Shown here: positions 1 to 64,000 of the stretch, piece after piece
Position numbering within the stretch: position 1 is the stretch's first letter
How the letters are laid out: each line of letters begins with the position of its first letter
Source of the DNA: Anolis carolinensis
Taxonomy: Eukaryota
Direction of reading: 5' to 3'
Assembly: GCF_035594765.1 (NCBI RefSeq)
Contig: NC_085843.1
Location: forward strand, 11,051,955 to 11,115,954
DNA length: 64,000 bases
Notes under the pieces: generated by a model
Database searches by the model: none
What the model was told of the DNA's origin: nothing
What the model saw: only the letters and a program-made list of their open reading frames with translations
Translations under genes and position numbers: made by a program

Positions 1-44
1 GTCAGGATCCCTCGTGGACACTGAAATCCATGGATGCTCAAGTC

Positions 45-276
45 GATGTGTTGTCAAAGGCTTTCATGGACAGGATCACAGGGTTGTTGTATGTTTTTCC
101 GGCTGTATGGCCATGTTCCAGAAGTATTCTCTCCTGATGTTTCGCCCACATCTATGGCAGGCATCCTCAGAAGTTGTGAGGTGAATTGAGGATGCCTGCC
201 ATAGATGTGGCTGAAACATCAGGAGAGAATACTTCTGGAACAAGGCCGTACAGCCCGGGAAACATACAACAACCCT
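45..276 (-). mobile_element. Penelope-like element (PLE) terminal fragment with inverted fold-back arms
   Basis: About 90-bp arms (80-169 and 187-276) are reverse complements, and one arm carries an extra ~35-nt tail. Flanked by an 11-bp TSD atgctcaagtc (34-44, 277-287). Confidence 0.8.
133..173 (-). ncRNA. Minimal type I hammerhead ribozyme motif (PLE type)
   Basis: Minus strand reads CUU CUGAGGA U GCCUGC CAUAGAU GUGGGC GAAA CAUC AGG: CUGANGA box, stem II, GAAA box, NUH triplet and a short stem I. Confidence 0.65.
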
Positions 277-649
277 ATGCTCAAGTCCTATTATACACAA
301 CTGCATAATAAAATGGTGTCCCTTATATAAAAGGGTGAAATCAAAAGTTGCCTCTAAAAATGTTCCAGTGTCATTTTCAATCAATGGATGATTCCATCTG
401 TGGATACAGATTTCATGGACGTGAAGGACCAACTGTATATGCAACCATATATGCACACATAATTAGTCAAAATACTGTTCAGTGCTAGAAGCACCTAAAT
501 TTCCACAATGAAAATAATGGCACTGTTCACAAGGGCAATTTTATCATTTTTCTAGGTTATGGTAGTGGTGGAGGTATGGCTATTGGCTAAGTGACTGACC
601 AGCCTTTCAACCCAGTACACTGCACTCCAGACAAAGAGAAACTATTTGA

Positions 650-880
650 AAAAGAGATTTGTTAAGTGTCTTCAAGCCATTTCTAATTTACGGTTACTTT
701 AAGATGATCCCACCACAGGGATTTCCTAGCAATATTTTTTCAGAGTAGTTTTGCCTTCCTCTGGGTTGAGACAGCATGACTTGTCCAAAGTCACTCAATA
801 GGTTTTCATGACCAAAGGGATTACCCTTTGCACTCTGGTCTTCAGAATTGTATTCCAACACTCAAACTGCTACACTTGCT
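650..880 (-). mobile_element. Old tRNA-derived SINE (MIR-like core, RTE-like tail)
   Basis: Contains tgtcttcaag...catgacttgtccaaagtcactcaa...ctggtcttcagaattgtattccaacactcaaac, similar to other degenerate copies in the window. Confidence 0.55.
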
Positions 881-2299
881 TTCACAAGCATGTAAAACAA
901 TTGTGAGCAACTTATGGAAAAAGACTTCCTTCAGTGATAGGTAGATAAGGGATGCTGTACTGTTTCATGTTCGGAGAATCAGGTTGCAGCAGTATATCTG
1001 TAGCAGTCAATGCAATAAAGCTGAAGCTAAGCAAAAAGGAGATTGTGCTCCAGCCAAGCTTATTATAGTTGTTTGTAGCTGCCTACAAAAGGCATAGAAA
1101 AACAGCTGCCTTCAGAATCCCTTGCTGAGCAGGTATGAATAGCAAAAGAAAGAGAAAGGGAGACGAGATGGCCTCTCCAGATAACCTCAACATGTTAAAA
1201 AAAAAACCCATACACCAGTATGCTTGGCTACAAAAACATAAATGTTTGAGGTTGGTGAAAGCAAAAGTCATCTCTGAATGCATTTCAGAAGAAGCCTTCA
1301 AGGGGTCTCCAGCAGGTACAAAATTGTTTATCTTATTTATGCAAGGCTTACTTGATCTGGTTATTTCATTTTACATGTGCATATTGCTAGTTCAGAATAA
1401 AAAGCTCGCTGGGTCATGTTGAACTGCTCTTCTTTTTTGTAGTATAGGAACCTATCCCTATTGTTTCTACGTTTTTTCTGCCTCTGGAAACAATGTCTCT
1501 GTTTATAAAAGTAATGCTCAAGGATGCATCTATTTTGTTAAATGAGGTATACCTATATTTATGTGTGTTTGTTAAACTTTGTGAGATGACAATTATTTGA
1601 ACTATTTGAACTGTTTATTTTAATCGTATCAGTGGTTAGCTCTGAGAAATGTTCAAATTCATAATCTTGCTCCAAAGCCTGGAGGTGACTTTCCCATTAA
1701 CTAGTTAGTCTTTTGCAAAATGTTATGACATAGACATCGGAGGGGGTGGTTATACAATGTGCCAGATTTTCAGAGCCACAGTTCTGGTATAACACTGTAC
1801 ATTAAGTTTATTGAGTTGAGCAAAATCACTTTATGTTTCGTTACAGAGGTAACTATCGGTTTTACTGTTTGCTTAACAAAATGGAACATTCCATAACTTT
1901 CGGTAATTGAAAATACACCGTCTCTTCTTAACCCCATGAAACACATGATCAATTACGTTCAGGGGCATTCCATTTTTAAAATCCTGCTTTTAAAAAGAGA
2001 CATTAATTTTATGTCCTCCAGCCCCTTATCCTGCAGAATTATTAAACATATTAAGGATCACTTTCCGATTCAGTGGGCTACAATAAAAGCACTGGAATAA
2101 AAATCATGCAGTATTTTTGTAACTTTCCATGAAACTACTGAAGAAGCTCCTAGTTAACCCTGCATGAATACCAGTTTTCAAGATGTAAAGACTCAGCAGA
2201 ATTCATGCCCTAAAGACTGGACATCATTTAAAGTTGAGAATGTGAATGGTTCTGGGTATTCATAATAGTTTTGGGCTGTTTAGTGAATCTAAAAGGGGC

Positions 2300-2445
2300 G
2301 AGAGAGATAGTGTTTGAGCTCTAGACTACAATTCTGGAGACCAGGGTTCAAATTCCCATTCAGTCATGAAAACTCACTAGGCAAGTTAGACTGTATACTC
2401 CCAGTTCCAGAAAATCCTGTGATTGACTGAAAGAATACAACAACA
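2300..2445 (+). mobile_element. Old tRNA-derived SINE fragment
   Basis: B-box-like ctggagaccagggttcaaattccc followed by the core aaactcactaggcaag. Confidence 0.55.
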
Positions 2446-2923
2446 CCCAAATTAAGGAGGGAAAGTATATCAATGGTTGCAATTACTGATGGCTCCATGC
2501 ATCTTCCAGGTTCAGTAATTGCACATCATGAAATACTACCCTGACACATGGCACCGAGAAAGAGCAATTTGTATGATTTATATCCCACTTTTTCCCCAAT
2601 AGAGGAGTCAGGACACTTTACAACCATTTAAACCCAAGTGCAAGGGAAAAAACACACACATATTAAAATAAAATAAAATGTAGGCACAATGCATCCTATT
2701 AAAATCTCCACCTGCTGCAATAAATTAAAAAAAAACCCAAAGCCTTTCTTAATACAAGGGTTGTTACATGCTGGTAAAAAGAGGGAAGGGAATGGGCCAA
2801 TTCCACAACTTGGGAACAGCCACCAAGAAGGCTCTTGCCCTGTGTCCTCACCAAGCTTTCAAGCATCCTTATAAAAGAGCTACTGATTTCATATTCCATA
2901 TACATTCTTCCTATTGCCTAGAT

Positions 2924-3280
2924 CAGGAGTCCTCAAACTTTTAAAGCAGAGGGCTGGTTCACGATACTTCAGACTATTGGGTGGGTGGGATTATAGTGTG
3001 AAAAATCATGAATGAATGTCTATGCACACTGTACATATCTTATTTGTAGTCCTATATACATGAAAGAACAATACAATATTTCAAATGAAGAACATTTTTA
3101 ACACACATAAACTTACCAGTGTTTCACTGGGAAGTGTCAGCCTGCTTTTGGCTGATGAAAGAGTCACGTTAATGAGGATTGCTGTTGTTGTGTGCCTTCA
3201 AGTCGTTTCAGACTAAAGTCTAAAGTTTAGGATGGGGGCCAGTCTAAATGGCCTTGGAGGGCTACATCTAGCCGTCTGGG
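2924..3280. mobile_element. hAT/Charlie-like non-autonomous DNA transposon
   Basis: Starts caggagtcctcaaactttt...agagggc and has a GC-rich subterminal ggccttggagggctacatctagcc. The right end is degenerate. Confidence 0.55.
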
Positions 3281-3428
3281 TTTTGATCCACACTTTAAAA
3301 GTTCTATTTAAAATCTGACTCTAGCTTCCACTTAAGTTCAGCACCTTGGATAGCTCCTTTAACTATGAAAATTATTAGCAGTGTTCTATGTAGTGATTTT
3401 TAAAACCTCCATGCCAATGGATCATGAA

Positions 3429-3454
3429 TTTATTTATTTATTTATTTAAAGCAT

Positions 3455-3497
<43 letters not shown>

Positions 3498-3967
3498 TTT
3501 GCAGTATTTATATTCCGCCCTTCTCACCCTGAAGGGGACTCAGGGCGGATCATATTGTACACATACATGACAAACATTCAATGCCATATGAACATACAGA
3601 CAGAGACAGAGACACAGAGGCAATTTAACTTTCTCTAGCTTCCAGCTTACTGAGGGTATGCTCAATTCTGGCCATAGGGGAAGCAGCTGCTTTATCATCC
3701 ACTGTGACACTGAGTCCTTGATGGATACTTTCTCATGATTTTTATGGTGTCGTAAATTAGTTAAATTAACCTCCCTGCATAAGCAGTATCTAAATTTCCT
3801 ACTTGATAGATGCAACTATTTTCGGGTTGCTTAGGTCAACAACGAGCAGGGCTATTTTTTAATGGTCGGGTGCTCACTCCAACATGGGCTGGCTTTGAAC
3901 TCATCACTTCTTGGTCATAGTGATTTATTGCAGATGGCTACTAACCAGCTGCACCACAGCCCGGCCC
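3429..3967 (-). mobile_element. Anolis SINE2-type SINE (tRNA head, L2-derived tail, (TAAA)n)
   Basis: Minus strand starts gggccgggctgtggtgcagctggttag and ends gatccgccctgagtccccttcagggtgagaagggcggaatataaatactgc(aaat)n. Paralogous to 6071-6562. Confidence 0.85.
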
Positions 3968-4244
3968 TGAATCCTCTCCAGTTGTGAGATCAAATATTAA
4001 TAGCGCTAACCATGATGCTGAACCCTGCCCCCCAAATATGCTCAACACTTTGGGTGCCTCTCTTACAGTCTACATTACAGCCTGGATAAATACATGCCCT
4101 TAATGTCAGGAAAGGCACCAAGTGCCATTGCTGAATATGTTTTTTGTTCTAACTCAGCAGTGAGATACCACAGTGCAGTGAGTGTTGGACTATTACTAGG
4201 GCTCAAATCCCTGCTCAGCTGTGGAAATCTACTGGAACAAAATG

Positions 4245-4790
4245 GCAACCATGCTACAAACAAATGCAATTCTAGCTACACCAGTAGGTGCAAGCTGGTA
4301 GACCAAGGGAAGTAATACTACTGGTCTATTCTGGTTTGGCCAGACCTTATCTAGAATACTGTGCACCACCACTCAAGATGGATATTGGCAAGCTGGAATG
4401 TGTACAAAAAAGGGTGACCAAAATGAGGAGCAGCTGAGGGAGATTGATATGTTTAAGATGGAGAAAAGAAAGCTCAGAGTTGACATGGCAGCATGTTTAG
4501 ATATTTAAAAGGATATATTGGAGAGGAGGCAACTTGTTTTCTGCTGCTCTAGAGAGTAGGACATGTAACAGTAGATTCAAACAGCAGGAAAAGAGATTTA
4601 CTTAAAAATTCGAAATAACTTCTTGATGTTAAAAGATGACTGGCACTGAAATGCATTGCCTTGGAATATGGTGGAATCACCTTCTCTTTAAAAAAGGTTT
4701 TTAAAAAAGAGGTTGGATGACTATCTGTTAATTGTACAGGATGGAATGGATTTATGAATGAACCCAGGCAGAATCAACACAGGCTGTAAA
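4245..4790 (+). mobile_element. Degraded CR1 LINE 3' fragment
   Basis: Colinear with the young CR1 copies (ctagaatactgtg, ttggcaagctggaatgtgt, ttttctgctgctctagag, caggaaaagagatt); frameshifted. Confidence 0.8.
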
Positions 4791-5377
4791 TATAGGCTGA
4801 TCCCTCCTTCCTTCTGGGTCATGTGTTTTGGTGATTTCAGAGAAAATTTCCAGATGGGAAAATGTTCACTAATTGTCCAGGAAAGACAATGAAAGTGACT
4901 GTAGGAACACTGTAATATGAAATGTGTTCCTTGTGGAACAATTTTAAAATTAAGAGTAAGCACCTGTTAATTCAGCTTTCCCGTTTGATTGACCAAAGCA
5001 ATCAACTCTGGCATCCTGTGCAAAACCAGTTTAAAATTTGTACAGTTTGAAGAAAGGCAGCATAGAAAAAGAATACATAAACAACGAAGCGCCTTCACCA
5101 TTATCAAAACGAACGCTATAAATTAAAATCATTAGCGGGTTTCAGCACACATTCCTCCCATATTTTAATTAAATTTTAAAATTAATTTTAATTAAAAACC
5201 AATCTTCATAACGAGAACAAATATTACAGTGCACACTCTCTTCAATGTTCCCACTCTGCAGCTGTGCTTCAGCGTAGGAAGGAAACGATGGTCTTCAGTA
5301 AACTGAACTGATTTCAACAGCCCCAGATCAGGTTCTGCTTTTCATTTTCCTAACTGTGATAAATGATTTACTATGAA

Positions 5378-5675
5378 GCCAGTGTGGTATCATGATTTGG
5401 GCAGTGGATTAGGACTTTGGAGACCAGGGTTCAAATCTCCACTTGGCTATGAAACCCACTCAGTGGACATGGGAAATTCATACTTTCTGATGGTTGGGGC
5501 TTCCTGGGTTGCATCCATGTTGATTCCAGAGGCATGTATGATGAGATCATTAGACTCACTTGAAGGCAATGACAAATCTCTTTTAAAAACCCCTCCCTAG
5601 AAAACTCTATGATGAGCTTGCCTTAGAGTCACCATAAGTCAGAAACAACTTGAAGCACACAAAACAATAAACATC
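5378..5675 (+). mobile_element. Old tRNA-derived SINE (MIR-like core, RTE-like tail)
   Basis: gccagtgtggtatcatg...ggagaccagggttcaaatctcc head and gtcaccataagtcagaaacaacttgaagcacac tail. Confidence 0.65.
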
Positions 5676-6070
5676 CAAGTCTACCAATCACCAGTGGACA
5701 AAATCTGGCTCAATGCCTCTTGTTTTCTCAGCCCTCCGCCCCTTTGAAGCCCCAGGACTGTCTTTTGTTTTTGCCAAAAAAAGAAGTGATTTGACTTTCC
5801 TAGAAAGTCCCAGTTATGGCAATCCATCTTGTAAACAGTTTACTAGCATCCTTTCCACACATAATTGTACATAAAACAACACTCATTTTTCCAAAAATAG
5901 TAGTGGATTTCAAGCCATGTTTGGGTTTGTTTTGTTTCAAAGTGGGGCATTTTGATAACATTTTGATAAAGATCTGCACTTAGACTTGCCATAGTTGCCA
6001 TCTTCATTGCTATCATATTTCTAACAACTAAATTCTATGGGGATTGGTTATGTGCCTTCAAATTGACTCC

Positions 6071-6562
6071 ATTTATTTATCTATTTATTTACAGTATTTA
6101 TATTCCGCCCTTCTCACCACAAAGGGGATTTAGGGCGGATCACATTGTATATACATATAAGGCAAACATTCAATGTCATATACACATAGAACAAAGACAG
6201 AGACAGACGCAGAGGCAATTTAACCTTCTCCTGAGGGGATGTTCAATTCCGGCCACAGGGGGAGCAGCTGCTTCATCATCCACTGCGACGGCACTTCCTC
6301 ATTCCATCAGCAGCTGGATGATTTTTATGGAGTTGTAAATTAGTTAAATTAGCCTCCCCACTTTATAAGTGGTACCTTAATTTCCTACTTGATAGATGCA
6401 ACCATCTTTCGGGTTGCTAGGTCAGCAATGAGCAGGGGCTATTTTTTATTTTTAATTGTCTGGTGCTCACCCTGCTACGGGCTGGCCTCGAACTCATGAC
6501 CTCTTGGTCAGAGTGATTTATTGCAGCTGGCTGCTCACCAGCCTGCGCCACAGCCCGGCCCC
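6071..6562 (-). mobile_element. Anolis SINE2-type SINE, nested in an older SINE (about 6045-6740)
   Basis: Full-length paralog of 3429-3967. The host SINE resumes at 6563. Confidence 0.85.
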
Positions 6563-8107
6563 TCTAACTTCTGCTGGCCCTATTCTAGGGTCTTCTTGGC
6601 AAGATTTATTCCAAGGAAGATTGCTATCACCTTCCTTTGAGGGAGTATGACTTGTCCCAAAGTACCCAGTGGGTGTTCATAAGTGGTCAAGGATTCGAAT
6701 CCTGGTCTGCCAGTCCTACAACACTCAAATCAGTGCACACTTGGGAGTCCAAGATCAGATGCTCTAAGGCTAGAATCTTGAGTGGAGGAGACATAGTGCA
6801 AAGTGTTAGAAAATAGCTTCCTGTACCCCATCTTAAAAGACACAATCACGTGTGTAAGTAACACTTATGCATACATATGCCACTAATGTGATGTTGTTCC
6901 CTGGGGTTAGAGTAGAGCAATAGCAATTACATTGACGTGTTGATAAGCTGACCCACTTTTGGGTGGTCAGTCTTTTGACTCACATTTCTATATTCATACA
7001 CAAATATGTACAGTACTAACAGGATATCAGCATCTATTTATACCTATCCACTTTCCTTTGGCTTTTCCCCATGTACTCAACCTCACATGTAGACACAGAG
7101 GATTGTAGACTGATAGCAGTTAGTCAAATGTAACTAATCATCAAGAGGAACACAGACAAAGTATATTCTTGCCTCTGAAATACACTTCTTACTCATTTAT
7201 CAGTAACTGCTAGTTTTGCTCCTAAAAAGAATCACTTTTCTTGAACTCACCATGAATGGATTCAGTCTACCTAGGAAGCTTCTCCCTAGAACTTGGGAAA
7301 GTGACTTTATTAGGACTACAATTTACCACTCTGTGCCACTTTTCCAAACTTGGATTCTTCCAGATATTTTTCATGATGGGGATTAATTTCATTACCCAGT
7401 CAAAACTGATCATCATAATTTCTCCTCCAGCTGTGTGGTTTCCTCAGCAGACCTCCCATTAGCTCCAAGCTGTACAGTAGTGAGGAAGACACTGACCCAC
7501 CATCTCACAAGGTTTTCAGCTGTTCCCCATCTGCCATGCATGTGTTCCAATTAAAGCTCTTTAGCCTTTCGGCACAGACTTGTTTACTTGCATGTTGCCA
7601 GTGTGTGGGTTTGGTGTCAGAACCATTCCCCTTCCCATCTGCTGGAGATACATGTTGGAATATGACAAGAGCCCACACTCCTTGTCATAGCAACTACATT
7701 AGAGATTGCAGTCAGATAAATAAATTCACAAAAGCATACATTATATGTATTGTAGGAGGGGCAAATGTTCCTTAAGCCTGATTTTGTGGCCCTCAAAATC
7801 TCCAGGCACTCGGGACACCTTTTTTTCAAATGGCATCTTGTGGAAGCTTTCAGGAGTAGAGATTCACTTTCTAAAAAAAAGGAAAAAAGGTTTCCAACAC
7901 TGTTGAACATCAAGAGGTATTAGCTCATCAAATAAGAAGCAAATTTCTGAAGGAATCAATTGAAATCCCATTGCCTAAGAAACCTGCTGGTGTCATAGAC
8001 ATATGTAAGTTCCCCTAAGAAAGGAATTGGACATTTTTGTCCCAGACAGAATGGCCCCATTTAATGGCAGAATCAGAGTTGTACACATGTTGCTATTGTG
8101 TATAGAT

Positions 8108-8233
8108 CAGTGGTTCCCAACCTTTGGACCTCCACATTTTTTGCACTTCAACTCCCAGAAATGCCAGACACTTTACCAGCTGTTAGGAGCTGAAGTCCAG
8201 AACATCTGGAGGCCCAAAGGTTGGGAACCGCTG
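8108..8233. mobile_element. hAT-family MITE
   Basis: Terminal inverted repeats (TIRs) cagtggttcccaacctttgg / ccaaaggttgggaaccgctg. Perfect 8-bp TSD gtatagat (8100-8107, 8234-8241). Confidence 0.9.
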
Positions 8234-8289
8234 GTATAGATGTGTATTTGATTGTGCATTCAGTTGCTTATTTGGTGTCTTGTTTCAGT

Positions 8290-8620
8290 TGCACAAGATC
8301 CCATTAACTGTCCTGATCAGGACCTGCAGACTCAAGAGTCATGGCTTCCTTGATTGAATCAATCCACCTATTTACATTGCCAAGCAGTATCATCGGCTCT
8401 AATGATTCACATAATCTTTTTATATGTCCAAAATATGACAGCCAGAGTTTAGTTATCTTGGTTTCTGATCAATGTTTGAGTTTAATTTGCTTGAAAAGAC
8501 ACTCCCTGGCAGTCCTTAGTATCCATAGAAGCCTCTTTGAGCATCATATTCAAATGAGTTGATTTTCTTCTTGTCAGATTTTTTCACCATCCAACTTTCA
8601 CAGCCTTAGAAATACAATCT
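8290..8620 (-). mobile_element. Old RTE/BovB-like LINE 3' fragment
   Basis: gacctgcagactcaagagtcatggcttccttgattgaatcaatcc...ccaaaatatgacagcc...caactttcacagcc; similar to 51245-51890. Confidence 0.65.
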
Positions 8621-8676
8621 GACCTGCATACTAGTCAGGGTTAAGCGACTCCTGTGAAAGTGGAAATATACTATTA

Positions 8677-8996
8677 CAGTAGAGTCTCACTTATCTAACT
8701 TAAACGGGCTGGCAGAACGTTGGATAAGCGAATATGTTGGATAATAAGAAGAGATTAAGGAGAAGCTTATTAAATATCAAGTTAGGTTATGATTTTACAA
8801 ATTAAGCACCAAAACATCATGTTATACAACAAATTTGACAGAAAAAGTAGTTCAAGATGCAGTAATGCTACATATTAATTACTGTATTTACGAATTTAGC
8901 ACCAAAATATCATGATGTATTGAAAACATATACAAAAATGCGTTGGATAATCCAGAACGTTGGATAAGCGAATGTTGGATAAGTGAGACTCTACTG
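8677..8996. mobile_element. Tigger/mariner-like MITE, nested in an older Tigger-like element (about 8625-9170)
   Basis: TIRs cagtagagtctcacttatc / gataagtgagactctactg with a TA TSD. Paralogous to 16250-16564. Confidence 0.9.
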
Positions 8997-10489
8997 TATT
9001 TTATCTGAGAGAACACCTCGATATGAATGTCTTAGTTCTGCAGCATGACTCTATGGTCAACTTTTACTGGAAGCCAACCACAGAATCACACTGGGAGACC
9101 TGGAGATTCCTAAAGAGAACATCTAAATCAAATGTGTGAATGATCAAATCTGCAAAATTCAAACCTGCAAGTACTATCATATAATTCTGATGTTGGCATT
9201 TAACGAATCTCATCTAATTCCCTCATGGCTGCCTTTCTAAATCTTAGCTGTGTATGGATCTCTTGGCTATCTAACTTGTTCCCCTCAAATCAGGATTGCC
9301 AAATTGGTTTCTGGCTAGGCCTTCATGTTGGTTTGGAGATGTATAGCCCATCCCCTCCTCAATGATTGGGGCAAACAGCCAAAAATCTGCTTTGTTTTGC
9401 TCAAAAGTAATGCTGACAGTATTTCTCAGATGTTCTGCTGAACAGATGGTCAAATAGTGAAGTCATCAGCAGTTACTATGCACAACATACATGCTTGTTT
9501 ACTCTCGTTGTTCTGCATGGGCATAGGTTACCAATGTGCTCCAGTATCCATGCACATTGATTAAATTGCAGCTCAAGGACCTTTATGGGGCTCTATGATC
9601 AAAACACTATGCATTATTCTCTTACATGTTGCTTCTTGTAGGTGAAGTTCATGGCAGCATTTATGGTTGGTGTCATCTGATGGTTAGCACAGTTGGCTTT
9701 ATTTACATAAGTAAAGGCTGACTGTATATTGATACAAAGCGAAACTGAGCAACTGTAGTGAGCGTGTGACGTAAATCTAGATGTTTTTATTCACAAAGAA
9801 GTTCTACTTTGCCCAGCCAAGTTTATGTCTAAGTTGGCATCAAAGATTATTGTGAAATTAGGGTGGAGTTAGAGTTGGAGTTGACTCTGACTTCAAAATT
9901 TAAAAAAAACCTATAATACCTGCACAATATCTGGTAACTATATCATTTAATACATTTATTTTACCTTTTTAAAATGGCTCCAATACCTAATTTATTTCAT
10001 ATTTCCTTCCATAGGAAGAAAGGAAAATATTACTGTTCAGAAATTTTAATCAAATACATATACAGGTCGAGTATTTCATATCTAAAACACTCAGGACCCA
10101 AGGTTGTGAGATGCAATGCCACTCTGTCTGACTTGCGTGATATTAGTCTAGTCTTTTCAAAGAATTACCTTATTTATTATTAAATAAACAAGGAAAGAAA
10201 GAACATGTGGAGAATGGTATCCTCCTGTCCTGCTAGCTGACCACGGTGTGTACACGATGTTGAAGTAGGTGCACTTTTTGATTTGATCCTGTAAGACTAG
10301 TCTTATATTCTAATCACTTTGCACATTTGCTTCCAACTTTTTCTTGACTCTAACCAAATCTTGTACCAGGACAGAATCCCAGCATTCTTCAAGATAACCA
10401 TTTTTCTAGACACAAGAAAAGAATCACTGAATTCTTTTTGGCCTCTCAGCAGATGCTGCAAAAAAAACCCAAAAAAACAAACGAACAGT

Positions 10490-10900
10490 CTCTCCCCTTG
10501 CTTTAATAATAATGAGGAGCTGCTGGCTGCCGCAACGTGACTGTTCCACTGGAAGCGGCCATAACAAGGCGACTGTTTGAGAGCCAGATATGATCAAACA
10601 AAAAGGTCTTTCCCATTTGGATTTCAGGGCGGGTAAACAACCTTTGAGCCAAATCCCCAGCTGTTCGGAACGGCCCAAGTTTCAAAATGAACGCCGCTGT
10701 GGCCAATCCGCCACTCGAAGAGCCTTTGCTCGGCTTTAAAGAGCGACCTAATCAGACAAGTCCCCTGTTTTGTGTTGTTTTTCAACACGTGGCTGCCATT
10801 TGGATCAAAGAGAAATGCCTCCCGCCACTTAACTTTTTTCTCATTTCAATGGCTGTTGCTTCTCTTAATTGGAAGCAAAAGCACACCAGGACTCACAGCA
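10490..10900. promoter_or_regulatory. Candidate enhancer / conserved non-coding element
   Basis: Repeat-free and CpG-retaining. FOX GTAAACAA 10633-10640 abuts TCF-like CCTTTGA 10641-10647; E-box CACGTG 10786-10791; TCF ATCAAAG 10804-10810. Confidence 0.4.
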
Positions 10901-10980
10901 GGGTGATGTTGGTTTGCTTAGAAAGAATGGCCTTCAAGTGTCCTACAGGAGACACACAGACACCCATTTTGCTACTCCAA

Positions 10981-11196
10981 GGGTGCATCTATACTTTGAA
11001 ATTAATGCAATTTGATACCATTTCAACTGCCATGACTCAGTGATATGGAATCATGGGAATTGGAATTTTACAATATCTTCTTTGCCAAAAGAGTGCTGGG
11101 ACCTTAACAAACCAAACATCCCATGATCCCATAGCATTGAACCCTGGTAGCCAAAGTGGTGTCAAACTGTATTAATTCTACAGTGTAGATGCTCCC
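10981..11196. mobile_element. Palindromic MITE (PIF/Harbinger-like)
   Basis: Long TIRs gggtgcatcta...aattaatgca...tttga / tcaaactgtattaattctacagtgtagatgctccc. Several paralogs occur in the window. Confidence 0.75.
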
Positions 11197-12639
11197 CCCA
11201 TACGTCCCCGTTATTATTTTATCTACATGGCAAATTTTCTCTAGCTAAAGATGGCTCAACGCTTCTGCATGAATCCCCAGAACCCCAACAAATGGAAACA
11301 AGGTAACAAATAGGGAGGGGAAAGGTGATGTGGCCCCAGGGGAGTGAAAAATGCCCTTTGTAGTTGCTCACTCCCTGTTCAGACCACAGAAAGAAACCAG
11401 ACCTTTGACTCCATCTATCTTGTCAAATCACAACACCCATGATCCCAAAGTATTGAGCTTTACCAATTAGATTGGTGTCAAACTGTATTAATTCTACCAT
11501 GCAGAATTCACTATTCACTATTACTGAGTCCCCTCAAAGTGTGACTGAATGATCAAACTTTAGTTTGGTACTGAAATGAGAAACAGGAATTAGATCAAGG
11601 AAAGCACATACTACACATTTGCAAAAAAAACAAAACAAAAAAAAAACAGAGAGAGAGAGAGAATGTGTGTGCAGATGAGCTGAATTTATTCCTTAAAAGG
11701 CACTTTTTAAATAGTGAATTTAGTTCATTTACAAGCACATGGAGATCATTCTCCTGTTTCCTATTGAAACAATGCCTATATCCTACCTCTAGCTGAGCTT
11801 GGACTAAGAATGCCTCCCACAGCCAAAGAACTACAACGATATGTATGTCCAGCACAGATCACGTTGTCTGTCTCCATATTAAGAGGAAACTAAGGTTTTC
11901 TTGGTTTTAGCTGAAGTAACATCAAGCAATAAATTGCAAGCACTACCATAAAAGGTTGGGTTACAGGAAAATCAATGGCCCGGAGAACTGCTCCTTTTTC
12001 TTCTGCTGGAAGGTTCACCGGGAAAGGGATTTGAGACAAATACATTAGGAAATACAATGCAAAAGATGAAGATTTTCTTTTTACAAACTAGCACACAATC
12101 CCATCTTTTATATTCCATGTATGGCCATAAATACATCACTTTCCTGTGCATTTACCATCATATCCTCATGAAATACTATATTATAGGACCAACATAGCGT
12201 CTCGCCTGATCTGAAGCAATACTTTTGTGTATACTCCTCCTGCAGAAAAGGAAGATGTATTAGGTTTATATTTCATCATACTGAGAGGCACCCTGGGAAC
12301 AGACGCCTGCTATCACCCATGGTTTGGCAAACCTCCACCAAAAGTCATCATTTAATTTTTTTTTCACATTGAAAAAAAAGTAGGAAATTCAAGTATCTTG
12401 AGGAAAAGCAAAGTTTTGAAGGAGAAAAGGACACTTTCATGGTTAAAACTCATTCTCGCTCTCTCTTGGCAACATGTCCAAACAGGTTTGGACTGTTTCT
12501 CAAAACATAATAATGACTGTATTGTTGGGAAAGCTTGGAGGCATCAGGGAACAAGAAGACTGATTTACAATGGATTGACTCAATAAAGGAATCCATGGCC
12601 ATGAGCTTAGAAGATTTCACGTGTCAGGACCACATTGTT

Positions 12640-13308
12640 GCCAGTATCAAAATGTATTCTGAAGGCACCCACCTTCCAGTGACCTTGTCTGCATAATCCC
12701 TTGGGAAGAGGGGGCTTGGCCAGATCCCTCTGGCTATTTCCCAAGTCAGACAACTACCAGGCTCATTGTGTGTGTGTGTAAAGATAAATGATCCTCTTTA
12801 TCAGCCAGATAAGTTCAGGATGTTTGCTCATTTAATGTGAGGTTGAGAGTCTGTCACTCCCACAGAAACAGGGTCTTAGAAAATGTCCATACACTAACCT
12901 TTCTTTACTGTCAGCCTTAAAGTGGAAGTTTGAGTCAATCAAAAACTCATCAGCATATCTTTACTATTGTTTCCTCACAAACTGCACCCTCTCACCAGCC
13001 AATCCTCAAGCTGCCATTCTCCTTGCCACAGGAATTCCTGCCTGGAGATGGTGACATCAATGGAGTTCTCAGCCAATTCCGGCATGGATCCTGACCAGCA
13101 TCTTTTCCAGCCAATCAAGTGAGGAGGTTCCAATAGCTATCGGAACTGTATAAGATGTCTTGCACTTTTCTGTATGTGTATGCTTTTACTTTTTGAAGCA
13201 ATTTGGTTGCGCTTGCATCCCTTTTGGCTGAATCTTATTAAACCTAGTGGCTTGTCTTCAACCTGATGAGTTTGTTTCTCTGTGCTGGCCTATCTGGTTT
13301 AGCTTACA
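12640..13308 (+). mobile_element. Possible solo LTR interrupting an RTE-like 3' fragment
   Basis: CCAAT boxes, TATAAGA (about 13149), ATTAAA (about 13237) and a ...cttaCA end. The left boundary and TSD are unresolved. Confidence 0.35.
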
Positions 13309-13627
13309 ATTGCCAGGAATGGACTCTTTAACCGTGGTCCTAGCTGAAGTCACTACAGTAAGACATTGTATGCATATCTATTGCCAGATATTAAAATGTG
13401 TAAGCCAAATGTAAGATGAGAATTAGAGTTAGATTGTCAGAATAGCTGAAGGGATCTTCTATGCACCTGGGCTGATAAGCAGTTGAAAATTTGGGAGGAG
13501 GGAGCTGAGAGTGATGTTATCAAGGTCATTTTCCAAGGAAGACAATGTGAATACCATGATAGAATGTTTAGATGAATATAGGCACATGTAATGGTAGGAA
13601 TGATATTAACCAATGAACATAATACTG

Positions 13628-13830
13628 GGTCATTGTATGTTTTCTGGGCTGTATGGCCATGTTCCAGAAGTATTCTCTCCTGACATTTCGCCCACATCTA
13701 CGGCAGGCATCCTCAGAGGTTGTGAGGTGAGCGAAACATCAGGAGAGAATTCTCCGGGAACATGGCCATACAGCCCGGAAAACACACAACAACTCTGTGA
13801 TTCCAGCCATGAAAGCCTTCAACAACACAT
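13628..13830 (+). mobile_element. Penelope-like element terminal fragment with inverted arms
   Basis: Fold-back arms plus the tail gtgattccagccatgaaagccttcaacaacacat. 14-bp TSD tgaacataatactg (13614-13627, 13831-13844). Confidence 0.85.
13679..13719 (-). ncRNA. Minimal type I hammerhead ribozyme motif (PLE type)
   Basis: Minus strand reads CCU CUGAGGA U GCCUGC CGUAGAU GUGGGC GAAA U GUC AGG, with a GUC triplet and CCU/AGG stem I. Confidence 0.7.
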
Positions 13831-14524
13831 TGAACATAATACTGCACACTTTTGAAATATACTGCCTTTATAAAGATGCGTACCCGGTGCTACCTTTTAG
13901 TCCTGATGAATAGCATGTAGTTTTGCTTTTGCTCCTTTTTCAATAAACTTATCTTTTTGTTTGAAAGTAAGAATTTTATTTGAAAGACAGGGTAGGTCTA
14001 CATCTAATATCACAAAGGCTGTTAATACCAGCTATCAAGAAGGCTATCATCACCATGCAACTCATGGAGCTATGTGATGGTTGTGCTTCACCACCCTTCT
14101 GCTGGAAACCAACTGATGATGAATCTGCAGTGTGCCTTCTTCTAGCCCCATGGCACAGTGGAGAGTGGACTGTAATTGCTTCCACAGTCCCAGGGAATCA
14201 AGTGGTACATCAAAAGTTCTAATGATGCTTAATAGAATGCAATGCCTTGGCAGGTTTAACTTTCCATCCTATCAACCATCTTTTAATTTTTTGCATCAAC
14301 ATAATCCCATGAAAAGTTTTAAAGAACTCAAAATTTTACATGCTATGCTACCTCTCAGATTCATGTTCTGTCTGTTGTTATTGACCAGAGTTTTGGACCA
14401 TCAATTATTTGGATTCTATTCAAGAATACAGGGATCTCTGAGATATACTCCTATGATTTGGCATATTCTAAGTAGTATCAGCTTTTGTGCCACTATGATG
14501 CTATCTATGGTGATTTCGTTCAAA

Positions 14525-14800
14525 TCACAGAATCAGAGTTGAAAGGGGTCCCATGGTTTGACTCACTTTTCAGTGCAAGATCATCAACAGTGGGTATCTA
14601 TCCAGTGCCTTTTTGGAGACATCCAAAGGAGACCCCAACACCATTCTAAGGAAGTGGTTCCACTGCTGAACCACTCTCATTGTCAAGAAATTCCTTCTAA
14701 TGCTCAATAGAAATCTGCACTACTGTAATGTAAAACGTAGTTCTATTCCTAGAGACAGCAGAGAACAACATTGGGATCTCTTCTTTGTGGTAACCTTTGA
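14525..14800 (-). mobile_element. Degraded CR1 3' fragment
   Basis: aatcacagaatcagagttgaaaggg...gttccactgctgaaccactctcattgtcaagaaattcctt matches the CR1 3' end. Confidence 0.7.
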
Positions 14801-14809
14801 GGAGTTTAA

Positions 14810-15250
14810 AATGTTTAAAAATCCATTTGGAGTTGCTCCCAGATCACCTATCAAAACTAGAATTCTTTTTATTCCAAAGTACAGAATCTTAGGTTGTAGA
14901 TCTCAGTATTTCATGATCTTTTCTCTTTTTGAATCTTTGGGTCTTTTGTCCCCAGAATTGCCACACCTGTAATCCAAGGTTCCCTTTTCTCAACCCAAGG
15001 TATATTTGGAATATTATGTTATAATTCTGTGTTTCTTGGTTTGCATATTCAGTTCCCATTGGATCTTTATGTCACTATGTTCAGCGACTGTTTCAGGCTT
15101 ATGTTCCCACTCATCCTTTGTGGATGGAAACCCATATTTTTGATATAGATTCCACTGTATCTTAACAGTTACTTTATCATGGTATTTCTTATATTCCGTT
15201 TGCACAAATGTGTTTCTTTCACTGGAATATAGTTAACAGTTTCATCTTTT
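14810..15250 (-). mobile_element. Old R4/Dong LINE fragment (C-terminal endonuclease region)
   Basis: ORF 15014-15205 (YKKYHDKVTVKIQWNLYQKY...WEHKPETVAEHSDIKIQWE) aligns by eye to the young copy at 34754-35017 (YKQRHNYVAQMIHWNL...WDHKPAKGLENEHAKILWD). Confidence 0.75.
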
Positions 15251-16249
15251 TCAAGTTGAATGAAACTAGGGACATGAATTCTTAGGAGGGAAAACCTCAT
15301 TAAAACTATTTTGTACCTACAGTACTGTTATTATATTAAATATGATCATTTTAGGAGAAATTCTACTTAACTGTAGATAAGCAGATAATATCATATGGCT
15401 ACCAAATACAGGAAGATGTAGAACAACTATCGAGGAAAATTAAGGAATTAAAATCAAAAACAAGATTTGCAAGACGTATGCAAAGCTGTTAATACCAGGA
15501 TATTTTCAAAAGTTCTTATTCATAAGGTTCTCATACATTGAAGACAACTTGACAGGAGTTAACAAAGTTATTTTTAAATCTGCAAAGTGTGTAAATTTTG
15601 CCTCCCCCTCTATTTTTCTAAATATTTTACCAACCTTATGCAAAATTAAACAAAACATTTTGAAGTGGCTTCAAAAATTCCAGAAATGTTATATCTTTAG
15701 GCAAAAAAGCAAGTATGGCCTTTTGCATTTCCAACTGTTTGTTTATTTCCCAGAAGGAAGCTGTTATTTATCTCCAGCATTTCTTGCTGGTCTTTTTCAT
15801 CAGCTTCTTTGATAAATCTTTGGGGACACTGCATGATCAAATGTTACTATATAAAAACCTTTCTACATATCTATAAACCAGATTACATTGCATGAGAAAA
15901 TCATTACACATCCAACTGGAAAAAAAGAGCCAGCATTTAAAATCAAAACCTCACAAATCTGTAGCTCTGTGTGTGCCCAGGTTGGCTGGGAGATTGTGGT
16001 AATTTAATTTTTAAAATGCAACTTTTCCATGATTTGACTGAGAGCATAGAAGTAAGTGATGGAGAAGATCTGTCAGGTTTTTCTTCTTGACTTGTAGTTT
16101 TTTTAAAAAATCTGAAAATTAAGAAAGTTTTCAAATGCAGAAGGAAATTCTTCCCTATGGGCATTGATATAATTCATTGGGTTAAGGATTCCCACTATGG
16201 AGAAAGTATATGTAGGGCTTAACGATATAAAAATTTTTAACAAATAATA

Positions 16250-16564
16250 CAGTAGAGTCTCCCTTATCCAAGCTAAACAGGCCAACAGAAGCTTGGATAA
16301 ACGAATATCTTGGATAATAAGGAGGGATTAAGGAAAAGCCTATTAAACATCAAATTAGGTTATGATTTTACAAATTAAGCACCAAAACTTCATGTTATAC
16401 AACAAATTTGACAGAAAAAGCAGTTCAATACGCAGTAATGTTATGTTGTAATTTACAAATTTAGCACCAAAATATCACGATATATTGAAAACATTGACTA
16501 CAAAAATGGCTTGGATTATCCAGAGGCTTGGATAAGTGAGGCTTGGATTTGTGAGACTCTACTG
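16250..16564. mobile_element. Tigger/mariner-like MITE
   Basis: TIRs cagtagagtctc / gagactctactg with a TA TSD. Paralogous to 8677-8996. Confidence 0.9.
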
Positions 16565-16716
16565 TAGTAGCAACTAAGTTCAGTGCAAAAAAAATCATAT
16601 AATATCAAGGGACTCAAAGTCATAATTAGTAAAAACCATAGGCTTTAGATGTATTAATCTCTTAGTTTGATTACTGCCTAATTCAAGTGCTTATTATTCT
16701 TAACAAAACAAAATTA

Positions 16717-17369
16717 CTGTATATACTCGAGTATGAGTCTAGTTTTTCAGCCCTTTTTTTTAAGACTGAAAAAGCCCCCCTCGGCTTATACTTGGGTGAG
16801 GGTCCTGGTTGGCTTATATTTGGGTCAGCTTATACTTGAGAATATACGGTACATTTATTATTTTTCTCTATTATTATTGGTATTATTACATTTATTATTT
16901 TTCTCTATTATTGTTGCTACTATTACATTACTTTACTCTATTTTTATTATTATTATAATTAATACATTTATTATTTCACTCTGATCTTATTATTATATTT
17001 ATTATTTTACTCTATTTATTACTACATGTATTATTTCCCATTATGATTATGATTATTATTATTTATTATTACATGTATTTTTTACTCTATTATTATTAAA
17101 AGGATACATAAGCACATTGACATTGAAGAAGATGAGAATAATGATTTGATCAGAGTTGGACAACCTTATCTTAAATTAGAGCTTTATGTAAATATTCAAA
17201 AACATTTAACCTACTGATGCTTCAATTAATGTACTTTTTGGTATCTATTTTTATTTCTGAAATTTACTACTCTCGGCTTATACTGGAGTCAATGTTTTCC
17301 CAGTTTTTTTGTGGTAAAATTAGGTGCCTTGGCTTATATTCAGGCCGGCTTATACTCGAGTATATACGG
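16717..17369. mobile_element. Tc1/mariner-like MITE with an AT-rich low-complexity interior
   Basis: TIRs ctgtatatactcgagtat / atactcgagtatatacgg with a TA TSD. Confidence 0.85.
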
Positions 17370-17998
17370 TAATTGATTCTAGAGTTGTGCACGGAACCCA
17401 TTTTCCTTCATCATATTCGTTCTTTCGTTACTTTCATTCATTCAGGAGCACATAAAGGGGGAGCCCTCTCCTTGCAAGAAAATCAGTTTGACACGAAAGC
17501 AATCAGGAGCCGATCCCGTCTCCTCGCCTGCTTTTTGTGAGCAGCTTCCTTGCCTTGAAGTGTGAGTGTGTGGCATGCAGCCTGACTGCAGTTGAGTGCC
17601 TCCTCTAGAGTAAGAAACAGAACTTGTCTCCTTGCCTTGGAGAGTGCGTGTGCGGCATGTGGTGAGTGCCTCTCCTCTAGAGAAACAAGTAAGAAGCCTC
17701 CTTAAAGTGCCCACCAGTGCCTGCAGCTGAGCGCCTCTCCTCTAAAGTAGAAACTGCTTAAATGCCTATGACAGGAAGGGGAGCCTGGGAAGCCCCCCCC
17801 CCAAATAATGAGCCGATAGAAAATGGATCTTTCAGTATCCCAGAGCAAAAACAGATATCTGTCCTCCCAATTTCAGGAGGCTCCCAAAAATGGATTGGAG
17901 TCCCCACTGAAAGCCAGGACATGAAATGGATCAAGGTTTACCCTGAAAACACAACCCTAATTGATTCTAATATGTTCTTACCAAAGATCTTAATTTTT

Positions 17999-18665
17999 AT
18001 AGAATCACAGAATAGTAGAGTTGGAAGAGACCTCATGGGCCATCCAGTCCAACCCCCTGCCAAGAAGAGGAAATCGCATTCAAAGCACCCCTGACAGATG
18101 GCCATCCAGCCTCTGTTTAAAAGCCTCCAAAGAAGGAGCCTCCACCACAGTCCGGGGGAGAGAGTTCCACTGCTGAACAGCTCTCACAGTGAGGAAGTTC
18201 TTCCTGATGTTCAGGTGGAATCTCCTTTCCTGTAGTTTGAAGCCATTGTTCCATTGCGTCCTAGTCTGTAGGGCAGCAGAAAACAAGCTTGCTCCCTCCT
18301 CCTTATGACTTCCCCTCACATATTTGTACATGGCTATCATGTCTCCTCTTAGCCTTCTCTTCTGCAGACTAAACATGCCCAGCTCCTCATAGGGCTTGTT
18401 CTCCAGACCTTTGATCATTTTAGTTGCCCTCCTCTGGACGCTTTCCAGCTTGTCAACATCTCCCTTCAACTGTGGTGCCCAAAATTGGACACAGTATTCC
18501 AGGTGTGGTCTGACCAAGGCAGAATAGAGGGGGAGCATAACTTCCCTGGATCTAGACGCTATTCCCCTATTGATGCAGGCCAGAATCCCATTGGCTTTTT
18601 TAGCTGCCGCATCACATTGCTGGCTCATGTTTAACTTGTTGTCCACAAGGACTCCAAGATCTTTT
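17999..18665 (-). mobile_element. Young 5'-truncated CR1 LINE (ORF2 C-terminus and 3' UTR)
   Basis: ORF 18080-18646 reads ...[19 protein letters not shown]...[16 protein letters not shown]...[15 protein letters not shown]. The 3' end is (attct..)n-type. Confidence 0.95.
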
Positions 18666-19347
18666 TATCCCTAATGAAAGCTGATAGACATCTAGAATGT
18701 AGTGAAATTAATACTGGGCAACACTTCATGACACTTAAGAAACATTAACCATTTTTGAATATTTTTACATTCTTCTGAAATGGGAAGACCAAGGTTTAAA
18801 TCCTAATAAATCTGGTCATCATTGCAGGGTGTGAGTTTTGCTTTTCGTGCAAAGCCTAGGCTAATTTGGACAAAATGAAGCTTACATTTCCTTTGTTAAT
18901 GACAATCTTCTTTTCCCCTTCTGTTACTTTACACCATCTTTACACCAACTGTTACTATAATAAATTCCCAGGAAATTTCTGGGGACGTAAATGGCTTCAC
19001 CAAAATTGTACTGATGCTGGGGTCTTAAGACAACAAGTAACATTTTTACATGCTAAATCATGTGCTTTACATGAAATGTTTCTCCTTATGAGCATTAGTT
19101 ACTTTTGGTATTATGTATATTGAAATAAGACATGCATCGCTAAAATTTTGTTAATTGTTGGAATGTAATAAAATTAAAAATTAAAAAAACAAAAACAAAA
19201 CAAAAACAAAAACAAAATGTACCTGTAAATTGGGCATGTGACTCTTAGACAACCCCTCATTATATTGGAAAGCTCCAACATCACTAGGAATTCTTCAAGG
19301 GGAAATGGAGTCCTGAATCCTTATTACCCAAGGTTGAACTCTTACTA

Positions 19348-19729
19348 CCGTGTTTCCCCAAAAATAAGACAGTGTCTTATATTAATTTTTGCTCCCAAAG
19401 ATGTGCTAGGTCTTATTTTCAGCGGATGTCTTATTTTTCCATGAAGAAGAATTCACATTTATTGTTGAACAAAAAAATGAACATTGATTATATACTGTAC
19501 AGTAGTTGTCATCACAAACCAGCACAACCAGACAAACTGTGAATCCTATCAAGAATTTCTTATTACTACCATTATTTCCATGTACATTTACCAATCCCGC
19601 ATGCTCTGGTGTTCTGTTCGGCAGGCATGCTTCCAAACAAAAACTTTGCCAGGTCTTACTTTCAGGGGAGGCCTTATATTTAGCAATTCAGCAAAACCTC
19701 TACTAGGTCTTATTTTCAGGGAAACAGGG
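19348..19729. mobile_element. Tc1/mariner-like MITE
   Basis: TIRs ccgtgtttccccaaaaataagac / gtcttattttcagggaaacaggg with a TA TSD. Confidence 0.85.
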
Positions 19730-19744
19730 TATGCCCCCAAAAGA

Positions 19745-19786
19745 TGTCCAAGTCCCCACGGGGAGATGGTGGTGGGGTATAAATAA

Positions 19787-19838
<52 letters not shown>
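19745..19838 (+). repeat. Extreme 3' tail of an L2-type element with a (TTA)n microsatellite
   Basis: agtccccacgggagatggtggtggggtataaataaa followed by (tta)n. Confidence 0.7.
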
Positions 19839-19839
<1 letters not shown>

Positions 19840-20934
19840 GTGGGCAGAACCCTGCCACCTTGAACATGTTTTCTGTTTTAGCTTCTAAGAAATCACCATT
19901 TTTTTAAAAAAAAAAAAATCTCCATATCCCTATCATTGGAAAATGCTTCCTGCAAAACAACGTTTAGTTAAAAAGTGATCAGAGGAATACTGTGAGAGCT
20001 AAGGAAAGGGAATCCCCTAACTGTACATTTACACATCTGGGGGCTATCACTTCGTAGACACAAAATTGTAGCCAAAGATACTACCCTGATGCTAAACAAA
20101 CAAACATCTGCCAGGGTGGGAAGAAACATTGGACCATGAATGGGTTCCCTAGAGATTGCCAAAATGAGATTGCCAAAATGCAGCTATGTTACAAATCTGG
20201 TGCTCCGTAGTCAGATGTAATTTGTGCTGGGAGTGCTCGAACTGAGTCCTAAGGGAGATCTTTTAGAAGTTTGATGTTTAGTAAGGTTTAATTCTGCTGA
20301 GATGCATATCCTCATAAAGCAACAACAGCGTTGCAACTGCTGAGCAAATTATTCCTATTAATACCACTTATTTCTGCAATGCTACTGATATTTGTGGTGT
20401 TTTGTAAAAGGTAACATGAATCAAAGTGGAGTTGGAAGTTACATTTTCAGGCTTTGGTCATAAGAGAGGTCTTTGTGACAAGTTCGGGAAGTCCCTGCTT
20501 ATCTGATGGGTTAAGGACCACAGCACTGTCTGAAAGTAGAATTCAACCAAATCTATAGGTAATATGAAGAAATTACATATTTATGTAATAAATATGAGGA
20601 AATTATGGGGGATTGGGGTTGCCTGTGTATTTATGTATGCTGCCTGCAAAAAAAACAAATGTCTTGGTACCTCCTCGCCCCCACCCCTCCAGTTTATGAG
20701 CATGGCAGTCATTCACGAGCAAGGCCAAGGAAAGAAGACCTGATGAAAGAGCAGATTCTCTCACTGGAACTTGTCTGTTCATTGCAAGTGTCAAAACAGT
20801 AAGTTGTTGGAAAGCAAGATGTTGAAAGGTGAGGAAAATTTGTTATGAAATCCCATCTCTTAATGTGGAAATACTTTCGGCCAGGTCTCCATATTTCTTT
20901 CCCTGTTTTCGGCGTTCAAACATTATAGCTTTGC

Positions 20935-21620
20935 TTGTGTATTCCTACATGGCAGGGAGTTGAACTGGATATCCCTTGTAGTTTCTTCAAACTCTATGAT
21001 AGAATCATAGAGTTTGAAAAAACCACAAGGGCCCTCCAATCTGCCAGGCAGGAAGACACAACCAAATCCCTCCCAATAGGTGACCCTGCAACCTCTGTTG
21101 AAAAGCTCCAGAGAAGGAGATTGCACTGGACTCCCAGGCAGCATGTTCCACTGTTGAACAACTTTTATTATCAGGAATTTGTTTCTAATGTGGTAGAGGC
21201 TCCTTCTTTGGAGGCTTTTAAACAGAGACTGGATGACCATTTATCGGAGGTGCTTTAAATGAGATTTTCCTGCTTATTGGTTGGACTGGATGGCCCACAA
21301 GGTCTCTTCCAACTCCTGGATTCCATGATTCTATGAGTGTTTAGGTTGAATCTCTTTTACTTCATTGCTCTGTGTCCTTATCTTTAGAGCAGCAAAATTA
21401 AGTTTGCCTCCACCTCAGTACAAATATTTAAGGATAACTACCATGCCTTCCCTCAACCTTCTCTTCTATAAGCTAAACATTTCCCAAGCCACTCCTCATA
21501 GAGATTCATAGCTCCTGGACTTTGGACCACTTCTCTAGACACATTCCAGCTTGTCAATATCCTTGTTGCCCAGAACGGGACATAGTATTCTGACCAATAG
21601 AGAATAGAGTGGTACAATTA
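20935..21620. mobile_element. Cluster of CR1 3' fragments: + at 20935-21000, - at 21001-21620, and a younger + insert at 21189-21335
   Basis: CR1 3' UTR motifs occur in both orientations. The insert encodes [22 protein letters not shown]. Confidence 0.8.
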
Positions 21621-22045
21621 ATAGTTAACAGTTTTTTCTCCTTACTTCCCATTTTCCCCTATTTACAGAGTTGTAATCCAAAGGCAATAGAATACCCCCT
21701 GAGCAGCATGGGCAGAAATGTGTGTGTGTATGCCAGTCCCCTTGGATACAGTTGCTCTTCAGGGATAAATAGGTGGCAAGAAATTTGTGATGCAAGAAAT
21801 TTGTAATCCATGGACTAGCTGTTTCAATTCTGCTACAAGGATCTGGTGCTTAAAATGCTATAATGCTGTTGACCTAGGGGCATTGTCATTAAACAAAGAA
21901 AGTTATCAAACCAATAACCAGCTAGCTATTTTTAAAAGGTAGGCATTTAAGTTAATCAATAAATAAGAGATGCAGGTTAAAGGATAGCAAAAGAAGTGGG
22001 CCAGTGTGTCACTTTTTTAGTTGACTAAGATAGGTTAGTCTAGAC

Positions 22046-22180
22046 CAGTGGTTCCCAACCTGGGGTCCCCCGATAATTTTGGCCTACAACTCCCAGAAAT
22101 CCCAGCCAGTTTACCAGCTGTTAGGATTTCTGCGAGTTGAAGATCAAAAACATCTGGGGGGCCCAGGCTAAGAACCACTG
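22046..22180. mobile_element. hAT-family MITE
   Basis: TIRs cagtggttcccaacctggg / cccaggctaagaaccactg. 8-bp TSD gtctagac / gtctagag. Related to 8108-8233. Confidence 0.9.
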
Positions 22181-22294
22181 GTCTAGAGAAGTGGTGGCAA
22201 ACCCCCTCTCTCCTGGCACATGTACCATGCCCCTTCCCCTGGTCAGGAACCTATACTGGGAATCCCTGCCAAATCAGCCGCTCACCAGTCACAA

Positions 22295-23346
22295 TGTCAG
22301 TTAGCCCAGGGTCATACACATTAATCAATTCAGGAGAGGCAAAGTACAGAAATAGTCAGAATTCAGTCCAGGGTTCAAGCCAAACAGTATCAACAAATCC
22401 AGACCCTCTTCCAAAGTGTATTCAAATCCAGCAAGAGTCAAGGGAGATGTTGACAAGCTGGAAAGCATCCAGAGGAAGGCGACTAAAATGATCAAGGGTC
22501 TGGAGAACAAGCCCTATGAGGAGCAGCTTAAAGAACTAGGCATGTTTAGCCTGCAGAAGAGAAGGCTGAGAGGAGACATGATTACTATGTACAAATATGT
22601 GACGGGAAGTCATAGGGAGGAGGGAGCAAGCTTTTTTTCTGCTGCCCTGCAGACTAGGACGCGGAATAATGGCTTCAAACTACAGGAAAGGAGATTCCAT
22701 CTGAACATCAGGAAGAATTTCCTCACTGTGAGAGCTGTTCGACAGTGGAACTCTCTCTCTCTCCCGGACTGTGGTGGAGGCTCCTTCTTTGGAGGCTTTT
22801 AAGCACAGGCTGGATGGCCATCTGTCGGGGGTGCTTTGAATGCAATTTCCTGCTTCTTGGCAGGAGGTTGGACTTGATGGCCCATGAGGTCTCTTCCAAC
22901 TCTACGATTCTCTGATTCTAAGGTTCAAGGCAAGTATAGTCAATCCAACAAGAGTAGAAGTTCAAGGCAAGTGTAGTCAATCCAACGAGAGTCAAGGCAA
23001 GAGTTCCACCATCAGGGATTCCGCCTGTGTAGTTGAACAAAAATTGATCCCAGCACAGAACCAGCCCAGACTTTAGCTCTTTATGCCACTTCTCCAAGTG
23101 CTCTCACCCGTTGGCTCTATGCTGAACCAACCAATGAGATCTTCTCAACTGAATGCTCTCAATCCTCAACTGCCGTCGAGTTGTGATGCTTAACTCTTCC
23201 ACTGAGAGTTCCTGATCTTGCCTTGACTCGCCCTCTTTATTCTACAGATAGTATTTCCAGGATCAGGTTGCTGCTCCAACTCTGCTGCAGACTCAGATGC
23301 CGTGCAGAGAGGCCCTTCATTGTCATCGTCAGCACTTAGCCTGACA
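22295..23346 (-). mobile_element. Probable Gypsy-type solo LTR interrupted by a CR1
   Basis: TGTCAG...CTGACA termini and an internal ~37-bp tandem unit (gttcaaggcaagtatagtcaatccaacaagagt). No TSD is visible and the orientation is tentative. Confidence 0.5.
22441..22920 (+). mobile_element. Young 5'-truncated CR1 LINE
   Basis: Encodes [47 protein letters not shown]... and is near-identical to 17999-18470 in the opposite orientation. Confidence 0.95.
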
Positions 23347-24034
23347 CCCCCACTCTCTCGTTAATCCACTTGCCCCTCTGCTTGCTTGTCTCCCAATTCG
23401 AATGTTCTTTGTCATTGGAACATTTGCTATCTACCAACACTGTGATGTTCCTTAGCCACATTAATCCTCATGTTGAGGGTTGACCAGCCCTTAAAACCAG
23501 AACTTCTTCCTTCCACATCATCCTCTTCTTTGCTATTAAATATCACCTAAAATGTCTTTACTCTTGTGCTACTTTTATGATATTTATTTCCTCCCATTAT
23601 ACTGTATATCATTTCCATATTCCTTATACCATCAATCACAACAATTGTAATAAAAACTCCATACAATCCCATGTCTTAAACTACGGGAAGGGAGTATAGG
23701 AACAGCAGCCAATTCAAAATCAAAACCATAAGGTAATAAAAGGAGGCAAAAAGCAATTGAGATAGGAAGTCTCAAATGTAAAAGAATTAAATCTTTTCCT
23801 TTCACTGGAAGACCAATGGAAAGGATGCTTTGATGGACCCTCATGGGCAGGAAGTTTAAGCCTCCTCTGTTTGCACCAGTTCCATATTAGGAGTCTCACC
23901 AATTTCTCTATTCTCACCAATCTCTTGGTGGGATCCAGACCAGACCTTCTCCCACAGATAGATGGGTAGATGGCCTATCTTCAAATAGCAAGAGTTTTAA
24001 TTATTAGGTGATCTATCACTGATTTTTTAAAAAT

Positions 24035-24426
24035 ACAGCATGATCGCCATATTCACAGGGAAAACGTTCCTGGATTTAGTGTGAAAATGTGAAACAGCAG
24101 ATTAAAGTGAACCTGACTGAAATTAAGGACTTCTGAAGGAAACATGACTGGAGAAACATTTCTAGTATTTCAAAATCCTTCAACACAGCTCTATGGTCAA
24201 ATTTGTCAGTGTATACCATTGAATCATCCTGAAGGATCTAGAAAATGCCTAGAAGGAACACAAATCACCTCTGTAGTATTTTTAGGTCCTCTAATGCAGC
24301 TCTATGGTTAACCTTTAGTGGAAGTATACCACAGAATCACACTGAAGACCTGAAAAACACATTTTTTCGGGTGCAGGTAAGTAAAATCATGGATACTGGT
24401 CCCTAGGATATGGGGGTTGTATTGTA
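24035..24426. mobile_element. Old Tigger-like MITE with an internal ~120-bp duplication
   Basis: tacagcatgatcgccatattc start and ggatatgggggttgtattgta end; repeated unit cagctctatggt.aa...gtatacca. Confidence 0.5.
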
Positions 24427-25618
24427 TGTTAATTTTGACATCTTACAATACTTTCTTACTTCACATTCCATTTGGAAGCACTAGGCGATATTATTAAAAA
24501 TATCCAACTTGGAAAGCGATCTACACATTTTTCAAATCAATCAACTAACCAATTAAAAAACTTAGCTAAGAATGTGAACAACCATGAGAAATGTCTTCCT
24601 CTTATCTTCAACATCCTTAAACATGTATACTTTAAAATGTCTCTTTATGTGATAGTTCTATCTATTAGTCTTGTAGGTTTTGTGTTGTAATATTCCTATT
24701 TCAGTGCTTGGGATTTCCATGTAAAAATGCAAGACCGAGAGATTGGGAGAGACTGAGGGCTCATAAGTGGTAGTGCTGCATCCTATGGATTTCCGGGGTT
24801 TCTAGTTTGGTGAAAGACTACACTTCTTGGGTCTAGAAGGCCAAATAATTCTTCCAAAACTGCAAATCTCAGAATTTCATAAAATGTTGCCATGGCTGCT
24901 TAAGTAGAATATAGTACTCTAATTGTACAGTGTAAAAAGAGCCCTTAGGTGGCTTTTTCCATTCCAATACTGGACTAGAGGGATCAATAGTCTGTCTCAA
25001 ATTAGCTTTACATGTTTTTTCATGTTAAATATGCACTCTTTAGCAGCCTAGGACTGTCCAAAGGGGAGCCATTGTTGAAGAGAGGTGGATCATGTGCACA
25101 ATAGTTTGACTAACCATCTGCTCTAATAGCTTTTTTCCGGTTATGGATATGCAACACTTATCTTCCCTACCTCATTAAATGTTGTTCATTTATCCACTTC
25201 CCACAGCTTGTATATCTACCTGTGTCTCCGACTTCCTCATTACACAAAACATTTTCCCACTATTTCCTTTCAAATTCCTTAGATATTTCCCTTGAATCGT
25301 CATGCCTTTGTGTCTTTGGAGGAGGCACTGTAGACTCAGGATACTCTAGGAAAGATCTCCAAATTCAATTCCAGTTTTCATGTAAGGTTAAACTTGGTGA
25401 CCATTATTTATTTTCTTCTTGCATTTCTACAATGACCTTGGTTCAAGAGATTTAACTGTAGATGAACTGAGACTAGGCAAAAATGTGATTTAAGCAGAAG
25501 GAATACAATACTACGGTATCCACAAAAAAACTAAAGAACTATAGACACCTCCAAAGAGGGTGGAAGGTTGTGATGCTTGTTGCTGTACTTTTCTTCCAAA
25601 TGACTTTTATGTTGACTT

Positions 25619-25818
25619 GGGTGCATCTGCACAGCAGAATTAATACAGTTTGACACCGCTTTAATTGCTATGATTCAATGCTATGGAATCTTGGGAGCTG
25701 GAGTTTTGTAAGGCAGAAAATGCTAAAGATCAAAACAACAACTTCCATGATTCCATAGCATTAGACCATATTAATGAAAGTGGTGTCAAACTGCATTAAT
25801 TCTCCTGTGCGGATGGAT
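25619..25818. mobile_element. Palindromic Harbinger-like MITE
   Basis: gggtgcatctgcacagcagaattaatacagtttgacacc ... ggtgtcaaactgcattaattctcctgtgcggatg. Confidence 0.75.
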
Positions 25819-25978
25819 TCTTGGACTATGTATCTGGCATTGCTTGCCATTAGCTGCAAACACTTATTCCAACCCTTGAGTGGATTCTTTTTAATTCTGC
25901 AACAAATTCTAACAGAAAAGAATCCTTCTGTGCTATTCCTTCCATCCTTTTAAAAACATATTTCACTATAGTGCTATA

Positions 25979-26304
25979 AAAGGTAAAGGTTTCCTCTGAC
26001 ATTAAGTCTAGACATGTCCAACTCTGGGGATTGGTGCCCGTCTCCATTTCTAAGGCAAAGAGCCAGCATTGTCCATAGACACCTCCAAAATCATGTGGCC
26101 GGCATGACTGCATGGAGCACTGTTAGCTTCCCATTGAAGCGGTACCTACTGATCTACTCACATTTGCATGTTTTCAACTGCTGGGTTGGCAGAAGCTGGG
26201 GCTAACAGCGGGAGCTCGCCCCGCTCTCCACATTCAAACCACTGATCTTTTGGTCAGCAAATTCAGCAGCTCACAGGTTTAACCTGCTGTGAATCCTAGC
26301 TTGG
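25979..26304 (-). mobile_element. Sauria SINE
   Basis: (AGGTAA)n tail, conserved body gatctactcacatttgcatgttttc, and TSD atagtgctata (25968-25978, 26305-26315). Confidence 0.9.
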
Positions 26305-26789
26305 ATAGTGCTATAGCACATCAGTAAAAAAAGCTGTATAACTCTAATTTTTTTTTAAATCAAAGTGAAGAATGTTTGCCCATCAAACCATAGGGCCACA
26401 TCCAAGTTTTGAAAAAAAAAACGTACTGGAAGACTCCTAGCTTGGATTTAAAAAAATCTTGACCAATACCACCAAAAAATAATGGAATGAATGGATGCAG
26501 AAATGAAATCAACCAGCAAAACCTGGTGGAAACCAAGGAATCATATCATGAAATCACATGCTTCTTTAGGCCAATCTGGAGGAATCCTATACAAACTATA
26601 CACACCTGGGATGGCAAAAGTCTTAAACCAGGGGTGGGCAATATCTGGCCCACAAGCCATTTAAGGACCGTAAAGTCTGGCTCCGTGGTATCTGTGGCTG
26701 CTTCTCTCTTCCTCCCTCCCTCTCCTCTTGCTCATTCTCTGGGTGGTGCAAGCCATGATCATCAAAAGATTAAAAATACTTTTTTCTAG

Positions 26790-27305
26790 AGTAATAATAC
26801 TACACCTTAAACATCAAAAAAGCCAATAACTACAAAATACAAACACTCTACGTTATCTAATCATTCTCTGTCTGGTGGTTATATTCTCTCAGTTTTCTAC
26901 ACCCATTTAGTGAAATGGAACCATTGGTACATCCTTTCCCCACACAATAACACACTTCTAGTAAAAAACAAACCCATGATGGAAGTTTGGCCCCATCTTT
27001 GCTGGAGGAACCTAATAAATGGGTCCCAATCTTTCTTACAGTTAGAGATTTCTCCTTAAGCAATGTCAAAGTTTATCCTTTTCCATAAGTGTGCTTATTT
27101 TCCATCTTGGGCTGTAATCATTGAGTCTTTCCATCTTTGAGTGTAGGTAATTCTTCCTGCTGTTATCATGTATCACAATAATCTTCCACATTTCTATCAA
27201 GTTGTACATCTAACATCCCAAGCAGAGAAAATTCAGGTTTCATTTCAAATTTGACTTTAAGAATTTCTTCAAAAATTGTATATATTTGTGCCCAGAAGTT
27301 GCCAG
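26790..27305 (-). mobile_element. L1 LINE 3' fragment
   Basis: Translation FWAQIYTIFEEILKVKFEMKPEFSLLGM resembles the C-terminus of non-mammalian L1 ORF2. Confidence 0.65.
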
Positions 27306-28009
27306 GGCTTCTAGGGCCATGTTCACTGACAAGGCCTGCAGTTTCCTTCCCTGGGCCTCTCGCCCTCTTCAATGACCAAGGCCTCCTTCCCTCTGCCCAT
27401 CCTGAACCCTTCCTTCCCTCTAATTTTGTATAGACCACAAATGTTATAAATATTATTAATAGCCAAATGGCCCTTGGCAAAAAAAGGACTCTCCAGTGCT
27501 GCCTTAAGCAAACAAAAGGCAGACAAAACTATATTAACCTGGTGCCACGCAGAGAAGCCAAAATTTTGTTAGAGATGCACATGTGAATTTGTCATATTAT
27601 GCAGATGGAACCAAAATTTTATCATTGCACAAGAGATCTATTCCATTCATAGCAGAAGAGGCCAAATTGCACAGAGAGCAAATCCACTGGAACTTTCTTT
27701 TGAAAATTGCACATTGTTCAATAAATGAGCTTGTGTTATGGTACAGTAATTTCACTGACCAGTAGACAAGTTGATCTAGGTTTTTAGGGTTTATTTTTTG
27801 AGTAAATCATATGGTCTTATAATATACATATGCTGTTAAGTCTGCATAGGCTTCAAGGGAGAACACCGGATCCAGGAACACATCCAAAGCGTGTATTTGT
27901 TCTTTCAAGGAGAATTCATCCTCATTCCTAGCACTTTACAAGCTGATCTCCCGGACACTATTCATTACCAGTAAGGGCAATTTCTCTGAGCCCAGTTTCC
28001 TGCCCAGAA

Positions 28010-28990
28010 TGGTTATCACACAGCTGCTTAAATCAAGCTGGTAATTTTATATGTCAAGGAAAGCCCTGCAGGAAGTATTGGCTGTATTTATCATGTGCCT
28101 ATCAAGGGCACTGCTTTCTTACTAGGCCTGTAACAAAGCAAGGAGCCCGGTGTCATAATATGGGGTTGGGAGGGGAAGGCGTAATGGGACTCTGGAGTTA
28201 CAGCTTACTCAAGCTGATGGCCTTGATAATATCCTCGGTGAAGCCCGGAAAGCTGCTGCCTGGACGTTCTCTCCTGTCGGTGTCAATACAAATGTGGCAT
28301 TCCTGATGGGGCCAGGGGCGAAGTCTGGCTCTTTGCATGCAGAGCCGAGGAGTGGGGAGAAGTCTGCTTTTGACACTGAAAGGGACAGACTGGCTCCCGG
28401 TGCAAGGTCACAGAGAGATATACTGCTAAGTTGTTGTACCGGAGAGCCCTTGGAAAGAAAAGGAGAAGGAAAAAGAGCTCCAAAGAAACAGAAGCCAGAT
28501 AAAGGTCTGGAACCAGATCCTGCGCTCTATCAATGCCCCGGGTTAGTGTAAGGGAGACACATGGGAACGCAAACACAGGGAAAGCGATAGGGTGCTTTCC
28601 CCCTTTGCACCGTTGACAACAAATAAGCCCCACCCCTCCCAAAAAGAAAGAAAGGGCCAAAGAAATAAAGATGAGAAACCAGGGAGCCTTGCAGCCTGAT
28701 AATAGAAGAAAAGTCCATTTGTTTTGTGCGCACAATGAGGAGTTTGTTCGCGGCAACAGAGAGACCGTCCCATCGCTGGAAATCTGGATTTCACTTTTTG
28801 ACCTCACTCGGCCAAGTAGATCAAGTCAAGCAAAAGCTGATATTTCTCTTCACCGGGATAATGATCCACTATTCGGTCCTCCGACTCCCTTTCCCTTCCA
28901 GCTTTCATATGTCAACATAAAAAATAGCTGCAGAGATTCATACCACCAGTGGCTGCACCTGCAAACATTCACTCATCTCTGGGCCTTCGA
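28010..28990. promoter_or_regulatory. Candidate enhancer: GC/CpG-enriched island with GATA and NR5A motifs
   Basis: No repeat recognised. GATA sites at 28013, 28088, 28099, 28224, 28497 and 28697; NR5A/ERR-like sites at 28102, 28218 and 28403. Confidence 0.4.
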
Positions 28991-29139
28991 TACAAAATAT
29001 TGTCCCTGTTGCAGAGGATCTTTTAATTGCGGTTGGACTGAAGCACCATGATATCACCTCTTTTTAATGGCCATGCTTTTTACTCTGTTGAAGCTGTGTT
29101 GTTGATCTGCTGTGGTTGTTGTTGTTGTTGTTATTATTA

Positions 29140-29183
<44 letters not shown>

Positions 29184-29665
29184 GAATGGCAAAATCAAGA
29201 TTATTATATTCTATTGGCCATTGTTTTAAATTAAAGTCGGCCCTTCGTACCCACAAATTCTGTATCCATGGATTCATGGGTTGAAAATATCATATCTCCC
29301 CCCAAAATGGACAAAAAGCAAACATTGGGTTTGTCATATGAGTGTGTGTATATATACACACACGCACATATATACACACATACACAAATATGTCCCCAAA
29401 GCCTCCATACATAAAGTGACAACACATATTATATTATGTTATATTTATATAATATTATAATATTAGTGATATTTAAATATTTTTATACTAGAAGAGTTTT
29501 GTATAATGGTTAATGAATATTTTATACATAAAATAGATTTAGCTTCAATTTCCCATTTTTCCTAAGTATGGCAACTTTTGGGACACCCAGTATATATAAG
29601 TTTGCTAGCTTCATTCTTGCAGTGAGTAATTTTAACAATTTAACGAAAACTTGATTTTGCCATTC

Positions 29666-29716
<51 letters not shown>

Positions 29717-29718
<2 letters not shown>

Positions 29719-30065
29719 TGTTGCCATCCCAGGTGACAGTCGCATTGATGAAAAACAACAGGAAAAACTCAGTCGCTATCAGGACCTCAAGATTGAACTT
29801 CAAAGGCTCTGGCAGAAACCAGTGCAGGTGGTCCCGGTGGTGACGGGCACACTGGGTGCCATGCCAAAAGATCTCAGCTGGCATTTGGAAACAATAGACA
29901 TTGACAAAATTACGATCTGCCAACTGCAAAAGGCCACCCTACTGGGATCTGCATGCATCATCCGAAAATACATCACACAGTCCTAGACACTTGGGAAGTG
30001 TTCGACTTGTGATTTTGTGAAACGAAATCCGGCATGTCTATCTTGTTTGCTGTGTCATACAATAA

Positions 30066-30066
<1 letters not shown>
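29717..30066 (+). mobile_element. Young R4/Dong LINE 3' fragment flanked by (TAA)n
   Basis: Encodes DVAIPGDSRIDEKQQEKLSRYQDLKIELQRLWQKPVQVVPVVTGTLGA (restriction-like endonuclease C-terminus). (TAA)n on both sides. Confidence 0.9.
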
Positions 30067-30120
<54 letters not shown>

Positions 30121-30122
<2 letters not shown>

Positions 30123-30335
30123 TTTATTTTTATATCCCTCCCCATCTCCCCAAGGGGACTCGGGGTGGCTCACATGGGGCTAAGCCCAACAACAATAAAA
30201 TACAGCAGTATAAAATACACAATATAAAATACAACAATACAAAATACACAAAAATCACAGCAGATCAACAACACAGCTTCAACAGAGTAAAAAGCATGGC
30301 CATTAAAAAGAGGTGATATCATGGCGCTTCAGTCC
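30121..30335 (-). mobile_element. L2 LINE 3' tail
   Basis: Reverse complement reads ...ccccatgtgagccaccccgagtccccttggggagatggggagggatataaaaataaag(tta)n. Confidence 0.75.
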
Positions 30336-31817
30336 CTGGTCTTGGAGGAGAAAAAAAAATTACAATTGTACAATGGGACTTGAGTGTCTACACATGCTGA
30401 TATCTATGGAAGGACCTGGAAGCAACTCCGGCAGATACTAAAGATCCACTGTGATGTTTCAATAGCGTTGTTTCCTTAACTGTGTTTTATCTGTTGTGAT
30501 TTCTATTGTTTTAACTGCCTTTTGCTTTTACTAGCATTGGGAGCTGCCTTGGGCCCCCAACTGGGAGAAATGTTGGATATAAATTAACTAACTAACTAAA
30601 TAAAATTGACTCTCTTTGCCTCCTAAAGCCATATTTTATACCAGGCTGTTGTTTTAGCTACAGATGTGAAAATCATTCCTTTTTGACTGTGTTGAGTTTC
30701 CCTGAATCCCATCTCCACATTTCTTCTTGTCCATATTTCGCATCAGGTTACAAGATTTTGTGTCTTAATTCCTGCATGGAAATTCATGCCCATCCTTAAC
30801 ACATATTTTCCTCATGCTTATATTTGTTTTTTATTTGCAATTTTGCCTTGCTCACGTAATATTTCCCTGTTGGCTAAAACATGTTTCTGCAAGGTTTTTT
30901 TTTTCATTTTGACACTGTATTTCCCCATTTTAGCACATTTGGCCATTCACACTTAAAAATATGTGCATTGATTTGTCCGCATTTTATTTCACAGAAATGT
31001 TCCGCAAGCCTCTGTGCGAATGCTTGAGGCGAGGTGAGAATTTTCCATCAGCAAGTCCTGGGAAATGCAAAACGACTACTTTTCTCGAGATTCTCAAGCC
31101 CAATTAGATATATTTGAGATCTATGGAGGAGTTGAGAACCAAAACCAGACTTTGAGGGAGTAGACATTGCACACCCCATGTATAGATTTAGTTCCATGTA
31201 GAATCTGTAAGAAAACATGGATCTAATGGGTACTGTTATATTCTCCTGGCAGAGGCCAAAAGAAGGCACTAGACAAAGAAGGATTTTATTTTATTGAAGG
31301 AGGGGGAGTTGAAGGAGGAAAACAATTTTCCTTGTTTTCACTGGTTATTTCCTCTCCCTACTCCTCATTTCATAAACAATGGTTGTTTCCATGCCGGTGA
31401 CATAGGTGTGTAAGGGAATAACAGGAAAACAGGAAAATTATTTTACTCCTTCAACCCTTTCTGTAAAATGAACATCCCAGGTATAGAAGGAGTGTACTGA
31501 GGTCTCCAGTATTATTTTTTTCAGTGAGGATTTTCAAAAGACCAGATCATGAATATAGGACTAATGACACAGAAGAGTCATCAGTCCGCTATTTTCTGTT
31601 TTATATGTTGACTGACAGCTTGCCTTTAGCAGGTATTCCCTAAATCATGTAGTAAAAATTCCTTACATGCATTATTATTTCCTGGAGTGATTCCTAATTA
31701 ATAATGAGCCATACGTGCACAAACAAAAATATCAGAATTATGAATATTCTCCAATGGAGGAAGTTGATAAATTCACATGACTGGTCTGGATGCAGACCTT
31801 CATACAATATGGATTTC

Positions 31818-31919
31818 TGGGTTGCTGTGTGTTTTCCGGGCTATATGGCCATGTTCCAGAAGCATTCGCTCCTGATGTTTAGCCCACATCTGTGACAAGC
31901 ATCCTCAGAGGTTGTGAGG
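31818..31919 (-). mobile_element. Penelope-like element single arm with a mutated hammerhead motif
   Basis: Same arm as 13628-13727, but the GAAA box reads TAAA on the minus strand. Confidence 0.8.
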
Positions 31920-32091
31920 CATATTGGTTTCTGTTACTATATTATTTACCTCTGCTTTTCTATTATACGTTTAAAAGCACAATTTTATTTATTACCCTCT
32001 CCCTTTTGGCCTCCGCACGGATAATAAGCAATGGCATTACCCACTAAGGGATAGAATTTTATTAAAAAATCTATACAACTGAAGCTGTTTT

Positions 32092-32225
32092 GGGTTGCTG
32101 TGAGTTTTCTGGACTGTATGGTCATGTTCCAGAAACAGGAGATAATGCTCTGGAACATGGCCATACAGTCCGGAAAACTCACAAGAACCCAGTGATTCAG
32201 ACCATGAAAGTCTTCAACAACACAT
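32092..32225 (+). mobile_element. Short Penelope-like fold-back insertion
   Basis: About 40-bp inverted arms plus tail. Degenerate TSD tgaagctgttttg / tgaggctgctttg. Confidence 0.8.
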
Positions 32226-33159
32226 TGAGGCTGCTTTGTTTGGTTTTTACATCTCTTTGTGCCGATCCACTTTTCTGCAAATGAGTCGAACTACTGGTAT
32301 TTGTATATATGCAAAAGCATCAGTAAAGATTGAATATCATTCTTATCCAGAACCACTTGATTTTTTTCTCATGGAAACTGTTCCGCGAAGGATGCCTCTA
32401 AATGTTCAACAGTCTCAGGAAAAAAAATGCAAAGCATGAAACAATACAAAATAGGTTGCCAGGAGGTTACTTTCCCCCTAGGGCTGCAGGATCAAAATTT
32501 CATAACAAAGGGATGCTTTTGAGCTGTGGGGCTTGACATCCATTATGCACTCCGAAACAAATGAGGGGCATCTATTATGAATAAGAGGCATCCATTATGT
32601 CCCTTGAAAGCAAGAAGTGGGGAAATAAGGGACATCCATCCCAAGATGATAGCAAATTCTCCTTACAATAAATGCACCCAATAATCCCTCATGCTTTTCT
32701 TTCTACACATTCCCGATTTGCACCATGTACCGTTCACTCATTCAATTATCTGCGGTCTGAGAAACATTGAAATACAGAGAGCGAGCTCTTCCATCAACAA
32801 GACAGAGTGCAACTTTATACTCACAGAGCTACACAGCAGTTTCACAAAGCTGAATTGTGACAGCATACAACCGACTGTGCACAGCACAACTATGATTAAT
32901 ATGCAATGAAGCGCAATGCAAGACCATGTGCAATGCGTGACCATGCGCTTCACACGTAACTCGCTTTTGCAACCATAGAATGAATATAGTTGTTCTGCAT
33001 CACACAAAAATGTCCAATTGTTTTAGTATGATGCATAAGACATGCGTAAGACACCAACAGATTGCCAGACAAATGTTAAGAAAATATTCAAGAAGATTTG
33101 CCCTCCATGAAAAGACCTTGAAGTCAAGAGACAGTGTATCCAGTCTTCTAAATTGGATA

Positions 33160-33410
33160 AGACAAGTGTGGTGTTGTGCTTTGAGCATTGGGTTGTGACT
33201 TAAGAGTCCAGAGTTCGAATCCCTCCTTAGCCATGGAAAGCCATTGAGTAACTTGGTGGGAACAACATATTCTCCCTGTTTCAGAGATGGGCAAAAAAAC
33301 AAAAAACCCATCATCTGAACAAAATTTGCCAAGAAAATGTCATGATAGGTTCACCATAGGATTGCCAAAGGTCAGAAATGACTTGAAGGTACACAACAAC
33401 AACAACAAAG
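33160..33410 (+). mobile_element. Old tRNA-derived SINE
   Basis: B-box ccagagttcgaatcccctc and tail gacttgaaggtacacaacaacaac. Confidence 0.65.
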
Positions 33411-33822
33411 CATACACCTCCAGTGATATTTTCCAGTACATTTCCAGTCTTGACACATGTTGGTATCTTTAAATTGCACTTATCACAGGATTCCATATGA
33501 GGCAGGGCTCCTGTGAAACCTCCATAGCTTTATCTCATTATTATAGCAAGGGGGAAAATAGTAATTGTAAGTCCCCATGAACGAGAGCAGGATGGAATAT
33601 GGGATTCTACTCTGACCAAATCGGCACTGAATATTTATATTTCCCAAGACTGAAAGCAACATTAAGGGCATGGCTGAAGCCCCTCTTAACATTGAATCAG
33701 TACTGACGCTCAACATTACCAGTGACCCAAGGTGCATCTACATTGTAAAATTAATGTCATTCGACACCTGTTTAACTGCTATGGCTCAGTACTATGGAAT
33801 TCAGAGGTTTGCAGTTTGGTAA

Positions 33823-34291
33823 GATTAGGCAAGCCCCCACCCTGACAGTATTTAGGAAGAGCCTAAAAACTTGGCTATTCCAACAGGCTTTTGGAGAGTG
33901 AATTCCCCATCCCCATGCTAGACCGTGTACTTAATTACGACCATTTACTCATCTGTTGCACTTTATCTTGCCCTATCTGTTTACTATAGTCACATGGTCC
34001 ACTACACCCCAAGTTGCTCTCCTATTGACGGTAGCACTTAATCAACTATCTTGTTTACAATATTCACTTGTTGCACTTTACCCAGTTCGTCTTATCCCCT
34101 CTACTTGGGTGCCAAATCCATGTTTTTGCTTTGATTATCATTTTATATTTTATCATATTTAGAGAGTTAATTTAATTTTTGTGTCTGTATTTTCTGATGT
34201 CATTTCATTTTGGTTTATTGTTTTACCTGGGCTTGGCCCCATGTAAGCCGCTCGAGTCCCTACAGGAAGATGGAGGTGGGGTATAAAAATA

Positions 34292-34296
<5 letters not shown>
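33823..34296 (+). mobile_element. L2 LINE 3' end (ORF2 C-terminus and UTR)
   Basis: Encodes IRQAPTLTVFRKSLKTWLFQQAFGE*, then a UTR ending atgtaagccgctcgagtccc...gggtataaaaataaag(tat)n. Confidence 0.8.
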
Positions 34297-34349
<53 letters not shown>

Positions 34350-35030
34350 GTATGACACAGCAAACAAGATGTATATGCTGGATTTCGTATCACAAAATCA
34401 CAAACACTTCCCAAGTGTCTAGGACTGTGTGATGTATTTTCGGATCATGCGTGCAGATCCCAGTAGGGTGGCTTTTTGCAGTTGGCAGATCATAATTTTG
34501 TCAATGTCTATTGTTTCCAAATGCCGGCTGAGATCTTTTGGCACGGCACCCAGTGTGCCGATCACCACCGGGACCACCTGCACTGGTTCCTGCCAGAGTC
34601 TTTGAAGTTCGATCTTGAGGTCCTGAGTTTTTCCTGCTGTTTTTCATCAATGTGACAGTCACCTGGGATGGCAACATCAATGATCCTAATCTTTTTCTTT
34701 TCCACAACTGTGATGTCTGGTGTGTTGTGTTCCAGAACTTTGTCAGTCTGGATTCAGAAGTCCCACAGTATCTTTGCGTGCTCATTTTCCAATCCTTTTG
34801 CAGGTTTGTGGTCCCACCAGTTCTTTGCTGCTGGGAGGTGGTACTTGAGGCCTAAGTTCCAATGAATCATTTGAGCCACATAGTTGTGCCTCTGTTTGTA
34901 GACTGTCTGTGTGATTTTCTTACAGCAGCTGAGGATATGATCAATGGTTTTGTCGGTTTCCTTACAGTCTGCATTTTGGGTCATCAGCTGATTTTTCGAT
35001 TTTGGCCTTAATTGCATTTGTTCTGATGGC
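34350..35030 (-). mobile_element. R4/Dong LINE 3' fragment
   Basis: Zinc-knuckle region CKETDKTIDHILSCC, then RHN and KILWDF, frameshifted. 3' UTR shared with 29987-30061. (TTA)n on both sides. Confidence 0.9.
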
Positions 35031-35065
<35 letters not shown>

Positions 35066-35089
35066 CCACTCTTTGTTAAAGAAGGCTAA

Positions 35090-35419
35090 GGTAAAGTTAA
35101 AGCTTTCCCCTGACGTTAAGTCCGGTTATGTCTGACTCTGGGGGTTGGTGCTCATCTCCATTTCTAAGCTGAAGAGCCAGCATTGTCTGTAGACACCTCA
35201 AAGGTCATGTGGTCAGCATGACTGCATGGAGCACCGTTACCTTCCCGCCAGAGCGGTACCTATTGATCTACTCACATTGGCATGTTTTCGAACTGCTAGG
35301 TTGGCAGAAGCTGGAGCTAACAGCGGCTGCTCACTCCGCTCCCGGGGTTTGAACCTGGGACCTTTCGGTCTGCAAGTTCAGCAGCTCAGTGCTTTAACAC
35401 ACTTTGCCACTGGGGCTCC
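35090..35419 (-). mobile_element. Sauria SINE, full length
   Basis: 13-bp TSD taaagaaggctaa (35077-35089, 35420-35432). Confidence 0.95.
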
Positions 35420-36586
35420 TAAAGAAGGCTAAAGACCTTGTAAAACTAAAACTTAAGTGAGTACATACCATTAAGCCATGTCAGTTAATGTAGTATCAAA
35501 CTGCATTAATTCTATGGTGTAGATTTACTTCGAACTCAAAATGGAGTCACTGGCTCACTGTCATCAAAGTAACAGCCACTACAATTGAGAAAGTCCCCCC
35601 TCCACCCCACCAATCCTTCTCAGTACACAATCCATAGAGCTGATTTTCTACAGTTTCTGCTTTCATGGAGAAGAGACACTTCCACATTGAGACAAAATAA
35701 GATGCATTTTCTTCCTTGGTAAGCAGCAATGTAACATTGTGGGTCTCTTAATTGTGGATACAGAAGGAGAAAAGCCAGGACAACGTATCTGCATTACTGT
35801 CAGGGATAGGGCATGCTGCACTATTGTGGTGTGTAATTGTATTACCACCCTGCCAAGGATGTCAAGAATCGAGCTCTTGACATGTTCCATAGAAACGTTC
35901 TGAGCAACGTCGGCTCCCAATCTGCTTTGCAAGGCAGCGCGCTCACGGAGCATGGTGACCAGAAATCAAGAGATGAGAGATTTTAGTCGAGAGGCAGCAC
36001 ATTCCATTTGGAAAGTGTGTAAAAAAAATCATTCCGGGCTTCATGTGAGATGTTCAGAATTCCACTTTGCAGCCTGAATGCTCCATACTGAACGGATGAA
36101 ACGAGAGAGGACACAGGCATATTTCCAAAGTCCAAAGAAGGGAGAACATCCAGTCCAACCCCATTCTGTCATGCCTTGCCAGTTCCAAGGCTGTTTCCCC
36201 ACCCTTTTTTTCATCCTTAAAACATTTTTTTAGAATGACCTATTACTTTCTACAAGAAATGAAAGTCTAAGGTGTCCAAAAGACATCATCAGAATCATCA
36301 TCATGATTCATTTCTTAATGGTGGTAGAATATGTCTCGTGCTTATCTCTGAAACCTACAGGAGTATTAGTGCACTGTAATAAATGACAGGAGACAGAACT
36401 GTCATGGCAGTTAAAGTGGTGCCAAACTGCATTAATTCTACAGTGTAGATACACTTGTAGAGTCTGCTTTATCTGCCATTGCTGTAGTTTAGTGAGGCAC
36501 TAGAGATCTCTGACAAAAAATGAAAAAAATGGAACTTAAGTTGGAATTATAGTGTTACATCTGTATATATGTAAAAGGGCTCTCAG

Positions 36587-36808
36587 GGTGCATATATACT
36601 GAGAATTATTACAGTTCAACATCACTTTAACTGCCATGGCTCAACGCTATGGAATAATGGGAACTGCAGTTTTGCAAAGTCTTTAGCCTTCTCTGCCAAA
36701 GAGAGCCAATGCCCCACCAAACTACAAATCCCATGATTCCATCGCTTTGAGCAATGGCAGTTACAATGGTATCCAGCTGCATTGATCATACAGTGTAATT
36801 GCATTCCC
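36587..36808. mobile_element. Palindromic Harbinger-like MITE
   Basis: Paralogous to 10981-11196. A partial copy lies at 36370-36453. Confidence 0.75.
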
Positions 36809-37905
36809 AATTTGAATTTCCATCCTCTGAAAAAAAAGTATCGGAAACGATGTAACTTGTTTTTAATGAAAAATGAAAACCAGCCCTGTCCTCCTGTCAA
36901 CTGGAAAAGCCCTTAATGAAGGCACAGTCTTTGCTGGCACTCTTTGGCAATAAGAAATGCAAGAGATTATCAATAATGCATTCGCAAGGCTACCCGAGCG
37001 CTATTTTTAAAGCAAATAATTCACTCCTCCCAACCCCGAAACCAAGCCATCCCATAAAAGAAATGCCACAACTCCTCAAGAGGCTTCAAGACATATATAG
37101 AGCCCCATTGCTGTACAAATGAGGTCAACTGGAGCTGTAAGTCACAAGGCATTTGCTCCAGAGTAATCCCATTAAAGTAAATCATCTCTCTCCTGGAAAG
37201 AGTGGGATGCAGAGTCCAGCCAAGCAGAAGGATAAGTCAACACGTGGGAGAAATTTATGCAGCTAGACAAGAGTTATCCCACATGGAAGATTGCCAGGGC
37301 ATAGGAATAAGGTTCTTCTGTCCCAGAGCCAAGATCTTTGGGATCTTTGAATACAGAAACATCTACAACAGCTGAACAGGCAGCAAATTAGTTCCTATTG
37401 GAAATCCGTTCCTTAAGCAGTTTCTCTCGGAAACAGACGGAACTGACATTTGTTGGATTTGTGCTTTAACGTGAACGTACACAATTTACTTCCTGAACCA
37501 CGATACAAATTGAAACACAGTTAAATATTGATATTTACGCATCCTGAATTTTGTGGTGCAGTTTCCGAAATGCAAAGCATATACACACACACAGGTACAA
37601 ACAAAGATCAATAGAATAGTGGCTTTCATTAATGCAAAAAAGAAAATATGCTTTATACATGGGGAAGTAGATGTAAAAATGCCCACATTAGGAGAAAAAA
37701 ATATGTACAGAAATCTTTCCACATTTACTGTGCTGAAACCTGACTGTCAATACATTGTATGCTGATTCTTTATCTTTGCAATCACCATTTTAGTTAGGTT
37801 TGCCTCAGTGAAAACTGGAGAGGGTTCTTAACTTTAACGGAGGTGCAAAATAGAAAGTTTCACCAGGTGTTGCTTATTACATGGTTGCGTAACAGTCCAT
37901 ACATG

Positions 37906-38028
37906 GATTGCTGTGAGTTTTCTGGATTGTATGGCCATGTTCCAGAAGCATTCTGGAACATGGCCATACAACCTGGAAAACTCACAGCAACGCAGTGATT
38001 CCAGCCATGAAAGCCTTTGTCAATACAT
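37906..38028 (+). mobile_element. Short Penelope-like fold-back insertion
   Basis: About 40-bp inverted arms around a tiny loop (ttccagaa gca ttctggaa) plus tail. 12-bp TSD agtccatacatg (37894-37905, 38029-38040). Confidence 0.85.
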
Positions 38029-38134
38029 AGTCCATACATGCGCAAATTCCTTCTTCTACACAACTTTTACTGGTATAGGAAATCTTTATTGGTATAGGAA
38101 CTGTATCTGGGGTGTCTTGGAATATATATCCCAA

Positions 38135-38800
38135 AATGGGAAGAGACCCCATAGCTCATCCAGTCCAACCCCATTCTGTCATGCAGGAATACACAACCAA
38201 AGCAGTCGTGATAGATGGCCATTCAAAACCTAGAGAAGAGATTCCACCACATTTCAAGGTAGCCTATTTCACTATCAAACTGCTGTTATTGTCAGGAAGT
38301 TCTTCCAAATGTTTAGGTGACATCCTTTCAGATATTTACATATGGGTGTCATGTCCCTTCTCAGCTTTCTCTTTGCCAGGCTAAACATACCCAAGCTTTC
38401 TAAGCGGCCCCTCATAGGGCTTGTCCTCCAAACCTTGAACCATTTTGGTTGCCTTTTTCTGGGCACCTTCCAGCTTGTCCATTTCCTTCTTGAATTGTGG
38501 GGCCCTGAACTAACACAGTGTTATTCCTGGTGAGGTCTAATCAAAATAGAACAGAGTGGGATACTTCTCTTGATCTGGACACTATACTCCTTTGATGCAG
38601 AATGGATTTGCATTGGCTTTTTTAGCTGCCGCAGCACACTGTTGACTCATTTTCAGCTTGTGATCCTTTCACAGGGACTGTTTTCAAGCCAGGTGACACC
38701 CATCCTATATCTCTCTACATTTCAGTTTTATTGCCTATGTGTAGTACTGTACATTTCTCTTTCGTGAAATTCATTTGGTTAGTTTGGGCCCAGATCATAA
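38135..38800 (-). mobile_element. Degraded CR1 3' fragment
   Basis: Encodes LESLGMFSLAKRKLRRDM; colinear with 17999-18665. Confidence 0.8.
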
Positions 38801-38885
38801 AATGCCCACAGCCATAAATGATACAGGAACCATGTGTGTGTGTTTTGGAATGTATCCCCCCAAGGTTATGAGGGTTGTATTGTAG

Positions 38886-39212
38886 CACTGGTGGCACAGT
38901 GCGTTAAAGTGCTGAGCTGCTGAACTTGTGGACCAAAAGGTCCCAGCTTCAAATCCCAGGAGCGGAATGAGCGTCCGCTGTTAGCCCCAGCTCCTGCCAA
39001 CCTAGCAGTTCAAAAACATGCCAATGTGAGTAGATCAATAGGTACCGCTCCGGCGGGAAGGTAACGGCACTCCATGCAGTCATGCCAGCCACATGACCTT
39101 TGAGGTGTCTACGGGCAACACCGGCTCTTCAGATTAGAAATGGAGATGGGCACCAACCCCCAGAGTCGGTCACGACTGGACTTAATGTCAGGGGAAAACC
39201 TTTTCCTTTACC
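38886..39212 (+). mobile_element. Sauria SINE, full length
   Basis: tRNA-like head, (ACCTTT)n tail and TSD tattgtag (38878-38885, 39213-39220). Confidence 0.95.
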
Positions 39213-39239
39213 TATTGTAGTTTTAATTAATTTTAATAG

Positions 39240-39689
39240 AGGTTCAGTATCCCTTAACCAAAATGCTTTGGATCAGAATGGTTACATTGGACTTGATGGA
39301 TGATATTGGAATACAGTGCCTATTTTGGAATAGCTTGGCATGCCATTCGTTCACTACCTGCTTATGAGAGGAAGGAGTTCAAACGTATGGGAGAGAGCTC
39401 CCAAGGATTGCAGGTTTTAAGGATTTATTTTTATTTTTATGACTTGTTTATGAAATGTGAGGCTGGAGAGAGACAGAAGATCTGAGAAAGCAATGCACAG
39501 GAGTGCTGCAGCCGCTGCCTTGAAGTGGGAGGCTGGCAGCAAAAAGAGAGAGACCGAGGATCTGAGAGAGAGAAAAGCGGGAACGTCACAGCTGCTTCCT
39601 AGAAGGAGGAAGCAGGTGGCTGGAGGCAAGAAGTTTGAGTTTTGGAAGTTTTTTGACTTTGAATTTCCATGCAAGGGAGACTCAACCTG
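39240..39689. mobile_element. Tigger-like MITE
   Basis: TIR-like ends aggttcagtatccctt / aagggagactcaacctg|TA. Confidence 0.55.
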
Positions 39690-40507
39690 TACTGTCAAAA
39701 CATTAATCTTATTTTAATGTTCAATTTCTGGTGTATGTTTTTCATTGTGTTGTGTTTTTAAATTGCAAAGTGACTTGAGTCTTAGTTTTGTGAGAAAGGA
39801 GAGATGATAACAATAAGGATAATGAAACGATAATAATAATAGACCCATTTTTGCTATTCCGGTTTTGATCGAATGGCACTAATTATATTGTATCATTGAT
39901 GATCAGTGGAATACAGATTGCTTTAATGGGCTTCAGCAGGAACAGTTTTGCTTTCTAGGAGTTTGTAATCCTAGATAGACACAATATGGGCAGGGAATTA
40001 ACATGCACATAACTTCGGGTGGTTTTGATACGGTTTACTGCAACTGTTCATCTGGCAGAACGAGAAAGGCATTGTTTTGTTTAAAACCAGCCTGTCTGCA
40101 CAGCTGTGAGATTGGTCATGGCAAAAATATTCAGTACATTCTGGACAGCACAAAACAATCCAGCTAACTCTGGCTCTCCAGCATATGTAGTGGACTTAGA
40201 TGAAGACAATGAGGGTGACCAAATGGGGGTCACCAAGTTTGTTTCAGAGGTTGCACAGACTGCCAAAATACCCACACACCCTGAATGTGACTGAGTGAAC
40301 ACTGACTTCTGTTTTAGAAACATTAAAAATAGCTTGCGAATTATTTGCAAGGGTAAAACCACAGAATCATAGAGCTGTGTTTTAATCTTTGTTCTACATA
40401 TTTTAATATGTGATTTTTATGGAATGCATTTTATTGTGATGATGTATTTTGTCCCGCCTTGAGCGGAGAGGTGGGTAATAAATACACATTTATGATTGTA
40501 GTTGCTA

Positions 40508-41120
40508 TACTGGGACCTCGACTTAAGAGCACCCCAACTTGAGAGCATTTTGAGTTAAGAGCTGTGACTTAGCCCAGGTTTGCTTTGACATACAAGCAGT
40601 GTTTTGAGTTAAGAGCTAGTGCCAGAAGGAGTGCTAGCGCGACAGTACAGGGCTTTAAGGGAGCAGCCTCTATGCCTTGTGCCTCCCGGCCTCATGATAT
40701 TGTCCTCTTTGAAAGATTGCTGTCTATTTTGCTCTTGTCCATTTTGATGAACATTGGCTTAGTTGATTTTGTGTTGTTTTTATTCTTGGTATGTTTAGCT
40801 TCCTGAAGACAGGGCGGGAAGCTGGAATGAGTACGGTATGAAGAAAATGATACTTCTGCCTCTTCACTTTGTGCTTCTACCATAGTGCCACAACTTTGTT
40901 ATTCTACCATTTTAAAGTTTATCTTTCTTTTTTATTGTTCCATGTGAATGTGCATTTATACATTATTTGTTAAAGTACATTTTCTTAATTAAAAACACAT
41001 TACAAAGGGGTGGGGAGGGGGCCAGAACAGATTACTAGCATTTTAATGGGAAATTCACTTTGAGATAAGAGTGATTTGAATTAAGAGTTCAGTCACAGAA
41101 CAAATTAAACTCTTAACTGA
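40508..41120. mobile_element. Tigger-like MITE, degenerate
   Basis: Subterminal ttaagag repeats at both ends (cctcgacttaagagc ... gaattaagagttcagtcacagaacaaattaaactcttaac). Confidence 0.5.
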
Positions 41121-42414
41121 ACTAGCGCAGCCTTAACCACAATGCAGGCACTAGGTTACAGCCCCCATTATCCTTAGCCTAAGTGGGAATGCCATTGACT
41201 GGAGATGGATGTAATTGTATTCCATTTCCTCTATAAAGCGATGGATTAAATATTTTAGACCAACATTATATATTAAACTCTCAATGTCCTTCAAAACTTG
41301 AATCCCCTCCCTCAAATGAAAAGGAGATGCTGGAACTGCTCATGGAAATATGTGCCCCCAAATCTAGTGAGACACAACCTATCGCAAAGCATGAATTTCA
41401 ATTTAACACCTTCCATTTGCATTCATGCCAAAAAGCACTTATCTGCAGAGGTTAGAACTGTCACAATGTTTAAGAGGCACTTAACTTGCATTCCAGCCAA
41501 TAACCTGTACAATGTAGCATTTCTGTGCCAAAGATATTATGTGAGGCTGTCTTTGCATGAACAGCAACTGGTGCACTGAATATAAATCATTCTAAACTTT
41601 TGGAAATCACATAGAGAATTACTGGAGCTCAAACTTTGTTTGAAAAGCATGCAATTCTACGATAAGTGTATAATGATTTTTTTTGTTTGCAAAATTTGCT
41701 CAGATTAGGTTTACCTTTGCCATTTTCTGAGGCAGGGAGAACGTGACATGCCCAAGATTACCATGGGTTTCCATGGCCAAGCAGGGATTTGATACCTGCT
41801 CTGCAGAGTCATAGTTCAACACTCAAACCATTATGCCACACTCCTAATTTCTACTCAACATCAGGTTTAGATCTGTCAATTCATAAAACTGCTCTGTCCT
41901 GCTTCAGCTTTAAACTGTGGATCTTGAAAATTTGAATGAAAACAGACATTGAAATGAATTATTTAAACAGACTGCTCCAAAAAAGAGACATACAATAGAG
42001 TATTTTCCAATTACTCTATACAGTCATGTACAAGTCATGAGCAGGTTTTGGGGTCCAAATTATGGATTTTGATATGATCCATGGAAAAGTCAAAGGTGAT
42101 TTCGTATAGAGGGGAAAGCACCAATGCTGACTCAGAGAGGCAGCTGCTCCTTGCCATTTTCACAGCAAGCAATAAAAAAGGTCCAAAAATGGAAAAAGTA
42201 GAGAGAGTTTGTATTTTTTTAAAGTTCTCCAGAGACAGACTAGATTTTTGCTTTTCTCAGCTGTACTCTGAGCCCTTCCTTACTCACCAAGTGGAGTTGA
42301 CCTGGTCTCTTGGATACTGGATCAGGTCTACTTGGTTTATAATCGTATCAAAAGCGAACCGAAGATATAGTTATAATGTATTTTAAAACACAAAGTTAAA
42401 AACAAAGTTAAAAA

Positions 42415-42536
42415 TCGGGTTAATTGTGTCATGGCTTTGCGATTGTTTTTTTTTTAATTGTTGTATTGGGCATGGCCCCATGTGAGCCGCCCTGAGTCCC
42501 TTCAGGGAGATGGGGCGGGGTATAGAAATAAAGTTG

Positions 42537-42592
<56 letters not shown>

Positions 42593-42595
42593 TTA
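42415..42595 (+). mobile_element. L2 3' tail with (TTA)n
   Basis: ggccccatgtgagccgccctgagtcccttcagggagatggggcggggtatagaaataaag. Confidence 0.8.
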
Positions 42596-42713
42596 TTATG
42601 ACACAGCAAACAAGATAGATATGCTGGATTTCGTATCACAAAATCACAAGTCGAACACTTCCCAAGTGTCTAGGACTGTGTGATGTATTTTCGGATGATG
42701 CGTGCAGATCCCA
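42596..42713 (-). mobile_element. R4/Dong extreme 3' fragment
   Basis: Near-identical to the reverse complement of 29943-30061. Confidence 0.9.
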
Positions 42714-42739
42714 CGCATATAATAATAATAATAATAATA

Positions 42740-42785
<46 letters not shown>

Positions 42786-43403
42786 TAAAAACTTGTCATT
42801 ATACTGAATGTCCCTTGACCAGTAGCTGGCCACTTGGAGTGCCTCTGGTATTGCTATAAGGAGGTCCTCCACTGTGCATGTGGCAAGGCTCAGACTGCTT
42901 TGTAATAGGTGGTCTGTGGTTTGCTCTTCTCCACATTCGTATGTTGTGGACTCCACTTTGCAGCCTGCTTGGTAATCCAACAGTGATTTTATTGCTCAGC
43001 CATGGCAAAAGTGGTTCAACATCACTGGTGTCCCACTGCATCCCACATTCATTAGTGACAGCAGCAACACCCATATTTGTCATATTCTTGGTGCTCTAAC
43101 TGATGTCAACAAGAGTGTAGGCTCACCAAGGAGGCTGGAAAGGGGAGAAGGAAAGCCCTGAGCCTGTGAAGTATGGGATGGCAGTCAACACAAGTGCCAC
43201 CAGTTCCAGTTAGGAATTGACAACTGCTAACCTGGGGGAGAGCTCAAATCCTGGGCCAAGATTTAGGTGTTCCCTCTCAATTAGGTTAGCATGGGTTAAG
43301 GCTGGGTTAAACAGGTTTTCCTGCAGGTTAATCTGGATCATCCCCACAATGAGTGTAGATGTGTCCTCAAAAAGAGAATGGATCCTTTTTTGGTGATAGC
43401 TAA

Positions 43404-43732
43404 GACCCCCAGTGGCGCAGTGGATTAAACTGCTGAGCTGCTAAACTTGCTGACTTTCAGGTCCATGGTTCAAATCCGGGGAGTGGAGTGAGCTCCCGCT
43501 GTTAGCCCCAGCTTCTGCCATCCTAGCAGTTCGAAAACATGCAAATGTGAGTAGATCAATAGGTACTACTCCAGTGGGAAGGTAAGGGTGCTCCATGCGA
43601 TCATGCTGGCCACATGACCTTGGAGGTGTCTATGGACAATGCCGGCTGTTCGGCTTAGAAATGGAGATGAGCACCAACCTTCAGAGTCAGACATGACAAG
43701 ACTTAATGTCAGGGAAAACCTTTACCTTTACC
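43404..43732 (+). mobile_element. Sauria SINE, full length
   Basis: A-box cagtggcgcagtgg, B-box ggttcaaatcc and (accttt)n tail. Confidence 0.95.
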
Positions 43733-45074
43733 TAAGGCACAGTACTCATATTGATCCATGGATAAGTTTACCCAGGTTTTGGGAGTTGATTTTGTAGCTA
43801 AAATTTCTAGATTTATGCATTAGTATTTGGGGTATGTTAATCTCAAAATGTGCACCTAAAAGCAATTTTTTTGTGTATCAAAACTTATATCACAAGGGTC
43901 AAGGAAATGGAAAACTCAAAAGATAACTGCTTTTTGATATATACATGTTTAAGGCAGGCATGGATGAAGTTGATTTCCACTGGATTTGCAAAAATTGCAT
44001 TACTTAGGGATCCCTGGGTTCTGTATGCTGGGGGAGCAGCATTTTAATCGCCTGCCTGCACATGCATACAGACCCGTGTGCTTTGGTAGAACTCAGCTAT
44101 CTTCAGCTTGATTGGAAACAGTAAAATATGGATTTGAAAACTGAGCACATTTGCAAAACAAATAATTTAGCTTAAAGGAAGCACGGCTCAGGATTCACCT
44201 GCTAACTATCAGCTGCCAGCATGTCTCTTACTTTTTTGAGCAATAATAACCACATCCTCCTGAATGTGAGTTGTTCTCTCTCCCTCAGTTCACATTTGAC
44301 TGCAGAATCCAAATGGATTCCCTTTATTGTAATTACCTCTCTAACTGCACTGCGCTTCCAATGCATCAGGTTAATGTTAATGGAATTTGAAGCAGAGGCA
44401 ACTAACATTTATTCATTCCTCCTGCTCTTCCTTCCATCATTTACTTCCCTTCGCTGTCAAACAAAGTTGGCCCAAGGTGCTTTTTCACTAAAGAAGCAAT
44501 ATCCAAGCTAGGAATCAGACACATGGGGGTGATTTCTAATGGAAGTCCCAACTACAGTAGGCTCGATGAATTGATTGTTGAATAGTGAGTCAATACAGAT
44601 GAAAAACCTACTGATGCAACAGACCTACTCCAATTCAGAAGTGGCAAAAGGATTAGGAATGATGGTCACCTTCTGATTCTGCAGAATTGCAACATTTCTG
44701 ACCATTGCTTATGCTGAGAGAGAGTCATTGGTTTCCCTGGCCAACAAAGATCCAGTAAACAGAGCCATAGTGATTTGAGAGTTTGACTATAACTTTGGAA
44801 TTCAGAGTTTGATTTTCTGCTCAGAAACCCACTGGGTGACCTTGCACAAGACAGGCAATCAAAGAAAACCCCATGATAGGTTTGCCTTAGGGTTGCCATA
44901 ATTGGAAAACTGGCACACAACAATAACAACAATGCTGACTAGGGATGTTAGGACTTGCTATCCATTATCATCTTGGAGAAATGTGATTCTCACCAAATTT
45001 TTACCCATTTTAGGCCAGACAACCTGGTTCCTTCCCTAACTCTGGTCAAAGCACCACTGAGTATCCCTCCATAT

Positions 45075-45430
45075 GTAATCAGCTGTAAGTCAATCCTGTG
45101 CCAAGCTGAAATGTGTCCAGAGAAGGGTGACCAAATGGTAAAAGTTTTGGGAGTCAGACTCTGACATGAAGGCTATGTTTAAATGTTTCAAAGAATGATA
45201 TACTGAGGAAGCAACAAGTTTGTTTTGTGCTGTTCTAGGGATTAGGATGGATTCAAATTCTAGGAAAAGGGATTCCACCTAAACATTAGGAAAAACATCC
45301 TGACAGTAAGAGCCTGTTCAATAGTGGCATTTGCTCTTTTGGAGTATGGTGGAGTCTCTTACTCTGGAGGTTTCCTTCATGACAGAACTGGATTGGACTG
45401 GGTAGTCCTTGTGGTCTCTATGATTCTATT
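45075..45430 (+). mobile_element. Degraded CR1 3' fragment
   Basis: gtgtccagagaagggtgaccaaatggt ... ggaaaagggattccacctaaacattaggaa ... ctctatgattct. Confidence 0.75.
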
Positions 45431-47248
45431 ATTCTGTTATAAAACCACAATATATTTTGTGTTCTTCTGTGATCTCTTGAACTTGTGGCTGAAAGAGATC
45501 ACCAAAGCTGTTTCCAGCTGCTCTAGAGATGGGTGACCTTTGGGATCAACTGATATTGATCAACCTCATTCAAGCTCAATTCAGACTCAAATTAGGCCAA
45601 GAGAACATGGCTTTATTGTATGCCTAGGGAGCCAAAACAAAAACAAAAACCCAATCACCTTCTTGTTTTCAGCCCCTTATCCTTAAGAAATCCCCTACCT
45701 CAGTGTTTACTACTTTTATGAATGTATTTACTCTGAGAAAGGATAATAGCAACTGGGAGGCCAAGGTTCATAATCTTAACACCTTTTCCATGTTATGAGG
45801 AGTCCTGAAACATTTGTGTTTTTATTAAATTTAATGATATTCTAGCACATCAAATGCTTATGGTTTATAGGAGCTACAGTTCAAAAGGGCCATGGTTCAG
45901 TCTGCAGACCCAGACACTATTTTTGAAGACCCAAACATTAACTTTGAACTGAGTTCAAACTCCTTCCCTGAAGATGAGATGGAATGGATGATTTGTATTC
46001 TGGAAATCGACCATTCCAATCAGTATTTACTATTTATTTATCTGTTTTAAAAGCAAGAAAACAAACCTTTATATAAGGACCACAATCTGGTTTTGGTTTG
46101 TGCTCTTTTATGCATCTTCACACCTATCAATTTCAGTTTAATTAGAGCTCGGCTCTACTCAATTACATGCAGTCCCACAGTTCTAAATTAAGTTTTCCCT
46201 TCATTGTTTCATCCTTTCCTCTCTCAATGAATAGAAAAGACTTTCTTTTAACCACAAAGTGCATCCAGAATGAATTCTTCCACTGTTCATCTTTCCCCCC
46301 GCTCCCCATCCTTAAAGGACTGCTATGAGCCATTATGTAACATTGTGGTAGATCTATATTTCGAGCACTGCGTGATGTTCTATTTGCTATTATACTGAAA
46401 AGTACAGATACAGGAAGTGGGAATTGAACTGATGCAGATAAAAGATCACCTTTTGTACAGAGCTGGGTGCAGGTAGTCCTTCTAGCTTTGGAGAAGATTA
46501 AAAGCCATTTCACACATCTGTGGATATGCAGTGGCTGCCTGTAAGAAATGAGCCCAGAGAGCTGGCATGTTGCTGGCCTCAGCCTGAGATCGGGAACATT
46601 GGAGAAGGGGCAAGTGCCTAAGTCAGTCCCTCTGTCCAAATACTTGCAAGTAAGAGGTCCTGCTCCCAGCATGCTGAGAACAAAGCTATGCTCCAGTGAA
46701 TACTGAGAGCTGCTGCCGTTCCTCCTTGCCACTGGGCCCAGAAGTTTACCATGAGGAATGGCATTCAAGAATTTTGTGTTTGGCAGTGCTTAAAAGCTTG
46801 GTGTCCATTGACAGGTTGGGATTCTGAGTGCTCTCATTTCCAGGAACAGATGTTCTATCAAAGTTCTCCAAACATCTGCCTATCCCTGTCTCACTCAGAG
46901 TATGTTTATGAAATTTGGAACAAGGGGAGAGGTTTCTGACGGAGAGTTCTTGTGTGCTTTTGTGAACATTAACCCAGAACACTCACAAGACCTGGACGCT
47001 TTTGATGACCAACAACACAATGCTTGGACCTCTCCAGTCAGTGAAAAATTGGCACAAGAATTTAGCAATGTGTCCAGGAGCTCCCTAAAATATTTTGCTA
47101 CCCCCAATGATGACATTGTTCAGAGTTGGCTCTTGGCTGCACATGAGGAAAAGAGAGAAGGAGCAACGGAGGTTATCTGAATCAAAGGTGTAAAGGCAAA
47201 ATGGCTGCTAAAGGGGCAGGAGAGACATGCTACACAAGATATATACAA

Positions 47249-47716
47249 GGGGCTGCAGTAGCACAGAAGGTTAAACCACTAGCTGCAGGAAATCTGCTGA
47301 CTGGAGGGTTGGCAGTTCAAGGCCATGAGTCGGGGTGAGCTCCTGCTATTAGCCATATCTTCTGCCAACCTAGCAGTTTGAAAGCATGCAGTGCGAGTAG
47401 GTCAATAGGTATTGCCTCGATGGGATGGTAAAAGGGCACCCCATGCAGACATGCCAGCAACACAATCAGAGATGTCTACAGGCAATAGGTTTCTCAGCAT
47501 GGAAAAATGGAACAACTCCCCATGGCCGGAGTTGAACATCGCCTACAGACTCCAGAAATGAAAGGGGAGGGCTTTACCTTTGTCTGTGCATTATGTGTCA
47601 TTGTTGTTAACTGTGTAAAAGGCACTGAATGTTTGCCTTATATGTGTATACTGTAATCCAATCTGAGTCCCTCTGGGGAGATAAAGCAGAATATAAATAA
47701 AGTGTATTATTATTAT
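47249..47716 (+). mobile_element. SINE with a Sauria-like 5' body and an Anolis-SINE2/L2-type 3' half
   Basis: cttctgccaacctagcagtttgaaagcatgc (Sauria-like) followed by ggcactgaatgtttgccttatatgtgtatactgtaatccaatctgagtccc...gaatataaataaag (L2 tail). Confidence 0.75.
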
Positions 47717-48092
47717 CATGTTTTCATAGTGACTAACTACATACCGAGAGTAAAGCTGCCAATGGGACATGGCAGACCTCCGTCTCATGATCTGATATTG
47801 GGAGACATTTGCAACCATCCTGACTAGTAACCAGTCATGACCCCATTGTTCATTAATTTATCCTCTTAAGGCCATCCAAGCTTGCAGCCATTTATTTTGT
47901 GGCAAAGAGCTCTGCAGCTTAACTATGTGCTATGGGAAGAGGCAACATCATTTTAAATGACCTGACACTCTATTGGTATTCAGCTTTGGTGGGTGACCCA
48001 ATTGGATTCTACTATGATAAGGAGGGAAGAAGGTTTCTTCCTATCAACTTCCTCAACACCATTCACAGAATTAAATATTTCTATTACACTTT

Positions 48093-48418
48093 TCCCCAAT
48101 GGCGAAGTATGTTAAAGCACTAAGCTGCTGAACTTGCAGACTGAAAGGTCCCAGGTTCAAATCCCGGGAGCAGAGTGAGCGCCCACTGTTGCTCCAGCTT
48201 CTGCCAACCTAGCAGTTCGAAAACATGCCAATGTGAGTAGATCAATAGGTACCGCTCCGGTGGGAAGGTAACAGCGTTCCATGAAGTCATGCTGGCCACA
48301 TGACCTTGGAGGTGTCTATGGACAATGCCAGCTTTTCAGCTTAGAAATAGAGATGAGCACCAACCCCCAGAGTCAGACATGACTGGACTTAATATCAGGG
48401 GAAAACCTTTACCTTTTA
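48093..48418 (+). mobile_element. Sauria SINE
   Basis: Full body, (accttt)n tail and TSD ctattaca (48081 and 48419). Confidence 0.95.
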
Positions 48419-48834
48419 CTATTACATTTCTCTTGGGACCCATCTACACGAACCATTTAGTGCCATTTCAAACTGGTAATGAAAAAAGTCATTTCATTGG
48501 GTATATGATTCCATGGGAAATCCTGAAATCAGTTTGAGACCCAGATGGAGAATTGATAGAGCACTGATGCACAGTAAGGGCTTTCTTTTGCACACTTTCA
48601 TAGGAGTTTGTTGTTTTGCCATTGCAGTTTGAAGCTAGCTTTGAAATGCATTAAATAGGAAGTGTGGATATGGCCGAAGAGTTATTAAAACACTGTAATT
48701 TTTCCTCATAGGGGAGCTGCTCTTGTCCCTTAACCACTTAAGTGTGCCCTTTTGGCAGGATGTAGATTCCACCTTCTGAAAACCATTTGGCCAGCTTTCA
48801 ACTCAGACACCACACCATTGACCTTCCCAGTAAG

Positions 48835-49162
48835 GTAAAGGTAAAGGTTTCCCCTGACGTTCAGTCCAGTCATGTCTGACTCTGGGGGTTGGTGCTCATC
48901 TCCATTGCTAAGCCGAAGAGCCAGCGTTGTCTGTAGACACCTCCAAGGTCATATGGCCAGCATGACTGCATGGAGTGCCATTACCTTCACACCGGAGCGG
49001 TACCTATTTATCTACTCACATTGGCATGTTTTTGAACTGCTAAGTTGGCAGAAGCTGGAGCAACAGCGGGCGCTTACGCCGCTCCCAGGGTTTGAACCTG
49101 CAACATTTCGGTCTGCAAGTTCAGCAGCTCAGTGCTTTAATACACTTCGCCACTGGGGTTCC
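48835..49162 (-). mobile_element. Sauria SINE
   Basis: 16-bp TSD tgac[c/t]ttcccagtaag (48819-48834, 49163-49178). Confidence 0.95.
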
Positions 49163-49496
49163 TGACTTTCCCAGTAAGCACCTTAAATGCCTGTTGTTAC
49201 TGCTGTTCTATACTCAAACTTATGGCAAACTTATGATCCTAAGCATCTCTTGACAGGTGTTTGTCTTTTTCTAAATATGACTTGCCCAAGGTTATTTAAC
49301 CAGTTTCCATGACTGAACGGATATTCACACTCTGGTCTCTTGGCATCCTAATCCAATACTCAAACCACTATATCATGTTTTGTTATTGCATGCCTTCAAG
49401 TCATTTTGATTTGTGGTATCCTTCAGACCTACCATGGGACTGAGAGTGTGTGGCTCTCCCAAGATCACCCTACTCAGTCTGGTCTCCAGTGCCATA

Positions 49497-49824
49497 AAGG
49501 TAAAGGTTTCCCCTGATGTTAAGTCCAGTCGTGACCAACTCTGGGGGATGGTGCTCATCTCCATTTCTAAGCCGAAGGGCCAGCGTTGTCCATAGACATC
49601 TCCAAGGTCATGTGGCCGGCATGACAGCATGGAGCACCCATTACCTTCCCGCCGGAGCGGTACCTATTGATCTACTCACATTGGCATGTTTTCGAACTGC
49701 TAGGTTGGCAGGAGCTGGGGCTAACAGCGGGCACTCATTCCGCTCCCGGGATTTGAACCTGGGACCTTTTGGTCCACAATTTCAGCAGCTCAGCGCTTTA
49801 ACACACTGTGCCACCAGGGGCCCC
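49497..49824 (-). mobile_element. Sauria SINE flanked by a 92-bp direct duplication
   Basis: Full length. 49405-49496 is repeated at 49827-49853 plus 50188-50252. Confidence 0.95.
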
Positions 49825-49853
49825 TATTTGATTTGTGGTATCCTTCAGACCTA

Positions 49854-50172
49854 AGGAGCCCCGGTGATGAAGAGCGTTAAAGTATTGAGCTGGAGACCGA
49901 AAGGTCCCAGGTTCAAACCCCGGGAGCGGCGTGAGCGGCCGCTGTTAGCTCCAGCTCCTGCCAACCTAGCAGTTCGAAAACATGCCAATGTGAGTAGATC
50001 AATAGGTACCGCTCCGGCGGGAAGGTAATGGGTGCTCCATGCTGTCATGCCGGCCACATGACCTTGGAGGTGTCTATAGACAATGCCGGCTCTTCAGTTT
50101 AGAAATGGAGATGAGCACCAACCCCCAGAGTCAGTCATGACTGGACTTAACGTCAGGGGAAACCTTTACCTT
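49854..50172 (+). mobile_element. Sauria SINE
   Basis: 15-bp TSD tatccttcagaccta (49839-49853, 50173-50187). Confidence 0.95.
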
Positions 50173-50519
50173 TATCCTTCAGACCTACCATGGGACTGAG
50201 AGTGTGTGGCTCTCTCAAGATCACCCTATTCATCCTGGTCTCCAGTGCCATAGTCCACTGCTAAAACCACTATACCATGATGGCTTTCACACTATCATGT
50301 TGTTTCACTCTAAATACAGGACCCAGTCTCCCCTGGCTTAAGACTATCATTAGAAAAGCATATCATTTGCAGACCTGTTCTGTGTTCTATTTTTAAAAGA
50401 AGGTGCATGGTCTACCACTATGCTTCCAGATGGTTGCCAGGAGACCAAGGCAGGACTGGTACATATGCACAAGAGAGTGCAGCATGTTTAAAACATCTTA
50501 ATTAGCTTTCACACACATG

Positions 50520-51120
50520 TATGAGTCAGCCAACAGCTCAGCTTGGTGGGCTAGGGGAGGGCGGGAGGGGGGGTCTTTCTTTCTTTCTTAAAAAAAATCC
50601 TGGTTGATGACTAAGCGACATCTGTGGGAGCCCAAAGAAACTACAGCAGCAGTATCTGTCGATGGCTAATTGATTTATAAAAATTGCCGACAGACAGATG
50701 TGAACAAACATTCTTGACAAACATAATTATAAATCGGCTGGTGCTTTTAGCAAGAGGGAGGCTTATGAAGCCATACCGTCAGGATAAGTAATGGAGACCT
50801 TGGAAGGCCATTTTTTATTCCCTGAGCAGCCAGTGCTGAACACACCCCACATCTCTCCGTTTTCTCGGGATGCACTGATGAAGAATACTCAGCTACTCTT
50901 CCTTTATTTAAAGCAAACCTTTCTTTTTAAAAAAAAAAAAAAAAAGCAAACTACAGCAGCCTAAGGAAGATCAATCTCCTATAAAGAAGGAAAGGTTTGC
51001 TGTGTGCGCGTGATCATTAATCATTTACACAGCAACACTGCCTTGCTTTCAAGATGGTATGTAAAAGGCGATCCCAATTCAAATGCACAGGAATTGGTGT
51101 GAGCAGAAAGCCACGGTTTG
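50520..51120. promoter_or_regulatory. Candidate developmental enhancer / conserved non-coding element
   Basis: AP-1 TGAGTCA 50522; E-boxes CATCTG 50619 and CAGATG 50695; PBX-HOX TGATTTAT 50671. Repeat-free, with retained CpGs. Confidence 0.45.
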
Positions 51121-51244
51121 GAAGAGATTGAATTTGAGTGGTAAAGCAACTGCTTGATATGGAGGGGATTCCAGGTCAAGCTCTCGGCAACTCTTATTAA
51201 AGGGACCTTGGAGAATTACTGCTCATCTAAGTGGCACATAAGCT

Positions 51245-51890
51245 GCTATTGTTGTTAACTGCTATCAGGTCAACCTCAAAACCTAAGGCAACCTCATGAA
51301 TGAGAGGCCTCCAAGATACTATTTCCTCTCTCATCCTGCTCAGGTCTTGCAGACTCAGGGCCATAGCATTTTTGATTGAGTCTATTCATCTGTCTCCTGC
51401 CAACCTAGAAGTTCGAAAACATGCAAATGTGAGTAGATCAATAGGTACCGCTCCGGCGGGAAGGTATCGGCGCTCCATGCAGTCATGCTGGCCACATGAC
51501 CTTGGAGGTGTCTACGGATAACGCTGGCTCTTCGGCTTAGAAATGGAGATGAGCACCAACCCCCAGAGTCGGACATGACTGGACTTAATGTCAGGGGAAA
51601 CCTTTACCTTTTACCTATTCATCTGTAATGGGGTCTTCCTCATTTCCTATTGCCTTCTACATTGCCAAGTCATGACTTCTTATGATATAGCCAAAGTACA
51701 ACAGTCTCCACTTAGTCATTTTGGCTTCTAGGGAGAGTTCAGCCTTATTTTCCTCTTCAACCCATGTACAGTATATGTTTTTCCATAGTCCACAGTACTC
51801 ATAGAACTCGTTTCCAGCATCACATTTTGAATGAGTTGATTTTTTTTCCAACCAGCCTTCTTCACTGTCCAGCTTTCACAACTATACATA
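51245..51890 (-). mobile_element. Old RTE/BovB-like LINE 3' fragment, split by a SINE
   Basis: Encodes ELSLEAKMTKWRLLYFGYIIR (RTE ORF C-terminus) and has an (aac)n-type tail. Confidence 0.8.
51394..51614 (+). mobile_element. 5'-truncated Sauria SINE
   Basis: 12-bp TSD ctattcatctgt (51382-51393, 51615-51626). Confidence 0.95.
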
Positions 51891-54139
51891 TGGACAGTAT
51901 TCAATGAGGTATAGGTTGTTGTACTTCCATGCTCTACAGGTAGAAAGTCACAGGTTCAACTCATCTCCAGGTAGGGATAATAAGATAACCTTTCTTAAAA
52001 GGTCAGTGTTGCATTCTCACTGAAAGCAGATACATAGCCAGCTACTGTTTACCATCTTGGACATTTGTCTATATATCAAAAATCAAGCAAACAAAAAAGT
52101 GTGGGACTTGGCTGTAAACATTTAATGATATTACTGCCATACCACAATGGTTTGGAGCAATCAGATTGTGCTTTGCTTTTCTTTCTTTCTATTTTGCAAA
52201 AGGCTATTCCAAAACAAAAGAACAAAGGAAAATAAATACAATTTCCTCAGGTCAAGAGTTTGGCACCATGTGTAGTTCATTTGGATCACCCAATGCTAAT
52301 TCTGCCTGTAATCAAGAATATAGGTTTGTACAACATAACAGAGAGGAAAGACACACAAACATTTCCAACTGCAATATAGATACTCAGATGGATGTAATCC
52401 ACCTTTAGAAGGAGGCCCAATTCTATTGTATATTTGGAGAGAAAGAAAAATCACTGATTTCCTTGGCCTTGACCAAAAGGTTTGTCTACAAACATTCAGA
52501 TATCCACAGAAGAAATTATCAGCCATCAGAAGGTTTTTTTTTCTCTCTCCCTGGGACTTCTTTAAAATACAAAATCAATGGCTCAAATCCTACCAGGGAG
52601 TCACGTCTTTGCAAGTGGATTAGTGTCTCCTGGAATTAGAATCAGGCAGTTTCATAACATTCATATCAGTAAAGGGCTGTCATGACATTGCTTACACAGA
52701 AGTGTCAGATATCTGTCTGATGTACAACGAGATTGATGCACATTGGTCTTATTCTGTGTTGGTCCTATTGCCCAAACCAGGCATCTGCAGCATCTTCCAG
52801 GAACTCTGGGGTTGTCCTTGCAGATGATGTGCTTACACCTTGTTCAGCTACAGGAAAACTGCTGGATGCATCTATATTGATCCCTCTGGTCTCCAACATA
52901 ATTGAAATGGCCATATTGGGGACAGGAGCTGAGGTCTGGGAGAAATTTGGTTCTTCCACAGTTAAAACAGAATTCAGATCTACACAATGATCTACTAGCC
53001 ATGTAGAAGAAGATGATTTATTTTCTTCTCCCCTACCACAAATGGTCTACACCGGAGTGGGATTAGGAATAAGATATAAATCAAAGCATTTTCCTCAAAT
53101 TTAGAAATTGATTTCCTTATTTCTCCCCAGTTGGGATTTAGCCTTCCTCTTTAACTGAGATGTCCATACTTTTGAAAATAAGACATAATGCACAAGAAAG
53201 ACAACTGGCAAGAATAATCCAAAGTGCACCATTGTTGTAGATCTGTAAAGCAAAGGTCACATATCTGCTTGTGAGAAGACCTATTCAGATGTTCTAAGGA
53301 AAGTTACCGCAGATATGGGAAGCCATGCAATAAATAGACTAGCCCCCCCCCCCCCCATTTTCTTTAATTTTCATATTTTTTATTGTTGTGTGGCTTGAAA
53401 TCATATCGCAGGTATGATCATCCTATCATGGGGTTTTCTTGGCAAGATTTGCGCAATGGGGGTTTGCATTATCTTATTAGTATGATTTTGCCTAGAGTCA
53501 CCCACTGGGTTTTTATGGCTAAGCAGAGATTAAAATCATGACCTTCCCAAGACTAACTCCAAATTTCAAACCACTGCACCATACTGGCTCTCGTGTTCAT
53601 ATTTATACAGTGACACTATATGGTAACAGTGGTAACACGAAAATAAGGAAGGCACAGCTGTGGCAGGTGGACCTCCTCGTCCCCTCTACACATTTACCTC
53701 TTTTCAGAATCTCTAGATATGGGGAGATTGTTTTTTCACAATGAAATGTTGGAACGTGGGAAATGTCAACGGAAATAAAGGGCTAAATTTTACATTACCT
53801 TTGGGTTCAATTTTTTGCAGATAATGAAAGAGAGAACTCACTACAACGTCACATAGTCCTTTACAATTTATCATCCACCACGGCAAAAAGAGGGCAAGAT
53901 ATTCAACAGTGCCCGCTGGCAATATTTGGTTTTAACACACTGCAAGATGTGCAGGCCCCTCTGTGACATTTTCAAGCAAGTAACCGTTGCTCTAAGGCAG
54001 GGCTCCTTAAACTTTTCCACTCGTGACCCCTTCCCGCCCCAAGAATTTTTCTGTGACCTGGATATATAGGTATATAAAATAGGTATAAAAATTAAACGTT
54101 TACTGATAATAAACCAGCATTTACAAGACTTGCCATAAA

Positions 54140-54575
54140 ACCCACCTGGAGACCTTCTCTTCCAGCCGGCCTACACAGTCAATTTTAATCATGAATTTTA
54201 AACTTGCATCCTGTGTTTTATTCTTTGTTCTGTGTATTTTAATATATATAGAAATTCATTTTAATATTTTACCGTATACATACAAAACATTTACAATTCC
54301 CACCACCAACACGAGGATTGTTTTCTTTTTACATATTCATTTCTTTATAAGACAATCTTTATATCTTTATCTTTATCCATTTTCATCCTATATACTATAT
54401 AACATTTGTATCTTATTTCTTATGGCTTGATCTCCAGATTGATTCATGATATAGTTCTTTGAAATTCATTTTAATATTTGTATTTTATAGAATGTTTACA
54501 ATGATTATGCATTTTCACTATGTTGTAACTTGCCTTCAAGCCACGACAAGAGGCGGGTGAGGAATAAAATTATAT
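54140..54575 (+). mobile_element. L2-type 3' end interrupted by an insert
   Basis: ggagaccttctcttccagccggccta ... tgtaacttgccttcaagccacgacaagaggcgggtgaggaataaaa. Confidence 0.6.
54270..54460 (-). mobile_element. Probable L1 3' fragment
   Basis: 19-bp TSD gaaattcattttaatattt (54251-54269, 54461-54479). The L1 assignment rests on composition only. Confidence 0.55.
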
Positions 54576-54689
54576 TATTCTTATCAATATTATTGCTAAA
54601 CAGGCTAATTTTCCTTTTTATGAAGTATAGCTGAAGTATTTTCTGCAGAATCCACTGTAAGGAGTGGAATCCCACTGGAGCATTGCAGC

Positions 54690-55573
54690 TCACCAAACTA
54701 CCTGGGAGTCATTCTGGACCATGCTCTGACTTATAAGAAGCACTGCTTGAATATCAAGCAAAAAGTGGGTGCTAGAAATAATATCATACGAAAGCTGACT
54801 GGCACAACCTGGGGATCACAACCAGATACAGTGAAGACATCTGCCCTTGTGCTTTGTTACTTTGCTGCTAAATATGCATGCCCACTGTGGAATACATCTT
54901 ACCACATGGAAACAGTGGACATGGCTCTTAATGAGACATGATGCATTATCACAGGATGTCTACGTCCTACACCAATTGGAGAAATTATACTTTTTAGACA
55001 ATACTGCACCACCTGACATGCGTCAGGAAGTAGCAGCCAATAATGAAAGGAACAAGGCACTGACATCTCCAGCCCACCCTCAGATTGGATATCAGCCAGC
55101 AAGCCAATACCTTAAATCAAGAAATAGCTTCCTAAGATCCACTCATAAGAACACCTCAGCAAGCGAGAATCCAAAAGTGGCAGGCAAAAGCCCGGAACTT
55201 CAATCCATGGCTGATACTGGATGAGAAACTCCCACTTGGGTACACAGAAGACTGAGTGTCTTGGAAGGTGCTGAATAGACTGCTCTCTGGAACCATGAGA
55301 CGCAGAGCTAATCTTCAGAAATGGGGCTACAAAGTGGGGTAAATGACATGCAAGTGTGGAGAAGAGCAAACCACAGACCACTTACTACAATGTAGCCTGA
55401 GCCCTGCCACATGCACAATGGAGGACCTTCTCAAAGCGACACCAGCTTCTGGTGTGGCCGGCTTATGGACAAAGGAAATGTAGTATAATGTCAAGTTTCT
55501 AACTTTGGTTGTGTGTGTTTTTAAATATACTATAACTGAATCCTCAATTCGCTTCTGACACGATAAATAAATA
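54690..55573 (+). mobile_element. Vingi LINE 3' fragment
   Basis: Encodes YLGVILD...NIKQKVGARNNIIRKLTGTTWGSQPDTVKTSALVLCY...CGEEQTTDHLLQC with stops and frameshifts. Ends ctcaattcgcttctgacacg(ataa)n. Confidence 0.85.
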
Positions 55574-55594
55574 CATACTCTAAACACTTGAATG

Positions 55595-55760
55595 TAAGTA
55601 AAAGTAAGTAAGACTTTATTTATATACCACCCTCTCTACCCGAAGGGACTCAGGGCGGTTTACAAGCATAAAAACAGCAACATATATTACAAGCAACACA
55701 ATACACACATTATTAAACAAAATTAAAGACCTATACAACTCGTAAAACAGTGAAGACCAT
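55595..55760 (-). mobile_element. L2-type 3' tail
   Basis: Reverse complement reads tgtaaaccgccctgagtcccttcgggtagagagggtggtatataaataaag. Confidence 0.7.
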
Positions 55761-56050
55761 AAGAAACAATCGCAACAACCCGAAGGAACAAGAATACATA
55801 ATCAGATGGGTTGACGAATGTTGTTGCTCATGGATTTGTGTAAATGTCTAGGTGGCATTAAGAAACTTTTTTCAGTTGCCAAGTTTTCACGATCCCAACA
55901 TTAAGCTAAGGAACCCCATTTGGGGTTGGGACTCATAGTTTAAGAAGCAGTGCTTTAAGGGACAGCACATTCCACACAGCAAATAATTATTTAAACCTGA
56001 ATACTACTTCTTATTTCTGAAACCATGGGACCTGTTCACAGTAAAGAATT

Positions 56051-56370
56051 GAGTCCCTGGTGGTGCAGTGGATTAAACCCTTGTGCCGTCAGGACTGATG
56101 ACTTGAAGGTTAGGTTGCTGACCTGAAGGTTGCCAGTCCAAATCCAACCCAAGGAGAATGTGGATGAGCTCCCTCTATCAGCTCCAGCTCCAGCTCCATG
56201 CAGGGACATGAGAGAAGCACCCCACAAGGATGGTAAAAACATAACACCTCCCAAAAAACAAAAACATCCGGGCTTCCCCTGGGCAGAGTTCTTGCAGAGA
56301 GCCAATTCTCTCACACCAGAAGCGACTTGCAGTTTCTCAAGTCGCTCCTGACACACACACAAAAAAAAGA
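56051..56370 (+). mobile_element. tRNA-derived SINE with a Vingi-like 3' end
   Basis: A-box ctggtggtgcagtgg, 3' end ctcaagtcgctcctgacac and TSD taaagaatt (56042-56050, 56372-56380). Confidence 0.8.
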
Positions 56371-56433
56371 TTAAAGAATTATGTAGCATCATGATTCGAC
56401 TTTATCTGCCATGGTTGTTTACTATGGAATCTA

Positions 56434-56586
56434 AAAAAAGGTAAAGGTAAAGGTTTCCCCTGATGTTAAGTCCAGTCATGTCTGACTCTGGGGGTTGGTG
56501 CTCATCTCCATTTCTAAGCCGAAGAGCCGGCGTTGTCTGTAGACACCTCCAAGGTCATGTGGCCGGCATGACTGCATGGAGTGCTG
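56434..56586 (-). mobile_element. 5'-truncated Sauria SINE inside a degenerate Harbinger-like MITE
   Basis: 15-bp TSD ttactatggaatcta (56419-56433, 56587-56601). Confidence 0.9.
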
Positions 56587-57890
56587 TTACTATGGAATCT
56601 AGAAAGGGCCATTTAGGAGTATCAGCAAAAACTCTCCAGTGCTTCAGGAATCCCAGGATTCCACTAGATAGAATAGTATTTCAAGTGGAACAATAATGTT
56701 ATGATTGTGCAGTGTGGATGAAACTCCTTACACACTTGTACCAATATTCGCTCATGTTTAAAGCTGATAAAACCAACACAGAAACATCCAGCACATCAAC
56801 ACATTTGTAGAATCCAGGCATCAAGACAGTCTTCTTTGATGTTCAAATGGGAACAACACTTCCATTTCTATTTCATCAAAGGATTTTAAGTTCATGCATA
56901 AGCCACCTGCATGCTCCTGCCGGAGCCATGCGACAAAAACACACTTTCCAAACCCCAGTCATATTATGCAATATAAGGATGCCAAAGATAACATGCAACT
57001 AACTATGCTACATGATTGCCTTGTCTGAATATGGCTTCTTCACACTTTTTCTCTCCTGTTAAACCCCACCATCTATTTCACCTAGTTCCTTGAAGGTTGT
57101 GTTAAACATGGTGCTAGATATAGCTCAGGCTTTTGCAGCATTCTGTCTTTTGTGTCACATTCTTTTGAATAGGAAAACTTGCTGTCAGAATATTTCCCCC
57201 CATCAATCCATGGCCTGTAAATCACCTCATATGTCTCTGATAACTTTTATAGAACTAATGGGCCCCAGTGGCATTTATTTATGGGTAAATGCTATGTTTC
57301 TAAATACATCAGGATTTTTCAATACCTAAAGACGTCTGTCCGCTGTTTCTCCTCACATTAGGAAGGTGACAGCTGGAAATGCTCTAAATGGAACAGAAAG
57401 GTCTCTGCATTCAAATGTTAATATGGCAATTACCATACCTAGAGATCTATTTAGGGCCACGTTTTGCCTGTTACTCACACTAGCAAGGGAAATAGAGGAA
57501 AGGCCACTGACTCACGTTACCTGTGCTCTGGAGATCATGAGTCAAGGTGAGAAAATATAAAGATCAAATTAATGTCTCCAATATGCATCTTGGCTTCCCA
57601 AGCAAGGAGGGCAAATGCATCATAGGGAAAATTCCATCACATTTCCTATTGCTTCTGCTACAATACACTGGGAATTAATACTGCTTACAAGTCTAGTCCC
57701 AGCAGTTAACTGGGTTAGGGGGATACTTTGGTCTAGAGCGGTCAAGCGGCCAAAATAAGGCAATATAAAAAAAACTGAATCAAAAGTATTCCCCCCTTTC
57801 CTGTTCAACCTGGACAGTTTTAATTGAACATTTTGACTGCCTTAGATATCACTTTTTTTGCTTTCTAAGTCGTGATAGGGAAGAAAAGGT

Positions 57891-58213
57891 GGTAAAGGTA
57901 AAGGTAAAGTTTCCCCTTGACATTAAGCCTAGCCGAGTCCGACTCTGAGGGGTGGGGCTCATCTCAATTTCTAAGCTGAAGAGCCAGCGTCATCCATAGA
58001 TGCCTCCTAAATCATGTGGATGGCATGATTGTATAGAGTGTTGTTACCTTCCCACTGAAGTGGTACCTATTTATCTACTCACATTTGCATGTTTTCAAAC
58101 TGCTAGGTTGGCGGAAGCTGGGGCTATCCCTGTTCCGTGGATTCGAACTGCTGACATTCCAGTCAGCAAGTTCTGCAGCTTACCAGTTTAACCCACTGCA
58201 CCATCAGGGTCCC
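57891..58213 (-). mobile_element. Sauria SINE, older copy
   Basis: (ggtaaa)n tail and TSD agaaa[a/g]ggtgg (57882 and 58217). Confidence 0.9.
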
Positions 58214-58669
58214 ATTAGAAAGGGTGGAATATACATAAAATGATGAATGGATGGTGCATAACTGGTGTTGGCAGGGATCTTGTTTCAACCAATACAGGAT
58301 CTCCAGTCCTAACCCTACCTCTGCAAACCTGATGGAAACACTTTTCAACCTTCTCAATATGCAGCTGATGTTTGGTAAGTAGATTTTGGAGACTGTGGCA
58401 TCATGGCAATAATGTCACCATAGTGACGAAGCAGACATCATGAATATGAAACAGTTACAGATACAGTTTTGTATTCACTAACACTACTGATTCACAATTG
58501 CCATGATTTTACCTCCCCTCAATTTTCTTTAGCAGGCTTCAGTTGCATGGCGAGATCCATCCTGCCAGGGACTGGAGCACAGGTGAATGGCATTTCCATC
58601 AGGCTTGGCGGAGTCAGGACAGGAAGAGTTATGAAGTTAAGCTGCTAAATTAAGTATATTTAACTAAGC

Positions 58670-58888
58670 ATGTGGGTCCTTGGTATCTGCTGGGGTTTGG
58701 TTCCAAGACCACCTCCCCCAATACCAAAATCTTTGGATGCTGAAGTCCTATTATATAAAATGGCACCCTTTAAATAAAGTGACAAAATCAAGGTTTATGA
58801 TTTGGAGCTGTTTTTTGAAATATATTTTAAAGCAGTAGATATTTGAATTTGTGGATGCCAAATCTGTGGGTACGGAGGCCCAACTGGT
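58670..58888. mobile_element. Tigger-like MITE
   Basis: gtgggtccttggtatctgc ... gtgggtacggaggcccaactg; paralogous to 1-435. Confidence 0.65.
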
Positions 58889-59931
58889 ACAGGATCCCAG
58901 TCATTACATTTTAATTAGTTAAAAAAACAACACCAACAAGAAAATACTCACTAGTGCCAGGCCAACTAATTCTGGTGTCAAAAACATCTGGCAAAATTTC
59001 TACATGGATTGGGTTTGTCCGCATAGGACAGATCAAAACTTTACAGATTTTCTTTGACACATTCAAGCTAACCTTTATTTCCTGTATGCTATTCATAGGG
59101 CTTGTGAGTCATCCCCATGGCTGATGCACAGGTATGACAAGCTGGTCCCAGTAATCCCTTCCATTTCCCTTCCGCTTTGCAAGGCACCGCTCTTACCGTG
59201 AGTCATGTTTAAGCCTGCCACAGCTGTTCTCCGTGAACCAGATCCAAACCTGTTCCAACAGTGCGTACAGGCAGTTACTGGGGGCTTTATTGGCTTGAAC
59301 AGGAACTGAACCAGAACAACGTCATTCACAGCCAAGACTAAATTGGACAGAGCCCCAATTTTAGTTATTTGAATCCCATGGCCCACAGAGTGATAACTGC
59401 TCTAAGTGCCGTTGCAGTTTGACAATTCCCAGTGTTGAGTATGTGCTTCCTGAGTGCCAGGGAGACAGGCATGGGTGAGTTGGAGTCTTTCCCCTCCTGG
59501 TTGTGTTTTGAGTGCTTTTACTCTGCTTTTGTGTATAACTGGATTCCCACCTAGCTTAAATTGGTCTAAATCAAACATTCCTGTGGCAATATATGGAACA
59601 TCTGTTTCCTTTCCCCAAAATTTTTGGTATCATCCAAAACCCAGCTCCAAATGGATTTCGTCCACTCTTGTCTCCAGAATAGAAATGTAATTTCCCCTTT
59701 CTTCATTCGCATATGTAAGAATGAAAAATAACAAACTTCCCCCCTGCTAGGTGAGTGTACAAACAAATTTCTTCTATTTTCACCATTTCTTTTAAATTTT
59801 TTGCAATTTTGTGACTTGGCTGTGAAACTTTCACAAGGGGGATTTCTCTGCTCAAAGCATTTTTTTTATACACAAAATACAACAGTTTTGAAGCAAACAT
59901 GTACCATTTTCTGCAAAATACTCTTCACAAA

Positions 59932-60260
59932 GGTAAAGGTAAAGGTTTCCCCTGATGTTAAGTCCAGTCGTGTCCGACTCGGGGTTGGTGCTCATCTCCA
60001 TTTCTAAGCTGAAGAGCCGGCGTTGTCCGTAGACACCTCCAAGGTCATGTGGCTGGCATGACTGCATGGAGTGCCGTTACCTTCCTGCCGGAGTGGTACC
60101 TATTGATCTAATCACATTTGCATGTTTTCGAATTGCTAGGTTGGCAGAAGCTGGAGCTAACAACGGGCGCTCACTCCGCTCCCCAGATTTGAACCTGGGA
60201 CCTTTTGGTCTGCAAGTTCAGTAGCTCAGCACTTTAACACACTGGGCCACTGGAGGCTCC
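59932..60260 (-). mobile_element. Sauria SINE, full length
   Basis: 12-bp TSD actcttcacaaa (59920-59931, 60261-60272). Confidence 0.95.
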
Positions 60261-62789
60261 ACTCTTCACAAAACCAACAATGAAAAATGAAAAAAAAAAA
60301 CAACTTGCAAAGGTTGAGATCTTACAAAGGTGGACCGTATGTCTCCGTGTGCCAAGATATCTATTTCTCATGAAAGAAAGATAGGAGAATATTTTAATAT
60401 CTCCAAAGCTAGGTCTGGGGGCATTTGAGGAGAAGGAATGGCCAACAGGAATCAAAACTTCCACTAAAATCCCATTTCGGATAATGATACTTACCATAGT
60501 ATTTTTTTCGGTTTTGTAGGGTTTTTAAAATGTCCTTCTTCCTTGGTTGTAACTATACTTGGAGAGCCAGACTGGTCCAAATCCCTGCGAAGCCATGGAA
60601 ATCCACTGAGTGACCTGGAGCAAGTCCCACTCTCTCAGCCTAAGAGGAAGGCAATGGCACACATTCCCTGAATTGAAAATCCTAGGATAGGGTCCGCATA
60701 AGTTGGAGACGGTTCAAACACAGATAACAACATCAGACCATTGACTCTATATAGATAGCATGGAGACAAATTTCTCAATCTCAAATGATTGAGGGAGTAA
60801 GTTGATGGTCTTTAAACATTTAGCAATAAATCTGCAAAAAATTAGAAAGTAGAATACAGGCTGAGTAGGACTTCACCAGTGGGATTCTGCCACTATGTGT
60901 ACGTCTTTGACTTATTCTGTCACTAATGCAATCAGAACATATTATGTCAAGTATGTGCAAATATGTTCAATACATTTAGGTCTTTTGGGTTACCCAATGT
61001 TAATTCTCAAAGTGTAGAAACTCTCTGATAAGGTCGCCATACATTTGAGTTTGCTTGTTGGCATATAACAGCAACAATCATTCTTCCAGAAGAAACATTT
61101 TCTAGGTCATCCCACTCATTGGATGAATCTCTTCAGAGGAGACCTTTTCCATGATCTGGAGATTGAGAGCTAGATTTTAATGCCATTTGATTGGTCAAAG
61201 CCAGAACTCAGGATGTAAAGACTAATGCAAATTAAATAAAGAACATGGGGCATAATGGTACCTTAAAGGGCAGATCATTACAGTTATACAACCATCACCT
61301 TTGGAAATATAAACTCTTACTCCTAATTGTATCCACACACACAAATATCCTCATCCTTGACAAGAAAAGAGATTCCCGTACAGCCTATTGAGAAAAATGT
61401 TTTTGGAAAATGGTAACTTTGCAAAAAAAGACAGAAAGACTCCAGAAGTGTGAAAAGCTATTGAAGCAATGTGCAAAGCCTTTCATATTATTGCCAATCA
61501 GGGAGATTTTTTAAAAAGTATTTGTTCTTGCAGAAAGAGCAATAACTTATTTATTCTTGCAGAAATAAACAAAATAATTACACCCCTAATAAATACCAAC
61601 ACAGTGCCTTAAAGCCTTGTCTCTTGGATGTCTCAACCTTCTGTGAGGACTTCAAATGCAAACTGTGGAGACGCCTTTTCTCTCTGACTTTCTTCCATCA
61701 AGGAAAAGTCACTAGAGACTCAGGGTCTCTCCCCTCAACTTGCAAAAGTCTGAACTTGCAGATGCGGATCAATGTGATATGGAAATCTAGTCTTCTCATT
61801 GTGCCATTAGCAACTGCTTCCACATGAAAGGAATTCATAGCTTGTTTGGAATATTTAAATTGAGTTGACACAGCCATGGTTTTGCAGACCTCATTTTTCA
61901 AGGCAGAGGAAGGGGGGGCAAAGCAACTATGAATCATTTCCATTTAACAATCCCTCAGAGAAATGCATTTGCAACCCTCGGTGCTTCAGCTCTGCCAGAA
62001 CAGCAGGAACTCTTTCATGCATGTGGGTGGAGGGACACACTCTGGACTCCACCAGTCTAATATAGACGTTAGAAACATTGCTTTACTATGCATTTTTAAA
62101 GGCTATCCTTGTGGGGATCAGCTAAAAAAAGCAACCAAAGCTCTCGTTTTACAAAGAGAAGGGCAGAAGGTAGACATTTATATTTAAAAATGTCAACAGA
62201 ATTGGCACTTTGCTGGAAGAAAGTAATTAATAAAAGGTGGCAGGAAGTCCAAATCCGAATACTGGGAATGTTTAGTCTGAAGAAGAGAAGACTTGTAGAG
62301 GAGTGTTCTTCAAATATCAGAAAGGCTCACATATAAAAGAGGGCAAAGAGTTGTCCTCTGCTATTCCACAAGGTAAGGACTAGCTCTGATGGGCTGAAGC
62401 AGTTCATTTCAGTGAATCTATTCTGGGTTTCCATCACAACATTAAAGGATCTATCTAAGTTGCTGAACTTAGATTCATCACTTTGGACAGCTCCCAGCTC
62501 TTCTTCAATAGCTTCAGCACATTGGATAGCTCAAGCATGGATAAGCATGGTGTTTTGGTTTTCATCTCCCACAGTTCCTAACAGCCAGTAAGCTGGCTGG
62601 GATTTCTGAGAATTAAAGTCCAAAACACCTGGAGGGCCAAAGAAGTCTGGGATACCTCCTCCGGGCAACTCTTTGGGTAAATACTTGAAGAAAGGTACAA
62701 AAATTCATATTTGGTCTGAGACTAACTTTGCGATTAAAGACAAATGCTTTGGAGGGAAGAGCATTTTGACAGTATAATTAATTACTATA

Positions 62790-62870
62790 TATTGTGGCCT
62801 GTCTGTAAGCCACCTTGAGTCCCCTTCGGGGTTGAGAAAGGCGGGATATAAATGTAGTAAATAAAATATA
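62790..62870 (+). mobile_element. L2-type 3' tail
   Basis: tgtaagccaccttgagtccccttcggggttgagaaaggcgggatataaatgtagtaaataaa. Confidence 0.75.
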
Positions 62871-62877
62871 CTCATAT

Positions 62878-63220
62878 ACAGTATGTCTCATGTATAAGGA
62901 GGGCAGGTTCAAGGCTAAAGTTATGGATTTTGATATGACTAGTGGGCCATTCCTTAAAGTGGAGAGCATGTGAGCTCTCCTTGGTCACTGCCATTTTCCC
63001 ACCCAGGCATTTGAAAAGGCCAGAAGAGAGCAGAGGGAGGTCACAGCTTCTTTGAGGTTCTTCCAGGATTGGCTTAGCTCTTGCTTTTTGCCACTTGACT
63101 TATATTTTTATAAGGATTTAGATTAAATATTTATATCACCTCATTGATAATTCAACCCAGGTTTTTGTGTTTCTTTTTGATGAAAATTTCTAGACTTATA
63201 CAAAAGTATCTAGAAAAGTA
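62878..63220. mobile_element. Old mariner/Tigger-like MITE
   Basis: Shares ttatggattttgatatga and aaaatttctagacttata with the ends of 42018-43835. Confidence 0.5.
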
Positions 63221-64000
63221 TGGGTCCTTCTTTGTTCACTATTTGAGGAGCATTTTCTGCTAGGGATGCACCATCTCAGATTTTCTGCACTAAGGAGGTT
63301 GGATTACATAGCATGTGCAGATCCCTTGATCTCGGTGATTCTGGTCCATTTGCAACATCTCTCTTTTGAATTCTCCTCTCAATCAGCCTCTACAAGGGAT
63401 GGGCAGTTCTGATTGTATACATGGAAGACAACTGGAGGATTCAATCTACGTCAATCAACTCAGAGAGTCTACAGAATCTCACTTTATTGATCCATGTTGC
63501 CCACTGTACCCAAACTGGCTACTACAGAATTCAGCTCAAGGATTTTCAAGGGAAACAAGTAAATTGATTCCATTTCGTCACTGAACGAATAGCTACCATG
63601 AGAACAACAAATTTAATTCCCAGCTTTGTGTAGAGCAGTCTACACATGATGGTTCCTATGTTAACAAGACATCCAAAGTATGGTTGTTAGGTGGAACTGA
63701 GATATGTTCGATCCTGGGGCTCTTAAAAACTATACTATAATAGTGCTATGATTGCTATTTAACAGCCACAGCAACATCCCATGCAATCCTGGGAATTGTA
63801 GTTGAGTGAGGCACTATAGCTCTCTGGCTGAGAATTCTAAATGCTATTCTTTAAACTCCAAAACCCATGATACCTGAGGATGCAACCATGGCAATTAAAG
63901 CGGAATAACTCTGCAGAGTGAAGCACTGATTGTACAAGAGATTCAAGCTGATGTAGAGTGATGTAGGCCTTTTCATTACAACAGGAGCAACAGGTCTCCT

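What the first reader, a model, noticed from the sequence alone, without database searches (positions are those of the whole stretch)
13614..13844. Penelope-like fold-back insertion with the best-preserved minimal hammerhead motif
Seen: the minus strand of 13679-13719 reads CCU-CUGAGGA-U-GCCUGC-CGUAGAU-GUGGGC-GAAA-U-GUC-AGG. That gives both catalytic boxes, a 6-bp stem II with two G-U pairs, a GUC triplet and a 3-bp stem I, inside a cassette bounded by a 14-bp TSD. Established: Penelope-like elements carry minimal type I hammerheads whose helix III is reduced to a short palindrome and which are thought to work as dimers. Inference: this locus could be a self-cleaving RNA module in any minus-strand transcript crossing it. 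The opposite arm covers only the 3' side of the motif.
Basis: partly seen in the sequence, partly recalled or inferred. Interest (0 to 1): 0.7.

Follow-up and report, generated by a model that had tools for sequence, protein, structure and literature searches.

The report
Decayed head-to-head Poseidon retrotransposon stub
This 231-base mirror-image insert is one mutated stub of a very abundant, already studied lizard jumping gene (Poseidon); its self-cutting RNA motif is real but predicted not to cut here, and the stub was likely made when both cut DNA strands primed copying of the element's RNA.

Summary
The locus is two 5'-truncated ends of Poseidon_Ac (a Penelope-like element, PLE), joined head to head. 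Intact 846-aa RT/GIY-YIG copies in this genome start their ORF inside this hammerhead, and their first 135 coding bases match the published template (compared by eye). The motif is the best of three complete ones in the window but ordinary genome-wide: 12,566 exact intact copies exist, and this one has a CpG-type change in helix III. Self-cleavage here is unlikely. The opposite arm pairs with the motif's 3' half (28 kcal/mol penalty). The published intact ribozyme cuts only with the element's protein and is dispensable for insertion in vitro. The family shows a strict layout: one end near +84, the other near +118 (78 of 78 TSD-bounded insertions; genome-wide 16 two-tailed loci against 1,796 matches). 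TSDs are 12-13 bp, the tail end has short microhomology, and either arm can be longer. This favours coordinated priming from both target strands. The scan has noted this layout before, in this and other genomes. Verdict: already known, low interest.

The parts
13614..13627 (+). Left copy of the target-site duplication TGAACATAATACTG; its last 4 bases overlap the left arm's end
13624..13728 (-). Left (tail-less) arm: Poseidon element positions -18 to about +84/+87 relative to the ORF's ATG; 93 of 102 bases identical to an intact copy
13679..13719 (-). Minimal type I hammerhead: stem I CCU/AGG, CUGAGGA, bulged U, 6-bp stem II, GAAA, helix III word AUGU (family ACGU; CpG-type change at 13685), presumptive cut between 13682 and 13681
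13708..13710 (-). ATG that starts the element's 846-aa ORF in intact copies; its A is A9 of the ribozyme core
13724..13729 (.). Central head-to-head junction with 2-5 nt overlap between the two arms
13727..13837 (+). Right (tail-bearing) arm: element +16 to +126, 98 of 111 bases identical to an intact copy; lacks the CUGAGGA box; helix III word ACAU
13796..13829 (+). The PLE 'tail' (+85 to +118), present on this arm only
   Evidence: PMC11167929
13831..13844 (+). Right copy of the TSD; its first 7 bases TGAACAT are also the element's own +120..+126 (microhomology)

Best explanation
The locus is a mutated, head-to-head pair of short ends of the Poseidon_Ac Penelope-like retrotransposon, likely made in one insertion event, and its hammerhead is a passenger that is predicted not to cut. 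Shown: family identity, arm coordinates, TSD, the helix III change, and the family-wide layout. Inferred mechanism: the element's RT/GIY-YIG protein, probably as a dimer, nicks both target strands 12-14 bp apart, leaving 3' overhangs. One 3' end primes reverse transcription near +118 (here helped by up to 7 nt of complementarity) and the other near +84. The +84 cDNA probably ran off the RNA's 5' end at -18, the +118 cDNA stopped at +16, and host repair joined the two cDNA ends by microhomology. The ribozyme is copied only because it lies between the RNA's start and the two priming sites. After insertion it decayed by CpG mutation, and in any minus-strand transcript it would be buried in a hairpin of about 75 bp.
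For: Identity: 9 intact 846-aa ORFs begin at the ATG inside the exact motif; RVT_1 E 1.7e-13; GVY-x9-YIG at residue 700; +1..+135 of an intact copy matches the PAc template printed in PMC11167929 (by eye). Inactivity. Layout: 78 of 78 TSD-bounded head-to-head insertions have one end near +84 and one near +118, 51 of 51 without the query-like set. Genome-wide, 21 matches (16 loci) have two tails against 1,796 with a tail on one side and reach to +83 on the other; 15 of 15 loci from a tail-agnostic pattern have exactly one tail. TSD is 12-13 bp in 24 of 34 young insertions, with T-rich outward flanks at both ends. The tail-less arm reaches further 5' in 24, the tail arm in 17, equal in 8 of 49, so neither arm is a copy of the other. 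Tail-end microhomology is above a permutation null in two sets (1.82 vs 0.85, 0 of 5000; 1.67 vs 0.81, P 0.0012). 5' ends cluster at -18/-20 (10 of 92 sampled arms; loose ends at -20 and -18). TTAGGG repeats follow that end on the cDNA strand at 6 loci, against 1 match in the opposite sense, itself one of the 6. In vitro, PAc cuts and extends both strands and has two RT starts that define the tail.
Against: Folding energies are equilibrium predictions; even the intact element RNA disfavours the hammerhead fold by 8.9-10.3 kcal/mol yet cuts with protein. No transcription start was mapped; the -18 cluster is partly an older subfamily diverging upstream, and the cluster could be an RT stop or a microhomology hotspot. 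Microhomology at the +84 end did not replicate (P 0.023, then 0.89). PMC11167929 reports priming at a non-homologous site in vitro and no difference in RT start between strands. Sixteen two-tailed loci exist; 2 look like secondary inverted duplications that include host flank, 1 has a TSD, and the rest are unexplained. Pairs without a detectable TSD were not counted in the 78, and many sampled arms are solitary. No empty site of this locus was seen.
Confidence: 0.85

Rival explanations
1. The locus is an active self-cleaving module in a minus-strand host transcript, working as a dimer or with help from PAc protein.
For: Both catalytic boxes, U16.1, C17 and all 9 stem pairs are intact. U15.2-G16.2 can wobble-pair. 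The copy at 133-173 on the same strand carries ACAU, which is exactly complementary to AUGU. Active elements exist, so the protein may be present.
Against: Freeing the motif for a partner costs 29.5 kcal/mol here and 57.0 kcal/mol at the other copy. Minimal PLE hammerheads showed no activity as monomers and low activity as dimers (PMC4209133). No cut-site reads were found in anole RNA-seq (PMC11167929). There is no excess of arms starting at the cut site (2 of 92 at +29). No transcript was shown.
Confidence: 0.04
2. The fold-back arose by self-priming: one cDNA (or an antisense template, as proposed in PMC3846280) folded back and was copied, and the ends were then trimmed by the endonuclease.
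For: The two arms of an insertion share subfamily variants (28 of 28 at +70; 13 of 13 at +40 within the young subfamily, null 7.5). Many junctions fall on the near-palindrome CCTCWGAGG. A few loci are true fold-backs that include host flank.
Against: Simple cDNA fold-back needs the tail arm to reach at least as far 5' as the other arm. Here and in 24 of 49 insertions it does not. Both outer ends sit at fixed positions, as expected of the two RT starts, and are bounded by one TSD. Telomere repeats are added at the inner end. The antisense-template version with later trimming is not strictly excluded.
Confidence: 0.08
3. The cassette is a non-autonomous unit (MITE- or SINE-like) that moves as a whole palindrome.
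For: Thousands of similar short palindromes exist (1,260 loci for one strict pattern), and a -12/-12 junction class recurs.
Against: Central junctions differ from locus to locus, and arm lengths run continuously from about 40 bases to several kb, including full ORFs. There is no fixed terminal inverted repeat beyond the arms.
Confidence: 0.03

Closest known systems
Poseidon_Ac / PAc, Penelope/Poseidon-clade PLE of the green anole (Frangieh et al. 2024, PMC11167929; main text and methods read, parts 1-3 of 4; supplement 3 read, supplement 2 gave no usable text, the .gbk file could not be read)
   Same: Same sequence family; ATG inside the hammerhead; cut site 26 nt after the start codon; ends at the tail boundaries; AT-rich target.
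   Different: This copy is a 217-base truncated, 88-91% identical remnant with AUGU in helix III. The paper's main text does not discuss inverted insertions or TSDs and reports non-homologous priming, whereas genomic tail ends show 1-7 nt microhomology.
Minimal hammerheads of metazoan PLEs (Cervera and De la Pena 2014, PMC4209133; parts 1-2 of 4 read)
   Same: Type I, long helix II, short helix I, extra base between 9 and 10.1, G10.1-C11.1, no loop 3; mostly found as single motifs in truncated PLEs, sometimes on opposite strands.
   Different: Positions 15.2/16.2 are not palindromic in this copy (U/G), and only one arm holds a full motif.
EN+ PLE insertions with inverted pLTR and tail (Arkhipova et al. 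2013, PMC3846280; Craig et al. 2021, PMC8557442; passages read)
   Same: Head-to-head inverted 5'-truncated copy, a 30-40 bp tail often at one end only, TSD of about 8-14 bp.
   Different: These papers describe the tail as optional and ascribe it to endonuclease resolution, and the inversion to self-priming. Here the one-tail rule is quantified at about 99% and the arm lengths argue for two separately primed cDNAs.
LINE-1 twin priming (recalled, no call)
   Same: The second target strand primes a second cDNA, giving an inversion joined by microhomology.
   Different: L1 twin priming inverts non-overlapping parts of one RNA. Here both arms copy the same region from two fixed starts about 34 nt apart.

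Membership tests
Poseidon_Ac (Penelope/Poseidon PLE) | Sequence identity to the element's pLTR/ORF start | tested here: met
   93 of 102 and 98 of 111 bases identical to an intact copy; the intact copy matches the published template over +1..+135 by eye
Poseidon_Ac (Penelope/Poseidon PLE) | [quoted passage not shown] | tested here: met
   846-aa ORFs; RVT_1 above cut-off; DKG, YVDD and GVY-x9-YIG motifs. Pfam gave no GIY-YIG hit; that domain rests on the motif.
Poseidon_Ac (Penelope/Poseidon PLE) | Tandem/inverted pLTR layout with tail and TSD | tested here: met
Minimal type I hammerhead of PLEs | CUGANGA and GAAA boxes, U16.1, H17 | tested here: met
Minimal type I hammerhead of PLEs | Helix II of 6 or more bp with G10.1-C11.1 and a bulged base after A9; short helix I | tested here: met
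   6 of 6 and 3 of 3 pairs; stem II P 0.96-1 in the isolated 41-mer. In the family, 7 of 64 arms carry a CA variant that turns two wobbles into Watson-Crick pairs; no two-sided compensatory change was seen.
Minimal type I hammerhead of PLEs | Palindromic 15.2/16.2 for dimeric helix III | tested here: not met
   AUGU in this copy; ACGU in 28 of 64 sampled arms and in intact elements
Minimal type I hammerhead of PLEs | Core conserved above neighbouring positions | tested here: inconclusive
   0.959 vs 0.920 or 0.942, P 0.015 or 0.037; small effect, and the alignments are BLAST-selected
Active self-cleaving ribozyme at this locus | Hammerhead fold accessible in the transcript | tested here: not met
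   28.2 kcal/mol penalty for the whole cassette, 23.4 for the nascent chain
Active self-cleaving ribozyme at this locus | Measured cleavage and transcription | not testable with these tools
   No run on record as RNA; contigs only
Rfam hammerhead families | Covariance-model match | tested here: not met
   None among 37 matches at E<=5; probably because helix III is absent (inference)

The most novel reading that the evidence does not exclude
Poseidon inserts by an obligately asymmetric double priming. One dimeric RNP, probably on a single RNA, hands the +118 start to one nicked strand and the +84 start to the other. That would make the PLE 'tail' simply the offset between two RT active sites, make head-to-head duplication the normal product, and make the thousands of 200-base palindromes run-off copies from the transcript's 5' end. 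Short primer-template pairing would help only the tail-side start.
Probability: 0.45. Interest if true: 0.55.

Novelty: already known. Interest (0 to 1): 0.2.

Why it matters
As a locus it matters little: it is one decayed copy among tens of thousands, of an element whose ribozyme has already been assayed. Its value is as a fossil of the insertion reaction. How PLEs make inverted repeats and a one-sided tail is stated as unresolved in PMC8557442, and the steps after priming as unvalidated in PMC11167929. The near-absolute one-tail rule, the 12-13 bp stagger, the concordant arms and the tail-end microhomology give specific predictions for the existing in vitro PAc system. I did not find this model in the library with the searches (listings only), but subscription papers and figure-only supplements were not visible, and earlier AI notes of this scan reached a similar reading.

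Tried and rejected
Rfam scan: only miRNA-hairpin look-alikes below their gathering scores, no hammerhead. Host gene: 95 of the 146 stop-to-stop frames of 75 aa or more were scanned with Pfam; one weak hit below cut-off; two long frames look like LINE RT fragments by eye. Genic context and transcribed strand stay unknown. Expression: no RNA holder listed. Contigs of 4 runs cover parts of the flanks, and X2 and X15 cover both outer junctions, but no empty-site joint appeared among the joints shown, 156 not shown. A genomic record of ribozyme cleavage (arms starting at +30): no peak, 2 of 92 sampled arms at +29, and not among the six loose ends shown, 266 not shown. PDB sequence search of the intact ORF: only weak AbiK matches. 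Other hammerhead families in the sampled 1.264 Mb: none. Heterodimer rescue by the copy at 133-173: complementary, but both copies are hairpin-buried. The 2026 retrozyme preprint (10.64898/2026.07.22.740005; passages only) has no occurrence of 'tail', 'head-to-head' or 'Anolis'; its supplements are closed. PMC2377424 (passages only) places the Drosophila Penelope promoter internally and does not fix the start site for this family. Look-ups of earlier findings by place and by sequence returned nothing.

Full report
Numbering. Element positions are given relative to the A of the ORF's ATG (+1; the base before it is -1). Searches count upstream positions one higher (-17 there is -18 here).

1. 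Observation. The motif, the inverted arms and the 14-bp direct repeat are at the stated coordinates. The cassette folds into one long hairpin (-120.5 kcal/mol, z -10.8), whereas the 55-nt motif region alone is not more stable than its shuffles. Rfam has no hammerhead match in the window. A descriptor for minimal hammerheads finds 31 hits in 1.264 Mb of sampled genome, all from this family, and none in three shuffles, so the motif is real. The window holds four insertions of the family; three arms span the whole motif, and this is the best of them.

2. Identity. Arms of this repeat adjoin RT-GIY-YIG coding sequence. A protein search of the genome returned many near-identical copies with long open frames (150 scored of 3,623 candidates). 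In nine fetched loci, 9 of 28 motif hits begin an 846-aa ORF at the ATG inside the hammerhead. The ORF matches RVT_1 (E 1.7e-13) and has DKG, YVDD and GVY-x9-YIG motifs. Its first 135 coding bases match, by eye, the Poseidon_Ac template printed in PMC11167929. The window's left arm is element -18..+84/87 on the minus strand (93 of 102 identical) and the right arm is +16..+126 on the plus strand (98 of 111).

3. The ribozyme at this locus. The exact intact 41-mer occurs 12,566 times in the genome. I sampled 1.264 Mb: nine 100-kb blocks at round coordinates, one 200-kb block near the start of C1 where one search had listed hits, and the window with 50 kb on each side. Of 113 arms, 64 span the motif, 41 have intact cores and 17 are fully intact; the helix III word is ACGU in 28, ACAU in 16 and AUGU in 11, which is the pattern of CpG decay on either strand. 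Core positions are slightly more conserved than base-matched ones (0.959 vs 0.920, or 0.942 after dropping subfamily sites; P 0.015 and 0.037). I read this as constraint on source elements, not on inserted copies (inference). In a minus-strand transcript the antisense of the right arm comes first; forming stems I and II with an open core costs 28.2 kcal/mol, against 6.9 for the arm alone and 8.9-10.3 for intact element RNA. PMC11167929 found that the intact ribozyme cuts only with PAc protein, that catalytic mutants insert normally, and that no RNA-seq reads start or end at the cut. PMC4209133 found no monomer activity and low dimer activity for a minimal PLE hammerhead. Transcription of this locus and its genic context could not be shown. 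The motif is therefore best read as an inactive passenger.

4. How the cassette was made. From 345 hits to the element's 3' region I kept opposite-strand pairs sharing a word of 8 or more bases at their outer ends: 78 insertions, all with one end near +84 and the other near +118 (27 query-like, 10 perfect-motif, 6 RT-hit, 17 hand-picked long, 18 from sampled blocks). Pairs without such a word and solitary arms were not counted. Genome-wide patterns gave 1,796 matches with a tail on one arm and the other arm reaching +83, and 21 matches at 16 loci with tails on both. Two of the 16 look like later inverted duplications including host DNA, one has a TSD, and the rest are unexplained. The first 15 loci of a tail-agnostic pattern (1,260 loci) all have one tail; some of them are loci already counted. 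Among 34 young insertions (both ends at least 95% identical, simple-repeat TSDs dropped), TSDs are 12-13 bp in 24 and both outward flanks are T-rich. Tail ends share more bases with the element's continuation than a permutation null (mean 1.82 vs 0.85, 0 of 5000). This replicated in 12 of 22 new insertions that passed the filters (1.67 vs 0.81, P 0.0012), while the short end did not replicate. This locus has 7 such bases. Without the query-like set, the tail-less arm reaches further 5' in 24, the tail arm in 17, and they are equal in 8 of 49. A cDNA folding back on itself cannot give a tail-bearing arm that is the 5'-shorter one, as at this locus. The two arms share subfamily variants far above chance (28 pairs; 13 of 13 at +40 within the young subfamily), as expected from one RNA or one source locus, although arm-to-arm conversion could also produce this. 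Inner ends cluster at -18/-20 (10 of 92 arms), about 30 bases below a TATA-like run, and six loci carry TTAGGG repeats on the cDNA strand at that point; this suggests free cDNA 3' ends from run-off, but no start site was mapped. With the in vitro finding that PAc cuts and extends both strands from two starts and is predicted to be a dimer, the best model is priming from both nicked strands, one at each start, followed by microhomology joining.

5. Comparison and novelty. The family, its hammerhead, the inverted layout and the often one-sided tail are all in print. The finding is a known thing. The quantified one-tail rule, the arm-length argument and the tail-end microhomology go somewhat beyond the text I read, which ascribes the inversion to self-priming and the tail to endonuclease resolution or to two RT starts, without pairing them. 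Searches did not list a paper stating the paired model; figures and unreadable supplements of PMC11167929 may bear on it. Earlier notes of this scan, seen after my reading was recorded (then), describe the same layout in this and other genomes and propose two-strand priming and run-off; they are not independent support.

6. Verdict. Observation confirmed; Penelope assignment supported; activity at this locus not supported. Novelty: already known. Interest 0.2; the family-level mechanism would merit 0.55 if confirmed (probability 0.45).

Noticed in passing
window 43-282, 31811-32228 and 37905-38028: Three more head-to-head insertions of the same family, each with one tail-bearing and one short arm; none has an intact hammerhead.
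   Followed up: yes
window 133-173 (minus) with 13679-13719 (minus): The two CpG-decay products of the helix III word, AUGU and ACAU, are mutually complementary, so two decayed copies could in principle restore a 4-bp helix III in trans; here both are hairpin-buried.
   Followed up: partly
L221-L226, central junctions; also L018: Telomeric TTAGGG repeats are inserted at the inner end of an arm, on the cDNA strand, suggesting telomerase acting on the free cDNA end during repair.
   Followed up: partly
L201-L212 (G000 C1 and C2): Multi-kb head-to-head arrays of intact, 99-100% identical 846-aa copies with clean TSDs: the element is probably still active.
   Followed up: partly
L236 and L237 (about 1490-2100): Inverted duplications that run through the tail into host flank, apparently secondary hairpin-type rearrangements of an insertion.
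   Followed up: partly
L102-L104; sampled block C1:3.04 Mb; joints: Head-to-tail arrays of short hammerhead-bearing units (220 bp, 154 bp, and joints from about +84 or +122 back to about -18). Same-strand tandem motifs are the arrangement in which dimer cleavage could occur, so they are better ribozyme candidates than this locus.
   Followed up: no
Upstream of element -18 in an older subfamily (L107, L110; loose end at 8124): The sequence reads pyrimidine-rich then CAG directly before -18, like a 3' splice site; the young subfamily has AT there. Drosophila Penelope has an intron ending at helix I (PMC4209133).
   Followed up: no
window 18080-18664 (-) and 22356-22802 (+): Long frames that look like C-terminal fragments of a CR1-type LINE reverse transcriptase (label recalled; no Pfam hit).
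   Followed up: no
window 20930-21066, 22071-22155 and 62548-62630: Other hairpin-forming stretches with weak Rfam miRNA matches below their gathering scores; probably other repeats.
   Followed up: no
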